Origin: an uncultured Spirochaetota bacterium
GTDB taxonomy: Bacteria; Spirochaetota; Spirochaetia; SZUA-6; Fen-1364
Assembly: GCA_963734545.1 (NCBI GenBank)
Contig: CAVTHO010000005.1
Location: 640,001-704,000, forward strand
Direction of reading: 5' to 3'
DNA length: 64,000 bases
Part shown: positions 1 to 64,000 of the stretch, piece by piece
Numbering within the stretch: the first letter of the stretch is position 1
Layout of the letters: each line of letters opens with the position of its first letter
Notes under the pieces: model-generated
Databases searched by the model: none
What the model was told of the DNA's origin: nothing
What the model saw: only the letters and a program-made list of their open reading frames with translations
Program-made: the position numbers and the translations under genes

Positions 1-2
1 CA

Positions 3-1794
3 CTGAGCATAGACGACAGAAAGATCGACGTCCCCGAGGGAACGAGCCTGCTGGAAGCGGCCCGGCAGGCCGGCGTGCAGGTGCCCAGTCTCTGCTACCT
101 GAAAAACGTGCAGGCCATCGGGTCCTGCAGGGTCTGCCTGGTGGAAGTGGAGGGAGCCAAGACGCTCATGGCCTCCTGCGTGACACCGGCAGCCCCGGGC
201 ATGAAGGTGCGCACCAACTCGGCCCGGGTGAGGGCCGCCCGGAGGAGCGTGGTGGAGCTGATCCTGTCGGACCACGAAGGGGACTGCCAGACCTGCGACA
301 GGAACGGCGATTGCGAGCTGCAGGCGGTTGCGCGGGACCTCGGGATCCGGGAGATCGCCTACGCCGGGGCCAAGAGCGCGCGAACCGTGGACGCGAGCAC
401 ACCGGCGCTCGTGCGCGACACGGGCAAGTGCATCCTCTGCCGGCGCTGCGTCACGGTATGCGGCCAGACGCAGGGGGTGGCGGCCATATTCCCGCAGAAG
501 CGCGGTTTCCAGTCCGTCATCGGCCCGGCATTCGCTTCGAACCTGTCGGACGTGGTGTGCGTGCAGTGCGGACAGTGCGCGGCGGTCTGCCCGGTGGGCG
601 CAATCAGCGAGGCGGATGAGATCGACAAGGTCTGGGCCGCGATAGACGATCCGAAGAAGACCGTGCTCGTGCAGACCGCTCCCGCCATCCGCGCCGCGCT
701 CGGCGAGTGCTTCGGCATGCCGGCGGGAACGCTCGTGACCGGAAAGATGGTCACCGCGCTGCGCCAGATGGGGTTCGACAGGGTGTTCGATACGAACTTC
801 ACCGCTGACCTGACAATCATGGAGGAGGGCACCGAGCTCCTGACCCGGCTGAAGAAGGCCCTGGTGGACGGGCAGCCGGTGCCTCTGCCGCTCTTCACGA
901 GCTGTTCGCCCGGGTGGATCAAGTACGCGGAGCACTTCTATCCGGAAATCCTTCCAGAAGATTTCCACCTGCAAGTCACCGCAGCAGATGTTCGGCGCCG
1001 TGGCCAAGACCTACTACGCGGAGAAAATCGGGAAGAAGCCGGAGGAGATCTTCGTGGTCTCGGTCATGCCCTGCACGGCCAAGAAGTACGAATCGCAGCG
1101 GCCCGAGATGACGGCCAGCGGCGTACGGGACGTGGACGTGGTCCTTACCACGCGCGAGCTGGCCCGGATGATCCAGCAGGCGGGCATCAGCTTTGCCGGT
1201 CTCCCCGATGGGAACATGGACAGCATCCTGGGCGCCTCATCGGGTGCGGCCGACATCTTCGCCAATACCGGCGGGGTCATGGAGGCCGCGCTGCGGACCG
1301 TGTACGAGATCGTGACGGGCCGCGAGCTTCCGTTCGCGAACCTGCACGTGACGCCGATCACCGGCCTCCAGGGAGTGAAGGAAGCCGCGGTGAAGATCGA
1401 GGGCACCGTGCCGGACTGGTCATTCCTGGAAGGGGTGACCGTGAAGGTCGCTGTTGCCCATGGCCTGGGCAATGCGCGGCTGCTCATCGAGAGGATCAAG
1501 GCAGCGGAGCAGCACGGCGTGGGCGCCGCGCAGGGACCCCTGTACCATTTCGTGGAAGTGATGACCTGTCCCGGCGGCTGCATCGGCGGCGGCGGACAAC
1601 CGCGGCTCACAACGGATGAGCTGCGCATGGCGCGCATACGCGCCATCTACAAGGAGGACGAAGGCAAGCCCATCCGCAAGTCCCACAACAACCCCGAGGT
1701 GGCGGCAATATACGAGCAGTACCTCAAGAAGCCGCTCGGGGAGAAATCGCACCACCTCCTGCACACCAGATACACGGGCCGGGCGCGCGTGTAG
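3..1794 (+). CDS. hydA: Catalytic [FeFe]-hydrogenase large subunit (group A, HndD/HydA-like); 5' end outside the window; 1-bp frameshift near 955
   Basis: N-terminal 2Fe-2S Cys (SLCY..SCRVC..ASC), HxxxCxxCxxxxxC and two CxxCxxC ferredoxin motifs. H-cluster motifs FTSCSPGW (ORF 75..1619), MPCTAKKYE and EVMTCPGGCIGGGGQP (ORF 988..1794). Small-subunit-like tail RKSHNNP..HHLLHT. Confidence 0.95.
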
Positions 1795-1821
1795 GGAGGA
1801 CGGGAAGGCGCGGGGGTCGGC

Positions 1822-3861
1822 ATGGGGATAGTCTCGACGATTCCCGAGAAATGCAGGCGATGCTACGCCTGCGTGCGCGAGTGCCCCGTGAAGGCCATCA
1901 AGGTCATCGCGGGCCAGGCCACCGTCATCGCCGAGCAATGTATTGCCTGCGGCAATTGCGTGAAGGTCTGCACGCAGAAGGCCAAGCGCATCGAGGATGC
2001 GACCATGCTCGTTGCGCGTCTGCTGGAAGGGGGCGAGAAAACGTTCGCCTGCATCGCCCCCTCGTTCCCGGTCGCCTTCGCCCAGGTGAGCCCTGAAAGG
2101 ATCGTCTCTTCCCTGCGCCGTCTCGGATTCTCCGAGGTGTGGGAAGTCGCTTTCGGCGCGGAGCTCATCAGCAGGGAATATGCCCAGAGGGCCCGGTACG
2201 CAATGAAGAACGGGCAGGCCGTGGTGAGCACACCGTGTCCTGCCATCGTGTCCTATGTGCAGAAGTACATGCCGGCGCTGCATGGCGCCCTGGTGAACGT
2301 CGTGTCGCCCATGATCGCCGTGGCGCGGGCAATCCGACACAGGTACGGGGCGGGGGTGAGGGTCGTATTCATCGGCCCCTGCATCGCGAAAAAAGCGGAG
2401 ATCAAGGACCCGTTCGTGCAGGGAACCGTCGACGCGGCGCTGACCTACGAGGAGCTGCTCGCCATGTTCGACGCGGCGGGCATCGACCCCGCGGCAGAGC
2501 CGCCCGGCGCATTCGACGGTCCCGCGGCGAACCTCGGCCGGTCTCTCCCCATCTCGGGCGGCCTGCTGCGCGCCGCGGGTTTCGATGCCGACATTCTGCA
2601 GAACAGCGTGCTCGTGACGGAGGGCAAGGACAGGGTCCTGCCCGCGCTGAAGGAGCTTGCGGAAGGCAAGAGCAAGGCCCGGGTGCTCGACGTGCTCTTC
2701 TGCGAGGGCTGCATCAACGGGCCGAAGATGACCAACTCGATGAGCGTCTTCGCGCGCAAGGAGATGCTCATCGATCACATCAACGAGCACACCCTCTCGA
2801 TGGCCGGACGCGACATGGCGGAGACCCTCGCGGAGTTCCTGCCTGTCGACCTGTCCCGGGACTTCTCCGAGCAGGCGGTTGCCCTGCCCCAGCCCTCGGA
2901 GGAGGAGATCGCCGAGGCGCTGCGCAGGATGCGCAAGTTCGGCCCCGAGGACCAGCTCAACTGCGGCTCCTGCGGGTACCCGAGCTGCCGGGAGAAAGCG
3001 GTTGCCGTCTGCCAGGGTTTTGCCGAGGTGGGCATGTGCCTTCCCTACCTGGTGGAGGAGCTGGAGAGCACGCTTTCCACCCTGCAGGCCTCCCACCAGG
3101 CCACGAAGGACAGGCTCGTGCAGACCGAGCGCCTTGCATCCATGGGCCAGATTTCCGCGGGGGTGGCGCACGAGATCAACAACCCGTTGTCCACGATCCT
3201 CCTGTACTCCCATCTCCTTCTCAAGGCGCACCGTGAGGGAGACTCCGAATCCGAAGACATCCAGATGATCGTGAACGAGGCCATACGGTGCCGCTCCATC
3301 ATGCGGGGCCTGCTGGATTTCGCGCGACAGTCCCGCGTGGTCAAGACCGCCACGGACCTGGGCCTCCTGGTCCAGGACCTCGTGGACTCCATGAACATGA
3401 AGCTGGGCAATGGCCCGGTCCGGGTGAAGGGCACGGTCGAAGAAGGCATGCCGAAAGTGTACCTGGACGCGGAGCAGGTCCGGCAGATGCTGGTCAATCT
3501 CGTGCAGAATGGAATTGATGCGATCGAGTCCCACGCCGCGGCCTGCGGCGGCGAAGTCACCATCAGCGCGGGTCTCTCCGAGAGCCGGGACCTGGCGGTG
3601 CTTCGCGTAAAGGACACCGGCTGCGGCATGCCGCCGGATGTCCTCAAGGAGATCTTCACGCCCTTCTATACGACGAAGCAGCTCGGCAAGGGCACCGGCA
3701 TGGGTCTCTCGATCGTGTATGGCGTGGTGAAGATGCATGCCGGGGACATATCTGTGGACAGCGAGGTGGGGAAGGGCACATCCTTCCTTGTACGGATCCC
3801 CATAGGCGAAAAAGCCAGGGAGGAAACGCATGAGCTCGGCAAAAACAGTGCTGCTGGTTGA
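1822..3861 (+). CDS. Sensory (group C) [FeFe]-hydrogenase fused to a histidine kinase
   Basis: 2x[4Fe-4S] N-terminus; altered H-cluster motifs STPCPAI, GPCIAKKAE, DVLFCEGCING; FeS domain NCGSCGYPSC..MC; H-box AHEINNPL; HATPase boxes NLVQNG, DTGCGM, GTGMGL. Confidence 0.92.
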   Translation: MGIVSTIPEKCRRCYACVRECPVKAIKVIAGQATVIAEQCIACGNCVKVCTQKAKRIEDATMLVARLLEGGEKTFACIAPSFPVAFAQVSPERIVSSLRRLGFSEVWEVAFGAELISREYAQRARYAMKNGQAVVSTPCPAIVSYVQKYMPALHGALVNVVSPMIAVARAIRHRYGAGVRVVFIGPCIAKKAEIKDPFVQGTVDAALTYEELLAMFDAAGIDPAAEPPGAFDGPAANLGRSLPISGGLLRAAGFDADILQNSVLVTEGKDRVLPALKELAEGKSKARVLDVLFCEGCINGPKMTNSMSVFARKEMLIDHINEHTLSMAGRDMAETLAEFLPVDLSRDFSEQAVALPQPSEEEIAEALRRMRKFGPEDQLNCGSCGYPSCREKAVAVCQGFAEVGMCLPYLVEELESTLSTLQASHQATKDRLVQTERLASMGQISAGVAHEINNPLSTILLYSHLLLKAHREGDSESEDIQMIVNEAIRCRSIMRGLLDFARQSRVVKTATDLGLLVQDLVDSMNMKLGNGPVRVKGTVEEGMPKVYLDAEQVRQMLVNLVQNGIDAIESHAAACGGEVTISAGLSESRDLAVLRVKDTGCGMPPDVLKEIFTPFYTTKQLGKGTGMGLSIVYGVVKMHAGDISVDSEVGKGTSFLVRIPIGEKAREETHELGKNSAAG

Positions 3862-4249
3862 TGACGACGCGGATTTCGTGGAGATGAACCGTGTCCTGCT
3901 GGAGGAGAACGGGTACACGGTGCGTGTCGCATTCAGCGGCAGGCAGTGCCTGGAGGAAGTGGCTGCCCGCAGGCCGGATCTCATCATCCTCGATATGGTG
4001 ATGGAGAATCCCAGCGACGGCTTCGACGTGTCCCGGGAGCTGCGAAACTCCGAGTATACCAAGGGCATCCCGCTCGTAATGATCACATCGGTAAACGACT
4101 CGATCCCGTTCCGCATCGAGCCGGACAAGACATGGCTGCCGGTGGACGCCCTCCTGGAAAAGCCGGTAGACCCGCAGCTCCTCCTTGCCGTCGTGGACAA
4201 GGCCTTGAAACCGGCCGGGGACCGCAGCCGTCCCGTCGGGGGCTCCTGA
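3830..4249 (+). CDS. Single-domain response regulator (REC)
   Basis: VDDD, LDMVM, ITS, EKP; overlaps the upstream kinase stop; SD GGAGG. Confidence 0.9.
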   Translation: MSSAKTVLLVDDDADFVEMNRVLLEENGYTVRVAFSGRQCLEEVAARRPDLIILDMVMENPSDGFDVSRELRNSEYTKGIPLVMITSVNDSIPFRIEPDKTWLPVDALLEKPVDPQLLLAVVDKALKPAGDRSRPVGGS

Positions 4250-4656
4250 TGGGCGATGCCGCGACGATTCTGCTCGTCGACGACGACAAGGATTTCCTGG
4301 AGCTGGAGCGGCGGATACTGGAGAGCCGCGGCTACCGGATTGTCTGCTTCTCGGACGCGCAGGCGGCCCTGGCCGCCCTGCACGCGGGCCCGCAGGCCGT
4401 CACGCCGGCGCTCGTCGTGACCGACCTCATGATGAAGGCCCTGGATTCCGGTTTCACGTTTGCGCGCGCGCTCAAGGCGGATCCGCGCACCGCAATGCTC
4501 CCCGTGATCATCGTTTCCGCGGTATCCAGCCAGAAGGGCTTCGACTTTCGGCCCCGGACCGCTGCTGACCTCGCGGCCATGGGCGCGGACGCGTTCTTCG
4601 ACAAGCCTGTCGCCCCCGAGGCGCTTCTGGACAAGGTGAAGGAGCTCCTGGGGTGA
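4249..4656 (+). CDS. Single-domain response regulator (REC)
   Basis: TGATG overlap at 4247-4251; VDDD, TDLMM, VSA, DKP. Confidence 0.9.
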   Translation: MGDAATILLVDDDKDFLELERRILESRGYRIVCFSDAQAALAALHAGPQAVTPALVVTDLMMKALDSGFTFARALKADPRTAMLPVIIVSAVSSQKGFDFRPRTAADLAAMGADAFFDKPVAPEALLDKVKELLG

Positions 4657-6188
4657 GTGAGCCGGGATCGGTGCCTCCCGTCCGAGCTCCGCAGTCCGCG
4701 CGCATTCTCGTGGTCGACGACGAGCTGGGAGTCCGTGAAGGCTGCCGGAAGATCCTTGCCGCGGAGGGCTACGAGGCGGTGACGGCGGGCGACGGCAAGG
4801 CGGGTCTCGAGCAGTTCCTGGAGCGGGGCCCGTTTGCCGCGCTCCTGGTGGACCTGCAAATGCCCCGGATGTCGGGCCTGGAGCTGATGCGGGAGGTGAG
4901 AAGCCGGGACCCTGACATCGTTCCCATCATCATCACGGCGCATGCCACCATCGACACCGCGGTGGAGGGCACGCGGCAGGGCGCGTACAGCTACATCCCT
5001 AAGCCTTTCACACCGGATGAGCTCCTGCTGGCGATCAAGAACGGCCTGGAGAGGCGGACGCTCACGCTCGAGGCGCGGCGCCTCCGGGAGGAGCGGGAGA
5101 AGCGCCTGCTGGAGCTCGCATCCGAGCGCTCGAAGAGCAACACCATCATTGCGGCCATGACAGACGGGATCCTGGTCATCAACACGGACAAGCTCGTCGT
5201 TCTGCGGAACAACGCCGCTGCCCGCATCCTCCCCGACTGCGCGAGCCGCGAGATCCCCTTCCCGCTGCACGCCATCACGAGCCCTGACGTGAGGGAAATC
5301 GTGAGCGTCGTCATCGACTCGCCGGGCGGGTTCATGATTCTCTCCCGCCAGATTCCACTCGGGCAGTCCACCTACATGGTGAATGTCAGTCCGGTCATCG
5401 AGCCGGGCGGCGAGACATCCGGCGCGGTGGCCGTGTTCAGTGACGTCACCGAGATGAAGAAGCTCGACACGGCCAAGTCGATGTTCGTCTCCCTGGTTGC
5501 GCACGAGGTGAAGAGCCCGCTGGCCGCCACCGAAGGGTGGCTGAACCTGATCCTGAGCGGCATGCTCAAGCAGGATGCGGCGGAGGAGCACCGGATGCTG
5601 CAGCGCGCCCTTCTGCGCGTCCGCACGCTGCGCACCATGGTGAACGAGCTTCTCAGCCTCACCGCCATCCAGACGGGCAATTTTTCCCTCAAGAGGGCAC
5701 CGGTGGAAGTGGCGGCGCTCGTGGCGGAAGTCGTGGAGGCCAATCGGGAGAAAGCGGCGGAAAAGAAGATCACCATTTCCCTGTCCGGCGGAGATCGAAG
5801 CGAAGCTCTTCCCGTCCTTGCCGACCGTGACACTCTCTCCATGGTCTACGCGAACCTCGTGGAGAACGCGATCAAGTATTCGGGAGAAGGCGGCCACATC
5901 CGGGTGAGCATTCGCGCGGCAGGCATGTACGTGACCGTGGCGGTGAGGGACGACGGCATCGGCATGTCCCCCGAAGATTGCGCGAAGGTGTTCGACGAGT
6001 TCTACCGCGCGCGCAACGAGCACACGGCCAGCATCCCGGGCACGGGGCTCGGCCTGAGCCTCGTGAAGCGCCTGACCGAGCTGCACGAGGGAACGGTCAC
6101 CGTCACCTCGACCCTTGGAGTGGGGAGCGAGTTCACGGTGAGCATTCCCGCGCTCGCGGATGCTTCGGATCCTGTTGCACGATCGTAA
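4653..6188 (+). CDS. REC-PAS-HisKA-HATPase histidine kinase with an N-terminal receiver
   Basis: VDDE..DLQMP..PKPF receiver; PAS-like MTDGILVIN; AHEVKSPL; NAIKY, DDGIG, GTGLGL. Confidence 0.92.
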   Translation: MSEPGSVPPVRAPQSARILVVDDELGVREGCRKILAAEGYEAVTAGDGKAGLEQFLERGPFAALLVDLQMPRMSGLELMREVRSRDPDIVPIIITAHATIDTAVEGTRQGAYSYIPKPFTPDELLLAIKNGLERRTLTLEARRLREEREKRLLELASERSKSNTIIAAMTDGILVINTDKLVVLRNNAAARILPDCASREIPFPLHAITSPDVREIVSVVIDSPGGFMILSRQIPLGQSTYMVNVSPVIEPGGETSGAVAVFSDVTEMKKLDTAKSMFVSLVAHEVKSPLAATEGWLNLILSGMLKQDAAEEHRMLQRALLRVRTLRTMVNELLSLTAIQTGNFSLKRAPVEVAALVAEVVEANREKAAEKKITISLSGGDRSEALPVLADRDTLSMVYANLVENAIKYSGEGGHIRVSIRAAGMYVTVAVRDDGIGMSPEDCAKVFDEFYRARNEHTASIPGTGLGLSLVKRLTELHEGTVTVTSTLGVGSEFTVSIPALADASDPVARS

Positions 6189-6202
6189 CGATTGCAGACA
6201 GC

Positions 6203-6952
6203 CTAGACGAACATCCTTACGGCGGACAGGAAAGTCAGTGACTGGACAGCGATCATGAATGCTTTTTCCGGGATGCCCCTGGCGAGAAGCAGACCGCCGA
6301 AAGCGCCCGCCACTACCGCCGGCGCCAGGACCGCGTCAAATGCGAGGGAAGGTGCCGTAATCAGGCCAAGGCTCATGCTGAAAGGCACCTTCAGCCAGTT
6401 GAGGATGAAGAAATACCATGCGGCGGTGCCGATAAACTCCTTTTTCGGCAGGCGCATGGAAAGCAGGTAGATCATGGTGACCGGGCCGGCAGCGTTTGCC
6501 ACCATCGTAGTGGCGCCTGCCAGGAAGCCCGCGATCGCGGCAAACCACCACGAGGTGGGGATCGGCGCGTCTCTGCCCAGGACGTATTCCCTGTACACGT
6601 TGACGCCCAGCATGACAATGACGATGGCTCCCATGACGTAACGCATCTGCTGGTCGTTGATCCTGCCCATGGCAAAGTAGCCTGCCACGATCCCCGCCAC
6701 TGCCCAGGGAAGCAGACGCACAAGATGCTTCCAGGAACCGTGGCGGCGCCAGAAAATCACGGCAAAAGCGTCGGCCACGATCAACAGGGGAAGGAGCGCG
6801 CCGGTAGAGGCGCGCGCGGGAAGGACCTCCGCAAAGAGCGGCGCCAGGAGGATGCTGAGCGCGGGTATTCCCGTCTTCGAGATCCCCACCATGAGCGATG
6901 TGACGCAGGCAAGAACCCATTTTCCTGCTGTCAGAGCATATATTCCGTGCAT
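6203..6952 (-). CDS. TauE/SafE (TSUP) family membrane permease
   Basis: Hydrophobic 249 aa; GISKTG, ANAAGP, FIGTAAWYF. Confidence 0.85.
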   Translation of the reverse strand: MHGIYALTAGKWVLACVTSLMVGISKTGIPALSILLAPLFAEVLPARASTGALLPLLIVADAFAVIFWRRHGSWKHLVRLLPWAVAGIVAGYFAMGRINDQQMRYVMGAIVIVMLGVNVYREYVLGRDAPIPTSWWFAAIAGFLAGATTMVANAAGPVTMIYLLSMRLPKKEFIGTAAWYFFILNWLKVPFSMSLGLITAPSLAFDAVLAPAVVAGAFGGLLLARGIPEKAFMIAVQSLTFLSAVRMFV

Positions 6953-7014
6953 GGTTTACCTGTGACAGACGCGACAGAGTATCCGGCCAGGCGCCCGAGG
7001 CAAGGGATCCGATA

Positions 7015-8559
7015 TCAGCCGGTTCTCGCCGGCACTCCAAGAAGCCGAAGATGCTTGTCCATGTGCGCTTCAACCGCGGCGTAATGGGTCTCTTCATTAC
7101 GCGCAAGGGTCGCGAAGAAACCTCCGCGGATTTCCGGATCATTCAACAGCCCGCCGTAGGTAATGTGGAGAAGCTGGCGCGAGTCGTTCGCCTCCATGTA
7201 TCGCTCCAGGTCGGAATCCGCGCAGGTCCGCGCATCCGGGATTGCACCGAGGTTTGTCGTGACATGATAGAGCTTTGTCGCTTCCTCGAAGCTCGCGAAA
7301 GCCTTGCCGAGCATCGCGCGGAAGAGTGCCGGGTTCGTCCGCGCAATGACCCGCACGGCCTCGAGCCAGCTCGTGCCGGCCGTTTTCAGATGCAGCCGCA
7401 TTCCCGTGTGCCGGCCGATGGCGGGGTAGACGCTGAACTTGTCGCTTCCCGAGTGGATGGAGATCTTGTAGCCGCCGTAGCGCCTGGCAATCGCGCAATG
7501 CACCTCGAACTGCCTCTCGAACTCCGCTGTGTCGCCGATGTAGTCGATTCCCTTCTGGAACTCCCCGATGAAACGAGGGGCAAGAGAGCTGACGGCAACA
7601 CCACGCCGGCCCAGCTCGCTCGCAATGAAGAAATGGTGGGCGGGAAGCGTCGGAGCGGTCGTCTCATCGATACTGATCTCCAGGTCGTAGCTGTCGCCGC
7701 GTTTTTCCTTCAGATGCCGGTCCACGTCCCGGGCAAAGTCCAGCGCGCGTCCGTACATCAGGGCGCAGCGTTCGGCCTCCGACGGCGCGAATGTGACCGT
7801 GGACCCTGAAAGCGCGAAGGACCTGCCGGCGTATTCATCCTGCACGTGCCGCCGGGTCCCTTTTTCGAGCTTCCCGAACTCGACGGCGATCCTGTCCTCG
7901 CTCCATGACGCGGGCTCGGGAGACATCACTTCCGTGAGATCGAGCGTGATCATGGGCATGCGCGCCGCCAACGCGACGTCGATGTCCCTGATCGTCTTCA
8001 GATGGTCCCCATCGGCGCCGTACCCCCGTTCATAGCCCTCCTGGAACACGAGGAATGTCGCGTCCGCTACAACGCCCGGGTAGTCGCGCCGGGTAAGCGT
8101 GAGCTCGCGGATCGACTGCTGGGCGAGCACGGGATACACGTCGTACTTCACCGCCGCGCGCACGTGGCCGGGGGTCGCGAGTCCCAGGCGGTCGCCGCAC
8201 CCGATCGTCGTTTTCCTGTCTCGAAGCGACACAGGCGCGGTGAACGGAAAGATCTCGTGCAGGCGCTCCGCGTTCTCCGGCGAAAGGTCCGCCTTCACCA
8301 TGTGCAGGCCGGCGCTCTGCGCGCGTGCGCCCCGGAACATCGTCGTGAGAGGTCGCGGAGATGCGAGGTACAGGTTCTTTTCCACTCCCGCGGCGGCGAC
8401 AAAATAGAGTGTCGAATCGCGCAGATACAGCGAGCGCCGGTAGATGCGCATGTCTCTGCTCCCGATCCATGGCGCGCCGGCAGCTTTCAGCGCATCGAGT
8501 CGTGCCGGGTCGATTTTGTCGAGCCCTGACGCGATGATCAAGTCCGCGATATTCTCCAT
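7015..8559 (-). CDS. uxaE: Tagaturonate/fructuronate epimerase
   Basis: GCGDRLG, AQQSIRE, GADGDHLK, EISIDET, HSGSDKF, HLKTAGTSWLEA; SD AGAGGAG before ATG 8559. Confidence 0.9.
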   Translation of the reverse strand: MENIADLIIASGLDKIDPARLDALKAAGAPWIGSRDMRIYRRSLYLRDSTLYFVAAAGVEKNLYLASPRPLTTMFRGARAQSAGLHMVKADLSPENAERLHEIFPFTAPVSLRDRKTTIGCGDRLGLATPGHVRAAVKYDVYPVLAQQSIRELTLTRRDYPGVVADATFLVFQEGYERGYGADGDHLKTIRDIDVALAARMPMITLDLTEVMSPEPASWSEDRIAVEFGKLEKGTRRHVQDEYAGRSFALSGSTVTFAPSEAERCALMYGRALDFARDVDRHLKEKRGDSYDLEISIDETTAPTLPAHHFFIASELGRRGVAVSSLAPRFIGEFQKGIDYIGDTAEFERQFEVHCAIARRYGGYKISIHSGSDKFSVYPAIGRHTGMRLHLKTAGTSWLEAVRVIARTNPALFRAMLGKAFASFEEATKLYHVTTNLGAIPDARTCADSDLERYMEANDSRQLLHITYGGLLNDPEIRGGFFATLARNEETHYAAVEAHMDKHLRLLGVPARTG

Positions 8560-8598
8560 GGGACTCCTCTGGTAGTATTCTGACATAGGGAGCGGAAC

Positions 8599-9873
8599 AT
8601 GATCTACTACGCGCGCGGCTCGGAGCGCGAGGTGATGACCGACGACATGCTGCGCGCCGGGCTTTCAGAGGCGCTGGGCAAGCTGGGGAAGAGAGTGCGC
8701 GTCCTTGCCGTGCCTCCCGACATCACCCGGTTTCATTCGCGCGCCGGGCGCATCACCGAAATGGTGAGTGATTACTACGGCGATGCGCTCTGCGACGTGC
8801 TGCCGGCAACCGGAACGCATTTCGCCCTTACCGAGGAGGAAAGACACAGGATGTTCGACCGGGTGCCCCCGCATCTGTTTCGGGTCCACCGGTGGAAGGA
8901 GAATCTCGTCACTCTCGGCCGCGTGCCCGCTGACCTCATCCGCAGGGTTTCCGAAGGAATGCTTTCCTTCGACTGGCCGGCCCAGGTGGACACTCTCCTG
9001 GCCCGGGGAGGACACGACCTCATCCTTTCCATAGGCCAGGTCGTGCCGCACGAGGTCATCGGCATGGCCGGTTACAACAAGAACATCCTGATCGGCACGG
9101 GCGGCGTCGAGGCGATTCACAAGAGCCACTACCTCGGCGCCGTCTACGGCATGGAGCGGATGATGGGCCGCACGGATACTCCTGTCCGCGCGGTGCTCGA
9201 CTATGCGGCGGACCACTTCACGAACAGCCTGCCCATCGTGTACGTGCAGACAGTGGTCGGCCGGGAAGAGGACGGCAGTCTTGCGCTGAAGGGGCTGTAC
9301 GTGGGAGACGACATCGAGGTCTACCGCCGGGCGGCCGCGTTATCCATCAGGGTGAACCTCACGCTGGTGGAAGAGCCCCTGGAAAAGGTCGTCGTGTACC
9401 TCGATCCCAATGAGTTCAAGAGCACCTGGCTGGGGAACAAGGCGATCTACCGCACCCGCATGGCCATTGCCGACAACGGTGAGATCGTGGTCCTTGCGCC
9501 GGGGGTTCGCCAGTTCGGGGAGGACCCGGGAATCGACGCGCTCATTCGGAAATACGGATACTTCACGACCCCGCGAGTCCTGGAGCTGGTGAAGGAGAAC
9601 GAGGACCTGAGAGAGAGCCTGGGCGTGGCGGCTCATCTCATTCACGGGTCCTCGGAGGAGCGCTTCACCGTCACGTATTGCCCGGCAGGGCTCACGAAGG
9701 AGGAGGTCGAGAAAGCAGGTTTTCGCTATGCTCCCCTCCAGGAAATGATGCAGCGCTACGATCCCGCCATTCTTCGCGACGGGTGGAACGACCTTCCCGG
9801 TGGAGAGCGCATCTACTATGTTTCAAACCCCGCCGTCGGGCTCTGGGCTTCCCGGGGCCGGTTCGCCGGCTAG
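8599..9873 (+). CDS. LarA-family (DUF2088) nickel-pincer alpha-hydroxy-acid epimerase, probably D-mannonate/D-gluconate 2-epimerase (GntE-like)
   Basis: LarA-type motifs PDITR, ATGTH, VPHE, GYNKN, KSH, GNKAI; lies between uxaE and gnd. Confidence 0.8.
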   Translation: MIYYARGSEREVMTDDMLRAGLSEALGKLGKRVRVLAVPPDITRFHSRAGRITEMVSDYYGDALCDVLPATGTHFALTEEERHRMFDRVPPHLFRVHRWKENLVTLGRVPADLIRRVSEGMLSFDWPAQVDTLLARGGHDLILSIGQVVPHEVIGMAGYNKNILIGTGGVEAIHKSHYLGAVYGMERMMGRTDTPVRAVLDYAADHFTNSLPIVYVQTVVGREEDGSLALKGLYVGDDIEVYRRAAALSIRVNLTLVEEPLEKVVVYLDPNEFKSTWLGNKAIYRTRMAIADNGEIVVLAPGVRQFGEDPGIDALIRKYGYFTTPRVLELVKENEDLRESLGVAAHLIHGSSEERFTVTYCPAGLTKEEVEKAGFRYAPLQEMMQRYDPAILRDGWNDLPGGERIYYVSNPAVGLWASRGRFAG

Positions 9874-9903
9874 ATGCGGCAGCGAGTCAGACAAGGAGAG
9901 ACC

Positions 9904-11357
9904 ATGGAAAAGAAGGCCGATTTCGGACTGATAGGGCTCGCCGTCATGGGAGCGAACCTCGTGCTCAACATCAATGACCACGGATATTCGGTCATCGTGT
10001 TCAACAGGACCGTGTCCAGGGTCGACGAGTTCCTGCAGCAGGCCGCGCGAGGACGGAAGACCATCCATGGCGCACACACGATGGAGGAGTTTATCGCCGG
10101 CCTGCAGCGGCCGAGAAAGATCATGCTTCTCGTCAAGGCAGGCGAGGCGGTGGACCAGACCATCGAGCAGATTCTTCCCCACCTGGAGCCGGGGGATCTC
10201 ATCATCGACGCCGGCAACTCCCACTTTCCGGACACCATCCGGCGAACAAGGTACCTGGCGGACAAGGGACTTCTTTTCATCGGCACCGGCGTGTCCGGGG
10301 GGAGGAGGGAGCGCGCAGGGGACCTTCGATCATGCCCGGGGGCAACCCGAAGGCGTGGCCCCTGGTGAAGGAGATCCTCCAGGCTGTCGCTGCCCGGGTG
10401 GACGGCATTCCCTGTTGTGACTGGGTGGGAGAGGACGGCGCGGGCCACTACGTGAAAATGGTCCACAATGGGATCGAGTACGGCGACATGCAGCTCATCT
10501 GCGAGGCCTACCAATGCATGAAGGACGGGCTGGGCATGGGACATGACGAGATGCACGAGGTCTTCGCCGACTGGAACAAGGGGGAGCTGGACAGTTACCT
10601 CATCGAGATCACGAGCAGGATCCTTGCCTTCCGGGATGAGCGCGGCGAGCCGCTTGTGGAGAAGATCCTCGACACCGCCGGACAGAAAGGCACCGGAAAA
10701 TGGACGAGCGTCAATGCGCTCGACCTGGGCATCCCGGTGACCCTGATCGGTGAGGCCGTTTTTGCCCGCTGTCTCTCCGCGATGAAAGACGAACGCGTCA
10801 TCGCGTCCAGGTCCCTGCCGGGGCCGTCGGGGAGATTCCCCGGCGCGCGGAAAGAAGCCGTCGAGGACATCCGCAAGGCGCTCTATGCATCGAAGATCGT
10901 CTCGTACGCGCAGGGCTACATGCTGATGCGGGAAGCGGCGAAGGAATATCACTGGAACCTGAACTACGGAGGGATCGCGCTCATGTGGCGGGGGGGGTGC
11001 ATCATCCGGAGCGCCTTTCTGGGAAAGATAAAGGAGGCGTTCGATCGCAACCCGAACCTCACGAACCTTCTCCTCGACCCCTATTTCCGGAAGGCAATCG
11101 AGGACTGCCAGGAATCGTGGCGCCGGACCGCTGCGCGAGCGATCGAAGGGGGAATTCCGATTCCCGCGTTTTCCACCGCGCTCAGCTTCTACGACGGCTA
11201 CAGGTGCGGCCGGCTCCCGGCCAACCTGCTTCAGGCGCAGCGTGACTTCTTCGGCGCGCACACCTACGAGAGGGTCGACACGCCGCGGGGAAAATTCTTC
11301 CACACGAACTGGACGGGAGAGGGGATGGATGTCGCATCGGGGCAATACAACGCCTGA
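9904..11357 (+). CDS. gnd: 6-phosphogluconate dehydrogenase (decarboxylating); frameshift near 10300
   Basis: GLAVMG, FNRT, GVSGG (ORF 9874..10368); [30 protein letters not shown] (ORF 10332..11357). Confidence 0.95.
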
Positions 11358-11387
11358 GAGCGCGCGCCGCACGCCGAGGCAGCGGGC

Positions 11388-12161
11388 GTGAAGGAGATTC
11401 GCCGCATCCGCCTGCAGTACCGGGCGACGGACACGCACTGCGAGATCCCTCTGGGAGACGAATCCGGCACGGCACCCGGCCGGCACGCCATCATTTCACT
11501 CGCCCGCGCGGGCGACATGTCGATCTTGCGCCGTCGGGACCTGCCGTGGAGGACCCGCCTCTTCTCGTCGCTGGGGCTCGCGGAAGAGCGCGTCTTCGGC
11601 CTGCGGCAGGTGCATTCACAGGAAGTTGTCGTCGTGCACGAGCAGCAGCCGGAGGCCTTTGCCGGCACAGAGGCCGACGGCATGATCACGGACCGCCCGG
11701 ATGCCGTGCTCTCCGCCACCGTCGCCGACTGCCTGCCCATTTTCCTCCTCGACAAGGGCAGCGGCGCTTTCGGCCTCGTGCATTCAGGCTGGAAGGGCAC
11801 CGGCATCGTGGTCAAAGCGCTGCGGGCAATGGGCGACAGATACGGGACGCACCCGCCCGACGTCGCGGCGACGATCGGCCCCGGCATCGGACCCTGCTGT
11901 TACCGGGTCCCGGAGGAAAGGGCCGCGCTCTTTGCCCGGCAGTTCGGCGCGGCGACGGTTGTGCGCGGCCGGGACGGCACGCCGCGCCTGGACTTGCGAG
12001 AGGCGAACATCGCATTGCTCCGTGATGCCGGAGTGGAGACGATGACAGTCGTGGACGACTGCACGAGCTGCTCGGAGGCCCTCGGCTCTTTCCGGCGCCA
12101 GGGGCCCGAGGGCTACTGCTTGATGCTTGCGTGCATAGGCCGCTGGGGGAGGGGAACATGA
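11388..12161 (+). CDS. pgeF: YfiH/PgeF (laccase-domain, purine nucleoside phosphorylase-like) protein
   Basis: QVHS, ADG, VADCLP, HSGWKG, GPGIGPCCY; start uncertain. Confidence 0.88.
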   Translation: MKEIRRIRLQYRATDTHCEIPLGDESGTAPGRHAIISLARAGDMSILRRRDLPWRTRLFSSLGLAEERVFGLRQVHSQEVVVVHEQQPEAFAGTEADGMITDRPDAVLSATVADCLPIFLLDKGSGAFGLVHSGWKGTGIVVKALRAMGDRYGTHPPDVAATIGPGIGPCCYRVPEERAALFARQFGAATVVRGRDGTPRLDLREANIALLRDAGVETMTVVDDCTSCSEALGSFRRQGPEGYCLMLACIGRWGRGT

Positions 12162-12574
12162 TCTACCAGAGGGAATTCGCGATGCAGACCGCGGGACATC
12201 GGGACATGAAGGACATCGGCGCGGAAGTGGAACGGCTCGTGGCAGGCTCGGGCATTGCCACGGGAACGGCGCACGTCTTTGTCGTGGGCAGCACGGCAGC
12301 GGTGGGGGCCATCGAGCTGGAGCCGGGACTGGCCGGAGATCTGCCCGAGCTGCTCGACCGCCTGGTTCCCCCCAGCCGCTCCTACGGCCACGAGCAGGCC
12401 TGGCATGACGGCAATGGCCACTCGCACCTGCAGGCCACGTGGCTGGGTCCGTCCATCACGGTGCCCGTCTCCGACGGCAGGCTCTCCCTCGGCCAGTGGC
12501 AGCAGCTCTTTCTCCTGGAATGCGACGTGAAGCCGCGCCGCAGGACCCTTGTCGTCACCATCATGGGGGAATAA
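12158..12574 (+). CDS. yjbQ: YjbQ/UPF0047 family protein
   Basis: GSTAA, NGHSH, LGQWQ. Confidence 0.88.
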   Translation: MIYQREFAMQTAGHRDMKDIGAEVERLVAGSGIATGTAHVFVVGSTAAVGAIELEPGLAGDLPELLDRLVPPSRSYGHEQAWHDGNGHSHLQATWLGPSITVPVSDGRLSLGQWQQLFLLECDVKPRRRTLVVTIMGE

Positions 12575-12639
12575 GGGCTCGGTGCCCGAGCAACCAGGGC
12601 TCGGTTCCCGAGCAGCCAGGGCTCAGAGCCCGAGCAGGA
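12574..12639. repeat. 3 x 22-bp tandem repeat, each unit a hairpin (GCTCGG..CCGAGC)
   Basis: Units at 12574, 12596 and 12618, between convergent genes. Confidence 0.85.
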
Positions 12640-13219
12640 GAGGGAGCTCCCGGAGAGTCGCCACCGTGAAGTCGGGGGCCGGCTGCATCGGCGGCGCGGC
12701 GCGCCCGTTGGTCAGAAACGCGGTGCGGGCGCCCGCCGCCCTTCCCGCCTCCATGTCGAATACGTAGTCGCCGACCATCAGCACTTCCCCCGGTGCCACG
12801 CCGAAGAGCTGCGCCGCGTGCAGGACGCCGTCCGGGTGAGGTTTGTGCCTGCCCGGGCTCTCGCGGGTGAGGATGAGGTCAAAATCAGTTTCCCGGCAGG
12901 TCGGAAAGTTCTTCATTGCTTCCCGGATCGAGCTCCGGCTGTTCCTGCTGAGTATTCCCCGGGGGACGCCTCTGCGTGACAGCAGCCCGATCAGCTCCTC
13001 CGCGCCGTCGTTGGGTACCGAGGCACGCGCCGCGGCCAGCTCGAACTCGTCCAGGGTCCGCTGCGCATCACGCCGCGCATCCTCGGTCGGAAGGGACTGG
13101 ATGAACTCGAGGATGAACGACTGCGGAGGACAGCCCAGGAGCCGCCGCAGCTCGCCGAAGTCGATAGCCTCGGGCCGGGTAAGGGTGCCGTCGAAATCGA
13201 ACAGGACGGCGCGGATCAC
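12623..13219 (-). CDS. HAD-superfamily phosphatase
   Basis: FDFDGTL, LSRN, KPHP, VGDYVFD. Confidence 0.9.
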   Translation of the reverse strand: MIRAVLFDFDGTLTRPEAIDFGELRRLLGCPPQSFILEFIQSLPTEDARRDAQRTLDEFELAAARASVPNDGAEELIGLLSRRGVPRGILSRNSRSSIREAMKNFPTCRETDFDLILTRESPGRHKPHPDGVLHAAQLFGVAPGEVLMVGDYVFDMEAGRAAGARTAFLTNGRAAPPMQPAPDFTVATLRELPLLLGL

Positions 13220-14385
13220 GGTCTGGTCTCCGTGGAGACTTCCCGCCTGAGCGCCTCGGCTTTGTCCGTCCTTTCCCAGGTGAAGTCGGGATCCTGCCTG
13301 CCGAAATGGCCGAACACGGCGGTCTTCCGGTAGATCGGCCGCCGGAGGTCAAGTGAAGCGATGATCTCCTTCGGCGTGAGGGGAAAATGTCTTCGCACGA
13401 GCGCCTCGAGCTCACGCTCGTCACGCACGCCGGTGCCGAACGTGTCGATGAATATGTTTGTCGGGCTGGGCTCTCCTATGACGTAGGAGAGCTGGATTTC
13501 GCACCGCCGCGCGAGGCCGGCCGCCACGAGATTCTTGGCGATCCAGCGCGCGGCGTAGGCGCCCGATCGGTCCACCTTGGAGGGGTCCTTTCCCGAAATG
13601 GCCCCGCCGCCGTTGCGGGCCATGCCTCCGTAGGTGTCCACGATGAGCTTTCTTCCCGTCACCCCGGTATCCGCCTCGGGGCCGCCCACCGTGAAGGTGC
13701 CTGCCGCATTGACGTATGTGCGCGTGTCCGAATCGTACAGCGCCCCGCAGACCGGCTTGATCACCTTGTCGAGGATTTCCTGGCGCAGCCGGCTCTCCAC
13801 GATGCTCCTGCCGTGCTGCTGGGCGATCACTACGGCGGCCAGGCGAACGGGCTTTCCGTCCCTGTACGTGAGAGTTGCCTGGCTCTTGCCGTCAGGCCCC
13901 AGGTCCGGGATGAGCTTCTCCCGTCGCACAACGGCCAGGCGCATGCAGAGCCGGTGCGCAATCATGATGGGGAGCGGCATCAGCTCGGGGGTCTCGTCGC
14001 ACGCGAAGCCGAACATCATGCCCTGGTCTCCGGCTCCCTGCGGCTTTCCCCGCGCGCCATCCACGCCCTCCGCGATCTCCCGGCTCTGCGCGTGGAGGGA
14101 AACCCACACGCCGGCGTCCTGGCAGTCGATACCGAACTCGGGGTTCGTGTAGCCGACCTCTTTCAGTATCTGTCGCGCGATGCCCTGCACATCGGCGAAC
14201 CCGGTGGTGGTGACCTCCCCCGCCACGTGGACGCTGCCGGTCGTCACCATGCACTCCACGGCAACGCGGGAATCAGGATCCTGCGCGATCAGGCAATCCA
14301 GCAGCGCGTCCGCGATCTGATCGCAGAGCTTGTCGGGGTGCCCCTCGTTCACTGACTCCGAGGTGAAATTGAAATCCTTCTGCAT
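13216..14385 (-). CDS. metK: S-adenosylmethionine synthetase
   Basis: FTSESVNEGHPDK, GAGDQG, DGKSQ, GKDPSKVDRS. Confidence 0.97.
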   Translation of the reverse strand: MQKDFNFTSESVNEGHPDKLCDQIADALLDCLIAQDPDSRVAVECMVTTGSVHVAGEVTTTGFADVQGIARQILKEVGYTNPEFGIDCQDAGVWVSLHAQSREIAEGVDGARGKPQGAGDQGMMFGFACDETPELMPLPIMIAHRLCMRLAVVRREKLIPDLGPDGKSQATLTYRDGKPVRLAAVVIAQQHGRSIVESRLRQEILDKVIKPVCGALYDSDTRTYVNAAGTFTVGGPEADTGVTGRKLIVDTYGGMARNGGGAISGKDPSKVDRSGAYAARWIAKNLVAAGLARRCEIQLSYVIGEPSPTNIFIDTFGTGVRDERELEALVRRHFPLTPKEIIASLDLRRPIYRKTAVFGHFGRQDPDFTWERTDKAEALRREVSTETRP

Positions 14386-14449
14386 CGGCGCTATATTCTC
14401 ACATTCGACGGAAAAGGTACCGTATGGTACAGGAAGGCGGGGAGCGAGC

Positions 14450-15121
14450 ATGCGCAAAGTCATGTTCATGACGGCTTTGCTCGCGGCGCTGGCCGCGGCA
14501 GCCGCGTTTGCCTTTGATCCCGGCGAGCTGAACAGGATCACATTCCAGAATTCAACGGGAACGAAAATCGAGACGATCTTTCTCTCCCCCTCCGACAGCG
14601 AGTACTGGGGACCTGACATCATGGGGGCCGATTTCGTGGTGAAGGACGGAGGGTCGCTCGGTTATTACATTCACTACCCCGAAAAGACATTCAATTTCGA
14701 CATCATGGCAACCGACGAGGCCGGGCACATGTTCGAGGTCTACGATTTCGTGGTAACGGACGGCAAGGAAGCAACGATCACCCTGACGCAGAAGAACCTG
14801 AACAGCAAGGCGCCGGAGTTCACCTTCGCCACCCTGAAAATCACCAACAATACCGACCACGAGATGCAATACCTCTTCATCTCTCCTGATGATTCGGACG
14901 CGTGGGGAGTGGACCTCCTGGACGAGGAGACGACGCTCGCCGCGGGAGACACGCACAGCGTCGTGATTCCCATCGGGAAGGACAAGGTCACCTACAATCT
15001 CATGGCCGCCGATGAGAACAACGATGAATACGTATTCGATCTGGCGATTGATCCGGCGAAGGGCAAGGATTTCAAGGCGGCCATCGACGCCGGGGATTTG
15101 AAGCCGGCGGAGGAAGAGTAG
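14450..15121 (+). CDS. Exported acidic protein with two tandem ~95-aa repeats
   Basis: Signal peptide MRKVMFMTALLAALAAAAAFA; repeated I.N.T......F.SP.DS..WG.D motif. Confidence 0.8.
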   Translation: MRKVMFMTALLAALAAAAAFAFDPGELNRITFQNSTGTKIETIFLSPSDSEYWGPDIMGADFVVKDGGSLGYYIHYPEKTFNFDIMATDEAGHMFEVYDFVVTDGKEATITLTQKNLNSKAPEFTFATLKITNNTDHEMQYLFISPDDSDAWGVDLLDEETTLAAGDTHSVVIPIGKDKVTYNLMAADENNDEYVFDLAIDPAKGKDFKAAIDAGDLKPAEEE

Positions 15122-15156
15122 CGTTTTCCGTCACTATACGCTACACTTCTGACGGC

Positions 15157-16623
15157 ATGCGTGCGGCTGTTTCCACCGAGCATGTTCCCGAAAAACTCCC
15201 CCTGTGGAAGCTCATCATCTTCGCCCTGGGCCAGCTCGGCTGGTCCCTCGCCTCCTACGGCGTGAGCAACCTCATCATGTACTTCTACATGCCTCCCGAG
15301 ACGGCGGCCGCCACGAGGATCTTCCCTCCCTTCATCTTCGAGGGGGCCATTCTCGGCGTCCTCACGATCATCGGCATCATCAATTTCGGCGCGCGCTTCT
15401 TCGACGCGGTCACCAATCCCATCCTCGCCTCCTGGTCGGACCGGTCCCGCTCCCGTCTGGGGCGGCGGCGGTTCTACATGGCGTTGAGCGCCGCTCCCTT
15501 TGCCGTGTTTTCCGTGCTCGTCTTCATTCCGCTCAGGCATTTCCAGCAGAACCCGAGCCCCTCGGCAAGCTGGATGAATATCGCGTGGCTCGCCGTCACG
15601 ATCCTCCTCTTCTACTTCTTTTTCGTGATGTACACGGCGCCGTACAATGCGCTCATCAGCGAGCTGGGCCACAATCCGAAGGAGCGCCTGGTCATCAGCA
15701 CGGTGATCGGGGTCACCTGGTCTCTGGGGTTCGCGGTAGGGAATTTCGTCTACGAATTCCAGGGAGCTTTCGAGCACGCCGGAATGGATTCCATCAGCGC
15801 GTTTCAGATCGTGGAGATCATCTTCGCCGGACTCGCCCTCGTGCTCATGCTGCTGCCGGTCTTCTTCCTGAACGAGCGCCGGTATGCCGCCTATTCCGTT
15901 TCGAAGGAGGGGACCTGGCAGGCGCTCAAGTCGTCGCTTTCCAACAGGAACTTCACGCGCTTCCTCGTGAGCGAGCTGCTCTACAATGTGTGCCAGACGA
16001 TCATCCAGATGGGCATCGTCTACTACGTGGTGACCCTCCTGGGGCTGGAGAAGGAGCTCACCTCCTTTCTCATGATTCTCATGTTCGTCTTTTCCTTTGT
16101 CTTCTACCCCTTCATCACGATGGCGGCGGTCAGGTGGGAAAAGAAGCGCGTGCTCATCTTCGGATTTGCGCTCCTTGCCGTGCTGTTCGTCGCGTTCTCC
16201 CTGATGGGCATCCTCCCCCTGCCCGGGCTGGTATTCGCCATCGTGGCGGTCGTGGTGGCCGCTGTCCCGATCGCTATCTTCACCATCGTCCCGAACGCCG
16301 TCGTGGCGGACATTGCGGAGGCGGACGGAATCGAGACGGGGAATTTCAAGGCGGGGATGTTCTTCGGCGTGAGGTCCTTCGAGAGCAACCTCGGAATTTC
16401 CATCGCGAACATCCTCTTTCCCTCGCTCCTGACCCTGGGCATGTCCGTGCAGCACCCTGTCGGCATCAGGATGAGCGCAATCGTCTCCGTCTTCATCTGC
16501 CTGGCCGGTATGGCGGTGTTCTTTCTCTACAGCGAGAGGGACGTCCTGAAAAGCCTCGCGAAGAAAGAGAAGCTCTCCGCGGCGGAGATGAAGACCATAG
16601 GGGAGGAAGCGGACGGACGCTGA
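15157..16623 (+). CDS. GPH/MFS (MelB-like) glycoside:cation symporter
   Basis: FDAVTNP...SDRSRSRLGRRR, PYNALISEL, AGMFFG; about 12 TM segments. Confidence 0.88.
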   Translation: MRAAVSTEHVPEKLPLWKLIIFALGQLGWSLASYGVSNLIMYFYMPPETAAATRIFPPFIFEGAILGVLTIIGIINFGARFFDAVTNPILASWSDRSRSRLGRRRFYMALSAAPFAVFSVLVFIPLRHFQQNPSPSASWMNIAWLAVTILLFYFFFVMYTAPYNALISELGHNPKERLVISTVIGVTWSLGFAVGNFVYEFQGAFEHAGMDSISAFQIVEIIFAGLALVLMLLPVFFLNERRYAAYSVSKEGTWQALKSSLSNRNFTRFLVSELLYNVCQTIIQMGIVYYVVTLLGLEKELTSFLMILMFVFSFVFYPFITMAAVRWEKKRVLIFGFALLAVLFVAFSLMGILPLPGLVFAIVAVVVAAVPIAIFTIVPNAVVADIAEADGIETGNFKAGMFFGVRSFESNLGISIANILFPSLLTLGMSVQHPVGIRMSAIVSVFICLAGMAVFFLYSERDVLKSLAKKEKLSAAEMKTIGEEADGR

Positions 16624-16630
16624 GCGAGCC

Positions 16631-17767
16631 TCAGGCGTTCGAGCGGATCTTCTGCCACGTCCCCGTCTCGCACGACAACTCGGCGCAATCCATCATGAGC
16701 TGGATCTCGATGCCCCGGGTGAGGGAAGGCTCGGGCTGCGCGCCCTGCGCGATGCCGCGCAGGAAATTGTAGAGGCAGTGGGTGTGGCCGCGCAGCCAGC
16801 CGGAGGTGGCGCGGGGAGAGGGGAAGACGGCGGGGTGAGGATAGCGCTGGACGGTCGCGATCCTCTTCCAGCCGCGCGTGCCGCCGAGGGGCGCCGGGGG
16901 ATCAGAGAGGGAATAGGCCTCCAGGAAGTCGGGCTGCATCAGATCGAATCTCAGCGCGCCCCGGCTCCCGTGGATCTCCACGCGAAGGTCGTCTTCCGCG
17001 CCGGTCGCTATCTTGGACGCCTCGAGGGTGCCGACGGCGCCGGCAGCGGTCCGCACGGTCATCACCACCTGGTCCTCGGCCTCCACGCTCTCCGTGCCGC
17101 CCCGGCCATCCGGCCTGCGCGGATAGAGGATGCGCTTCTCTGCGCGAATCTCGGTGAAGGGACCTGCCAGCCAATCCACGAGGTCGATCAGGTGGGAGCC
17201 GAGGTCCCGCAGGACGCCGCCGCCTTCCGCCTTCCGCAGCTTCCACTTCACCTGCGCGTCGGGGTCCACGCTCCCCGCGTGGAGGTAGACCCCGCGGAAG
17301 CCGAGCACCGTGCCGAGGTAGCCCTCATCGATGAGCTGCCGGGCCCGCTGGATGCCGGAGAAGAACCTGTTCTGAAACGTCATCTGGCCGATGCCCGTCC
17401 AGCCGTCCATGGCGCGTTTCACCGCCGCGGCTTCCTGCAGGGTCGCCGTCAGGGGCTTGTCGCAGTAGATATGCTTGCCGGCGCGCAGGGCGGCGCAGAG
17501 CTGGTCCGCGTGCAGCGTGTTCGGGGAGCAGATGTTGACGATCTGGACGTCCGGGCGCGCGATGAGCTCCCGCCAGTCCGCGGTGGCTGATGCAAACCCG
17601 CCATGCTGCCGTGCCGCCTCCGCGCTTTCCGCCCGCGAGGTTGCCACGCACACGAGGCGCGCCGTCACGGGCGCCGGATCGTAGAAGAACGGGATGCTGC
17701 GATAGGCGAACGCGTGGACCTTGCCGATGAAGCCGTAGCCGATGATGCCCACACCCAGCGCCGTCAT
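16631..17767 (-). CDS. Gfo/Idh/MocA family oxidoreductase
   Basis: GYGFIG, CDKP, GGGVLRDLGSH. Confidence 0.9.
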   Translation of the reverse strand: MTALGVGIIGYGFIGKVHAFAYRSIPFFYDPAPVTARLVCVATSRAESAEAARQHGGFASATADWRELIARPDVQIVNICSPNTLHADQLCAALRAGKHIYCDKPLTATLQEAAAVKRAMDGWTGIGQMTFQNRFFSGIQRARQLIDEGYLGTVLGFRGVYLHAGSVDPDAQVKWKLRKAEGGGVLRDLGSHLIDLVDWLAGPFTEIRAEKRILYPRRPDGRGGTESVEAEDQVVMTVRTAAGAVGTLEASKIATGAEDDLRVEIHGSRGALRFDLMQPDFLEAYSLSDPPAPLGGTRGWKRIATVQRYPHPAVFPSPRATSGWLRGHTHCLYNFLRGIAQGAQPEPSLTRGIEIQLMMDCAELSCETGTWQKIRSNA

Positions 17768-19316
17768 CTATACGCCCTCCAGGTAGGAGATGACCTCGGA
17801 GATCCGCACCGGCTTCGCGATGAACCCGTCGAATCCCTCCGCGAGGAACCGTTCCGCGTCGCCCTGCATTGCATAGGCGGTGAGGGCGACCATGGGCCCG
17901 CGCGCCCCCTTTTCCCGCAGCGCGCGCATGGCGTCGATGCCGTTCATGCCGGGGAGCTGGATGTCCATGAAGACGAGGTCATACGAGGGGCGCTCCGCGG
18001 CCCGGAGCGCCTCTTCTCCGCTGCCCGGCCAGCACGACCGTGCAGCCGAACGCCGTGAGTATCTTCTCCATCAGGGCGCGGTTGGCCGGGCTGTCGTCCA
18101 CCACGAGCGCCGTTTTTCCCGCCAGATCGGGGATTTCATCGGACACCGGGAGCCTTTGATCGGATGCCGGCGCGAGGACGGGCTCCGAGATTGCCGGCGC
18201 CCGGAGCCCCGGCAGGCGAACCGTGAACCGGCTCCCCTTTCCCACCTCGCTCGTGACCGAAACCGAGCCGCCGTGCAGCTCCACGAGACTCTTGACGATG
18301 GCCAGCCCCAGCCCCGTGCCCTCCCCGCGCCGCGCCAGGCGCGACTGGACGTAGGGATCGAAGATCCGGGCGAGGTCCCCGGCCGGAATGCCGATCCCCT
18401 CGTCCCAGACGGTGATCGACAATTCTCCGTCCTCCGCCTTCGCGTCCACCCCGATGCGTTTCTCCCGCTCGGTGAACTTGATGGCATTCGACAGCAGGTT
18501 GTAGAGGACCTGCTTGATCCGCACCTCGTCGGCGTCCAGCAGGCTGCGCTCCTCCGGCAGGGAGATTTCCACGCGCAGGTGCTTTTTCGCGGCGAGGGAA
18601 CGCACCGTGGTCAGCACCCGGCGGATGAGCGCGGACGGATCGAACGGCGACTTTTCCAGGTCCACCTTGCCGGCCTCCACCTTGGAGAGATCCAGGACGT
18701 CGTTCACCATGTTCAGGAGGTGCTCGCCGCCGTCACGGATCCACCGCAGATACTCGCGCTGCTTCGCCGTGAGGCTTTCGCCGCCCTGCAGCTCCAGGAG
18801 CTGGCTGAAACCGAGAATCGAGTTCAGCGGAGTACGCAGCTCGTGACTCATGTCCGCCAGGAACCGGCTCTTGGCCCTGTTTGCCGCTTCGGCGGTCGCC
18901 TTGGCCTGCCAGAGCAGCCCCTCCATGTTCTTCCTTTCGGTGATATCCTCCTTGATCGCCAGGTAGTGGGTGATGGCGCCGTCGGCATCATGAATCGCGG
19001 AGATTGCCGCCAGCTCCCAGTACAGCTCGCCATTCTTCTTCCGATTGCACAATTCCCCGCGCCATTCGCTGCCCCCCGCGATCGTCCGCCAGAGATTCGT
19101 GTACACCTCCGGCTGCTGCACCCCCGACTTGAGCAGCCGGGGATTCCTGCCGATGACCTCCTCCCGGGAGAAGCCGGTGAGCATAGAGAACTTGCGGTTC
19201 ACGTACTCGATGCTTCCCTGCGGATCGGTGATCATGACGGATGTGGGGCTTTCCTCCACGATGGCGACGAATATGCGCGGGTCAAGTCCGCGCCGCGCCT
19301 CGGCGTGCTCGTCCAT
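17768..19316 (-). CDS. Hybrid PAS-HisKA-HATPase-REC sensor kinase; frameshift near 18020
   Basis: PAS (ITDPQG..VN..TG.SREEVIGRNPR), SHELRTPL, NAIKFT; the receiver continues in ORF 17768..17968 (MDIQLP..AKP). Confidence 0.9.
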
Positions 19317-19320
19317 CGCG

Positions 19321-20313
19321 CTACCCGACGTCGATGGGCTCCGTGAGCGCGCTCTTGAGGAGCTTCACGGCGCCGAGGACGTCCCCGTAGTCGACCATCT
19401 CGGAAGGCATGTGCACGTAGCGCGCGGGGATGGAGACGCACCCGGCCGGAACGCCCCCGCGGGTGGTCTGGACGGCGCACGCGTCGGTGGTCCCGGCGGC
19501 GAGCACTTCGCGCTGGTAGGGGATGTCCGCCGCTTCCGCCGTGCGGATCAGCCAGTCCTTCACGCCCGCGTGGGCGAGCATGCCGCCGTCCTTGATCTTG
19601 ATTGCCGGGCCCGCCCCGAGCTCGACGGCCATGGGCGCGCACTCGGGGGTGTCTCCGGTAAGGGTGACGTCCACGGCGAGCGCGATCTCGGGCTCGACGC
19701 CGTATCCCGACGTCGTGGCGCCGCGCAGTCCCACCTCCTCCTGCACGGTGAAAACGAAGAACAGGTCGTGGGGCGATTTGTCCAGCTCCTTCAGGAGCTG
19801 CAGGAGCACCGCGCACCCGATCCTGTCGTCCATGGCCTTGGACACGATCCGTGTGCCGGCAGTCTCGCAGGTCCGCTGGAAGCACGCGACGTCGCCCACC
19901 TTCACCGGGCAGTCCGCGGGACCGCGCGCGCCCACGTCGATGTAGAACTTCTCCATGGGCGGAATCCGGGACGCGTCCTCGACCTTCTCCAGGCCGATGA
20001 CGCCGATGGTGCCATCGGCAAACCGCACCCTGCCGCCCATGAGGGGAAGCAGGCGCACGCCCCCGACGTTCCCGAAACGCAGGAAGCCCCTCTGGTCGAC
20101 GTGCGTGACCACCACGCCGATCTCGTCCATGTGGGCGGCCAGCATGACGCGGCGTCCGCCGCCCGTACCTTTCCTGTGCGCGATCAGGCTGCCCATGGCA
20201 TCCACGCGCGTCTCGATTCCCTTCGGGATTTCCGCCCGCACCAGCTCGCGCACGCCGGACTCGTAGCCGGAGGGGCCGAAGCATTCCGCCAGCTTCCTGA
20301 TGAGGTCGTGCAC
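19321..20313 (-). CDS. M42 (TET) metallo-aminopeptidase
   Basis: AAHMDE, MDDRIG, QEEVG, VDVT, RYVH. Confidence 0.93.
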   Translation of the reverse strand: MHDLIRKLAECFGPSGYESGVRELVRAEIPKGIETRVDAMGSLIAHRKGTGGGRRVMLAAHMDEIGVVVTHVDQRGFLRFGNVGGVRLLPLMGGRVRFADGTIGVIGLEKVEDASRIPPMEKFYIDVGARGPADCPVKVGDVACFQRTCETAGTRIVSKAMDDRIGCAVLLQLLKELDKSPHDLFFVFTVQEEVGLRGATTSGYGVEPEIALAVDVTLTGDTPECAPMAVELGAGPAIKIKDGGMLAHAGVKDWLIRTAEAADIPYQREVLAAGTTDACAVQTTRGGVPAGCVSIPARYVHMPSEMVDYGDVLGAVKLLKSALTEPIDVG

Positions 20314-20323
20314 GTGTCCCTCC

Positions 20324-21364
20324 TTACGCCCTCAGCGCCTCGGGCAGACGCAGGAGCGCCTCCCGCGCGAGCGTGACCGCGTTGTCGAAATCCCCGAGCT
20401 CCATGATGGCCGCGGGGGAATGGATATAGCGCGCCGGCACCGAGAGGGTGATCGACGCCACGCCCTCCCGCACCCGCTGGATGGCTCCCGCATCCGTGCC
20501 GCCGATATTCGGCTGCTTGTACTGGTGCGGGATGCCCAGGGAGCGCGCAACGGCGCCGAAGTGCTCCACCAGCCGCGGATCGGCGATGAAGCTGTTGTCC
20601 CTGATCGTGATGGCCGGGCCCCGCCCCAGCCTCGTCGAAGGACTGATGTCCTGCTTGGCGGGCACCTCGTTCGCGCCGGTGCATTCCAGCACCACCGCGA
20701 CCTCGGGGCTTTCCGCAAAGGCGGCCACACGGGCCCCCCGGAGGCCCACTTCTTCCTGCACGGTGAATGCCGCGGAGAGGTCGAACGGGAAGCTCTCCTT
20801 CAGCAGCTCGGCCAGTATTGCGCAGCCGGCCCGATCGTCGAACGCCTTCCCCTGCACGGTGCGCCAGCCCGAGCCGGGCCCGGCGAGCACGCGGAACTCC
20901 GTGGCGAACACGGCGCAGTCCCCCCGCTGCACGAGCTTCTCCGCCTCCGCTCTGCCCGTGGCGCCGATGTCGATGGCGAGCTGCTTCCACTCGATCACCT
21001 TGTCCCGCTCTCCCTTCTCCGTCAGGTGGACCGGCTTGATGCCGATCACCCCGGGAACGCGTTTTGGCCCGACCAGTACGGCGCGCGCGGGAAGCACGCG
21101 GTCGTCGATGCCGCCGACCTTGGCAAAGCGCAGAAGCCCGTTGTCCTCGACCTGGGTGATCATGAGACCGACCTCGTCCATGTGCGCGGCGGCCAGCACC
21201 CGGAGCTTTGATCTGCCCGAGCCCTTCTTGCGCGCAATGAGATTGCCCACCGCATCGACGCGGCACTCCTCCACACGGCCGCGAATCTCCTCGAGAATGA
21301 TCGCGCGGACTTCCTCCTCGTGGCCCGACACGCCGTGCGCCTCCGAGAGCCGCTGCAGGATCAT
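20324..21364 (-). CDS. M42 (TET) metallo-aminopeptidase
   Basis: AAHMDE, FDDRAG, QEEVG, GTDAG, RYIH. Confidence 0.93.
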   Translation of the reverse strand: MILQRLSEAHGVSGHEEEVRAIILEEIRGRVEECRVDAVGNLIARKKGSGRSKLRVLAAAHMDEVGLMITQVEDNGLLRFAKVGGIDDRVLPARAVLVGPKRVPGVIGIKPVHLTEKGERDKVIEWKQLAIDIGATGRAEAEKLVQRGDCAVFATEFRVLAGPGSGWRTVQGKAFDDRAGCAILAELLKESFPFDLSAAFTVQEEVGLRGARVAAFAESPEVAVVLECTGANEVPAKQDISPSTRLGRGPAITIRDNSFIADPRLVEHFGAVARSLGIPHQYKQPNIGGTDAGAIQRVREGVASITLSVPARYIHSPAAIMELGDFDNAVTLAREALLRLPEALRA

Positions 21365-22477
21365 GCGGCCGGGCCCCCCGGCGCAGGAGCGGCGCGCCGC
21401 GGACAGCGCGTCACGGGTCACCAGGGTGTCCGCAAAGCCCGGCTCGAGCCGGCAGATGAACTCCGCAAGGAGCTTCGCGGTCGCGCTCCACGTCCCTCAG
21501 GCACACCGTCTCCACCGGCGTGTGCATGGAGCGCACCGGGATGCTGAGAAGGCCGCAGGGCACCCCTTCCCGGCTCGACCTGGATGGCCCATGCGTCCGT
21601 GCCGCTCGCCCCGGAGATGGCTTCCACCTGGCAGGGAAGCTCCATGGCCCGTGCCGTTGCCGCGAGGCGTTCGTGTATCACGGGATGGAAGTTGGGACCC
21701 AATGCGATGCTGGGACCGGCATCCATCTTCACCGCTTCGGCGGTCGAAAGCCCCGGCTGCATGCCGAACGTGACATCTATGGCAATGGCGAGCGTGGGTT
21801 GTATGCTGAATGCCCCCGCGACCGCCCCGACGCCGCCCACCTCTTCCTGGACGGTGGCCACTGCGTACACGTCCCAGTCGTGCCTGCGCCGGGAGAGCTC
21901 CTCCAGGCACAGTATGAGCACTGCCACCGCCGCCCGGTCGTCCATTGATTTGCAGGCCGCGTATCCGCCGGCAAGCGGCATCCAGCGGCCGCGCAGCGTC
22001 ACGACGTCCCCGACGCGCACGGCAGCTTCCACTTCCTCCGGCGGAAGACCCACGTCGACGAAGAGCTTCTCCAGCGGAACCGGTCTTCTCCCTTTCGGCG
22101 GGATCGGTAAAATGCGGCGGCACGCTCACGACGAGGCCGGGAAGCTCGCGCGTTCCGTGCACGACCACCTCCTGGCCGAAGAGGACACGGGCGTCGAACC
22201 CGCCGATCTGCACGACCCTCAGGAACCCCTTCTCCACCTTGGCAACCATGAGGGCGATCTCATCCATGTGACCCGCAAGCATCAGGGAAACGCGCGCGTC
22301 CCCTGTGTCCGTCCGTCCGGTTCCCCTGCGCAGGGCAATGAGGTTGCCCACCGGGTCCACCCGTACCTCGTCCGCATGCTGCTCGAAACGCTTCCTGACG
22401 AGCGCGCGCACCTCGGCCTCGTATCCCGAAGGACCGCGGGCTTCTGTAAGCTCTCTCACCAGGCTGGCGGCTTCCAT
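21361..22477 (-). CDS. M42 (TET) metallo-aminopeptidase; several frameshifts (~22085, ~21570, ~21490)
   Basis: AGHMDE (ORF 21497..22477); MDDRAA, QEEVG, GTDAW (ORF 21418..22053); the stop overlaps the next ATG. Confidence 0.88.
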
Positions 22478-22483
22478 GGCAGA

Positions 22484-22512
22484 AGGATAGCAGGGGTGCG
22501 TGGCTTGGTAAA
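22484..22512 (-). promoter_or_regulatory. Sigma70-type promoter, probably leaderless
   Basis: TTTACC-N17-TATCCT with TGn extension, 6 nt before ATG 22477, no SD. Confidence 0.55.
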
Positions 22513-22537
22513 GAACTGACGCTTTCTCCCCGCGGGA

Positions 22538-23731
22538 TCAGGCTTCAATCGGAGCGGAGGAGGGCAGCAGCCGTTTCCCGAATGCGGCCAGGATGCCAAT
22601 GCCTGCAATCGGGACCGCGGCGTATGCAAGGAAAAGCACGACGAACCCGTGCGACTCGAGAATGTATCCCCCGGCAACGCTTCCGAGAAACGAGGGCAGG
22701 CCGATACCCACGGCGTTGTAGATCGCCATGCCCGTTCCTCTCCGGTCATGTCGGATCTTGAGGTTCACGTACGCGACCGCGGAGGTGTGGAACGTGCCGA
22801 ATGTGAACGCGTGGAGGACCTGGGCGAGGCACACGACAAGGAGTGACGGGGCAATGACGAACAGCCCGAGACGCGTGCTGATGGCGGCAAGGGAGACCGC
22901 GAGCAGAACGCGCAGTCCCCACCGCCGGATGAGCGCTCCGGAGAACCACATCGTGGCGATCTCGGCGACCGAGCCGATGGCCCAGAAGATGCTCACACCC
23001 GTCCCGGGGAAGGCCTGCTGGAGGTACAGGGAAAAGAAGGAATAGTAGGCACCGATCCCGAACCTGCCCAGAAAGATGACGGCCATGATTGCCCAGAACT
23101 TTCCGTCGAACCCGTCATAGACGTGCGGCCGCGCATGCTCCCCTGTCGGAGCGTCTCGTGCCTTCCCTGGATCCGTTCTCGGGCTGGAGGGGAGCGTTCC
23201 GACGACCAGCGCCGCGCAGAGCGCCGTGACGACGAACGCGAGCAGGATGGGCAGGGAAGACTCCCCCGTGACGAGGCCGGTAAGCTGGAAGAGCAGGGAC
23301 ACCGCGATAAAGCCCACGCTCCCCGCCACTCGAAACTTGCCGTATTGCCGCGCCGGATCAGGGAGGGTCCTGCTCACAAGGGAATCCAGCAGCGGAATCG
23401 TGGCACGGAAGGTGAATCCCATCACGATGACGCAAGCGACGTACAGAACGAAGCGCGTGGAGATCTCCATGGGGATGAAAGCGACGATGGGAATCAGGAT
23501 ACAGGCCGCCAACAGCGCCTTGTACGAAGAGCTCCTGTCAGCCACCCGGCCCAGGAGGATGGGCCCGGCAAGACCCGCAATCTCGAGACAGCCGAGAAGC
23601 AGCCCGATGCGCGAGGCAGACATGCCGCGCGCCTTCAGGTAGAGCTGGAGATAGGGCGCGAGTATCCCGTAGCAGACGAAGAGGAAGAAGTAGTTCGCCA
23701 GGAATGAAACGCGGACCGGACGGGACGGCAT
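22538..23731 (-). CDS. MFS transporter (HcaT/MFS_1-like)
   Basis: YGILAPYLQLYL, YGKFRVAGSVG, QVLHAFTFG; about 12 TM segments. Confidence 0.85.
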   Translation of the reverse strand: MPSRPVRVSFLANYFFLFVCYGILAPYLQLYLKARGMSASRIGLLLGCLEIAGLAGPILLGRVADRSSSYKALLAACILIPIVAFIPMEISTRFVLYVACVIVMGFTFRATIPLLDSLVSRTLPDPARQYGKFRVAGSVGFIAVSLLFQLTGLVTGESSLPILLAFVVTALCAALVVGTLPSSPRTDPGKARDAPTGEHARPHVYDGFDGKFWAIMAVIFLGRFGIGAYYSFFSLYLQQAFPGTGVSIFWAIGSVAEIATMWFSGALIRRWGLRVLLAVSLAAISTRLGLFVIAPSLLVVCLAQVLHAFTFGTFHTSAVAYVNLKIRHDRRGTGMAIYNAVGIGLPSFLGSVAGGYILESHGFVVLFLAYAAVPIAGIGILAAFGKRLLPSSAPIEA

Positions 23732-23823
23732 GGAGCGCACACTGTAGCAGAACGCCCCCGCCGGGTCGAGTGGGCCGGGGAGAACGGCCGGCCCCAGGCA
23801 GTGCCGGGGCCGGACCACACGCA

Positions 23824-24829
23824 TTAGAATACTATTCGGAGGTTGACTGCGCCGCCGAATGCGCCGGTTGAGAAATCATATCCGCCGCCAAGATCGAGAT
23901 AAAGAATGAAAAGGTTGAACGAGACTCCTCCGAATGCGCGGAAGTCGAATCCGGTCCCGTTGGCCGCGTTCGCGGTGATACCGGTGGTCGAGAAGTCGGG
24001 AGGCGTTTGTCCCAAACCCTCGTAGTATGCCTTGATATCGGCGATCTGCTGCGCCGTGATCGGAGTGCCATCGAACTTGAGCTGCGATGTGACGCTGCCG
24101 CTCGCGGATGTGCCAAAGGAGAGGGCCGCGCCAACACCGAGATACGGCGTGATGAACAGGAGCTTCTTGCTTATCTGCGCCTTCAGCTCGATGACGTTCG
24201 TGCTCCAGTCAAGGCCGAAGTCGGGATTTGCAAGAGTAAGCGTATGAGGGCCACCTCCATCGTTGACCTGCGCAATCGTGATGTCGCTTCCCAGGAATCC
24301 GGGCACTCCGACGCTTGCCTTCATGTGATTGTAGCCAAGACCAACGGACAAGGCGGGCGTGAATCCTTCGTCCTTGAGCAGACCGTAGCGGACGTCTATT
24401 CCAAACAGGATGTAGTCGACGTCGACGGTCGGAAAAGTGCCCGGCGGGATATAGCCCAGCTTCAGTCCGATGTCGAACGGCAAAACGAAGCCGCCGATAC
24501 GCGCGTCGATGGTGTAGCCCGGGAAGAGGCAAGCCGTACTTGCTGGCGTAGCTGAAGTCAGAGGGAAGCGTTACGCCCATTGCGTCCGCAAGGGTTTGCA
24601 CGGCCCCGGCTGAAATCGTGGTCACGCCTGCAGTAATCCCCAGGCCGAAGTGGGGGAATTGACCGATATATGCCTGCGACCACCCGAGACCGGTAGACGA
24701 ACTGAAGGGCGTACCGTTGGCGAGGTCCTGCGCAAACTCGTTGAACCCGCTCTGGAAGGTGGTGTAGTCGACAGCGAATACGCTTGTTGCTGCGAGGAGA
24801 ACAATTATGACAAGGAATGCTCTTTTCAT
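23824..24829 (-). CDS. Exported protein, putative outer-membrane beta-barrel; frameshift near 24520
   Basis: Signal peptide MKRAFLVIIVLLAATSVFA; alternating beta-strands; C-terminus GAVNLRIVF. Confidence 0.7.
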
Positions 24830-24849
24830 TTTCAGCTCCTTCAACCGCA

Positions 24850-24878
24850 ATGATAGCCGTCTTGAGGGCGTTTATCAA
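24850..24878 (-). promoter_or_regulatory. Sigma70-type promoter
   Basis: TTGATA-N17-TATCAT upstream of ATG 24829. Confidence 0.55.
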
Positions 24879-24892
24879 ATCTGGAAAATGGT

Positions 24893-25864
24893 CTACCGCC
24901 CGCCTGCTGCCCGGGACAGCTCGTCTATCCGCGCGAGCTCCTTCTCCGCAAGACGGACGGCCATCGAACCCGCGCTCTGTTCTGCCTGCGCGGTCTTCGT
25001 GGCACCGGGAATCGCCACAACCGTCTCTCCATGAAAGCCCACCGTCCAGGCGAGCGCAACCTGGGCAGGACTGATCCCGTGGGCGCGGGCGATCAATCGC
25101 AGCTCGTCGATGAGCGGACGCGAGCGGGCCAGACCTGACGGGCCGAGCCGTCCCATCATCTTCCGCATGGGTGACAGCTTCTGCACGAGGGACGGATCCT
25201 CGTGGAACCTTCCGGTGAGCACGCCCTGGGCAAGCGGTGACCAGGCGATAAGAGTGATTCCGAGCCGCTTCGCGGCTTCCAGAAGGCCGTTCCGCTCGAT
25301 GCCCCTGTCCAGGAGGTTGAACCGGATCTGGTTGGACGCAAGCACGATCCCTTCCGAGGCCAGCGCCGTGTGGGCGCGTTCCATCTGTCGGGCCGAGAAA
25401 TTGCTCACGCCGACCGAGCGGATCTTTCCGGCCCTCAGCAGCTCTGCCATTTCCTTCATCTGCGCGGGGATGGGGGAATAGCTCCATGGCTGGTGGATCT
25501 GGTAGAGGTCGATTGGATAGGAGTCGAGGCAGGCAATCCGTGTCTCTATCGTGGCGGGGATGGAGCGCGCTGTGCGGAACATCGGGAACCACTTGGTGGC
25601 GACCACGACGCTCCCCGGCTTCACCGCGAGCTTTGAAAGGGCGGCGGAAAGCATCTTCTCGGACCTGCCGCTGCCATACGCCTCCGCCGTGTCGAACCAG
25701 TTCACTCCGCCCTTGAGTGCCGTGTCGATGATGGCCGTGATCGTTTCCTGGGGAACGGTGTCCCAGACCCGGGACATCCAGTTGGCGCCCTGGGAGAACT
25801 GCCAGCACCCCAGACCGATCGGGGTGATCTCGATGTCGGTCCTGCCGAGCCTTCGCTTCTGCAT
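24893..25864 (-). CDS. Aldo/keto reductase
   Basis: GLGCWQF, FDTAEAYG, ATK, DLYQIH, GVSNF, AWSPLAQG. Confidence 0.92.
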   Translation of the reverse strand: MQKRRLGRTDIEITPIGLGCWQFSQGANWMSRVWDTVPQETITAIIDTALKGGVNWFDTAEAYGSGRSEKMLSAALSKLAVKPGSVVVATKWFPMFRTARSIPATIETRIACLDSYPIDLYQIHQPWSYSPIPAQMKEMAELLRAGKIRSVGVSNFSARQMERAHTALASEGIVLASNQIRFNLLDRGIERNGLLEAAKRLGITLIAWSPLAQGVLTGRFHEDPSLVQKLSPMRKMMGRLGPSGLARSRPLIDELRLIARAHGISPAQVALAWTVGFHGETVVAIPGATKTAQAEQSAGSMAVRLAEKELARIDELSRAAGGR

Positions 25865-25875
25865 GAGGTCTCCTC

Positions 25876-26854
25876 TCAATCCAATATACACGCGGAGAGA
25901 TGTCCGGGAGAAATCTCGCGCAGCGGCGGCCGCGCTTCGCGGCACTTCGGCATTGCGTAAGGGCATCGGGGGTGGAAGTGGCAGCCGGCAGGCGGATTGA
26001 TGGCGCTGGGGATCTCTCCCTTCGGCAGGTGCTTGTCGCGGCGCGCCGTGGGGTCGGGAACCGGCACCGCGGCCAGGAGCGCCTTGGTGTAGGGGTGGTG
26101 CGGGCTGCCGAAGAGCTCGTCGCGGGACGCCAGCTCCACGATCCTTCCGAGGTACATGACCGCGATCCTGTCGCAGAGGTATTTCGCGGTTGCCAGGTCA
26201 TGAGTGATGAACAGGTAGGTGAGGCCCATGTCCCGCTTGAGCTGGCGCATGAGCTGGAGGATCAACGCGCGCACCGAGACATCCGCCATGGCGATGGGTT
26301 CATCGGCCACGAGAAAATCCGGCCGGGTGACGAGCGCCCGGGCCAGCACGACCCTCTGGCTCTGGCCGCCAGAGAGCTGGTGGGGGTACTTGCGGTAGAG
26401 GAAGGCGGCCGGGGACAGCCCCACTTTTTCCATGAGGTCGAGCACCTTCTCCTTTCGTTCAGAAGGGGTGCCGATGCCGTGGATCTGCAGGGGATGCGTG
26501 ATGGCCTGGCCGACGCTCATGCGCGGGCTCAGGGAGGAGTTGGGGTCCTGAAACACGATCTGGGCCTTGGCCCGAAGCTGTTCCAGCTCGCGCCGCGAAT
26601 AGCTCGTGATTTCCCTTCCGCGGTACTCCACGTGCCCCGAGGTGGGTTCGATCAGACGGAGGAGCAGCCTCCCCGTGGTCGATTTGCCGGAGCCGCTTTC
26701 TCCCGCAAGACCGAGCACTTCCCCTTCTTCGATGGAGAAGCTCACCTTGTCCACGGCGTGGACGCTGTGCCGCGTGGGGGAGAGAAGGTCGAAGAGGCTT
26801 CGGCGGAGCGGGAACTCCTTGACCAGATTCATTTGCCCTCACGAGGATCGCCAT
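25876..26854 (-). CDS. oppF: Peptide ABC transporter ATP-binding subunit (OppF/DppF); probable extra base near 26832
   Basis: GESGSGKS, LSGGQ, ADEP, THD, C-terminal GCHFHPRC. Confidence 0.92.
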
Positions 26855-26856
26855 GG

Positions 26857-27940
26857 TCAGTCCTTCCCCCGAGACGCCCCGGCCGCTTGAGAGGGTGCGG
26901 CATCCCCTTGAGACGCTACTGCGTCCCCTTGAGACGCTACCGCGTCCCCTTGAGACGCTACTGCGTCCTCCCTGCCGTAGAGCCAGCAGGCGGCGGCGTG
27001 CGCGGGCGCGTGCTCCAGGAGCGGGGGCGTCTTCTCCGTGCAGATGGACATGACCTTCGGGCACCGGGGGGCGAATCTGCAGCCCTTCGGAGGGTCCACC
27101 AGGTCGGGCGGGCTGCCCTGCATGGTCACCAGCTCTTTCTGGTCGAGCAGGATGTTCGGCACGCAGTCGATGAGGCCCTGCGTGTAGGGGTGGAGCGGCC
27201 GCGCAAAAATATCCGTGCTGGAGGCGACCTCCATCAACCGGCCGGCGTACATCACGGCGATCCTGTCGGCGATTTCCGCAACGAGGCCCAGGTTGTGGGT
27301 GATGAGGATGATGGAGAGCTTGTAGAGCTTGCGCAGGGCGGCGAGCAGCTCGGTGAATCCTGCCTCCACGATCACGTCGAGGGAGGTGGTGGGCTCGTCC
27401 GCAATGAGGATGTCGGGGTTCATGATCAGCGCCAGGCCGATCATGATTCTCTGCCGCATTCCCCCGGAGAGCTGGTGGGGGTATTCCTTCAGCCTCTTTT
27501 CCTCGATGCCCAGCGTCTGCAGCATCTTCGCCACGGCCGCCAGCGCCGCGTGTTTCTCCATTGCGGGATCGTGGTAGTGGATGGTCTCCAGAAAATGCCC
27601 CTCGACGGTGATGAGCGGGTTCAGCGAAGTGAGCGGATTCTGAAAGATCATGGAGATATTCTGGCCGCGCAGCTTCAGGAGGGAGCGATCGTTCAGGGTG
27701 AGGATGTCGGTGTCCCGATACAGGATCCTTCCCTCCGTCACTTTCCCGGGGGGACGAAGGAGCTTGAGAATGGAGAGGCCGAGAGTGGACTTCCCGCAGC
27801 CCGATTCTCCCACCAGGCCCAGCGCCTCGCCGTCCGCGAGCGTGAAGGAGACGTCCTCCACGGCGCGCACCACGCCGATGGAGATCGGGTAGGTGATGGA
27901 AAGGTGCTGGACCTCGAGGATGGTCTTTTCCGCCGGGCAC
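26857..27940 (-). CDS. oppD: Peptide ABC transporter ATP-binding subunit (OppD/DppD); start region probably indel-affected
   Basis: [27 protein letters not shown]. Confidence 0.92.
26900..26968. repeat. 3+ x 21-bp in-frame tandem repeat encoding (DAVASQG)n
   Basis: gcgtccccttgagacgctact-like units at 26900, 26921 and 26942. Confidence 0.9.
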
Positions 27941-28865
27941 TCATCTTTCCAGCAGCCGCGGGTTGAGGATTTCCGCCAGACCTTCGCCCAGCATGGTGAA
28001 GCCCAGGGCGAGAAGCACGATCATGAGGCCGGGGAAGGTGATCATCCACCAGGTTCCGGAGGGCAGGAACTTCTTCCCCATGGAAAGGTCCATCCCCCAG
28101 TCCGGGATGCCCGCGGGAAGACCCAGCCCGATGTAGGAGAGGGCGGCCTCGGTCATGATGGCGTCCGCGATGTTCAGGGAAAGTATCACGACCACGGTGG
28201 CGATCACGTTGGGGAATATGTAGCGGCCGAGGATCGTGCCGCGGCGCGCGCCGATGGCCCGCGCCGCCTCCACGTACACCTCCTCCTTGATGGAGAGGGT
28301 CTGGCCGCGGACCAGGCGGAAGTGGGTGGGGATGTAGACCACCGCCACCGCGAGGGTGATGTTGATGACCCCGGGACCGAGCATGGCGGCAAACGCGATG
28401 GCCAGGATCAGGCCGGGGAAGGAGTAGACGGAGTCCATCACCAGCGAAAGGACGCGGTCGAACACGCCGCCCACGAACCCCGACAGCAGGCCCAGGGGGA
28501 TGCCGATGATGGCGGAAAGGAGCGCGGCCGCGATGGCCACCCCGAGGATGGTCTGCGCGCCGTAGACCATCCGCGCCCAGTATGTCACGACTGAGGTTGT
28601 CCGTGCCCATGATGTGCGCGCGGCTGGGCGGCGGTCATCTGACCGCCTGCCTCCTGGTCCGTCGGGCTGTAGCGCGTGAAGAGGTGCGGCGAAGATGGTC
28701 ATGGACGACGATGAACCCGATCACGAGCACCCCGGCGATCAGGATCCACCACTCGGTCCGATACTTTCTGCGGGCCCGGGAAAACCAGCGGAACAGGGAG
28801 GCGATCCCCGCGGCAGGGGAGAAACGAGCCGCGTCGACGTGGGGGCGTGCCGGCTGATTGCCCAT
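27941..28865 (-). CDS. oppC: Peptide ABC permease (OppC/DppC); frameshifted in the 5' part
   Basis: MGTDNLSRD, YVEAARAIG, EAALSYIGLG, GEGL. Confidence 0.88.
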
Positions 28866-29883
28866 CAGTATTTCACCCGCGGGTCGATGGCCGCGTAGAG
28901 GAGGTCCACGAGGAGCGACACGGCGCTCACGAAGAGCGTGTAGACCACGATCACCCCCTGAATCGTCGGATAGTCGCGGAGGTAGATCCGCTCCAGGAGC
29001 AGGCGCCCCATGCCCGGCCAGGAGAAGGTGCTCTCCGTGAGGATGGCCCCGGCCAGGAGGAGGCTGAACTGCAGGCCGAGCATGGTCACGATGGGGATGA
29101 GGGCGTTGCGCAGCCCGTGATTGTAGACGACCTTCCGCTCCGGGATGCCGCGGGCCCGGGCGGCCAGGATGTAGTCGCTCTTCAGGACGTCGAGCATGTT
29201 GGCCCGGGTGAGGCGGACGAAGATGCCCGACAGCACGACGCCGAGGGTCAGCGCGGGGAGCACGAGGTGCCACATCACGTCGCCGAATGCCGCGAAGTTT
29301 CCCAGGCGCAGGGTGTCGACGATGTAGAATCCGGTCCTGGAGAAACTGGACACTTCCAGGCGCGCGCTCGTGCGCCCGGCGATGGGGAACCATCCCAGCC
29401 AGACGCCGAATATGAGCTGCAGCATGAGGCCCATCCAGAACACGGGGATGCAGTAGACGATGTTGCGCGTACAGGCGGACGGCGAAGTCCCCGCCGGTCC
29501 GGCGTCTGCGGGCGGCGTACACACCCAGGGGGATGCCGATCCCCAGGCTCGTCAGCATGCCGAACAGCGTGAGCTCGATGGTGGCCGGGAAGCTTCTCGA
29601 TGATGGGCTGGCTCACCTTCTGCTTGAAGATCATCGAGTCGCCGAGGTCCAGCCGCGCGAGCTTGCCGAGGTACTCCACGTACTGCACGGCAATGGGCTT
29701 GTTCAGCCCCAGCTCCTCTTTCTTCTCGTCGATCACCCTTTGCGGCGCGTGATCGCCGAGCATGGCGGAGACCGGATCGCCGGGCATGACGCGCAGCACG
29801 ACGAATACGATGGTCAGCATGATGAAGACCATCGGAATGGCCATGAAGACGCGGCTGATGAAATAGCTGAGGAGATGTCTCAT
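28865..29883 (-). CDS. oppB: Peptide ABC permease (OppB/DppB); frameshifts near 29585 and 29470
   Basis: MPGDP, LGLNKP..QY, DYILAARARG, RDYP, DPRVKY. Confidence 0.9.
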
Positions 29884-29892
29884 CTGAAAGGG

Positions 29893-29922
29893 AAAAAACC
29901 GGGCCCCCTCAGGGGGACCCGG
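29893..29922 (-). terminator. Intrinsic terminator / stabilising hairpin after the binding-protein gene
   Basis: Minus strand CCGGGTCCCCC-TGA-GGGGGCCCGG-TTTTTT. Confidence 0.75.
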
Positions 29923-29941
29923 AAAACAGTCCCGTGACTCC

Positions 29942-31489
29942 TTATTTCGCCAGCTTGAGCTGATCGTAGTTGAAAATCAGCGTGGGGCCGATTTTCACGC
30001 CCGTCACGTTCTTCTTCGTGAACACGTACAAGTTGCCCTGGAAGATCGGCGCGGTGGGGACCTCGTCCGTCCACATCTTCTGTATCTTCGCGAATGTCGC
30101 GTTGCGCTCAGCGTCCTTGCTGGTGGTCTGCTCCTGCACGAACAGGTCATCCCAGACCTTGTTGCTGAAGAAGATACCCATTCCCTTGGAGCCTTCCGTC
30201 TGGGCAAAGGGCGAGGTGTAGTCGTCTGGATCGATGTAGTCGGGATACCAGCCGAGGAGGAAGACCGGCATCTGCTTCTTGTTCCACTGCTGCTTGTAGG
30301 TGGCCCATTCGCGCTGACTTGATGGTGACCTTGACGAGCGGCGTTTTCTCGAACTGGGCCTTCAGTACCTCGGCCATGTTCACTTCGGGGTCGCCGTAGT
30401 GGCTCGGGGTGTACCAGAGATCGAACTTGAAGGGCTTGGCCGTGTGTAGCCGAGACCCTTGAGGAGTTGCTCTGCAGCCGCGACGTTTCCATCCCCCCAT
30501 GTGGTCTGGAAATCCTCGGTGTGATAGCTCATGCCGATGGGAATCATGGAGTACAAAGGCGCGTTCTGCCCGAGGTAGACCTTCTGGTTGATCTCGGGAC
30601 GATTGATCAGTGCCGCGACAACCTGGCGCAGCTTCTTCTCCTTGAAGACACTTTCCGAGGTCTCGAAGCAGAGGTAGCGGATCTGCGGGCCGGGAACCGT
30701 GAATGAGTTGTACTTGGTGTTCTTCATCAGGTCACTGACGTCCGAAGGGTTCATGGACTTGAATGCGAGGTCGATCTCGCCCTTTTCGAATGCCAGCCTC
30801 ATCGTTGTGGCATCCGCGAAGTAGCGAATGATTATCTTCTTGATGCCGGGTTCCTTGCCCCAGTACTTGGAGTTTGCTTCGAACACCGCTTCCTCATCCC
30901 TCTTGAAAGAAGTGAGGCGGTAAGGCCCGAGGGCGACGATCTCTCCCCCAGTCAGCTCCCCCACATCCTTGGCGATCTTGTCCACCGGGTACACGCTCGG
31001 ATCCATCGGGAAATAGGTGGGAGTGGCGACAAGGGCCGGGAAATACGCCACCGGACCCTTCAGGATGAATTTCACCGTGGAATCGTCCACCGCTTCGACG
31101 GACTTGACGTATTGGGTCACCAGCGCTGCCGGGTCTCCGTTGAGAGCAGCGACCCTGTCGATGCTCCATTTGACCGCTTTGGCCGTGAAGGGTGTGCCGT
31201 TGGAAAACTTTACTCCCTTCCGGAGGTTGAATGTGTACTCGGTTCCCGCGTCGTTGACCGTGTAGCCCGTTGCCAGCGCCGGCACGATATTCGTCGTACC
31301 CGGAGCGTAGGCTAGAAGCCCTGAGCTCACGTTCTGAAAGATTTCCCAGGTATGGAAATCGTATGCGCTTGCCGGATCCATGTCCGTGACTTTGTCCGTG
31401 GTGCCGTAGACCAGCGTGGTCGGTGCCTGAGGGGCGCACGCAATGAAAGCCAAACCAACCACGACGAGCAATACGAGCAGCTTCCTCAT
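29942..31489 (-). CDS. oppA: Peptide ABC substrate-binding lipoprotein (family 5); frameshifts near 30445 and 30310
   Basis: Lipobox-like AFIAC; YTFNLRKGVKFSNG; LGPY; GWYPDYIDP in ORF 29942..30271. Confidence 0.9.
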
Positions 31490-31520
31490 AGTACTCTCCT
31501 TTCGTGCGTGAATTTGAAAA

Positions 31521-31549
31521 AGCATACGGAGCCCACGAATAGCTGTCAA
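31521..31549 (-). promoter_or_regulatory. Sigma70-type promoter of the opp operon
   Basis: TTGACA-N17-TATGCT. Confidence 0.7.
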
Positions 31550-31597
31550 GCGTTCGCAGGAGAAAAGGGGCGGTTGGCGATTCTCAGGACGGGGAAA

Positions 31598-31650
31598 GGC
31601 CGCTCCGCGGCAAGCCGGGGCCGCTGCGCGACAAGCCGGGGCCGCTGCGC
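31598..31650. repeat. ~2.5 x 21-bp intergenic tandem repeat
   Basis: ggccgctgcgcgacaagccgg-like units at 31598, 31619 and 31640. Confidence 0.75.
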
Positions 31651-31687
31651 AGGACCGGAGAACCGGCCCTGCGCTGCATGCGGAAGG

Positions 31688-32173
31688 CTATTCCCTCTTC
31701 GTGAGCCGGTGGTCGAGCTGGAAGATCCCTGCCGAGTTGGGCGGGATCTTCTTGAGAAGATCGAGGATCTGCGAAGCGTTCTTCTCTTCCTCGACCTGCT
31801 CCGTGATAAACCACTGGATGAACACCTTGGTGGGATGGTCGTTCACCTTGTCCGCCTGGTCAGCGATGCCATTGATCAGAGCGGTGACCTTCTTTTCGTG
31901 CTCGAGGCTCTGCTCGAATATCGCCTGGGGTGAGGGGAAATCCGAAGGCGGCTGGGGGATTGCCTGCAGGACGATCTTCACGCCCCGGTCGATGAGGAAT
32001 TCGAACATCTTCTTGCCGTGCTCGGTCTCTTCCGCCGCCTGTTTGTACATCCAGTGGGCAAAACCCTCGAGGTTCTCCGACTCGAACCACGCCGCCATCG
32101 ACGTGTAGAGATACGCGGAATACCATTCGTTTTTTATCTGGTCCTGGATAAGCTTCTCGAGCTGTTTGTCCAT
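31688..32173 (-). CDS. ftnA: Non-heme ferritin
   Basis: NEWYSAYLY, EETEH, EHE, WFITEQVEEE ferroxidase motifs. Confidence 0.95.
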   Translation of the reverse strand: MDKQLEKLIQDQIKNEWYSAYLYTSMAAWFESENLEGFAHWMYKQAAEETEHGKKMFEFLIDRGVKIVLQAIPQPPSDFPSPQAIFEQSLEHEKKVTALINGIADQADKVNDHPTKVFIQWFITEQVEEEKNASQILDLLKKIPPNSAGIFQLDHRLTKRE

Positions 32174-32194
32174 GTGTGATCTCCTTTTGCTCTG

Positions 32195-32590
32195 CTAGGC
32201 GAGCGTCAGTGTCTGGGAGCTTTCCCATAAACCGTGAATATTGCAGTACGAAGATGCCATGATCGTGCCCGGCCTGTCCGTCCTGAACGAGCACACGACG
32301 CTGGGGTGGGCATAGACTGTGCTCGTGTCCGGACCGTCGGGCGACTCTCCATGGGCGGTGAAGTCGCAGCGTGCCACCTGGAACGGGAACTTCGCTCCCT
32401 CGGGCTGGAAATACACCTCGATCCACCGGATATGGTGCGGGGTGGTATTGGGGTGCGCAATCTCCTTGCCGACACTCACCGCGATCTGGACCAGCTCCCC
32501 TTTTTTCGTCATTGCCGGCGCCTCGATCACCGGTACATGCTTTTCCTTTTTCCAATCCGCAGCCTGGTAAAGATCCTTCATTCCGGACAT
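32195..32590 (-). CDS. sor: Superoxide reductase (1Fe, neelaredoxin type)
   Basis: EKHVP, HPNT..HHI.WI, YCNIHGLW. Confidence 0.93.
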   Translation of the reverse strand: MSGMKDLYQAADWKKEKHVPVIEAPAMTKKGELVQIAVSVGKEIAHPNTTPHHIRWIEVYFQPEGAKFPFQVARCDFTAHGESPDGPDTSTVYAHPSVVCSFRTDRPGTIMASSYCNIHGLWESSQTLTLA

Positions 32591-32614
32591 GATTTTTGCC
32601 TCCCGATTCTCAAT

Positions 32615-32845
32615 CTACTCGATGACCCCGACGACCTCGCTCACCTCGGGCACCTTCTGCTTCAGATGCTTCTCGATGCCCAGCTTCAACGTCTGCATGC
32701 CCATGGGGCAGCCCCTGCACGCGCCGGTGAGCCTGACCTTCACGACTCCGTCGTCAGACACGTCGACCAGCTCCACGTCACCCCCGTCTGCCTCGAGCGC
32801 CGGCTTGATCTCATCCAGCGCGATCTGCACCTGTTCTTTCAACAT
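32615..32845 (-). CDS. NifU C-terminal (Nfu) Fe-S carrier
   Basis: IKPALEADGGDVEL, GACRGCP. Confidence 0.92.
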   Translation of the reverse strand: MLKEQVQIALDEIKPALEADGGDVELVDVSDDGVVKVRLTGACRGCPMGMQTLKLGIEKHLKQKVPEVSEVVGVIE

Positions 32846-32953
32846 TTTTGAGCTCCTTTCCGGATCGGGCGCCGCGGCGTGGGGATTTTCGCGCCTGCAG
32901 GCGCGATATCAAAGTAGCGAAAAAGGCGCGCGAAGTAAAGCGGACCCGGGAAA

Positions 32954-33016
32954 ACCCGGGTCCAAGCCCAGGACTACCCGGGTCCAAGCCCGGGCGGCGC
33001 GGGTCGACGCCCAGCC
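32954..33016. repeat. 2-3 x 22-bp intergenic tandem repeat
   Basis: acccgggtccaagccc at 32954 and 32976, plus a degenerate third copy. Confidence 0.7.
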
Positions 33017-33065
33017 ACCGCGCGGGGGACACATCGGCGGTCTCCGATGCTGAGCAGCTGCTCAC

Positions 33066-33093
33066 TTGATCTCCCGTCTCCGGACACTATAAT
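33066..33093 (+). promoter_or_regulatory. Sigma70-type promoter of murA, probably leaderless
   Basis: TTGATC-N16-TATAAT, 6 nt before ATG 33100, no SD. Confidence 0.65.
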
Positions 33094-33099
33094 CACCGC

Positions 33100-34386
33100 A
33101 TGTATGAGTACGCAATAGAGGGCGGCTTTCCCCTGAAAGGAAAGACAAGGGCGAGCGGGAACAAGAACGCCGCGCTCCCCTGTCTTGCCGCCACGCTCCT
33201 CACCGACCAGCCCGTCGTCCTCTCCAATCTTCCCGAGATCGAGGACGTGCACGTGATGATCGAGATTCTCAAGGTGCTGGGCTCTTCCGTGGAAAAAATC
33301 GGCCACAACGAGTACCGCCTGCAGACACTGGACATCAAGAGGGAGGAGATCCCGCCGCATCTGTCCCAGAAGATCCGGGCTTCGGTCCTCTTTGCCGGGC
33401 CGATGCTGGCCCGCAAAGGCCGCGTGCTTCTGCCGCCCCCCGGCGGCGACGTGATCGGACGCAGGCCCCTGGACACGCACTTTCTCGCGCTCACGGAGCT
33501 GGGGACCCGGGTGGAGTCGGGGACATTCTTCGCACTTACCGCAAACAAGCTGAAAGGCGCGGCGATTTTCCTGGATGAGACGTCCGTCACCGCGACGGAG
33601 AACACCCTCATGGCCGCTGTGCGGGCGGAGGGAACCACCGTCATCGAAAACGCGGCCTCGGAGCCGCATGTGCAGGACCTCTGCCGGATGCTGGTCTCGA
33701 TGGGTGCGCGGATCGAGGGCATCGGTTCGAACATCCTCACGATCCAGGGCGTGACGAAGCTGTCGGGCGCCGCCTTCAGGATCGGCAGCGACTTCATGGA
33801 GGTGGGCTCCCTGATCGGGCTGGCGGCGGCCACCCGGGGGGAAGTCGAGATCGAGGACGCGGCGCCGCAGAACCTGCGCATGATGAGGCTCGGGCTGGCC
33901 AAGCTGGGCATCTCGTGGGAGACGTCCGGAACCACGATCCGCGTTCCCGCGCCCCAGAGCCTGAAGGTGGTGCCGACCATGGGCGGCCAGATCCCCAAGA
34001 TCGACGACGCTCCCTGGCCCGGCTTTCCGGCGGACCTCATCAGCATCGCCCTCGTGGTGGCCACGCAGGCGGAGGGCACCGTGCTGATCCACGAGAAGAT
34101 GTTCGAGTCGCGCATGTTCTACGTGGACAAGCTCATCGGCATGGGTGCGAAGATCATCCTCTGTGACCCGCACCGCGCCGTGGTGAGCGGACCGTCCCGC
34201 CTGGGCGGCTCGGAGCTCGTTTCCCCCGACGTGCGCGCGGGAATGGCCATGCTCATCGCGGCCATGTGCGCGCAGGGGCGGAGCACGATCCAGAATGTCT
34301 ACCAGATCGAGAGGGGCTATGAGAACCTCGTCCCGCGCCTGCAGTCACTCGGCGCCCGGATCACGCGGACGGGGGATTGCCCGTGA
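33100..34386 (+). CDS. murA: UDP-N-acetylglucosamine enolpyruvyl transferase (Asp-type)
   Basis: [48 protein letters not shown]. Confidence 0.96.
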
Positions 34387-35171
34387 AGATCCCCTTCTGG
34401 CACGTGGACGCGTTCACCGACGCCTTGTTCGGCGGCAACCCCGCCGGCGTATGCATCCTCGACGAGTGGCCGCCCACGGGCGTTCTGCAGAAGATCGCCG
34501 CGGAGAACAACTTCGCCGAGACGGCTTTCGCCGCGTGCCGCGGCGAGGTCTGCGACCTGCGGTGGTTCACCCCGGCCGTTGAGATGGACCTTTGCGGCCA
34601 CGCGACCCTTGCCGCCGCGTATGTGCTCTTCTCCTTCCGCGGCTGGCCCGGCGCTTCGATCCGGTTCAACACGCAGAGCGGGCCGCTGGTGGTCGCGCGA
34701 AGCGGTGACCTGCTGGTCATGGACTTTCCTTCCCGCCCCGCGCTTCCCTGCGAGCCGCCCACCGTCCTGCTGCGCGGGCTGGGAAAAGAGCCGGTCGAGG
34801 TGCGCGGCGCACGGGACTACCTTGCCGTGTACGCCGCGGAGGAGGACGTGCGCGCTCTCGCGCCCGATATGACCCTTCTCGGGCGCATCGACCGCATGGG
34901 GGTCATTGCCACGGCGCCGGCGCGCGATCCCCGGGACGCGGATTTCGTCTCCCGGTTCTTCGCCCCGAAGGTCGGCATTCCCGAGGACCCTGTCACGGGT
35001 TCATCGCACAGCACCCTCATTCCGTACTGGGCGCGCAGGCTCGGGAAGCAGGTCCTGCGCGCGCGCCAGGTCTCCGCGCGCGGCGGCGAGCTCTTCTGTG
35101 AGGACGCGGGAGACCGGGTGAAGATCGGCGGCCGTGCCGTCCTCTACCTTGCGGGAGAGATTCATGTGTAA
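34383..35171 (+). CDS. PhzF family isomerase
   Basis: VDAFT..GGNPA, AETAF, LCGHATL, EDPVTGS. Confidence 0.92.
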
Positions 35172-35182
35172 ACCCGCCTGAA

Positions 35183-35211
35183 TTGCGGATGTCCCGATCT
35201 CGTGATACCAT
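35183..35211 (+). promoter_or_regulatory. Sigma70-type promoter
   Basis: TTGCGG-N17-TACCAT with TGn; SD GGAGG before 35253. Confidence 0.5.
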
Positions 35212-35252
35212 TGTAACGAAGTGTATGAACAACTAGTAAAGCGGAGGGTATC

Positions 35253-35843
35253 ATGAAAAAGAAGACATTGTTCGCGGTGATGGTTGTTCTGCTGCTCTGC
35301 GCCGGCGCCCTGAGCGTAGGCGCGCAGCTCAGGCTGGACATGAACCTGAATTTCCCGCTTTTCTATGGGGCATATGCAAGCGGGTATACGTCAAGCGGAT
35401 TCAACAGCTACTTCATTCCGTTTCCCGAGGTCCAGCTCGCATACCAGTTCGGCGAGGGCGCGCTTCACGGCGGAGTGGGGGTTCGGACTTTCACATTCAT
35501 CATCGAGAACATCCTGTATCCCGCGGCGTTCATCGAGTACTCGATCGATCCGGTTGTGCTGAGCCTCAATGTCGGCGGCCTCATGTTCCTGGAGTTCGGG
35601 CTCCTGAGCTCCGCATTGGCGTCGAACAACATCGCTACCCTGTCGGGATTCCACAGCGTGATTCTCCCCGATTTCAATATCGCCTACAAAGTCAATGACT
35701 GGTTCCGGTTCGGCGCCGGCGTGTTTGTCTTTGCCCCGTTCGACAATGCGCTCGGCGGGTATCTCAGCGGGTTCGCGTTTGCCGGCTATATCCAGGCCAA
35801 GTTCCTCATCGTTTTTAACTGGGCATTGCCGCACCGGACCTGA
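35253..35843 (+). CDS. Exported hypothetical protein, possible small outer-membrane beta-barrel
   Basis: Signal peptide; aromatic/Gly-rich amphipathic strands. Confidence 0.7.
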   Translation: MKKKTLFAVMVVLLLCAGALSVGAQLRLDMNLNFPLFYGAYASGYTSSGFNSYFIPFPEVQLAYQFGEGALHGGVGVRTFTFIIENILYPAAFIEYSIDPVVLSLNVGGLMFLEFGLLSSALASNNIATLSGFHSVILPDFNIAYKVNDWFRFGAGVFVFAPFDNALGGYLSGFAFAGYIQAKFLIVFNWALPHRT

Positions 35844-35870
35844 AGCCGGCCCTCGGGCCGGCTTCAGGTC
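35837..35870. terminator. Perfect 16-bp inverted repeat between convergent genes
   Basis: GACCTGAAGCCGGCCC-TC-GGGCCGGCTTCAGGTC. Confidence 0.75.
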
Positions 35871-36637
35871 TCAGAATCCCCGCTCCCGCCTTATCTCTTC
35901 GTAGGCTTCCTGGATTGCCTTGAATTTCTCCTCCGCCACCTTCACAAACTCCGGGCCCAGGTTCGCCACCTTGTCCGGGTGATTCTGAAGGGAGAGCTGC
36001 CGGTACGCGCTCTTGATCTGCTCCACGTCCGCCTCGGGGCTCAGGCCGAGTATCTTCCAGGCCCTTCCGGATTCCCGCAGGAACTCGGCGCGCACCTGGT
36101 GGAAGATCTGTTCTCCCAGCCCCAGGAGCGAGGTGATCCGGCGGATGAGGGCCTCTTCGGTCCCCGAGATGCCCCGCGCGTCCGCGCGCGCGATCTGGAA
36201 CAACAGCCGAAGGAGCAGCACCCTGCCCTCGAAGCGTGGACACCGCCGCGTAGTAGGCGCAGAGACCCTGGATATCGATCCGCGCCCTGTTGCGGTACAT
36301 CTCGTCAATGAGCCGCTGGATGACCTCCTGGTCCACGGCGGGGAAGCTGAAGTTCCGCCGGAAGAATTCCTTCATCGCTTCGATGTGGGAGACCTTCACG
36401 TTTCCGTCCGCGTCTGCGACGGAGATGGAAAGCCCGATGAGACAGGTGAGGAAGTTGACCTGGGCGCTGGACACCGGATCACCGCGCGGGATCCGCGAAC
36501 GGGAGGCAGCTCCGAGGAATTGCCGGTCTTCCGCCGCCCGGTCGAAAAGGTGCCCGATGAGGCCCCCGAAGAGGGTGCCGAACGGCCCCGCAATGGAGCC
36601 AATCAGGGCCCCGATGAGCTTTCCCGGCTATCGCCAC
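35871..36637 (-). CDS. djlA: DjlA-like co-chaperone (TM glycine zipper, TerB-like, J domain); multiple frameshifts
   Basis: N-terminal G(K)LIGALIG..GGLIGHLFD; ADADG, ARADA; KSAYRQLS..NHPDK..KFKAIQEAYE. Confidence 0.85.
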
Positions 36638-36754
36638 GACCGCTAACCCGCGCCGCGCGAAGCGCGGCTGTCCGTAGGGCGGCAGGCGCGCTTGCGCGCC
36701 GGGAGTCCCACGCGCGAAGACGATAGTTCTTTGCCTGCCATGCCCGACACGCTC

Positions 36755-38470
36755 CTACCGCGTCGATTGCCCGGCGAGCATGATGAGCGCGATCGCGAGC
36801 AGAATGACCTGAAGCGCAGCGAGAACGGCCAGCGCGGCAGAGAAGCCGAATGCAAGGACGGTGAAACCGATGATGACCCGATGCGCGTGCACGTACAGGA
36901 GCGAAAGGACGGAAAGCACGAGGGGCACCAGAGGCATCAGGATGACGGCGAATATCGACAGCCTTCCGAAATAGCGCGCCCGGAACGCCCAGCCCAGGGA
37001 AAGGGCGAAGATGGACAGGATGAGGAAGACGCACGGCATCAGCATCTTCATTCCCATGTCCACGCTCAGCGCCTCCCGGGACAACCCGAAAGAGGCCAGA
37101 TCAGCGCGCATCCGCCACAGCTCCGCAAGACCCAGCACGGCGAGCGCGTCACGCCCAAGGGACAGGGAGCGAAGCTGCTCCACCGTGGGCCGCAGGGCGA
37201 GCACGTTCATCTCGGCAGGCGCGCGGGTTCCCTGCGCATAGCGGGGAAGGAACCGAAGCCGGCTGTCCGTCCTGTCCACGCAGTTCATCAGGATCGAGTC
37301 CCCCTCCCTTCTGCCGTACGGGGCGCCGAAGTGCCACATCACCGCGCCCGCTGCGTCATAACGAACAGCTTCGATGTCGAAGAAGTACGCGTCCCCCAGC
37401 GACTGCTCCACCATCTTGCCGATATAGACGGCCTCCGTGGCGTCCTTTTCCTTCACGTTGAGGAAGAGGATGTTCTGCGTTCCCGGCAGGGTTTCCATCT
37501 TGCGCGCGTCGTCGAGGAAGAAGGTGGTCTGCGCCACCTTCTCGCTGGCAATCGCGAGGTACGTGGCGATGTCCGAGTCCCGGGGATTCTCCTTGCTGAG
37601 CTGGAGAAAGCGGTAGTAGGCGGGAACGACGTTGCCGCCGAGCAGCATCGTGTATGCCGCTTTCTTCTGCCGGAAAAGCTCCGCGTTCTTCGCGTCCTTT
37701 TCAGCCTCGAGGACGAGGTCCAGTTTTTCCGAGGCCTGCGCGGCGAGGCGGATTGCGTCCGCGCGGCGGGGGTCCAGGGCCGAGGCTGCCTGCGCATAGT
37801 AGTGGGCGGAGAACCAGTCCCGGCGCTCGAAATAGAACCTGGCCTTTTCCACGAGCGCCTGGGCGCTCGTATCCGGCGACGTCGCGGCAAGGCCCGCCAC
37901 CTTCGGACCCGGGACCGAGGGGGACTGCCGCACCGCCCGGGCCACCAGCTCGAGCCGCTGATCTGCGGCCTCCTTGTTGGACGGATCGATTGCCAGGTAG
38001 CGGTCCACCGCGTCGAGGCCGGCCCGGAAGTCCCCCTTTTTCACCTCGGCGTCGGCCTGACCCATGTATTGCCGGGCGAGGCTGCTGCGGTACTGCATGT
38101 CGGAGAGTCCCCGTCGCGCGCCCGGATACAGCCCTTCGTAGAGCACGGTATATCCGGCGGTGAGCACCAGGAACGTCACCAGCGTGGAGGAAACCAGCTT
38201 GTTGAACGGCTCGGGGGCGGCGCCGGGCGCGCGACGGGCCTGCGTGACGCCGGCCAGGGAGGCGCCCACGGCAACAGCCGCCGCGTGCACGGGGATCAGG
38301 TAGTCCATGAAGAGCACGAATCCCCGCTTCAGCGCGAACTCCCAGCGCATCGAGGGCAGGAACTGGGTTGCGGAGAACGTGAGAAGCGCATACGAGAAGA
38401 AGGCGAGGAGGCTCAGGGCGTAGAAGGCAAACAGAAAGGAAGCGATGCGGCCGAGGAGCGACCTGTTCAT
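36755..38470 (-). CDS. Multipass membrane protein with a large periplasmic TPR-like/beta region; LptF/G-like topology
   Basis: 3 N-terminal TM, ~330-aa soluble region, 3-4 C-terminal TM; LGLAELW and KMLMPCVFLILSIFALSLG. Confidence 0.75.
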   Translation of the reverse strand: MNRSLLGRIASFLFAFYALSLLAFFSYALLTFSATQFLPSMRWEFALKRGFVLFMDYLIPVHAAAVAVGASLAGVTQARRAPGAAPEPFNKLVSSTLVTFLVLTAGYTVLYEGLYPGARRGLSDMQYRSSLARQYMGQADAEVKKGDFRAGLDAVDRYLAIDPSNKEAADQRLELVARAVRQSPSVPGPKVAGLAATSPDTSAQALVEKARFYFERRDWFSAHYYAQAASALDPRRADAIRLAAQASEKLDLVLEAEKDAKNAELFRQKKAAYTMLLGGNVVPAYYRFLQLSKENPRDSDIATYLAIASEKVAQTTFFLDDARKMETLPGTQNILFLNVKEKDATEAVYIGKMVEQSLGDAYFFDIEAVRYDAAGAVMWHFGAPYGRREGDSILMNCVDRTDSRLRFLPRYAQGTRAPAEMNVLALRPTVEQLRSLSLGRDALAVLGLAELWRMRADLASFGLSREALSVDMGMKMLMPCVFLILSIFALSLGWAFRARYFGRLSIFAVILMPLVPLVLSVLSLLYVHAHRVIIGFTVLAFGFSAALAVLAALQVILLAIALIMLAGQSTR

Positions 38471-39492
38471 ACTGCTTCCCTCTTTGTCCAGCGGTCCGGG
38501 GGGATGAAGAGGATGTCCACGAGGACCAGGATGACGCCCAATGTGGCCAGCGCGGCTGAGGGGAACAACCGCACGAGGAACGCATCCGTGACCGCTGCCG
38601 CCACCTGCGGCGCGATGGTGGTGGCCAGCAGGTGATAGAGGGAGAAGTAGCCGCGCACGGCGATGACAAGAAGCATGATGTTCGCCAGCGGCCAGCGGGT
38701 GAGCCGGAGAAGCGCAAGGGACGCGGCGCAGAGGAAGAGAAGAGCCAGGCAGGCGGCGAAGAACTCGCCCAGCGCGCCGTCACGCAGCTTCTCGAAGTCC
38801 GCCGTGAGCGTGTGGATGTCCCGGAGGAACAGGTCCGTGAACCTGTCAGCGGCAAAGACGCCGGTCCACGAAAGGGCAGGGCTGCCGGAAAGCGTGATCT
38901 GCGGCCCGCGAGTGGCCACGGTCAGCACGCCTGCCCGGGTGGAAGCGCTGCCCGCGGGATAGACGGACAGCCGATTCTCCGCCCGTGCCGGATCGTACAC
39001 CAGTATCCCCTGGAGAGTGCCGTCGGTGAGCGCGCGCGCGGAAAGCACGGAGTCTCCCATCCTGATGAAGGTGGAAGGCTGGATGTACTGGCGCGGCACC
39101 TCCACCGGGCTCTGGGATTTCGCGCTCAGCGTGCGAATCCAGATCATGCCGTTCACGAGCGCGGCGTAGCTCACGACGAGCACGATCACCAGCCCGAGAA
39201 AACGGGAGAAAGGCTTTCTGGCCATGCGCAGACCCAGGAGCACGATGGAGAGAACGACGGAAGGTATGAGCGTTTCGGAGATGCTGCGGGGGAATCCCTG
39301 CACGACGTAGGCGAAGCTGAAGGCGCGGGTTGCCGAGTCATACATGCCCCAGGTGTACAGGACGTTCAAGGCGGAGAGGATGAGGGTGGCGCACAGGAGC
39401 ATGAACAGGAAAATGAACGGCGCTTTCAGGGGCTCTTTCACTGGCGCTGATCGTACCACGGGACGCAGGGCTTGAAAAGCATGGTCACTCAT
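38467..39492 (-). CDS. Six-TM membrane protein with a central beta-rich domain; LptF/G-like topology
   Basis: 3 TM + ~120 aa (TLQGILVYD..) + 3 TM; ATGA overlap with the next gene. Confidence 0.75.
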   Translation of the reverse strand: MSDHAFQALRPVVRSAPVKEPLKAPFIFLFMLLCATLILSALNVLYTWGMYDSATRAFSFAYVVQGFPRSISETLIPSVVLSIVLLGLRMARKPFSRFLGLVIVLVVSYAALVNGMIWIRTLSAKSQSPVEVPRQYIQPSTFIRMGDSVLSARALTDGTLQGILVYDPARAENRLSVYPAGSASTRAGVLTVATRGPQITLSGSPALSWTGVFAADRFTDLFLRDIHTLTADFEKLRDGALGEFFAACLALLFLCAASLALLRLTRWPLANIMLLVIAVRGYFSLYHLLATTIAPQVAAAVTDAFLVRLFPSAALATLGVILVLVDILFIPPDRWTKREAV

Positions 39493-39498
39493 GGCCCA

Positions 39499-40131
39499 TC
39501 ACGGAACCATGTACCCCTGGCCGCGCACGCACACGATGAACCGGCCCGCCTCGCGCACCGCGCAGCGCATCTTCTTCCGAAGCGCGACGATGTGCACGTC
39601 CACGGCCCGGCTGGTGGTTGACGGGGGCGCGTCGGCAATGGAATATGCCAGGGCCTCGCGGGGCACCGGGCGCCCCCGGTTGCGCAAAAGCGCCCGGAGA
39701 ATGCGCGATTCATGGAGAGTGAGGGCCGCGAGCCCGCCGGGAGTGCGCAGGTCCTTGCCTTCAAAGGAAACCTCGCCCCAGGGAAAGCGGTAGCGTCTCT
39801 CCGCGCGTGCAAGCGCGGCGTGCGCGCGAAGACCCAGCTCCTCGGGTGACCACGGCTCCTTCAGGAAATCGTCACAGCCGGCAAGAAACGCGGTCCGCAT
39901 GAGCTCCGCGGGTCCCCACGCGATCACCGGAACGCCGCGGCCGGGCAGCCCCTGCGCTTCCGCGGCAGGCACGACGTAGAGCTCGGCCTCGTCCGCCGGT
40001 ATCGGCTCATCTGTGGTCAGGAAATGAAACGGGCCTCTCCGCAGAGAAGCCCGGATACGCTCGCACACGACGGGATCGCAGCCGACGATATTGATCGTCC
40101 GCTCTTTCTCACTTCTTGTCTTTGTCTTCAA
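39499..40131 (-). CDS. OmpR-type winged-helix regulator with a degenerate receiver; start uncertain
   Basis: GCDDFLKEPW, LTLHESRIL, SRAVDVHIVALRKK, VRGQGY; no acidic pocket or phospho-Asp. Confidence 0.85.
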   Translation of the reverse strand: MKTKTRSEKERTINIVGCDPVVCERIRASLRRGPFHFLTTDEPIPADEAELYVVPAAEAQGLPGRGVPVIAWGPAELMRTAFLAGCDDFLKEPWSPEELGLRAHAALARAERRYRFPWGEVSFEGKDLRTPGGLAALTLHESRILRALLRNRGRPVPREALAYSIADAPPSTTSRAVDVHIVALRKKMRCAVREAGRFIVCVRGQGYMVP

Positions 40132-40804
40132 TCTGGCCCATCTTGGCCTTGAGATCCTCCAGGAGCTTGTCGGAGCTCTGATCGGACGACTCCAGCTCCT
40201 TGAACTTGTCTTCCAGCTTCTGATCAGCGGTCACTGCGCCTATCTCTTTCAAGGCCTCCGCTTCCGCTTCGACCTGGTCCACTTTCTGCGCCATGCGGTC
40301 GAACGTATCGAAGGAGGAATTGGCGGACAGCGACCCCATGGTCTGCTGGATCTGCTTCTGCGCCTCCGCCCTCTTGGCGCGGGCGACGAGAAGGTTCTTC
40401 TTCCGGCTGGCCTCCTCGATCTTGGCCTGGAGCTGCCGCAGGGCGTCCTTCAGCTGTTCGACGGCGGCGTGCTGACTGTCGAACTCCTTCTGGAAAGACG
40501 CCGCGTAGCCGTCATATTCCTGCTTGCGGACGAGCGCTTCCTTTGCAAGGTCATCCTTGCCCGCCTTCACGGCGAGCATGGCCTTCTTTTCCCAATCCTC
40601 TCCCTGCGTCTTGTTCTCCAGCGCCTGCCGCTCGAGCTTTTTCTCGTCCGCAATGGCCATGGCCACCTGTTTCTTGGCCTCGAGAAGCTGCTCGTTCATG
40701 TCCATGATGAGCTGGTTGAGCATCTTCTCGGGATCTTCGGCCTTGCTGATGAGGGCGTTGATGTTTGCTTTGAGGACCGTGCGTATTCGATCAAGGATCC
40801 CCAT
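40109..40804 (-). CDS. pspA: PspA/IM30 (ESCRT-III-like) protein
   Basis: MGILDRIRTVLKANINALISKAEDPEKML; coiled coil; FDRMAQKV. Confidence 0.95.
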   Translation of the reverse strand: MGILDRIRTVLKANINALISKAEDPEKMLNQLIMDMNEQLLEAKKQVAMAIADEKKLERQALENKTQGEDWEKKAMLAVKAGKDDLAKEALVRKQEYDGYAASFQKEFDSQHAAVEQLKDALRQLQAKIEEASRKKNLLVARAKRAEAQKQIQQTMGSLSANSSFDTFDRMAQKVDQVEAEAEALKEIGAVTADQKLEDKFKELESSDQSSDKLLEDLKAKMGQIEDKDKK

Positions 40805-40816
40805 GGGTTCCTCCTG

Positions 40817-41207
40817 CTATGCCTTGACTCGGTACTTCGAGAGGGGCCGATAGTGCTGGGCAAGGGCGAGCCCGATGGCGTCGATCGATGCCTCGAACTC
40901 TTCCAGGTCCATGGACTCTGCTTCCAGCGTGTCGATGATGACGATATTCTTTCCGTCCACGGCGTACGCCCCGTGCACCATGTCCGTGGCGTTGAGCCGC
41001 AGCAGCTCCTCGAAGAGTTTTTCCTTGCCCTTGGCGGGGATCTCCATGACGTGGATCCGCATGATGACCAGCGGCTCGGTAAGGACGATCAGGAGGTTTT
41101 CCAGGCCCTTCTGCGTGTCCCGGATCACCCATGTGTTGGGAGCCGGCGGCCTGGAAAGAGAGGGTGAGCTTGACGAGGTAGCTTTCGATCTTCTCCTGCA
41201 GGCTCAT
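40817..41207 (-). CDS. YbjN/CesT-type chaperone-fold protein; frameshift near 41145
   Basis: MSLQEKIESYL.. joined to LFEELLRLNATDMVHGAYAV..DLEEFEASIDAI. Confidence 0.75.
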
Positions 41208-41217
41208 CCGGCGTCCC

Positions 41218-41769
41218 TCATCCGAGGAATACCTGTCCCGCGTTGTCGATGGCGAGGATCGTCTTGCACTCCGAACAGCGGAACCGTCCCGGCTTGGAGG
41301 CTTTCAGCTTCTTGCTGCAGATGGGGCATTTGAATATGCGGGGGAAAGTGGCGCCCTTTCCTTCTTCCCCGCGCGCGGCGAAGAAGGAGACCGCCTCGTC
41401 GAGGTTCTCCTTGATGTTGAAGAACTGGGAGAACCCGAGGAGCTGGAAGACTTCGTAGACCTTGGGCTGGATCTCGAGAAGCACCAGGTCGCCTCCGCGG
41501 GGTTTGACGGCCTTGAGAAACGCGGTAAAGGAGCCGATGCCCGTACTGGAGACATAGTTCAGGCCGCTGCAGTGGAAGATCAACTTGATGAAGGAGGCCT
41601 CTATCGCCTTGGCCACGCGCTTCTGAAAGTAGTTGGAATTGTAGGTATCTATGTACCCGGTGAGATAGAGCACGAGGCACCCGTCCGTGTCCTCGATCTT
41701 CTGGAGGCGTATTTTGAGGCTGTCGTCCTTTTCGTCGTCGAACCCTGGTACAATCTCGTTGTTACTCAT
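41218..41769 (-). CDS. STAS anti-sigma-factor antagonist with a C-terminal Zn ribbon
   Basis: LTGYIDTYN, LNYVSSTGIG, VFQLLGF; CPIC..CSEC. Confidence 0.9.
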   Translation of the reverse strand: MSNNEIVPGFDDEKDDSLKIRLQKIEDTDGCLVLYLTGYIDTYNSNYFQKRVAKAIEASFIKLIFHCSGLNYVSSTGIGSFTAFLKAVKPRGGDLVLLEIQPKVYEVFQLLGFSQFFNIKENLDEAVSFFAARGEEGKGATFPRIFKCPICSKKLKASKPGRFRCSECKTILAIDNAGQVFLG

Positions 41770-41804
41770 GGCGCCCCTTTGCCTGCAATAATTCCATTTG
41801 GCCC

Positions 41805-41838
41805 ATTATAGTATAGTCCTCACGGGCATACGCCGCAA
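41805..41838 (-). promoter_or_regulatory. Sigma70-type promoter of the STAS-pspA operon
   Basis: TTGCGG-N17-TATACT with an overlapping TATAAT. Confidence 0.6.
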
Positions 41839-41942
41839 GGGCTCCAACGGACGAAATCCCCTGGTGATAATGAGTTATTGTACGGGTTTTCGTTTTTTTT
41901 GTCAAATATGACCGGCACCGGCGCGTCTCCCCGTATCGCCGC

Positions 41943-42599
41943 CTATCTGTTCGGGTCCCATTGCACGGACACGCTTCCCGTATTGTAGGAGGAGGTCCCC
42001 ACCCCGCTCGAAGGGCCCAGGGGGAGACGGAACTCCCCCCGATAGTGCGCGCCCAGGAGCCATTCCCCGAGCCGGCTGGTGAACCCTGCCGTCACGACAT
42101 ACGCCTGCAGGGAGTCCTGCGTATTGTCGGCCAGCTCCCAGCGGCCGGAGGTCCCCGCTTCCAGGGTCGTGCCCTTCACAACGGAAAACGCGGCTGATGT
42201 GCCGGCCTTCAGGGAGAGGGTATCCTTCGGCAGGCCCTGCGAATCGAGCTCGGGAAAGCTCTTGCCCTTCAGCCCCAGGAGATAGCCCAGCTTCCATTCC
42301 TCTCCAAGGCGAAAAGTCCCGTCCTGCTCGAGGGCGAGATACGAATAGTCTCCCGCCTGCTGGTAGTAGTCCTTCATTGAGCCGCGAAGCGTGAGGCCGA
42401 AAGACGCCGACTCGACATCCTCCTTCACGCGCAGGCTCACGGTATTGCGGAGGGAAGATGGCTGGAGGGTCTCGTCGTCAGGGTCCTCGATCGCGCCCTC
42501 CGCCGCCTCGTACCTCAGGGTGAAGACGGGAAGCTTCCAATCCAGGGCCCAGGCAGGCAGGCAGGAGAGCAGCAGCAGGAGGAACATACTTTTTTTCAT
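41943..42599 (-). CDS. Exported hypothetical protein, beta-strand rich
   Basis: Signal peptide MKKSMFLLLLLSCLPAWA; amphipathic strands ending SVSVQW. Confidence 0.7.
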   Translation of the reverse strand: MKKSMFLLLLLSCLPAWALDWKLPVFTLRYEAAEGAIEDPDDETLQPSSLRNTVSLRVKEDVESASFGLTLRGSMKDYYQQAGDYSYLALEQDGTFRLGEEWKLGYLLGLKGKSFPELDSQGLPKDTLSLKAGTSAAFSVVKGTTLEAGTSGRWELADNTQDSLQAYVVTAGFTSRLGEWLLGAHYRGEFRLPLGPSSGVGTSSYNTGSVSVQWDPNR

Positions 42600-42658
42600 A
42601 CGTGCGACCTTGGACGCAGTTCATTATCGGATGTCTTCCGCGGCGGGACAAGCTGCGC

Positions 42659-43390
42659 TTATTTTCCGGCGGAACGACCGAGGTATGCTTCCTGGATGCG
42701 CGGATCGGATTTCAGCATCTCTGAAGATCCTTCGACCGCGATCCTGCCGATTTCCAGAACGTACCCCCTGCTGGCCAGCTCCAGCGCCTGCCGTGCATTC
42801 TGCTCCACCAGGAGAATCGCCACGCCCTGGCGGTTGATTTCCAGGATGATATCGAAGATAAGGTGCACGAGAATGGGAGCGAGACCCAGGGAGGGCTCGT
42901 CCAGGAGAAGGATCCGGGGAGTGCTCATGAGCGACCTCCCGATGGCGAGCATCTGCTGCTCTCCGCCGGACAAAGTGCCGGCAAGCTGCCGCCGGCGCTC
43001 CTTGAGAATCGGGAACAACGCGAACACCCGCTCGCGCGCTTTCACGACCTCCCGCCTCTCATTGCGCCGTACGAAAGCGCCGAGGGTCAGGTTCTCCTCG
43101 ACGGTGAGGGTTGCGAACACCCGTCGCCCTTCCGGGGCGTGGGAGATGCCCCTTCGCACGATGTCATAGGCGGGGACGCGGTGCAGCGGGGCGCCCTGAA
43201 AACGCACCTCTCCGCTCTGTGCCGGGAGAAGCCCGGAGATGGCGCGCAGGAGCGTGCTCTTGCCGGCGCCGTTGGCCCCCAGGACCGTGACGATCTCGCC
43301 TTCCTCCATCGAGAGGCTCACGTCCTTGAGAGCAACCCGCGCCCCGTAGCGGATGCGGAGGTCCCTCACCTGCAGCAGCGGCACGCTCAT
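42659..43390 (-). CDS. livF: Branched-chain amino acid ABC ATPase
   Basis: GANGAGKS, PEGRRVF, LSGGEQQM, DEPSLGLAP. Confidence 0.95.
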   Translation of the reverse strand: MSVPLLQVRDLRIRYGARVALKDVSLSMEEGEIVTVLGANGAGKSTLLRAISGLLPAQSGEVRFQGAPLHRVPAYDIVRRGISHAPEGRRVFATLTVEENLTLGAFVRRNERREVVKARERVFALFPILKERRRQLAGTLSGGEQQMLAIGRSLMSTPRILLLDEPSLGLAPILVHLIFDIILEINRQGVAILLVEQNARQALELASRGYVLEIGRIAVEGSSEMLKSDPRIQEAYLGRSAGK

Positions 43391-44208
43391 GATCTCCCGC
43401 CCAGGTAGGCTTCAATGACTTTCGGGTCATGATAGATATGCGCGGGAGGGCCCTCTGAGATCTTCTCCCCCCCGTCCATGACGGTGACCCAGTCGGAAAT
43501 GCCCATGACGACATTCATGTCGTGCTCGATCAGGAGAACGGTGAGCTGCTCGCTGCGTATGATGGCGCGAATGAACTCCATGAGGTCTTCCGTCTCCCGT
43601 GGATTGAGACCGCTGGAGGGCTCGTCCAGAACCAGGAGACGCGGGGAGGTTGCAAGGGCGCGCGCGATTTCCAGCATCCGCTGCCGGCCATAGGGGATGT
43701 TGCGCGCAAGCTCGTTGCGGGATTCCCAGAGCCCCACCAGCCGCAGCCTTTCCTCCGCGTGCTCCTGGATTTCACGCTCCTCCTTGCGCTGCGCTCTTGT
43801 GCGGAACAGGGACGCGGCCACTCCCGAGAAGGTGCGGCAGTGCTGCCCGGCCATGACGTTTTCCAGGCAGGACATGTTCGAGAACAGGCGGAGGTTCTGG
43901 AACGTGCGGGCGATCCCCTTCTCCACGATCAGGTGGGGCGGCCGGCCGGTGATCTCCTTTCCTTCGAAATAGACGGTCCCGCGCTCCGGCCGATAGATGC
44001 CCGTCACCACGTTGAACACGGTGGTCTTGCCCGCGCCGTTGGGCCCGATCAGGCTCGCGATCTCTCCCCTGTGCACGCGCATGTCCAGGGACTCCACCGC
44101 GGCAAGCCCGCCGAAGCTCTTTGTCAGCCCCGCCGTCTCGAGCACGATCGCGCCGTCCCTCGAGAATGTGCCCTTCGCCGCTGGATCGCGGGCCTGCCGG
44201 CTACCCAT
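43387..44208 (-). CDS. livG: Branched-chain amino acid ABC ATPase
   Basis: GPNGAGKT, ARTFQN, PYGRQR, EHDM, EAYLG. Confidence 0.95.
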   Translation of the reverse strand: MGSRQARDPAAKGTFSRDGAIVLETAGLTKSFGGLAAVESLDMRVHRGEIASLIGPNGAGKTTVFNVVTGIYRPERGTVYFEGKEITGRPPHLIVEKGIARTFQNLRLFSNMSCLENVMAGQHCRTFSGVAASLFRTRAQRKEEREIQEHAEERLRLVGLWESRNELARNIPYGRQRMLEIARALATSPRLLVLDEPSSGLNPRETEDLMEFIRAIIRSEQLTVLLIEHDMNVVMGISDWVTVMDGGEKISEGPPAHIYHDPKVIEAYLGGRS

Positions 44209-45181
44209 CCCGCCTCCACAGCTTCCGCAGCAGCTCGCGACCTTCCATTCCGCCGCGGCGGCGGGGCCAGAGGCCGCCGGGCCTCACCATCATCATGAGG
44301 ATCATGGCGACTCCGAAGACGACCATGCGATAGTTGGCGAACGAGCGAAAGATTTCCGGGAAGAGGCTGACCGCCGCCGCGCCGATGATCACGCCCGGCA
44401 CCGATCCCATGCCGCCGATCAGCACGATGCTGAACATCAGGCACGACTCCCAGAAGCTGAAGCTCTCCGGGGACACGATGAGGAGCTTGCTCGCGTAGAG
44501 GTTTCCCGCGATCCCGGCCAGGGCCGCGCCCAGCACAAAGGCGAGGAGCTTGTACGCGCGTACGTTGATTCCGGCGGCCTGCGCGGCCACCTCGTCCTCC
44601 CGGATGCAGTTCCACGCCCTGCCGATTCGCGAGCGCTGCAGCCGAAGCAGGCCGAAGACGCTCACGCCGACCACGATCCAGACCAGGAAATAGTAGCCGA
44701 GGGAGCTGTCGATGGTCAGAAATCCGAGTGAAGGGGATTGGATCCCGCTCACACCGTTGGGACCCCCGGTCAGCCCGAAGGGGTTGTTGATCAGGGCGAG
44801 ACGCACGATCTCCCCCATGCCGATGGTGACGATGCAGAGGTAGTCTCCCCGCAGGTGGATGATGGGGAATGTCACCAGGTAGGCGAAGAGGCCGGCGGCC
44901 ACGGCGCTGATGGGAAGCAGGACGAGTATCGGGATGCCGAAATGGGTGTTGAGGATGGCCGTGGTGTAGGCGCCGATGGCATAGAAGCCGGCATGCCCGA
45001 GGTCGTACAGGCCCGCCTCCCCCAGGACGATGTTCAGGCTCAGGCCGAGAAGAACATAGATGCCGAAGAAGAAACCCACGTCGATGAGATAGCCCGCCGT
45101 CATGAGCGGGTAGGCGGCGAAGGCGGCGATCACGAGCGGAATCGCCGCGCGGCGGAGGACGGGGGTGAGCGTGCCGGCCAT
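44201..45181 (-). CDS. livM: Branched-chain amino acid ABC permease
   Basis: LGHAGFYAIGAY, LRGDYL, IREDE..A..GIN. Confidence 0.93.
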   Translation of the reverse strand: MAGTLTPVLRRAAIPLVIAAFAAYPLMTAGYLIDVGFFFGIYVLLGLSLNIVLGEAGLYDLGHAGFYAIGAYTTAILNTHFGIPILVLLPISAVAAGLFAYLVTFPIIHLRGDYLCIVTIGMGEIVRLALINNPFGLTGGPNGVSGIQSPSLGFLTIDSSLGYYFLVWIVVGVSVFGLLRLQRSRIGRAWNCIREDEVAAQAAGINVRAYKLLAFVLGAALAGIAGNLYASKLLIVSPESFSFWESCLMFSIVLIGGMGSVPGVIIGAAAVSLFPEIFRSFANYRMVVFGVAMILMMMVRPGGLWPRRRGGMEGRELLRKLWRRDG

Positions 45182-45183
45182 TC

Positions 45184-46095
45184 TCAGACCTTTTCCGCTA
45201 TCTTCTCACCGAAAAGGCCGTTGGGGCGGAAGATCAGAACGAGGATCAGGATGAGAAAGACGAACACGTCCTTCCAGGCCGTGGAGATATAGGCGCTGCC
45301 GAACATTTCCAGCACCCCGAGGATCAGGCCGCCGAACATCGCCCCGGGAAGATTTCCGATCCCGCCCAGGATCGTGGCGGTGAAGGCCTTCAAACCGTAG
45401 TTCCAGCCCATGGTGAAGCTGATCTGACGGTAGTACACGCCGACCATCACGCCGGTCAGCGCGCCGAGGGCGGGACCCAGGATGAAGATGAACCGGATCA
45501 CCTTGTTGAAGTTGATGCCCATCAAGGCTGCCGTGTCGCGGTCCAGGGCCGTCGCGCGGATCGCGGCCCCCCACGTGGTTTTCTGGATCACGAAGTACAG
45601 CACGGTCATGAGAAGGAAGGAGACCGCGAGGATCAGGATCTGCAGCGCGGTCAGGCTGATGCCTCCGATCACGATGTGCATGTTGGGTATCAGCTTCGCA
45701 GGATACGCCTGGTAGCGCGGTCCCCATACGATCATGATGAGGTTCTGCAAGACAAGAGACGCACCGAGCGCGGAGACCACGGCGGGCAGCCGGCCCGCCG
45801 GATAGATGGGCCGGTAGGCCACCCGCTCGACCAGGACGCCCACCAGGGCGAGACAGAGGGCGGCGGCGATCATGGCGACCGCCAGCCCGCCCCACAAGCC
45901 CAGGTGGGTCGTCACGAAAGCCGCCCCGAGCACCAGCAGGGTGTAGCCGAGGTACGAGCCCAGGGTGAAGAAGTCCCCGTGGGCGAAGTTGATCAGCTTC
46001 AGCACGCCGTAGACCATGGAGTAGCCCAGCGCGATCAGCCCGTAGAACGAGCCGATGGTGAGACCGTTGATCAACTGCTCGAGAAACACCCGCAT
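45184..46095 (-). CDS. livH: Branched-chain amino acid ABC permease
   Basis: ALGYSMVYGVLKLINFAHG, LGGIG, RPNGLFG. Confidence 0.95.
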   Translation of the reverse strand: MRVFLEQLINGLTIGSFYGLIALGYSMVYGVLKLINFAHGDFFTLGSYLGYTLLVLGAAFVTTHLGLWGGLAVAMIAAALCLALVGVLVERVAYRPIYPAGRLPAVVSALGASLVLQNLIMIVWGPRYQAYPAKLIPNMHIVIGGISLTALQILILAVSFLLMTVLYFVIQKTTWGAAIRATALDRDTAALMGINFNKVIRFIFILGPALGALTGVMVGVYYRQISFTMGWNYGLKAFTATILGGIGNLPGAMFGGLILGVLEMFGSAYISTAWKDVFVFLILILVLIFRPNGLFGEKIAEKV

Positions 46096-46104
46096 CGTGT
46101 CCGG

Positions 46105-47257
46105 CTACTTGGAGATGACGATATTCCCCTGGTCGTCCACCACGTAGAGGAAGAAAGGCACCCCTTCGCGATCACCCTTGTCGGTGAATCCGATCTTGCC
46201 GGTGATCCCCGGGACTCCGTTCACCTTGTTGCGCAGGTAGTCGGCAAGCACGGTCCCGTCCGAGGCGCCGGACGCGTTCAGGGCATACGCGATGATGTTG
46301 ACAGCGTCTGCCGCGTAGACAGGCCACGGGCTGGAGGGGATCTCTCCGAACTTGTCCTTGTAGGCCTTGAGGAACTCGGCCGCCTCGCTGGTGGGAAGGT
46401 CTGCCGGGCAGGGGCTCGTTCGTCATGTAGCAGCCCTTGGCCATGTCGAGACCCGCAATCTTGACGAACTCGTCGTTGATCGCAGCATTTCCGCCCACGA
46501 ACGGGCAGGTGATCCCGATCTCCCGCGCCTGCGTGACAAGGAGCGCCGCCTCGGCATAGTAGCCGGTGTAGTACCACACATCGGGCTTGGCTTCCCGCAT
46601 CTTGGTGAGGGGAACGTGGAAATCTTTCTCCCCGGGGGTGATGGCATCGTAGTACACGATCTGCACCTTGCCCGCGTCCACCATCGGCTTCAGCGCGTCG
46701 CGCGCGTTTTCCGCCAGACCTTTTCCGAACGCGGTGTTGTCGTGCATGATCGCGATCCGCTTGGCGCCGAACTTCTGCGGGACGAAGCCTGGGCAAAGAA
46801 CTTGCCCCTGGTTGTCGTCCCGACCGCACGTGCGGAAGAAGTACTTCAGGCCATGCTCGGTGAGCCGCACCGCCGTGGAGCCGTAGGCGATGTTCACCAT
46901 CTTGCCCTTCTCGTAGATGTTCGAAGCCGGCTCGCTGATGGAGGAGCCGTACGTGGAAACCGAGGCCACGACGCCCTTGCGGCCCACGATCTTCGTGGCG
47001 GCCAGGGCGCCCGTCCGGGGCTGGCCGGCGTCGTCTTCCACGACGATCTGGATCTGCCGCCCGCCCAGGATCCCGCCTTTCTGGTTGATCAGCGCGGCCG
47101 CGATCTCGCAGGACTGCTTGGCCATCTGCCCCTCATAGGCCCAGGGTCCCGTGATGGGGCCCTGCAGGCCGATCAGGATCGGGCCCTTGTCAGCGGCGAA
47201 CCCCGCCAGGGCGCTCATCAGGATGAGAAGAATCGACACGAGTGCCATTCGCTTCAT
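46105..47257 (-). CDS. livK: Branched-chain amino acid ABC substrate-binding protein; frameshifts near 46790 and 46410
   Basis: Signal peptide, GPITG, FFRTCGRDD; the C-terminus continues in another frame to TAG at 46105. Confidence 0.88.
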
Positions 47258-47338
47258 TCGTTTCCTCCTCTTTGAGACTTTCGCTGAGATGATAGATCGT
47301 TATATTCGCGCGGCAAGCCCGGTGTCAAGAAAGAAAGC

Positions 47339-47438
47339 GCGCCGCCGTAGTCGGCGGATTCAGGGCGCCGCCGTAGTCGGCGGATTCAGGGCGCCGCCGT
47401 AGTCGGCGGATTCGGGCGCCGCCGTAGTCGGCGGATTC
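47339..47438. repeat. 4 x 25-26-bp palindromic GTAG-containing tandem repeat (REP-like)
   Basis: Identical 23-mer GCGCCGCCGTAGTCGGCGGATTC at 47339, 47365, 47391 and 47416. Confidence 0.92.
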
Positions 47439-47465
47439 TAGTCGCGGAGCTACTCTGGGGAGCAT

Positions 47466-48263
47466 ATGAGCGAGCAGCGAATGCCGTGGAATACCACGGC
47501 CGCCATGGATGTGAGGATCGTGCTGGTGAGACCGCGGGATCCCCGGAATGTCGGGGCGGCGTGCCGGGCAATGAAGTGCATGGGATTCACCTCCCTGGCA
47601 ATCGTCATGGATGAGCCGATCGATCCGAGGCAGGCGCGGACCGTGTCGCATTACGCCTCGGACGTGCTGGAGGGCGCCCTGATCTGCACCGACCCCCGGG
47701 ACGTCATCCAGGACGCGGTGCTCGTGGCCGGGACGACGCGCCGGCGGGGAAGGAGCAGGAAGTATTTCACCCTCTTTCCTGAACAGCTGGGCCGGCGTGT
47801 CGCCTCTATAGGGAAGGGAACCGTGGCCGTGCTGTTCGGAAACGAGGAAACGGGACTGACCGATGACGAGCTCGCCCTGTGCCACGTGGCGGTCACCATT
47901 CCCGCCTCTCCGGACTTTCCCTCGCTCAATCTCTCCCATGCCGTGCAGGTGATCTGCTACGAGATCTTCCGCGCGCAGAGCGCCGACCACCTGACGCCGT
48001 TTTCCCCGATAAGCGCCCAGGCAGTGGACGATCTGGTGTCGGTGGTCACCGGGTCTCTCTCGAAGATCGGATTTTTCACGATTGTGGGACCGGAACAGAT
48101 GGGTATCTTCTTCAAGGACATCCTGGGACGGGCGAGTCTCTCCGTGAGCGAGGCACGACGGCTGGGAGTCGTCTTCCGCAAGATCGCCGGGCTCGCGACG
48201 AAGAAGCAGCACGCCCCGCGCGCGCCGGCGAGGGGAATTGACCCGGGAGCGGATCCTCCATAG
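47466..48263 (+). CDS. trmJ: TrmJ/LasT family SPOUT RNA methyltransferase
   Basis: NVGAACRAMKCMG, LFGNEETGL, SLNLSHAV. Confidence 0.9.
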   Translation: MSEQRMPWNTTAAMDVRIVLVRPRDPRNVGAACRAMKCMGFTSLAIVMDEPIDPRQARTVSHYASDVLEGALICTDPRDVIQDAVLVAGTTRRRGRSRKYFTLFPEQLGRRVASIGKGTVAVLFGNEETGLTDDELALCHVAVTIPASPDFPSLNLSHAVQVICYEIFRAQSADHLTPFSPISAQAVDDLVSVVTGSLSKIGFFTIVGPEQMGIFFKDILGRASLSVSEARRLGVVFRKIAGLATKKQHAPRAPARGIDPGADPP

Positions 48264-48266
48264 TAT
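48238..48266 (+). promoter_or_regulatory. Sigma70-type promoter
   Basis: TTGACC-N17-TAGTAT; SD AAGGAG before 48286. Confidence 0.6.
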
Positions 48267-48285
48267 GGGCGCAAGGAGTCGTTCG

Positions 48286-48768
48286 ATGCGCAGATCTGTT
48301 CCGCTCCTGGCGTGCGTGATCCTCCTTCTGGGCGCCGTCGTTCTCCCCGCCCTTTCACGAGGGGACTTCGACAGGGTCGTGGACTTCTCCGTCACTTTGA
48401 AGACGCTCGCCGCGGCCGCGGACGGGAAGGCGCCCCTCCCCACCGGCAGGATGCTGCTGCTCTCCGGCACCGTCTCCGACGTCAACATTCTCAACAAGGA
48501 CGAACAGGGCTTCAAAGTCAGGATCGAGCTGATCACCGGCGAGTGGATCGGTCTCGAAGACGTGAAGGCGTATGCGTGCTATGTCGAGTTCAGCGGCCGC
48601 GAGTTCTTCAAGGTCTTCCCCGCGCGGGCGCCGCGCACGGCCACTCCGGATGTGATCACACTCAACTCGCGGGTCGTCGTCGTCTGCAGCGCGCTGGATA
48701 TCGTGAATACCCCCCAGGGGGAGAAGCACGTGCGCGCCGCGGGCGCCTACATCAGGGCCATCGAGTAG
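48286..48768 (+). CDS. Exported hypothetical protein (possible OB fold)
   Basis: Signal peptide, own promoter and SD, GC3-rich codons. Confidence 0.75.
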   Translation: MRRSVPLLACVILLLGAVVLPALSRGDFDRVVDFSVTLKTLAAAADGKAPLPTGRMLLLSGTVSDVNILNKDEQGFKVRIELITGEWIGLEDVKAYACYVEFSGREFFKVFPARAPRTATPDVITLNSRVVVVCSALDIVNTPQGEKHVRAAGAYIRAIE

Positions 48769-48801
48769 ACCGCCCCGCGGCCCCGGGGCCGCCCCTGCCG
48801 T

Positions 48802-49929
48802 TCAGTCGAACGTCACGTCGCGCGCGCCGATTGTTCCCGTGTCCGCTGACAGCGCCGCCCTTTCCATCACGTTGCGAAGCTCGCGTATATTGCCCGGCCA
48901 GTCATGCGCGCAGAGTTTCTCCCGCGCTTCCACGGCAATGGCACCCGGTCTCTTCAGCAGCGAAAGAAAGTGCGCCGCGAGGATCGGGATGTCCTCCCTT
49001 CGCTCCCGCAGCGGGGGGACCCTGATGGGCAGGACGCCGAGCCGGTAAAAAAGGTCGGCGCGGAACCCGCCCTCTCCCGCGTGCCCCTTGAGCTCCCTGT
49101 TCGTCGCCGACACGACACGCACGTCCAGGGGGATTGCGCGGCTGCCGCCTACCCGTGTCAGCTCCTTCTGTTCGATGATCCGGAGAAGCCGGGTCTGCGC
49201 GGCCGGGGACATCTCTCCGATCTCGTCGAGAAAAAGCGTGCCGCCGTTGGCCTGCTCGAAGCTGCCCGGGCGGCATACCGCATCGGTGAATGCGCCCTTC
49301 TCCGCGCCGAACAGCTCGGTCTCCAGGAGCGTTTCGGGAAGCGCGCCGCAGTTGAGGGCGACGCAGGGTCCGCCCCGTCTGCGAGAGGTCTCGTGGATGG
49401 ACCTGGCCACGAGCTCCTTGCCCGTGCCGCTTTCACCCAGGATGAGAACCGGAGAATCCGACGGCGCATAGCGAAGGATGAGCTGCTTCACCTCGCGTAT
49501 GCACGCGCTCTCCCCGATGAGCGACTCCAGAAGCGCCTGGCCGGCGGCGGACGCCGCTGCCCGGCGCGCATCCGCCCCGCTCACGACGGTGCGGAGCGTG
49601 CCCAGGAGCTCCTTCAGCTCGTAGGGCTTGACGATGTAGTCGCATGCGCCCGCCAGTATCGCCTCCTTCACCAGCCGGGGGTCTGTCAGCGCGGTCAGCA
49701 TCACGACGGGCGGCGGCAGGGGCCGGGCCACGATTGCCTTGAGCGCCGCGATGCCGTCCAGATCGGGGAGGTTGATATCAAGGAGAACGACATCCGCTGA
49801 TTCATGCGCGGCGGCCTCGATTCCCTGCCGGGCCGTGTATGCCGAGATCAGCACATAGGGCTCGGGGAGCACCATGTCGAGCGTCCGGTGCGCCTGGGGA
49901 TCATCGTCGATGAAGAGGACTTTTACCAT
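48802..49929 (-). CDS. Sigma54-dependent REC-AAA+ activator lacking the C-terminal HTH
   Basis: IDDD..LDINLP..KP; GESGTGKE, GAFTDA, FLDEIGE, FRADLFYRL, WPGNIREL; stop follows about 20 aa later. Confidence 0.92.
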   Translation of the reverse strand: MVKVLFIDDDPQAHRTLDMVLPEPYVLISAYTARQGIEAAAHESADVVLLDINLPDLDGIAALKAIVARPLPPPVVMLTALTDPRLVKEAILAGACDYIVKPYELKELLGTLRTVVSGADARRAAASAAGQALLESLIGESACIREVKQLILRYAPSDSPVLILGESGTGKELVARSIHETSRRRGGPCVALNCGALPETLLETELFGAEKGAFTDAVCRPGSFEQANGGTLFLDEIGEMSPAAQTRLLRIIEQKELTRVGGSRAIPLDVRVVSATNRELKGHAGEGGFRADLFYRLGVLPIRVPPLRERREDIPILAAHFLSLLKRPGAIAVEAREKLCAHDWPGNIRELRNVMERAALSADTGTIGARDVTFD

Positions 49930-50057
49930 TTCAGATCAACTTTCTCGCTGGCGGCAATGTACAGGAGCAGGAGGGAATCTGCAAGATCAGGTTCACACGC
50001 TCGTGATCGAGGTGTGCGCGGGCGTCATGGTGGTGTTGTATTGCGGGAAGGCTGCCC

Positions 50058-52325
50058 TTGAATATCAAACGATGGCTTGCGCTGACGCTCGTGAGTGTGT
50101 GCGGAGTGACGTGTGGACCGGCTGGCCCCACTGTCATCCGCGCTGAAAGAGTTTTCACCGGCCACGAGTTTATCGAAGATGTGACAATCCTCATCGAGGG
50201 CGGTCTGATCAGGGAGGTGGTGCCGACTGCAGAGTTCACACCGGTCGAGGGCAGCCAGGTCCTGGACGCGGCAGGAATGACGGTCGTTCCCGGCTTCATC
50301 GATTCACACGTGCACATCCTCGGCCAGCCCCTCGAGGTGCTCAGGAATATCGCGCAATACGGATGGGGCAGGGTGGCGGAGGAAGCGATCTCCCAGGTCC
50401 CGGGCAACCGCGAAGGGTATCTCCAAAGCGGGATCACTTCGGTGATCGACATGGGCTCCACGCTCGCCGGCATGCTGCGCCTGGAGGAAGGACTTGAAAC
50501 CGGGAGCCTGGTCGGCCCTGATCTCTATTTCAGCGGGCCTCTCTTCACAGCGCCGAACGGCCACCCGGCAGGCACGATCTACCGCGGCCAGCACGACCTG
50601 ATAGATAACGCAACCGTGCAGGTTGCGGCGTCCGACCCGGCAGCGAAGAAGGTTGTCGAGTTGGCGGACCGGGGCGTGGATTTCATCAAGCTCGTCTATG
50701 ACGACGGGACCTTCTACGCGGGCAGAGTCCCCCGTCTTGACCGCAGCATCGCGCGCGGGATCGCGGACCAGGCGCATTCACGCGGACTGCCGGTGATCGC
50801 TCACGTGGGCGGCCGCGAATCGGAGTTCGCCGACATGCTGGAGTGCGGAGTGAACGGCGTGGAGCACTGCTTCGCGTACAGCGGATCGGACACGGTGCTG
50901 CACGACATGGCGGCGCGCGGCGTTGTCTTCACGCCCACCCTGTCGATCTACGAAATCTACGCGAAGCAGACGATGCCCCGGATGCGGGAGAGCGTGGCAA
51001 AGGCCCGGGAGAACGGAGTACCGATAGCGGCGGGAACCGATTTCCCCTCTTCCCGCTTTACAACGGCCGGGCCGGGATTCTACCGGGAGCTTGCGCTCCT
51101 CGAGGAGGCCGGCTTGTCGCGGGTCGAGGTGCTCGAAGCGGCCACCGTGAACGGCGCGCGCAAGATCGGAAAGACGGCCGAGACGGGCAGCATCGCAGCG
51201 GGCCGGTTGGCCAACCTTGTTTTCTTCCGCGGGGACCTTCGGGAGGGCGCGATCAGCAGGGAACGCGTTCAGGCAGTGATGCTCCGAGGGAAAATGATGA
51301 TCGAGGAGGGGACCCTGACGGTGGAAAGCCGCAAAGGCCTGACCCGGCAGCCCCTCATGGTGTTCCCGTTCGGGTTCTACGAAACGGTCTCCGGTTTTTC
51401 CATGGGCGGCAGTCTCCTCGACTTCGACGTGCTGGGCTCGGGTGTCGCCCTCGGCCTCACCGCCACGTACAGCTTTTCCAACGCATTCGCAGCGGAGATC
51501 ACCGCATCCACGCCGAGCCCGATACCGCAGACGTCCCTCGACTTCCGGCTGGGCTATGACGGCTACCCGAAACGCTTTTTCGGCATGGACAATTCCACGA
51601 CGCGCGGGGCCGCGGTCACCTATGCATGGTCGGATTTCCAGGCGGCTGTCGCGTCAGCCACGACCCTTCTGCCTGCACTCAAGCTGAATACGGCATTCTC
51701 CCTGGATGCCGCAACGATCGGCGATTACAAGGGACAGGTCCTGCCGAGCATGACGGGAAGCTCCGCAGGAATCATGACGCTCGCGCGGGTGGAGATCGCT
51801 CACGACGCAAGGGATCTCGCGGCCGCGCCATGGTACGGGGACTACGAGGCCGTTGCCGGGGGTCTTTCGGCGCCCTTTCTCGGAAGCGCCTATACTTTCT
51901 CTACCGTTGATCTCGACCTCCGGTTTTTTTTCAGCATCTTCCCCCATCACGTCATCGCTGCCCGGCTGCTCTTCAAGCAATGCTTGGGAGATGCTCCCTT
52001 TTACGCCCGGCCCGACTTCGGCGGCTTTTCACTCGGTCGGGGTTTCCAACCGGACCGTTTCATCGGCAAGCTCGGCGCCTACGGTCAGCTGGAGTATCGC
52101 TTCCCCATATGGTCCCTCATCGGCGGGGACCTCTTCCTGGACGCGGGTCAGGTCCGGGATGATTATCAACGCTTCACACTTGCGGGCTTCCACCTGTGCG
52201 GCGGCGCCGGGCTTCGGTTCACATTCTCCGAGCGCTCGATCCTGTGCGTGGACGCGGGGTTCAACGGCGAGCCGCTCTCGTCGGAGGGGTTCACCATCAT
52301 CGTGCGCACGAGTCACGCGTTTTAG
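50058..52325 (+). CDS. Secreted amidohydrolase fused to a C-terminal Omp85 (BamA/TamA-type) beta-barrel
   Basis: Signal peptide; PGFIDSHVH, FIKL, AHV, VEH, AGTD, AATVNGA; then ~320 aa of beta-strands with LGRGFQPDRF, QLEYRF, LFLDAG, GAGLRF and a terminal Phe. Confidence 0.85.
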   Translation: MNIKRWLALTLVSVCGVTCGPAGPTVIRAERVFTGHEFIEDVTILIEGGLIREVVPTAEFTPVEGSQVLDAAGMTVVPGFIDSHVHILGQPLEVLRNIAQYGWGRVAEEAISQVPGNREGYLQSGITSVIDMGSTLAGMLRLEEGLETGSLVGPDLYFSGPLFTAPNGHPAGTIYRGQHDLIDNATVQVAASDPAAKKVVELADRGVDFIKLVYDDGTFYAGRVPRLDRSIARGIADQAHSRGLPVIAHVGGRESEFADMLECGVNGVEHCFAYSGSDTVLHDMAARGVVFTPTLSIYEIYAKQTMPRMRESVAKARENGVPIAAGTDFPSSRFTTAGPGFYRELALLEEAGLSRVEVLEAATVNGARKIGKTAETGSIAAGRLANLVFFRGDLREGAISRERVQAVMLRGKMMIEEGTLTVESRKGLTRQPLMVFPFGFYETVSGFSMGGSLLDFDVLGSGVALGLTATYSFSNAFAAEITASTPSPIPQTSLDFRLGYDGYPKRFFGMDNSTTRGAAVTYAWSDFQAAVASATTLLPALKLNTAFSLDAATIGDYKGQVLPSMTGSSAGIMTLARVEIAHDARDLAAAPWYGDYEAVAGGLSAPFLGSAYTFSTVDLDLRFFFSIFPHHVIAARLLFKQCLGDAPFYARPDFGGFSLGRGFQPDRFIGKLGAYGQLEYRFPIWSLIGGDLFLDAGQVRDDYQRFTLAGFHLCGGAGLRFTFSERSILCVDAGFNGEPLSSEGFTIIVRTSHAF

Positions 52326-52367
52326 GATCGCCATGTATTCCGCGGCGGCGGAGTTTCCCGATCTCCC

Positions 52368-53114
52368 TCAGTGTCGATCGCGTGGTCCCCACCGCCATCG
52401 CCAGAGAGGCCGGGTGAAGTTCGGTCTGCCGGGACCATCCGCCCGCGCGGGGGCAGCCGCGACTGCGGTTCCCCCCTCGATCCAGACGTTGATGCTGCGC
52501 GCCACCTCGTCGTCAAGGGCGATGCTCGCCCCCTCGCATTCAATCACGTACGACGGGTACTCCTGGTGGAGCTTGACGACCCCGCCCGGGCGTATCTGCA
52601 GCGAGGTGAGCCGATGAAGCTGCTGGTCGCTTTTTGTGTACACGTATGCGACCCGGGCCGACTGCCCGATCTTCAGCTCTGTCAGGGGCACGATCAGCTT
52701 CTGCACGTAGCGCGCCGAAACCCGGCAGCATTCCCCCTCGGGGATGGGGAACCCATGCGGGCACTCACGGGGATGCCCGAGGAGCGTGCAGATCCCTTCC
52801 ACGATTTCCGTGTTGAGAATGTGCTCGAACTCGCACGCGCCCGGCTCGAACTCCCTGCCCAGCACGTCATGGATGAGCCGCTCGCCTATTCTGTGGGCGC
52901 GGATGAGCCGCTCGGCGTGCGCGGAGCCTGCCTCGGTGAGTGAGATCTCGTCACCTGCCCGGACCACGAGACTGTCCCGCGCGAGCCCGGCAAGGTCCGC
53001 ATCCCGATACCGGTCCGCAAGCTCTCCGCGCAGGGCCGGCACGGTGGAGCAGCCCCGCTCCCGAAGCTGCCAGAGGCGCTCGAGCATCTCGTCCCGATCG
53101 TTCGCGCCGTTCAC
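52368..53114 (-). CDS. DtxR/MntR-like metalloregulator with a C-terminal FeoA domain
   Basis: GTGA overlap with the feoB stop; LTEAG, RAHRIGER, ACEFEH, LGHPRECPHG.PIP, PLTELKIG..IRPG. Confidence 0.88.
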   Translation of the reverse strand: MNGANDRDEMLERLWQLRERGCSTVPALRGELADRYRDADLAGLARDSLVVRAGDEISLTEAGSAHAERLIRAHRIGERLIHDVLGREFEPGACEFEHILNTEIVEGICTLLGHPRECPHGFPIPEGECCRVSARYVQKLIVPLTELKIGQSARVAYVYTKSDQQLHRLTSLQIRPGGVVKLHQEYPSYVIECEGASIALDDEVARSINVWIEGGTAVAAAPARADGPGRPNFTRPLWRWRWGPRDRH

Positions 53115-55097
53115 AGGCCGAGCGCTCCCGCCGCAAGAACCAGGAACCCGTGCACCGCGCCGGTGAGGACAAAGGACATCAGGTAGATGCCGATCACGAT
53201 GAGGACGGCGACCCGCGCGCCCAGCTCCTTGAACACGGCCGCGATGTTGGCGAAGCACTGCGCAAACGTGACGAGGAGCACCACCGCCACGACGCTCTGC
53301 ACGCCGTTGAGGATCCCATCCCGTGACATCCGGAGGATCAGGCCGGCCGCGGCCTCGCTGCGCGCCAGGGTGAGAAGCAGGGCATCCACCATGTCCAGGG
53401 GAAGCCCCAGCCAGCCGGTCATGAGCGGCTTCAGGGCCTGCTTCAGGAGCGCCAGGATCCCGAGCTTGTCGATGACGAACATGGCAAGCGCCGCGACCAG
53501 AAAGATGGGGATCGCTTCCCGCAGGAACCAGAGCAGCCGGTATCCTGTTTTTCTGGCGACCGCGGATATGCGCGGCATCCGGATGGGGGGAAGCTCCTGG
53601 ATGAACTGGCTCCCCTTTTCTGCCGGGCAGGATCCTGTTGAGCACGAGGCCGACACCGACCTCCGCCAGCACGAGGAACGCGAAGGCAACGGCGAAATAC
53701 GAAAGCCCGTGCTGGCCGAGGATGGCAATGGCCAGACCCATCTGGGCGGAGCAGGGGATCGCGAAGGCGATGAGGGCGATGACGATGATCTTTTCCTTGC
53801 GGGACTGCAGGTTGCGCGCCGTCATCGTGGCCATGGTCTTGCAGCCGAACCCGAGCACGAGAGGGACGACCGCGTTGCCGGTGATCCCGATCTTTTCTGA
53901 CAACCGCCGGGTGAGGATGGCCAGATTGGGCAGGTACCCGATGTCCTCCAGGAGCCCGAACACGAAAAAGAAGACGGAAAGAATCGGGAGCACCGTGGTG
54001 AGTGAGTTGAAGAGACCGAGTGTGAGAAGCCCGTGGGGCCCGATGAGCAGGTCCTTCCACACGCCGGCGGGAAGAAGAGTACCCACCTCTCTCACCACGG
54101 GGTCAGAAAGCGCCGTTGTAAGGAACAGCGAGAGCGCGCCCGCGACCCCGACGACCATGAGGTAAACGACAACGAGGAAGAACCCGAGGATGGGCAATCC
54201 ATACAGTGGGTGGCGGCACATGCGCGCGAAGGTCTCGGAAAAGCGCGGCTGCGGCGCCCTGGTGGAGGTCGAAACGGCCGCCGCCACCTCGTCCACCCAG
54301 CGGTTCCTGCGCGCGCTCAAGCTTATTCCCGCCTTGCCGGCAAAGCCCGACCTGATCCCCTCCAGCTCTGCTTCCCGGCCTTCGCGCACCGGGTTCCCGA
54401 ACGAGCTCGAGAGGAAGTCACGGAATGAGGGATCGTTTTCCAGGAGAAGGACCGCGGTCTCATGGGGGTGGGGACAGCGCGGCGAGAGCAGGCCGGCAAC
54501 CCTGGCGATTGCCGCATCGAGGGAGCTGCCATAGCGCAGCGGAAGCGGCGCGGAGACGGGCGCCAGGAGGATCCGGGCGAGCTCGGGGATACCTCTGCCG
54601 GGCGCGGGAGACTGCACCACGGGCACCCCCAGCAGGCGGGACAGCTTCTCCGCATCGAGAGACAGGCCCCTCTGCGCGCTCTCCCCCACGGCGGTAAGGA
54701 CCAGGACGAGGGGAATGCCGAGACCCATCAGGTCCGCGGTCAGGAGCAGCGATTCCTTGAACCGATTGGCATCCACGCATTGGACGAGGACGTCCGGGGC
54801 CTCCTCGAAAATCAGGGAGCGCACCACCAGCTCCTCTTCCGATTGTATGTAAAGACCGTGCAGTCCCGGTGTGTCCGCCACCTCCCAGCATTCGTCCTGC
54901 TCGAAACAGACCTGTTTCGCCACTTCCACGGTGGTCGACGGATAATTGGAAACCAGCTTGTACGCGCCGGTGAGGCTGTTGAAAAGCTGGCTCTTGCCGC
55001 TGTTCGGCAGCCCGACAATGTCGATGCGCTTGGGCCGGAGGCTTGCCGCTTCCTGTGAGCCTGTTCCCGCGCCTGCAGTTTTACGAATGAGATTCAT
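53111..55097 (-). CDS. feoB: Ferrous iron transporter B; frameshift near 53625; start at 55097 or 55133
   Basis: GLPNSGKS, NYPSTTVE, DTPG, LEDIGYL, LGFGC, IPCSAQ; ELPP..MP and the C-terminal gate lie in ORF 53111..53728. Confidence 0.92.
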
Positions 55098-55102
55098 TCT
55101 CA
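55088..55102. promoter_or_regulatory. Fur-box-like 7-1-7 inverted repeat at the feoB 5' end
   Basis: TGAGATT-C-ATTCTCA, an AT-rich palindrome in a GC-rich background. Confidence 0.6.
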
Positions 55103-55136
55103 AATCATGAGCACGCCTATCCCTGCTTGCCATTCG

Positions 55137-55565
55137 CTACTTCATCCTGCACGAAGCGCAGATGCCCCGTATCCCCAGTCGATGCTCGATGGGCTGGAAA
55201 CCGTGCTTTCCGCACACCTTGTTTTGAAGCGTCTCCAGCTCGTCGTCCTTGAACTCGATGATCGTGCCGCAGACTATGCACTCGAGGTGGTCGTGGTGCT
55301 CGTGCCCCCACACGTGCTCATAGCGGGCGCGCCCCCGCGAGCGCAGCGTCTCCTTGATGATTCCGCTCTTTACGAACAAGGGGAGTGTCCGGTAGATCGT
55401 GGCCGTGGAGAGCTTCTCCCCTTTTTTCTTCAACGAATCGAGCAGCTCGTCGGCGTCGAAGTGGCCCTCGGCCGCGATGATCCCCATGAGGATCGCGTTC
55501 CTCGCGGAGGTGAAGGTGAGACCATTCTCCTTCAGATAGCTGCGAAAGTGCTCCGCCTGGTCCAT
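55137..55565 (-). CDS. fur: Fur family transcriptional regulator
   Basis: TSAR..I, HFDADEL, ATIYRTL, HHDHLECIVCG, CASC. Confidence 0.93.
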   Translation of the reverse strand: MDQAEHFRSYLKENGLTFTSARNAILMGIIAAEGHFDADELLDSLKKKGEKLSTATIYRTLPLFVKSGIIKETLRSRGRARYEHVWGHEHHDHLECIVCGTIIEFKDDELETLQNKVCGKHGFQPIEHRLGIRGICASCRMK

Positions 55566-55567
55566 TG

Positions 55568-55616
55568 TGTGACTGATTTTCACTCTCATTCTATGCCCGG
55601 CACCGCCTACTGTCAA
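55568..55616 (-). promoter_or_regulatory. Sigma70 promoter of fur with overlapping Fur-box-like sites
   Basis: TTGACA-N17-TAGAAT followed by TGAGAGTGAAAATCAGTCACA. Confidence 0.65.
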
Positions 55617-55656
55617 GCCGCGCCCTGTTGTGATATGCATCCCTCAGGGAGCCTTG

Positions 55657-55977
55657 ATGCGCCTTTTCGAAGCCATCCTCATCGTGCTTGCCGGACAACT
55701 CGCGCTGGCCGTTGCGGTCATGGGCGGACGCCGCCCGAAGTGGGCAAATCTCCTTCCGCTCATTCTCCTGGCGCCGCTTGCCGCGCACCTGGCGCTCGAG
55801 AGAGCGCGATGGCAGATGGCCCCCGCGTACCTGGTTGCCTTGGGCTTTTGCCTTGCGGGGATCATTCGCTACGCGAGCGGAGACGCCCCCCGTCCTCGAA
55901 CAGCATCGACGGTGATGGGGATCGCCGGCTTCCTGCTGCTGATGCTGAGTGCGGCCGTTGTCGCGTTTTCTCGATGA
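55657..55977 (+). CDS. Small 4-TM membrane protein, resembling the N-terminal anchor of PAF-acetylhydrolase-like esterases
   Basis: MRLFEAIL...HLALERARWQMAPAY; no hydrolase domain follows. Confidence 0.6.
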   Translation: MRLFEAILIVLAGQLALAVAVMGGRRPKWANLLPLILLAPLAAHLALERARWQMAPAYLVALGFCLAGIIRYASGDAPRPRTASTVMGIAGFLLLMLSAAVVAFSR

Positions 55978-55992
55978 ATCGCCCGAGGAGGC

Positions 55993-57117
55993 CTACTCGA
56001 GCGCCCGCCGGGATTCCTTGAGCTGTTCGATGATGGGGAGGTTCTGCGGGCATTTTTTCTCGCACTCGCCGCATTCGATGCAGGCGTCCGCCTTCTTTCC
56101 CGTGACCCACTGGTTGGTGCCGATCTCCCGATACATCTTCCTTGCCGTGTCTTCCAGTCCCCACACGCGGGAGTGATTCATCGCTTCGAATATGCGGGGA
56201 ATGTTCACTTCCTGCGGGCAGGGCATGCAGTACTTGCAGCCGGTGCAGTACAGGTCCATGAACTTCTGGTTCTGTTCCGCGGTCACCCGAATCCTCTCCT
56301 CCTCGCCCGCGTCGAGCCAGGATCCGCGCGAGGCGGTGGCCACGTTCTGTTCCACCTGCTCCATCGTGGACATCCCGCTCAGGGCAACGGTGACCGAGGG
56401 GTTGGAAAGCACGAAGCGCAGGGCGAGCTCCGGAGTGCTGATCTTGTCGCCTCCCGGAAGCATGCGCGTAATCACGTCACTCGGACTGTCGAGTCTGCCC
56501 CCGCCGACGGGGCCCATGATGACCACACCGAGCCCGCGGGAAGCCGCGTAGGCGATGCCCTCTTCGCACCTTCGGTCAAGGAGGTTGTACTGGCAGAGCA
56601 TGCTCTCGAAATACCCCGTGTCCACGAGCTTGCGAATTTCGGCGGCATCCGAGTGGAAGGAAAAGGAGAGATGCCGGGCAAGGCCTTCTTCCTTCAAGGC
56701 GAGGAACGCTTTCAGGGGCCCTCCCTTGATATCGATCCTGGTCTGGAAAAACTCCCACGAAATGCCCCAGAGATGGTAGAAGTCCACGTACTCCACGCCG
56801 AGCAGGGCAAGGCTCGTTTCGAATTTCTGCCGAAGATCCGCCGCGGTCGGCTTCTCCTGGGCGTACTTCGTGGAAACGAAGACTTTTCCCCTGTCCATTG
56901 CCTTGAGGGCTTCCCCGAGCGTCCTCTCCGAGTCCTGGGCACAGTACCACTTGCCGGTGTCGAAGTAGGTGACACCGAGCTGATATCCGCGCAGCAGCAT
57001 GGGAATGGCCTTGTCGCGATCCACGGTCCGTTCGTCCTTCATGGGAAGGCGCATGCAGCCGAATCCAAGGGTGGAGAGCTGCACTCCCGTTGTGCCCATT
57101 GCGCGGTATGTCATCAT
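55993..57117 (-). CDS. Aldo/keto reductase with a C-terminal 4Fe-4S dicluster
   Basis: GFGCMRLP, FDTG..Y, CTGCKYCMPCP, CIECGECEKKCP. Confidence 0.93.
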   Translation of the reverse strand: MMTYRAMGTTGVQLSTLGFGCMRLPMKDERTVDRDKAIPMLLRGYQLGVTYFDTGKWYCAQDSERTLGEALKAMDRGKVFVSTKYAQEKPTAADLRQKFETSLALLGVEYVDFYHLWGISWEFFQTRIDIKGGPLKAFLALKEEGLARHLSFSFHSDAAEIRKLVDTGYFESMLCQYNLLDRRCEEGIAYAASRGLGVVIMGPVGGGRLDSPSDVITRMLPGGDKISTPELALRFVLSNPSVTVALSGMSTMEQVEQNVATASRGSWLDAGEEERIRVTAEQNQKFMDLYCTGCKYCMPCPQEVNIPRIFEAMNHSRVWGLEDTARKMYREIGTNQWVTGKKADACIECGECEKKCPQNLPIIEQLKESRRALE

Positions 57118-57183
57118 GTGGTGTATTCTCCGGCTCGATACAGGTATGCGGAGAACTATATATCAAATTGACCAAGGGCACAA

Positions 57184-57203
57184 CTGAGCGGCGCGCCGCT
57201 CAG
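57184..57203. terminator. 20-bp perfect palindrome at the 3' end of the acyltransferase
   Basis: CTGAGCGGCG-CGCCGCTCAG. Confidence 0.4.
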
Positions 57204-58040
57204 ATGGCTTTGACCGCCCGCTCGTCGGGGAGGGGGCGCTCCCCCTCCGCCTGCCCGCGCGGAGGGTGTTTCACCAGACGGGGCATGATGCCGCGGTACA
57301 TCGTCTTGCATCCCCTCTCCCGGTCGATCGTTGCCTGCATGCTCGCGCGCACCTGCCCGGCGAGGCTCTTCGCGGCTCTCTTCAATGACACGCCGTCTTC
57401 ACCCTGGCCGGCGGCAGGGAGGAGCGTCAGGGGAACCGGCACCGGCGCGCCGATCACGATGGTGACCCGGGGCGGAAGAAGGATGTCGCGCCCGGCGACG
57501 CGGAAAGGAGCGCCTGCCGCGCCAGCGGGTTTCGTGCAGCACGGTGGTGATCGGCACAAGCGGGACGTTGAGCCTGCACGCGAGCAGGAACGCCCCCGGG
57601 TGAAACGCCTGGATCTCCTGGTTCTCGCGATAGCATTCCCCTTCGGGGAAGAAGTGTATGAATCCGAGCTCGCGCAAGGCCGTGCGGGCTGCCGTGTCCA
57701 GGAGGCGCAGGGCGCCGGGACGCTCGGGAATGGGCACTCCGCCGAGCAGCCGTACGAAGGTGCCCAGGAACGGGATGAGCGCGGTTTCCTCCAGCATCGT
57801 GAAGTAGGTTCTGTGGGGGCGGATGGCGTGGGCGAGGATGCCGGGATCCAGGAGGAGCGTGTGGTTGCTCACGAGGACCGCGCCGCCGGTCCGGGGCAGG
57901 TTTTCTCTTCCCTTGATCCTCACCCGGTATGCAAGCCAATCGACGATCCTGACCATCGCGACCACCAGGTGATAGAGGATGATGAACGGCGGAAACGGCG
58001 GGGTGAATCCGATGATGTTCGCGCCTTTGCGGTACGCCAA
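57200..58040 (-). CDS. Lysophospholipid acyltransferase (PlsC-like); frameshift near 57510
   Basis: NHTLLLD, FFPEG, VPLVP; RVTIVIGAP continues in ORF 57200..57559. Confidence 0.85.
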
Positions 58041-58050
58041 TCCCTGCTCC

Positions 58051-59204
58051 CTATTGGAGGGTCCGGCCCTTCCAGATGATGCCCTGGCCCGAGCTCGCCC
58101 GGCCGAAGCTCCACCACGCCATGTAGAGGAGGTGAGCGAAGAGCACGGGGTAGAGAAACGGTGTCCACCACCGCAGGCCGCGATCGTAGAGAACGAGCGC
58201 CCAGGCGGCGAGGAAGAGCAGCACGCAGAGGAAGGTCAGCTGCGCGGCGGGGCTTCCCGTGAGGATCTGAATGGGGAGCAGCGCGAGGGGAAGCACGACG
58301 AATGTCACGAGGAGCGTCACCGCGGCGGCGAAGAACATGGTCCGGTTCCGCGCCAGGTCGTAGATGTTCTTGGAGATGCCATTGAAGGAGGCGCGATAGC
58401 CGTCGTACATCCGGCAGCGGACGTGCCGGCGGATGTCCAGGAACACCTCCCGGTAGCCGGCCCTTTTCAGCTCACGGGCAACGGCCAGGTCATCGCTTAT
58501 CTTTTCCGCCACGCGCGCGTACCCGCCAATTGCCTCGAAGGCGCTCCTCCTGAAGAGGATCAACTGACCGATGGCAAAGGAGAGACCGGGGGCCGGCAGG
58601 GCGGCGATGAGCCAGAGCGGGAGGACCATGGCGGACATGATGTAGGTGGCCGGGACGATGAACTGCTCGCCGATGGTGTTCAGCTCCTGGAAAACGTAGC
58701 CGGAGAGGCAGTCCGCCCTGTGCCATTCCATGTTCGTGACCGCCCAGGCGATGCTCTCCCGCCCGTGCACCGTGTCCGCATCGGTGAAGAGCAGATAGTC
58801 ACCGCGCGCGTGCCGGGAGAGCTGCTGCATGGCGTGCGGTTTCCCGCTCCAGCCCCTGCCCGGCAGGGGCTCGCCTCTTATCGCGCGTATCCTGCCCGGG
58901 GTTTCGGCGCGCGTAGTCGGCAAAGGACTTCCCACGTTCGATCGGTGGACTGGTCGTTCAGCACGACTATCTCGTAGTTGGAATACGTCTGCTCCAGGAG
59001 AGAATCCAGGCACGGCCCGATATTCTTTTCCTCATCTCGCGCGGGGATGAGCACGGAAACCATCCTCCCGCGGGTGATGCGCGGCCTGTGGGAGCTGAGA
59101 CGCAGCCAGACGATGTTGGAAATGGAAAGCAGCAGGAAATACGCGGCGCCGAGGAAAAACAAGAGTCGTACCGTATGATCCAGCAGTACGATGAGGGCGA
59201 TCAT
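58051..59204 (-). CDS. Membrane GT2 glycosyltransferase (CrtQ/CruC/HpnB-like); frameshifts near 58900
   Basis: SVLIPARDEE, NDQSTDRT, GWSGKPHA, FTDAD, AIGGY, DDLAVA, WKGR. Confidence 0.88.
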
Positions 59205-59252
59205 GGGCAACTCTCCTCTACATCGACGGCCAATGCATAGACAGCCTATGCT

Positions 59253-59304
59253 AATATAGTCTGCCGCTGTCGGGGGGTCAAGATCGCGCTCATGGGGGAC
59301 GATA
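59253..59304. promoter_or_regulatory. Back-to-back promoters: sigma70-like (minus) and sigma28-like (plus)
   Basis: Minus TTGACC-N17-TATATT; plus TCAA(G)-N16-GACGATA; both use 59278-59281. Confidence 0.5.
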
Positions 59305-59311
59305 CAAGAGT

Positions 59312-59491
59312 ATGATACCAGGAATCTCTCGAGGCGCCGCGGACTTTTCACGCTCCCTGGAAGCTCTGGCCGCTTTGCTCAAGAGCTCCAACGAGCAGAC
59401 AATGCAGATGGCTGAAAAACTGCTCAAGGTCGACGTTGCGCAGAGCATTCAGGACTCAGCGGTCGGCGCGCGTATCGACGTTTCTGCCTGA
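59312..59491 (+). CDS. 59-aa small protein, YjfB/putative motility protein-like (not in the ORF track)
   Basis: Manual translation MIPGISRGAADFSRSLEALAALLKSSNEQTMQMAEKLLKVDVAQSIQDSAVGARIDVSA; C-terminal GxxIDxxA. Confidence 0.7.
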   Translation: MIPGISRGAADFSRSLEALAALLKSSNEQTMQMAEKLLKVDVAQSIQDSAVGARIDVSA

Positions 59492-59525
59492 AAGGTATTC
59501 ACCCCCCTTCACGAAGGATCGGCCC

Positions 59526-59975
59526 ATGAGAGAGACACACAATTTCATTCATGCCGTGGGCAGGGACTTTTTCTTCAAGCTGATCCTGATCCTTCTTCTC
59601 TATTCCCTCGTGCCGCTCGCGGAAATCTTCCTCTTCATCTATCTGGGTGAGCTCATGGGCAACTATCTCGTGCTCATCATTGCAGCAGTGGCAGGCATGG
59701 CGGGAGCGCTGATCGCGTTCGGCCAGGCGCAGGGCGTGACGGAACGGCTCAGGGCGCAGCTCCGCGCCGGCAGATACCCGGGCCGGGAATTCGCGGACCT
59801 GGCGGGCATCATCGTGGCCGGGGTCCTCCTCGTCACGCCGGGTTTCATCACGGACCTTTGCGGCTACCTCCTGATGATCCCCGCCCTGCGTAACGGCCTT
59901 CGCGATATTCTGAAGGTCAAGCTCGAGAAGAGCTTCAGGGAAATCTACGCGTATCTGAGGTTGTCGTCATTGTAA
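59526..59975 (+). CDS. fxsA: FxsA family membrane protein
   Basis: VPLAEI, AGVLLVTPGFITD..G.LL.IP. Confidence 0.88.
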   Translation: MRETHNFIHAVGRDFFFKLILILLLYSLVPLAEIFLFIYLGELMGNYLVLIIAAVAGMAGALIAFGQAQGVTERLRAQLRAGRYPGREFADLAGIIVAGVLLVTPGFITDLCGYLLMIPALRNGLRDILKVKLEKSFREIYAYLRLSSL

Positions 59976-59994
59976 ACGAGGCGGTTCCCGGCCG

Positions 59995-60726
59995 CTACAG
60001 CCTGAAGATTTTGTATCCCAGCAGCAGGACGAGATAGTACAGGTACGGGAACACGGCCGCGACGCGCCACGGCTTGCGCCCGATGCCGGACAACACGCCG
60101 AGCCCCGCTGCGTGCAGGCGCTTCGACGTCTGCTTCTCCCGGCCGGCGAACACCTCGAAACAGTTGCCCGACCAGAGCGAGATCCCGGGGTTCAGCTCCT
60201 TCTTGTGCCGGAGGATCCATTTGTCCTTGCCGGGCACGCCCGTGCCGACCATGAGCATGGAGGGTGAGGATTTCTTGATCGCGGTGACGATGTCTCCTTC
60301 CACCAGCTTCGGGAAGAATCCGTAGAACCTGCCGACCACGCGGATCCCGTGGAATGAGCCGAGCAGGTTCTGCTCCGCCACCTCCAGCACCTCTTTGCGC
60401 GAGCCGAGCATGTACACGGAGCCCTTGGCCTTCTCGATGACGCTGAGAATCCGGATGATGTGCTCGAACGAGTTGAAGAGGCTCACCGGCCCGGTCCTGA
60501 GGAATCGGGCCCCCTGCACGATGGGAAGCGACACGGGAAGCACGAGCGCCGCGTCACGCAGGCAGCGCATGAGCTCGGCGTCATGACGCGCCCGCAGCAG
60601 TCCCCGCAGGGAGAGGAAGACGACCTGGTTGTGCTGCCCGTTGTCCAGCAGCTCCTCGATCACCTTGCCCGAGATCTCCGGGTCGATGCTGTCCACGGGC
60701 ACATCGAGAACTTTTACCCTCTTCAC
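59995..60726 (-). CDS. WecB/TagA/CpsF glycosyltransferase family protein
   Basis: VLDVPVD, YMLGS, VVGRFYGFF, VGTGVPGKDKWI; GTG overlaps the rsmE stop. Confidence 0.85.
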   Translation of the reverse strand: MKRVKVLDVPVDSIDPEISGKVIEELLDNGQHNQVVFLSLRGLLRARHDAELMRCLRDAALVLPVSLPIVQGARFLRTGPVSLFNSFEHIIRILSVIEKAKGSVYMLGSRKEVLEVAEQNLLGSFHGIRVVGRFYGFFPKLVEGDIVTAIKKSSPSMLMVGTGVPGKDKWILRHKKELNPGISLWSGNCFEVFAGREKQTSKRLHAAGLGVLSGIGRKPWRVAAVFPYLYYLVLLLGYKIFRL

Positions 60727-61481
60727 TCTTGTTGCGCCGGTATCCACGCGTCCCTCTCCTGAAGTATCGTTTTGACAGCACCGAGAGCGTACAGGGCAGC
60801 GGTCTCCACCCGCAGCACGCTGCCGCCGAGATACGCGGGGTGGAAGCCGGCGCCCTGAAGGAGTGCCGCCTCGTCCGCAGAAAGACCGCCCTCGGGGCCG
60901 ATCAGAATTGCGACCGACCGGGGCGATCTGGCAAGGAGCTGGTGCAGCGTCGCGCCGCCAAGAGGCCGCTCGTGGAAGAACAATGCCGTGCCCCACTCTT
61001 CCGCGCTCTTCGCGATCGACACGAGGCTTCGCGGCTCCTCGATCAGGGGCAGCCACGACGCACCGCTCTGCTGGAGCGCCTCGCGGGCGATCTTGCGCAG
61101 CCGCGGCACCCGGGCGTCCCTCTCGTCCGGCCGCACCTGCGAGTGCTCGCTCAGGACAAGCACGATCCGCGCGACTCCGGCCTCCGTGGCCTGGCGGACA
61201 ATGAGATCTATTTTCCGTCCCTTTGGCAAGCACTGCATCAGCGTGATCCGGATGCCCGGAGGGGACGGGAGGGCGGCAGCCGCCGGAGCGAGCTCCGCGT
61301 CACACGCCGTTCGTCCCACCCGCACGATCCGCATCACGAAAGCGGCGCCGTGTGCGTCCACCGCTGTCAGCTCGTCCCCCGCCCGCTTTCGCAGCACGCG
61401 CGCAAGGTAGCGGAAATCTTGGCCGGTAAGGGAGATGAGACTTTCACCCCTGTACCAGCCTGGGAGAAGAAACTGTTTCAA
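60723..61481 (-). CDS. rsmE: 16S rRNA m3U1498 methyltransferase
   Basis: ARVLR, QATEAGV, EALQQS, IGPEGGL, LRVETA. Confidence 0.94.
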   Translation of the reverse strand: MKQFLLPGWYRGESLISLTGQDFRYLARVLRKRAGDELTAVDAHGAAFVMRIVRVGRTACDAELAPAAAALPSPPGIRITLMQCLPKGRKIDLIVRQATEAGVARIVLVLSEHSQVRPDERDARVPRLRKIAREALQQSGASWLPLIEEPRSLVSIAKSAEEWGTALFFHERPLGGATLHQLLARSPRSVAILIGPEGGLSADEAALLQGAGFHPAYLGGSVLRVETAALYALGAVKTILQERDAWIPAQQE

Positions 61482-61484
61482 TCC

Positions 61485-62891
61485 CTAAATCTTCACCCCG
61501 ATCTGGTGATTCTCCAGCGCTTTTACCGCGGCCTGCAGCACGATATCGAAGTCCAGGTCGTACATCGGAGGGTTGTTGTTGGTCAGGTTCACCTGGTTGC
61601 GGATGAGGCGCCGCAGATAGCGGTCGTTCAGCGTGATGCCCTTGGCGTGCAGGCTGCCGATGAACTGTGTCACCTGATCGTCGGTGGGCTTCGGGTTCGC
61701 CTTCGCGAAGTCCTTGAGGCTGGTGCCGTTCAAGAGGTCATTCAATGCCTTCTGCTCGGCTTCCGTGAGCTCGGGCTCCTGGAACTTGCGGTCGGGCTCG
61801 ATGCCCACCTTGTCGATGGTCACACCCGAGGGGAGATAGTAGCGTGACGTGGTGAGGCGGAATCCCCCGTCACCCAGCGCTTCCACCGTCTGCACGGAAC
61901 CCTTCCCATAGGTCTTCTCTCCAAAGAGGGTCGCCCGGTGATAGTCGCGCAGCGCGCCGGAGACGATCTCGGATGCGGAGGCCGACCACTTGTCCACGAG
62001 CACGACGACGGGGATCTTCGTGTCCACCATCATCCGGTTCTTGCGCGCGTTGTACATCAGGTTTTCGCTGGCCACCCGCTCGCTCTTTCTCTGTACGATG
62101 AGCCCCTGGTCGATGAACAGGTTCGCCACGTCCACCGCCGCCGTCAGAAGCCCGCCCGGATCTCCACGGAGGTCGAGTATCATTCCCGTGTAGCCGGCTT
62201 CGACAAAGGACCTGATGGCGGCGCGGCACCGCTCGGCCGTCTGGGGGGTGAACTCGGCGATGCGCAGGTAGCCGATGTTCCCGGGCATCATGGTGGACTT
62301 CACCGTCGGCACCTCGATGATGTCGCGGGTGATCGTGGCGTCGAACTCGATTGCATCGCCCCGCTTGAGGGTGACCGTGACGTTGGTCTTGGGAGCCCCG
62401 CGCAGCTTGTCGACGATGGCCTCGAGAGCCATCGTCCCCACCGGATCCCCGTTCACCTTGATGATGATATCTCCCGCGGAGACGCCGGCCCTGTAGGCGG
62501 GTGTCCCTTCGATGGCGGATTCGACCTGCGCGCCCACCTTCTCCACCTTCGAGATGACGAGACCCACGCCCCCGAATACGCCGGTCGTGGTGTCCGAGAT
62601 CTTGCGCCATTCCATTGCATTGTGATACGCGGAGTTGGGATCCCCGAGCGCCTCGAACATGCCCTTCATCGCCCCTTCGTACAGGGCCTTGGCTTGCGCC
62701 TTGTCCGCATCCACATACGTGTCGCGGACATAGCGCATCATGTCGCCTATCGTGCTGATGTACGCCTGCGTCTCGTCCTCGGTGCTTCCCGCGAGGAGCC
62801 GTGGTGAAACCGCGAAAAAGGCCAGCCCGGCGAGGAGGACCGCGGTCACGACGGTCCAGACGAGGCGTTCACGTGATCCGAAGAATTTCAT
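61485..62891 (-). CDS. ctpA: C-terminal processing protease (S41, PDZ)
   Basis: FGGVG, LDLRGDPGG, SASASEI, TYGKGSVQ. Confidence 0.95.
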   Translation of the reverse strand: MKFFGSRERLVWTVVTAVLLAGLAFFAVSPRLLAGSTEDETQAYISTIGDMMRYVRDTYVDADKAQAKALYEGAMKGMFEALGDPNSAYHNAMEWRKISDTTTGVFGGVGLVISKVEKVGAQVESAIEGTPAYRAGVSAGDIIIKVNGDPVGTMALEAIVDKLRGAPKTNVTVTLKRGDAIEFDATITRDIIEVPTVKSTMMPGNIGYLRIAEFTPQTAERCRAAIRSFVEAGYTGMILDLRGDPGGLLTAAVDVANLFIDQGLIVQRKSERVASENLMYNARKNRMMVDTKIPVVVLVDKWSASASEIVSGALRDYHRATLFGEKTYGKGSVQTVEALGDGGFRLTTSRYYLPSGVTIDKVGIEPDRKFQEPELTEAEQKALNDLLNGTSLKDFAKANPKPTDDQVTQFIGSLHAKGITLNDRYLRRLIRNQVNLTNNNPPMYDLDFDIVLQAAVKALENHQIGVKI

Positions 62892-62912
62892 TCACTTCTC
62901 CCCAGGGGCATC

Positions 62913-62940
62913 ATTCTATGCGCCTGCCCCTGATTGTCAA
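62913..62940 (-). promoter_or_regulatory. Sigma70-type promoter of the ctpA operon
   Basis: TTGACA-N16-TAGAAT. Confidence 0.6.
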
Positions 62941-63026
62941 TGTACTCAAATCTCTCGTACGCGCGCAGGCTCTCCGCGTGCCTCCCTTGACCTCGATTTC
63001 CCCGCATGGCTACACTTCCGCTGAAC

Positions 63027-63515
63027 ATGAAGGCTCGAAGGGTACTGCTCTTCGTCGGCTCCCTGTGGGAGATCGTGCGATTCTTCCTCCTGATCTCCCT
63101 TCTTGCGTTCCTGCTTCACGCCGTCAGCGGTACGGGGCGATGGGTGCTCCCCTGGCTCCTCCTGTGCGGCTCGGGCAATCTGCTCGTGGGCGTCGGCGGG
63201 ATCATGCTCTCTCTCTTTCCGGAAAAGAACGGCGGCGTGGTCGGGCTGCTTCGCCTCGGCAAGATCCTTTCCCTCTTTTCCTACGCGCTCATCCTGGTTT
63301 CGGGAGCCATGCGCATGGCCATAGGCCTGCAGGTCCTCGCCATTGGGGAATTCGCCGTGACGCTCGCCGCCGTGCTCTTCATCGTATTCGTACTGGATCT
63401 GCTCTTCCTGGCGGTTCTCCTCGCCTGGCGGGCAGGGGAAGCGCGGCGGGAGCTTCCCGCCGGCAGCGCCGATCTTGCCGAGTACACGGAGACGGAGGCG
63501 CAAGATTTTCATTAG
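63027..63515 (+). CDS. Four-TM hypothetical membrane protein
   Basis: Hydrophobic ORF; upstream TTGACC-N18-TACACT. Confidence 0.7.
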   Translation: MKARRVLLFVGSLWEIVRFFLLISLLAFLLHAVSGTGRWVLPWLLLCGSGNLLVGVGGIMLSLFPEKNGGVVGLLRLGKILSLFSYALILVSGAMRMAIGLQVLAIGEFAVTLAAVLFIVFVLDLLFLAVLLAWRAGEARRELPAGSADLAEYTETEAQDFH

Positions 63516-63533
63516 CCGCAGGACGCACACGCA

Positions 63534-64000
63534 ATGGTGATCCTCCCGATCGCGAGTGGAAAGGGCGGGGTCGGGAAGTCACTCCTGGCCACCAACCTCG
63601 CCGTCGCGCTCGCGGAAGCGGGGCGGAAGGTCGTGCTTGCCGATCTCGACCTGGGCGCCTCCAACGCCCATACGATGCTCGGCATCCGCTCGGTGAGCCG
63701 GGGCATCGGCACGTTCCTCTCGCTTCCCCGCATGAAATTCGAAGAGATCGTTCTGCCCACCGAATACGATGGGTTGTCATTCATCGCCGGTGACGCGGAC
63801 ATACCGGGCATCGCGAATCTCAAGTCGGCGCAGAAGAGGCGTCTCATCCGCTGCCTGGAGGCGCTCCCGGCTGATTACCTTGTCCTCGACCTCGGGCCGG
63901 GCGCCGGCGCAAACGCGCTCGATTTCTTCCTTCTCAGTGCCTTCGGCATCGTTGTGACCACCCCTGCCTTGACCGCCATTCTCAACGCGTACCTTTTTCT
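63534..64000 (+). CDS. MinD/FlhG-family P-loop ATPase (3' end outside the window)
   Basis: MVILPIASGKGGVGKS, ADLDLG..N, LDLGPG. Confidence 0.9.
   Translation, partial: MVILPIASGKGGVGKSLLATNLAVALAEAGRKVVLADLDLGASNAHTMLGIRSVSRGIGTFLSLPRMKFEEIVLPTEYDGLSFIAGDADIPGIANLKSAQKRRLIRCLEALPADYLVLDLGPGAGANALDFFLLSAFGIVVTTPALTAILNAYLF

Follow-up and report, generated by a model that had tools for sequence, protein, structure and literature searches.

A conserved fusion of a metal-dependent amidohydrolase with an Omp85-type outer-membrane barrel in an uncultured spirochaete

Positions 50058..52325 (+) of the window, by which we mean the whole 64,000-nucleotide stretch of DNA that was analysed, hold one open reading frame without interruption, listed with 755 aa and a TTG start. 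The original prediction had read this stretch as a single uninterrupted frame in which a signal peptide containing Cys, a complete amidohydrolase, a short linker without POTRA, second SD or second signal peptide, and an Omp85 barrel with an RGF motif and a terminal Phe follow one another, and each of these elements was found. The features are as follows, all on the plus strand:

50045..50051 (+), GGGAAGG purine run, putative ribosome-binding site, 6 nt upstream of the TTG
50058..50120 (+), signal peptide, residues 1-21, with n-region K4/R5, hydrophobic WLALTLVSV, and C15 and C19
50130..51305 (+), metal-dependent amidohydrolase of the cog1228 / peptidase M38 type, residues 25-416 (Pfam, PDB, Foldseek)
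50307..50315 (+), H84-x-H86, metal ligands, strand 1 (alignment to 9kov)
50688..50690 (+), K211, expected carboxylated bridging Lys (matches the 9kov Lys in the alignment)
50802..50804 (+), H249, metal ligand, strand 5 (alignment to 9kov, family comparison)
50865..50867 (+), H270, metal ligand, strand 6 (alignment to 9kov, family comparison)
51039..51041 (+), D328, metal ligand / general base, strand 8 (alignment to 9kov, family comparison)
51306..51353 (+), linker, residues 417-432, short helix 422-428 (model secondary structure, pLDDT about 88-95)
51354..52322 (+), 16-strand Omp85-type beta-barrel, residues 433-755, noNterm-like subtype (Pfam, NCBIfam, two models, Foldseek)
51987..52070 (+), loop 6 equivalent, residues 644-671, joining strands 11 and 12 (full-length model)
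52035-52046 (+), lid motif G660-R661-G662-F663, in the loop 6 equivalent
52134..52148 (+), F693-L-D695-A-G697 (FxDxG), strand 13, loop 6 lock partner (alignments)
52290..52325 (+), final strand with the C-terminal beta-signal, residues 745-755 (HAF), and stop (model strand 745-752)

The gene call on record (P0002) has 744 aa and is shorter than the 755-aa frame. The homologue P0003, which is 78% identical, begins at the matching residue (MIVQRWLAL vs LNIKRWLAL), and this equivalent start together with the GGGAAGG motif favours the TTG start over the recorded call. A scan for sigma-70 promoters returned no sites, and the sole terminator-like site is within the gene, on the other strand. The sigma-54 -24/-12 consensus had no match with up to two mismatches in 49930-50057, and its 33 matches in the whole window were fewer than the mean of 58.8 in shuffles; a sigma-54 near-match spotted by eye was dropped because its spacing was wrong. 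Residues 1-21 have a pLDDT of <50 in the full-length model, and the N-termini of homologues carry hydrophobic leaders with AxA-like ends. When these N-termini were compared, the leader Cys was found to vary across the family, so lipoprotein processing of the 755-aa protein is unsupported.

The N-domain has the composite fold of a beta-sandwich and a (beta/alpha)8 barrel. Pfam Amidohydro_1 (PF01979) matched residues 75-413 with 96.4 bits against a cut-off of 25 (E 2.6e-27), and Amidohydro_3 was also among the Pfam matches. In the PDB, the N-domain matched 9kov, 2p9b, 3mtw, 8ihq and 3feq by sequence, and Foldseek gave the enzyme half TM (target) values of 0.78-0.86 to 9kov, 3feq, 3mtw and 8yak; the cog1228 structures matched by the enzyme half are 3mtw, 3feq/3n2c, 2qs8, 8ihq and 4c5y. 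NCBIfam NF051886, a Xaa-Pro dipeptidase equivalog, matched residues 37-413 with 127.5 bits, which is far under its 500-bit cut-off, so the substrate is not transferable from that equivalog. Identity of the enzyme half to characterised enzymes is only 20-27%. The metal ligands were placed by alignment to 9kov, and the features that define a binuclear amidohydrolase, namely the (beta/alpha)8 fold with HxH, Lys, His, His and Asp (here H84, H86, K211, H249, H270 and D328), are all present.

Characterised cog1228/M38 enzymes cut an amide bond adjoining a free alpha-carboxylate, and their substrates comprise Xaa-Pro, Xaa-Arg and Xaa-Lys dipeptides, N-acyl amino acids (those with long chains among them) and ochratoxin A. 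The fold and the six ligands are shared with the Lys/Arg carboxypeptidase Cc2672 (3mtw), the prolidases Sgx9260b/c (3mkv, 3feq/3n2c), the ochratoxinase ADH3 (8ihq, 4c5y) and the long-chain aminoacylases PmAcy/BurkAcy, a group that provides the best matches by sequence and by structure, and the same reaction type is expected for the fusion protein. The bridging role of the carboxylated Lys in M38 enzymes is described in PMC11511702. The enzymes listed there are oligomers, mostly octamers, whereas the enzyme of the fusion protein is predicted to be membrane-tethered.

Between the last enzyme strand and barrel strand 1 there are only 16 residues in the full-length model. No POTRA family of Pfam was reported at E<=1 in the 755-aa protein and a 16-residue linker leaves no room for one; the POTRA domains that mark the BamA, TamA, TpsB and PlpD classes are thus missing. 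The linker holds no stop and no second start signal, and the N-terminus of the barrel has no signal peptide or start signal, unlike that of the stand-alone barrel P0059.

The C-terminal half was matched by Pfam Omp85 PF01103 at residues 458-704 (35.4 bits, cut-off 24). NCBIfam NF047779 Omp85_fam, which is of the noNterm type, matched residues 565-755 with 88.5 bits vs a cut-off of 200, and this match covers only profile positions 216-423 of 423; judged by sequence, the barrel is related to this family but is not a member by the curated rule. Both the full-length and the barrel-only AlphaFold2 models have 16 long strands across 433-752, the strand number that the original prediction had proposed to look for in a predicted structure. 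The full-length model has a pLDDT of 84.2, a pTM of 0.80 and a well-ordered short linker, and the barrel-only model has a pLDDT of 93.8. With the barrel-only model, the top Foldseek match was TamA 4c00 (E 1.8e-13), followed by BamA barrels at E 1e-12 to 1e-11, with TMq 0.57-0.75 and identity 14-20%; there were 114 matches at E<=1e-3. With the full-length model, the best 50 matches were all amidohydrolases. A PDB sequence search with the barrel gave 0 matches at E<=1, so that TamA and BamA were found by the fold search alone, and a search of the ESM Atlas gave no usable match. When the N-domain (22-416) and the barrel (430-755) were docked in a complex prediction, the scores were 0.45, 0.00 and 0.25 (mark 0.32) and speak neither way.

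Across the 25 sequences of alignment A1 and the 18 of A2, R661 and G662 do not vary, and neither does the terminal F755 (25/25 in A1, 18/18 in A2). In the solved Omp85 barrels described in PMC11358297, the barrel is closed by loop 6, which is locked to the FxDxG motif. The fusion protein resembles BamA and TamA in its barrel fold, its lid-lock motifs and its terminal aromatic residue, but differs from them in having no POTRA domains and a barrel identity of only 14-20%.

The architecture is common to 35 distinct proteins, which are 28-78% identical. An amidohydrolase Pfam family and PF01103 occurred together in 28 of 57 homologue matches, and further representatives of 734-770 aa were fused likewise (11/11). 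A profile search of genome contigs with the full alignment returned 80 loci, all of them stand-alone amidohydrolases matching the enzyme half only. The full ligand set HHKHHD is kept in 26 of the 35 members, the window protein included, which argues for selection on catalysis, and the two His of HxH are kept in 29. At least two ligands have been lost in seven members (P0029, P0030, P0031, P0034, P0061, P0069 and P0076), so catalysis is not universally required. Furthermore, the N-domain of P0064 has decayed; this protein and all the ligand-loss members keep the barrel motifs.

The gene was found in wetland and sediment metagenomes, and its distribution is patchy, even inside the host genus. 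The host genome (G000) carries BamA followed by a Skp-like gene, and this BamA is separate from the fusion; the host is a diderm spirochaete with BamA and Skp. LpxC was not found in the host genome, which is 89% complete, and lipid A was accordingly rejected as the substrate. Similarly, the aminolipid N-acyltransferase PF13444 was not found in G000, G008 and G013 (84-89% complete), and an aminolipid substrate was kept only as one candidate class. In the window, the neighbours of the fusion gene are a sigma-54 response regulator, DtxR/FeoA-FeoB and Fur, and in G008 they are a radical SAM/SPASM protein, an alpha/beta hydrolase, two fatty-acid desaturases and an M20 peptidase. No conserved neighbour is common to the window and G008, so gene context gives no substrate clue.

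Ten bacterial Omp85/TpsB subfamilies have been distinguished by Heinz & Lithgow 2014 (PMC4104836), including BamA, BamA-like, TamA, Lipo, noNterm, Metallo/PF00149, WD40, patatin/PlpD and two TpsB groups. The fused architecture is absent from these ten, the word 'amidohydrolase' occurs 0 times in that paper, and no description of an amidohydrolase-Omp85 fusion was found in the literature searched, in agreement with the original prediction, which knew of no class of this kind. The architecture is conserved yet undescribed. The best functional analogy is that with PlpD and FplA ('type Vd'), which likewise join an N-terminal hydrolase and a C-terminal 16-strand Omp85 barrel in one polypeptide; theirs is a Ser-Asp patatin lipase with POTRA, whereas the fusion protein has a binuclear metallo-amidohydrolase (its N-domain matches Amidohydro_1 / Amidohydro_3, not a patatin-like lipase) and no POTRA. 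The Metallo-Omp85 proteins (PF00149) also carry an enzymatic non-POTRA N-domain on an Omp85 barrel, and this barrel has been described as similar to, and perhaps descended from, noNterm barrels (PMC4104836); the fusion barrel too has stand-alone barrels as its next relatives. However, the N-domain of the fusion protein comes from another enzyme superfamily (Amidohydro_1 PF01979), and PF00149 was not among the Pfam matches of the 755-aa protein. The noNterm Omp85 proteins of Leptospira (LIC12252/12254/12258) share the (L/M)RG(W/Y)-like motif of loop 6, the FxDxG motif and the lack of POTRA, but have only 22-43 periplasmic residues (PMC11358297), whereas the fusion protein has a 395-residue enzyme ahead of the barrel.

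Solved Omp85 structures have the start of strand 1 and the end of strand 16 at the periplasmic rim of the barrel. This strand topology and the 16-residue linker would place the N-domain in the periplasm, and we infer that the amidohydrolase is probably tethered to the outer membrane on its periplasmic side, where it would cleave an envelope-associated substrate, with the barrel as its anchor. The 755-aa polypeptide would be exported by Sec, its C-terminal barrel would be integrated in the outer membrane by BAM via the terminal-Phe beta-signal, and the N-terminal enzyme would stay periplasmic, held on the inner face of the outer membrane. As a binuclear metallo-amidohydrolase of the cog1228 / M38 type, the N-domain is probably competent for catalysis, and it would most likely trim an envelope molecule with an amide of the kind that such enzymes cut, for example the C-terminus of a peptide or of a peptidoglycan stem, or a lipid head that resembles an N-acyl amino acid. 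The barrel would thus act as an anchor and positioning device and not as a secretion pore. It weighs against a periplasmic tether that 16 residues, if extended, might in principle be long enough to cross a membrane. As a precedent in its favour, the enzyme domain of PlpD was shown to be periplasmic, which overturned the earlier secretion model (Hanson et al. 2024, PMC11116518), and this 2024 revision suggested that evolution has also put the scaffold to use in keeping periplasmic enzymes close to the outer membrane. The amidohydrolase is a third enzyme class on an Omp85 scaffold, after patatin and metallophosphatase, and, if it is tethered in this way, a conserved POTRA-less fusion family would show that the use of this scaffold for periplasmic enzymes is general. 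The family also offers a tractable case for asking whether an Omp85 barrel that lacks POTRA contributes an anchor, a thinning of the membrane or the presentation of substrate, and points to an uncharacterised envelope amidase in spirochaetes and wetland/sediment bacteria.

The next relatives of the barrel are stand-alone barrels of 340-420 aa, and the closest of them nest inside the fused clade in a quick tree with no defined root. These closest stand-alone barrels are translationally coupled to an Lnt-like N-acyltransferase, and in P0192 an independent pairing of CN_hydrolase and barrel involves a distant barrel lineage. Nesting and Lnt-like coupling together suggest a portable barrel module for enzymes of acyl C-N bonds. 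We consider it conceivable, at a rather low probability, that the barrel clade is a portable outer-membrane module that gives periplasm-facing acyl C-N enzymes access to N-acylated envelope molecules (lipoproteins, amino-acid lipids). The fused cog1228 amidohydrolase, the partner in most lineages, would then break the amide, and the Lnt-like N-acyltransferase, the swapped-in partner of the closest barrel relatives, would make it; such a module would be a previously unknown N-acyl remodelling system at the level of the outer membrane. Stand-alone noNterm-type barrels were present in 107 of the 401 genomes that were sampled across the phylum, and the fusion barrel is at most 35% identical to stand-alone barrels of spirochaetes. 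At 14 stand-alone barrel loci of other spirochaete genomes, the neighbours were diverse, and none of the 19 neighbour ORFs scanned was Lnt-like. Evolutionary handles on function are given by the recurrent loss of catalytic residues and by the proposed exchange of the partner for an Lnt-like enzyme.

The original prediction had considered surface display in a type V-like manner. In such a reading the barrel, while it assembles or afterwards, would move the amidohydrolase across the outer membrane, and the enzyme would act on external substrates such as peptides or xenobiotic amides. The order of passenger and barrel does resemble that of autotransporters and the original type Vd model of PlpD (PMC4104836), some cog1228-like enzymes are exported, as are the metal-dependent bile salt hydrolases of Bilophila, which carry signal peptides and are active in supernatants (PMC13081902), and the occurrence in wetland and sediment makes extracellular amide scavenging plausible. 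However, the secretion model has been overturned for PlpD itself (PMC11116518) and the relatives of this passenger form oligomers, in most cases octamers (PMC11511702). The lid-lock motifs, which close the barrel, have been kept, POTRA is missing, only a 16-residue linker is available, and what would have to pass is a folded TIM barrel of ~43 kDa that contains metal, unlike the beta-helical passengers. Surface display is therefore not favoured and appears unlikely.

Omp85 proteins are known as protein-assembly or translocation machines, and the fusion protein might have kept such a role, with the amidohydrolase fold replacing POTRA as a substrate-binding or regulatory module and catalysis secondary or dispensable. 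The substitution of at least two ligands in 7 of the 35 members and the decayed N-domain of P0064, with barrel motifs kept in all, are consistent with this, and it is the conservative hypothesis put forward for Omp85 subfamilies of unknown function by Heinz & Lithgow (PMC4104836). The full ligand set in the window protein and 25 others, the lack of a client or partner gene conserved alongside, and the BamA already present in the genome make an assembly role improbable.

We see an equally slight chance that the barrel is a substrate channel through which an external amide would enter, to be cleaved at the exit by the tethered hydrolase in an uptake-coupled catabolism. Tethering at the periplasmic mouth would fit, since the short ordered linker keeps the enzyme near the barrel; however, we know of no small-molecule porin among Omp85 members. 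Moreover, solved Omp85 barrels are closed by the lock between loop 6 and FxDxG (PMC11358297), and both motifs are conserved here. Of the original prediction's proposal that the barrel feeds substrate to a periplasmic hydrolase, the periplasmic location is retained in our preferred reading; the feeding itself is unsupported, and the lid-lock motifs are intact.

Joining of adjacent amidohydrolase and noNterm Omp85 genes by an assembly indel error is essentially refuted, although frame errors do exist in this assembly (BamA lies over three frames and FeoB, in the window, over two, and the FlaA matches are split): the fusion is seen again in 35 distinct proteins of independent assemblies as well as in the genome G008 and the metagenome loci L113 and L114, the barrel N-terminus lacks the signals seen in P0059, and Logan contigs from other runs cross the junction with mismatches only and 0 gaps:

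51159-51514, Logan contig X1 record 7, 0 gaps
51235-51434, Logan contig X4 record 20, 0 gaps
51323-51474, Logan contig X3 record 14, 0 gaps

The gene at window positions 50058-52325 on the forward strand is a single uninterrupted ORF of 755 aa which starts with TTG. This start codon is supported, on sequence grounds, by a GGGAAGG run just upstream and by P0003, a homologue with 78% identity that has a Met at the aligned position. The gene call recorded for the host genome, G000, is 744 aa long (P0002) and was judged too short, since its start would cut off the charged n-region of the signal peptide. In the 755-aa protein, Pfam reported Amidohydro_1 at residues 75-413 (96.4 bits, cut-off 25), Omp85 (PF01103) at residues 458-704 (35.4 bits, cut-off 24) and no POTRA family, as anticipated by the original prediction of one amidohydrolase-Omp85 frame lacking POTRA. 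The NCBIfam models NF051886 ('Xaa-Pro dipeptidase', 37-413) and NF047779 ('Omp85_fam', 565-755) were matched far under their curated cut-offs.

Frame errors in the G000 assembly make it a real concern that the fusion was created by an indel. BamA is broken across three frames (G000:C7:580363-583518, locus L083), FeoB within the window is broken across two (52368-55133 and 53111-53728), and the FlaA matches of this genome are also split by frame errors. A Peripla_BP_6 ORF at window 46172-47257 has a C-terminal part that resembles an out-of-frame translation, and its Pfam match stops at residue 284 of 361. For the fusion gene itself, an assembly artefact was excluded by three lines of evidence. 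First, an amidohydrolase Pfam family and PF01103 occur together in 28 of the 57 proteins returned by the homologue search; these homologues have lengths of 447-802 aa and identities between 78% and 28%, and their sources are JGI, ENA, NCBI and Logan. Second, when only the barrel was used in an exhaustive phmmer search (2802 matches at E<=1e-3, 18 at E<=1e-30), 11 more representatives of 734-770 aa came up, all 11 with an N-terminal Amidohydro_1; the same fusion occurs in two metagenome loci, L113 (742 aa) and L114 (752 aa). Third, Logan contigs from other sequencing runs were placed on the gene with mismatches only and no gaps:

51159-51514, X1 record 7, 17 mismatches, covers the whole linker
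51235-51434, X4 record 20, 12 mismatches, covers the whole linker
51323-51474, X3 record 14, 0 mismatches, runs from the linker into the barrel

A full-length AlphaFold2 model was built from a 25-sequence alignment (pLDDT 84.2, pTM 0.80), and a barrel-only model from 50 sequences (pLDDT 93.8, pTM 0.89). The protein was divided as follows:

Residues 1-21, signal peptide (pLDDT <50 in the model)
Residues 25-416, composite beta-sandwich and (beta/alpha)8 barrel (full-length model)
Residues 417-432, linker with a short helix at 422-428 (pLDDT about 88-95)
Residues 433-752, 16 long strands (both models)

The expected 16-strand barrel was therefore found, and the six-ligand amidohydrolase, the RGF lid motif and the terminal Phe named in the original prediction were likewise recovered. 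The metal ligands, positioned by alignment to 9kov, are H84, H86, K211, H249, H270 and D328. GRGF is located in the loop 644-671 between strands 11 and 12, F693-x-D695-x-G697 lies on strand 13, and the protein terminates in H-A-F; R661, G662 and F755 are invariant in each of two family alignments. The best Foldseek matches of the barrel-only model were TamA (4c00, E 1.8e-13) and then many BamA barrels (E 1e-12 to 1e-11, TMq 0.57-0.75); a sequence search of the PDB with the barrel gave no match at E<=1. The enzyme half resembles cog1228 / M38 enzymes in sequence and fold (TM 0.78-0.86, 20-27% identity), namely the Lys/Arg carboxypeptidase Cc2672 (3mtw), prolidases (3feq/3n2c, 3mkv, 2qs8), an Arg carboxypeptidase (3be7), ochratoxinases (8ihq, 4c5y) and a Thermonema amidohydrolase (9kov).

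In the solved Omp85 proteins BamA, TamA and FhaC, strand 1 begins on the periplasmic side and the C-terminus ends up on that same side. The fusion protein would be exported to the periplasm, and the enzyme most likely remains there, anchored to the outer membrane by the barrel. The 16-residue linker, the intact lid-lock motifs and the folded, metal-containing passenger argue for this location, which matches the revised topology reported for PlpD (PMC11116518). Of the two locations originally considered, the periplasmic one is thus retained and surface display is not favoured.

As described in PMC11511702, characterised cog1228 / M38 enzymes, including long-chain N-acyl-amino-acid acylases, hydrolyse an amide next to a free carboxylate. 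The fused enzyme would probably cleave the same type of bond. The substrate may be the C-terminus of a peptide or peptidoglycan stem, or a lipid of the N-acyl-amino-acid type; the lipid candidate is unsupported by the host genomes, as PF13444 was not found in G000 or in the related genomes G008 and G013. Among proteins without a barrel, the closest to the enzyme domain (P0035, P0048, P0050, P0052 and P0054; 22-28% identical) are multidomain proteins in which it is joined to PF07676, PF26549 and PF26550, and in some also to PF00930; one is labelled 'Tol biopolymer transport system component' by JGI. PF07676 is the PD40 repeat, which is TolB-like, and PF00930 is the N-terminal domain of DPP-IV; this would hint that this amidohydrolase branch generally acts on envelope peptides.

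The full ligand set HHKHHD is present in 26 of 35 distinct fused proteins. P0009 has H249D and a barrel identical to that of G008, P0016 has an internal deletion, seven proteins (P0029/30/31, P0034, P0061, P0069 and P0076) carry at least two ligand substitutions, and the N-domain of P0064 (587 aa) has decayed; the barrel motifs are retained in all of them. These seven and P0064, with lost metal ligands or a decayed amidohydrolase domain but intact barrel motifs, are candidate pseudoenzymes. The ligand pattern suggests that catalysis was kept in the window lineage and repeatedly lost elsewhere; this gives a hint of a further role besides catalysis.

Barrels 57-61% identical to that of the window were also found as separate genes, each with its own signal peptide (P0059), in three metagenome loci. 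The ATG of the barrel gene overlaps the TGA of the upstream gene (ATGA), so that the two are, judging from this arrangement, translationally coupled. The gene pairs are:

L110:5373-7972, Lnt-like gene and stand-alone barrel
L111:5364-7972, Lnt-like gene and stand-alone barrel
L112:4746-7354, Lnt-like gene and stand-alone barrel

The upstream gene encodes LNT_N and CN_hydrolase domains and scored under the Lnt equivalog cut-off (96.5 and 90 bits vs 132.9). A HisKA_3 histidine kinase lies upstream in L110 and L111. In a quick maximum-likelihood tree of 56 barrels, with SH-aLRT support only and a midpoint root, the fused-family barrels formed one clade (support 99; 29 fused, 3 Lnt-coupled, 3 fragments), except for P0034, which was placed elsewhere on a long branch that is not reliable. 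The Lnt-coupled barrels were nested with those of the window and P0003 in a five-row set (support 98), and the simplest reading would be that they lost the amidohydrolase secondarily and changed partner. Another protein, P0192 (857 aa), contains in order Lnt-like TM helices, CN_hydrolase (256-451), a segment resembling a signal peptide, and an Omp85 barrel (577-813). The protein is either a true fusion that bridges the inner and outer membranes or a pair of genes with no stop between them. Its barrel groups with stand-alone barrels and is only 29% identical to the window's, which suggests that this pairing with CN_hydrolase arose independently. Lnt paralogues are present in G000, G008 and G013; one of three LNT_N matches in G000 (G000:C7:995277-995741, L120) lies inside an open frame of 849 aa, well beyond the usual length of an Lnt; this frame may hold an extra domain.

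The protein shows the defining features of the Omp85 superfamily. Unlike the BamA, TamA, TpsB and PlpD classes, it lacks the POTRA by which they are recognised, and it is neither a patatin-type nor a PF00149-type Omp85. None of the ten bacterial subfamilies described in the Heinz & Lithgow survey (PMC4104836) carries an amidohydrolase. At title and abstract level, no published account of an amidohydrolase-Omp85 fusion was found, including in the literature on noNterm/PlpD, non-POTRA Omp85 and Lnt with Omp85; InterPro or CDART may tabulate the architecture without comment. The original view that no such class was known has held in this literature, and database labels on members read merely 'amidohydrolase family protein' or 'imidazolonepropionase-like amidohydrolase'. 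The window protein extends the known Omp85 barrels that carry non-POTRA enzyme domains, the amidohydrolase version being the new part.

FlaA is the flagellar sheath protein of spirochaetes. It was found in G000 at two loci (5 matches) and, by the same search, in none of 14 control genomes. G000 (89% complete) has BamA followed by a Skp-like gene, though LpxC (PF03331) was not found there; the host is thus taken to be a diderm spirochaete with the LPS marker undetected. Not finding LpxC fits a spirochaete without LPS, but G000 is only 89% complete.

Among 41 related genomes, the full-length fusion occurs in G000 and G008 only (62% identity). Shorter matches are a contig-end fragment in G013 (77%) and a stretch of 43 residues in G024 (56%); the fused form was not found in the other 17 of 21 same-genus genomes or the remaining 19 of 20 family- or order-level genomes. 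Barrel-region matches of 28-33% identity in G012, G033 and G034 lie in frames of 364-407 aa, the size of a stand-alone barrel. Of 401 genomes sampled evenly from the phylum, 107 gave a barrel match (E<=1e-10), with a fused-size open frame (772 aa) in G000 only and all other matches in frames of 235-568 aa at <=35% identity. The distribution is therefore patchy. GC across the gene is 0.61-0.66, and the flanks are not different.

The gene is monocistronic in the window, with a divergent sigma-54 response regulator on one side and convergent iron genes on the other. The iron cluster (52368-55640, reverse strand) comprises Fur (55137-55640), FeoB, and Fe_dep_repr_C (DtxR-type) and FeoA domains at the 3' end of a long ORF. 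Two genes upstream of the fusion gene, between a SpoU methylase and the response regulator, a 176-aa ORF (48238-48768, forward strand) has an N-terminal hydrophobic leader and no Pfam or NCBIfam match. The neighbourhood of the G008 copy (L109) is unrelated. Immediately upstream of that copy, on the same strand, are two ORFs without a Pfam match, L109:8276-9382 (-) and L109:9298-10476 (-); the former overlaps an opposite-strand 677-aa ORF and the latter an opposite-strand FA_desaturase ORF, so that neither is certain to be a real gene. No sigma-54 promoter was found upstream of the fusion gene in the window. Two-component regulators adjoin the fused gene in two unrelated contexts: the response regulator of the window (48802-49929, reverse strand) and, in L114, a PAS/GAF HisKA_3 kinase (L114:2456-5662) which ends 30 nt before the fused gene.
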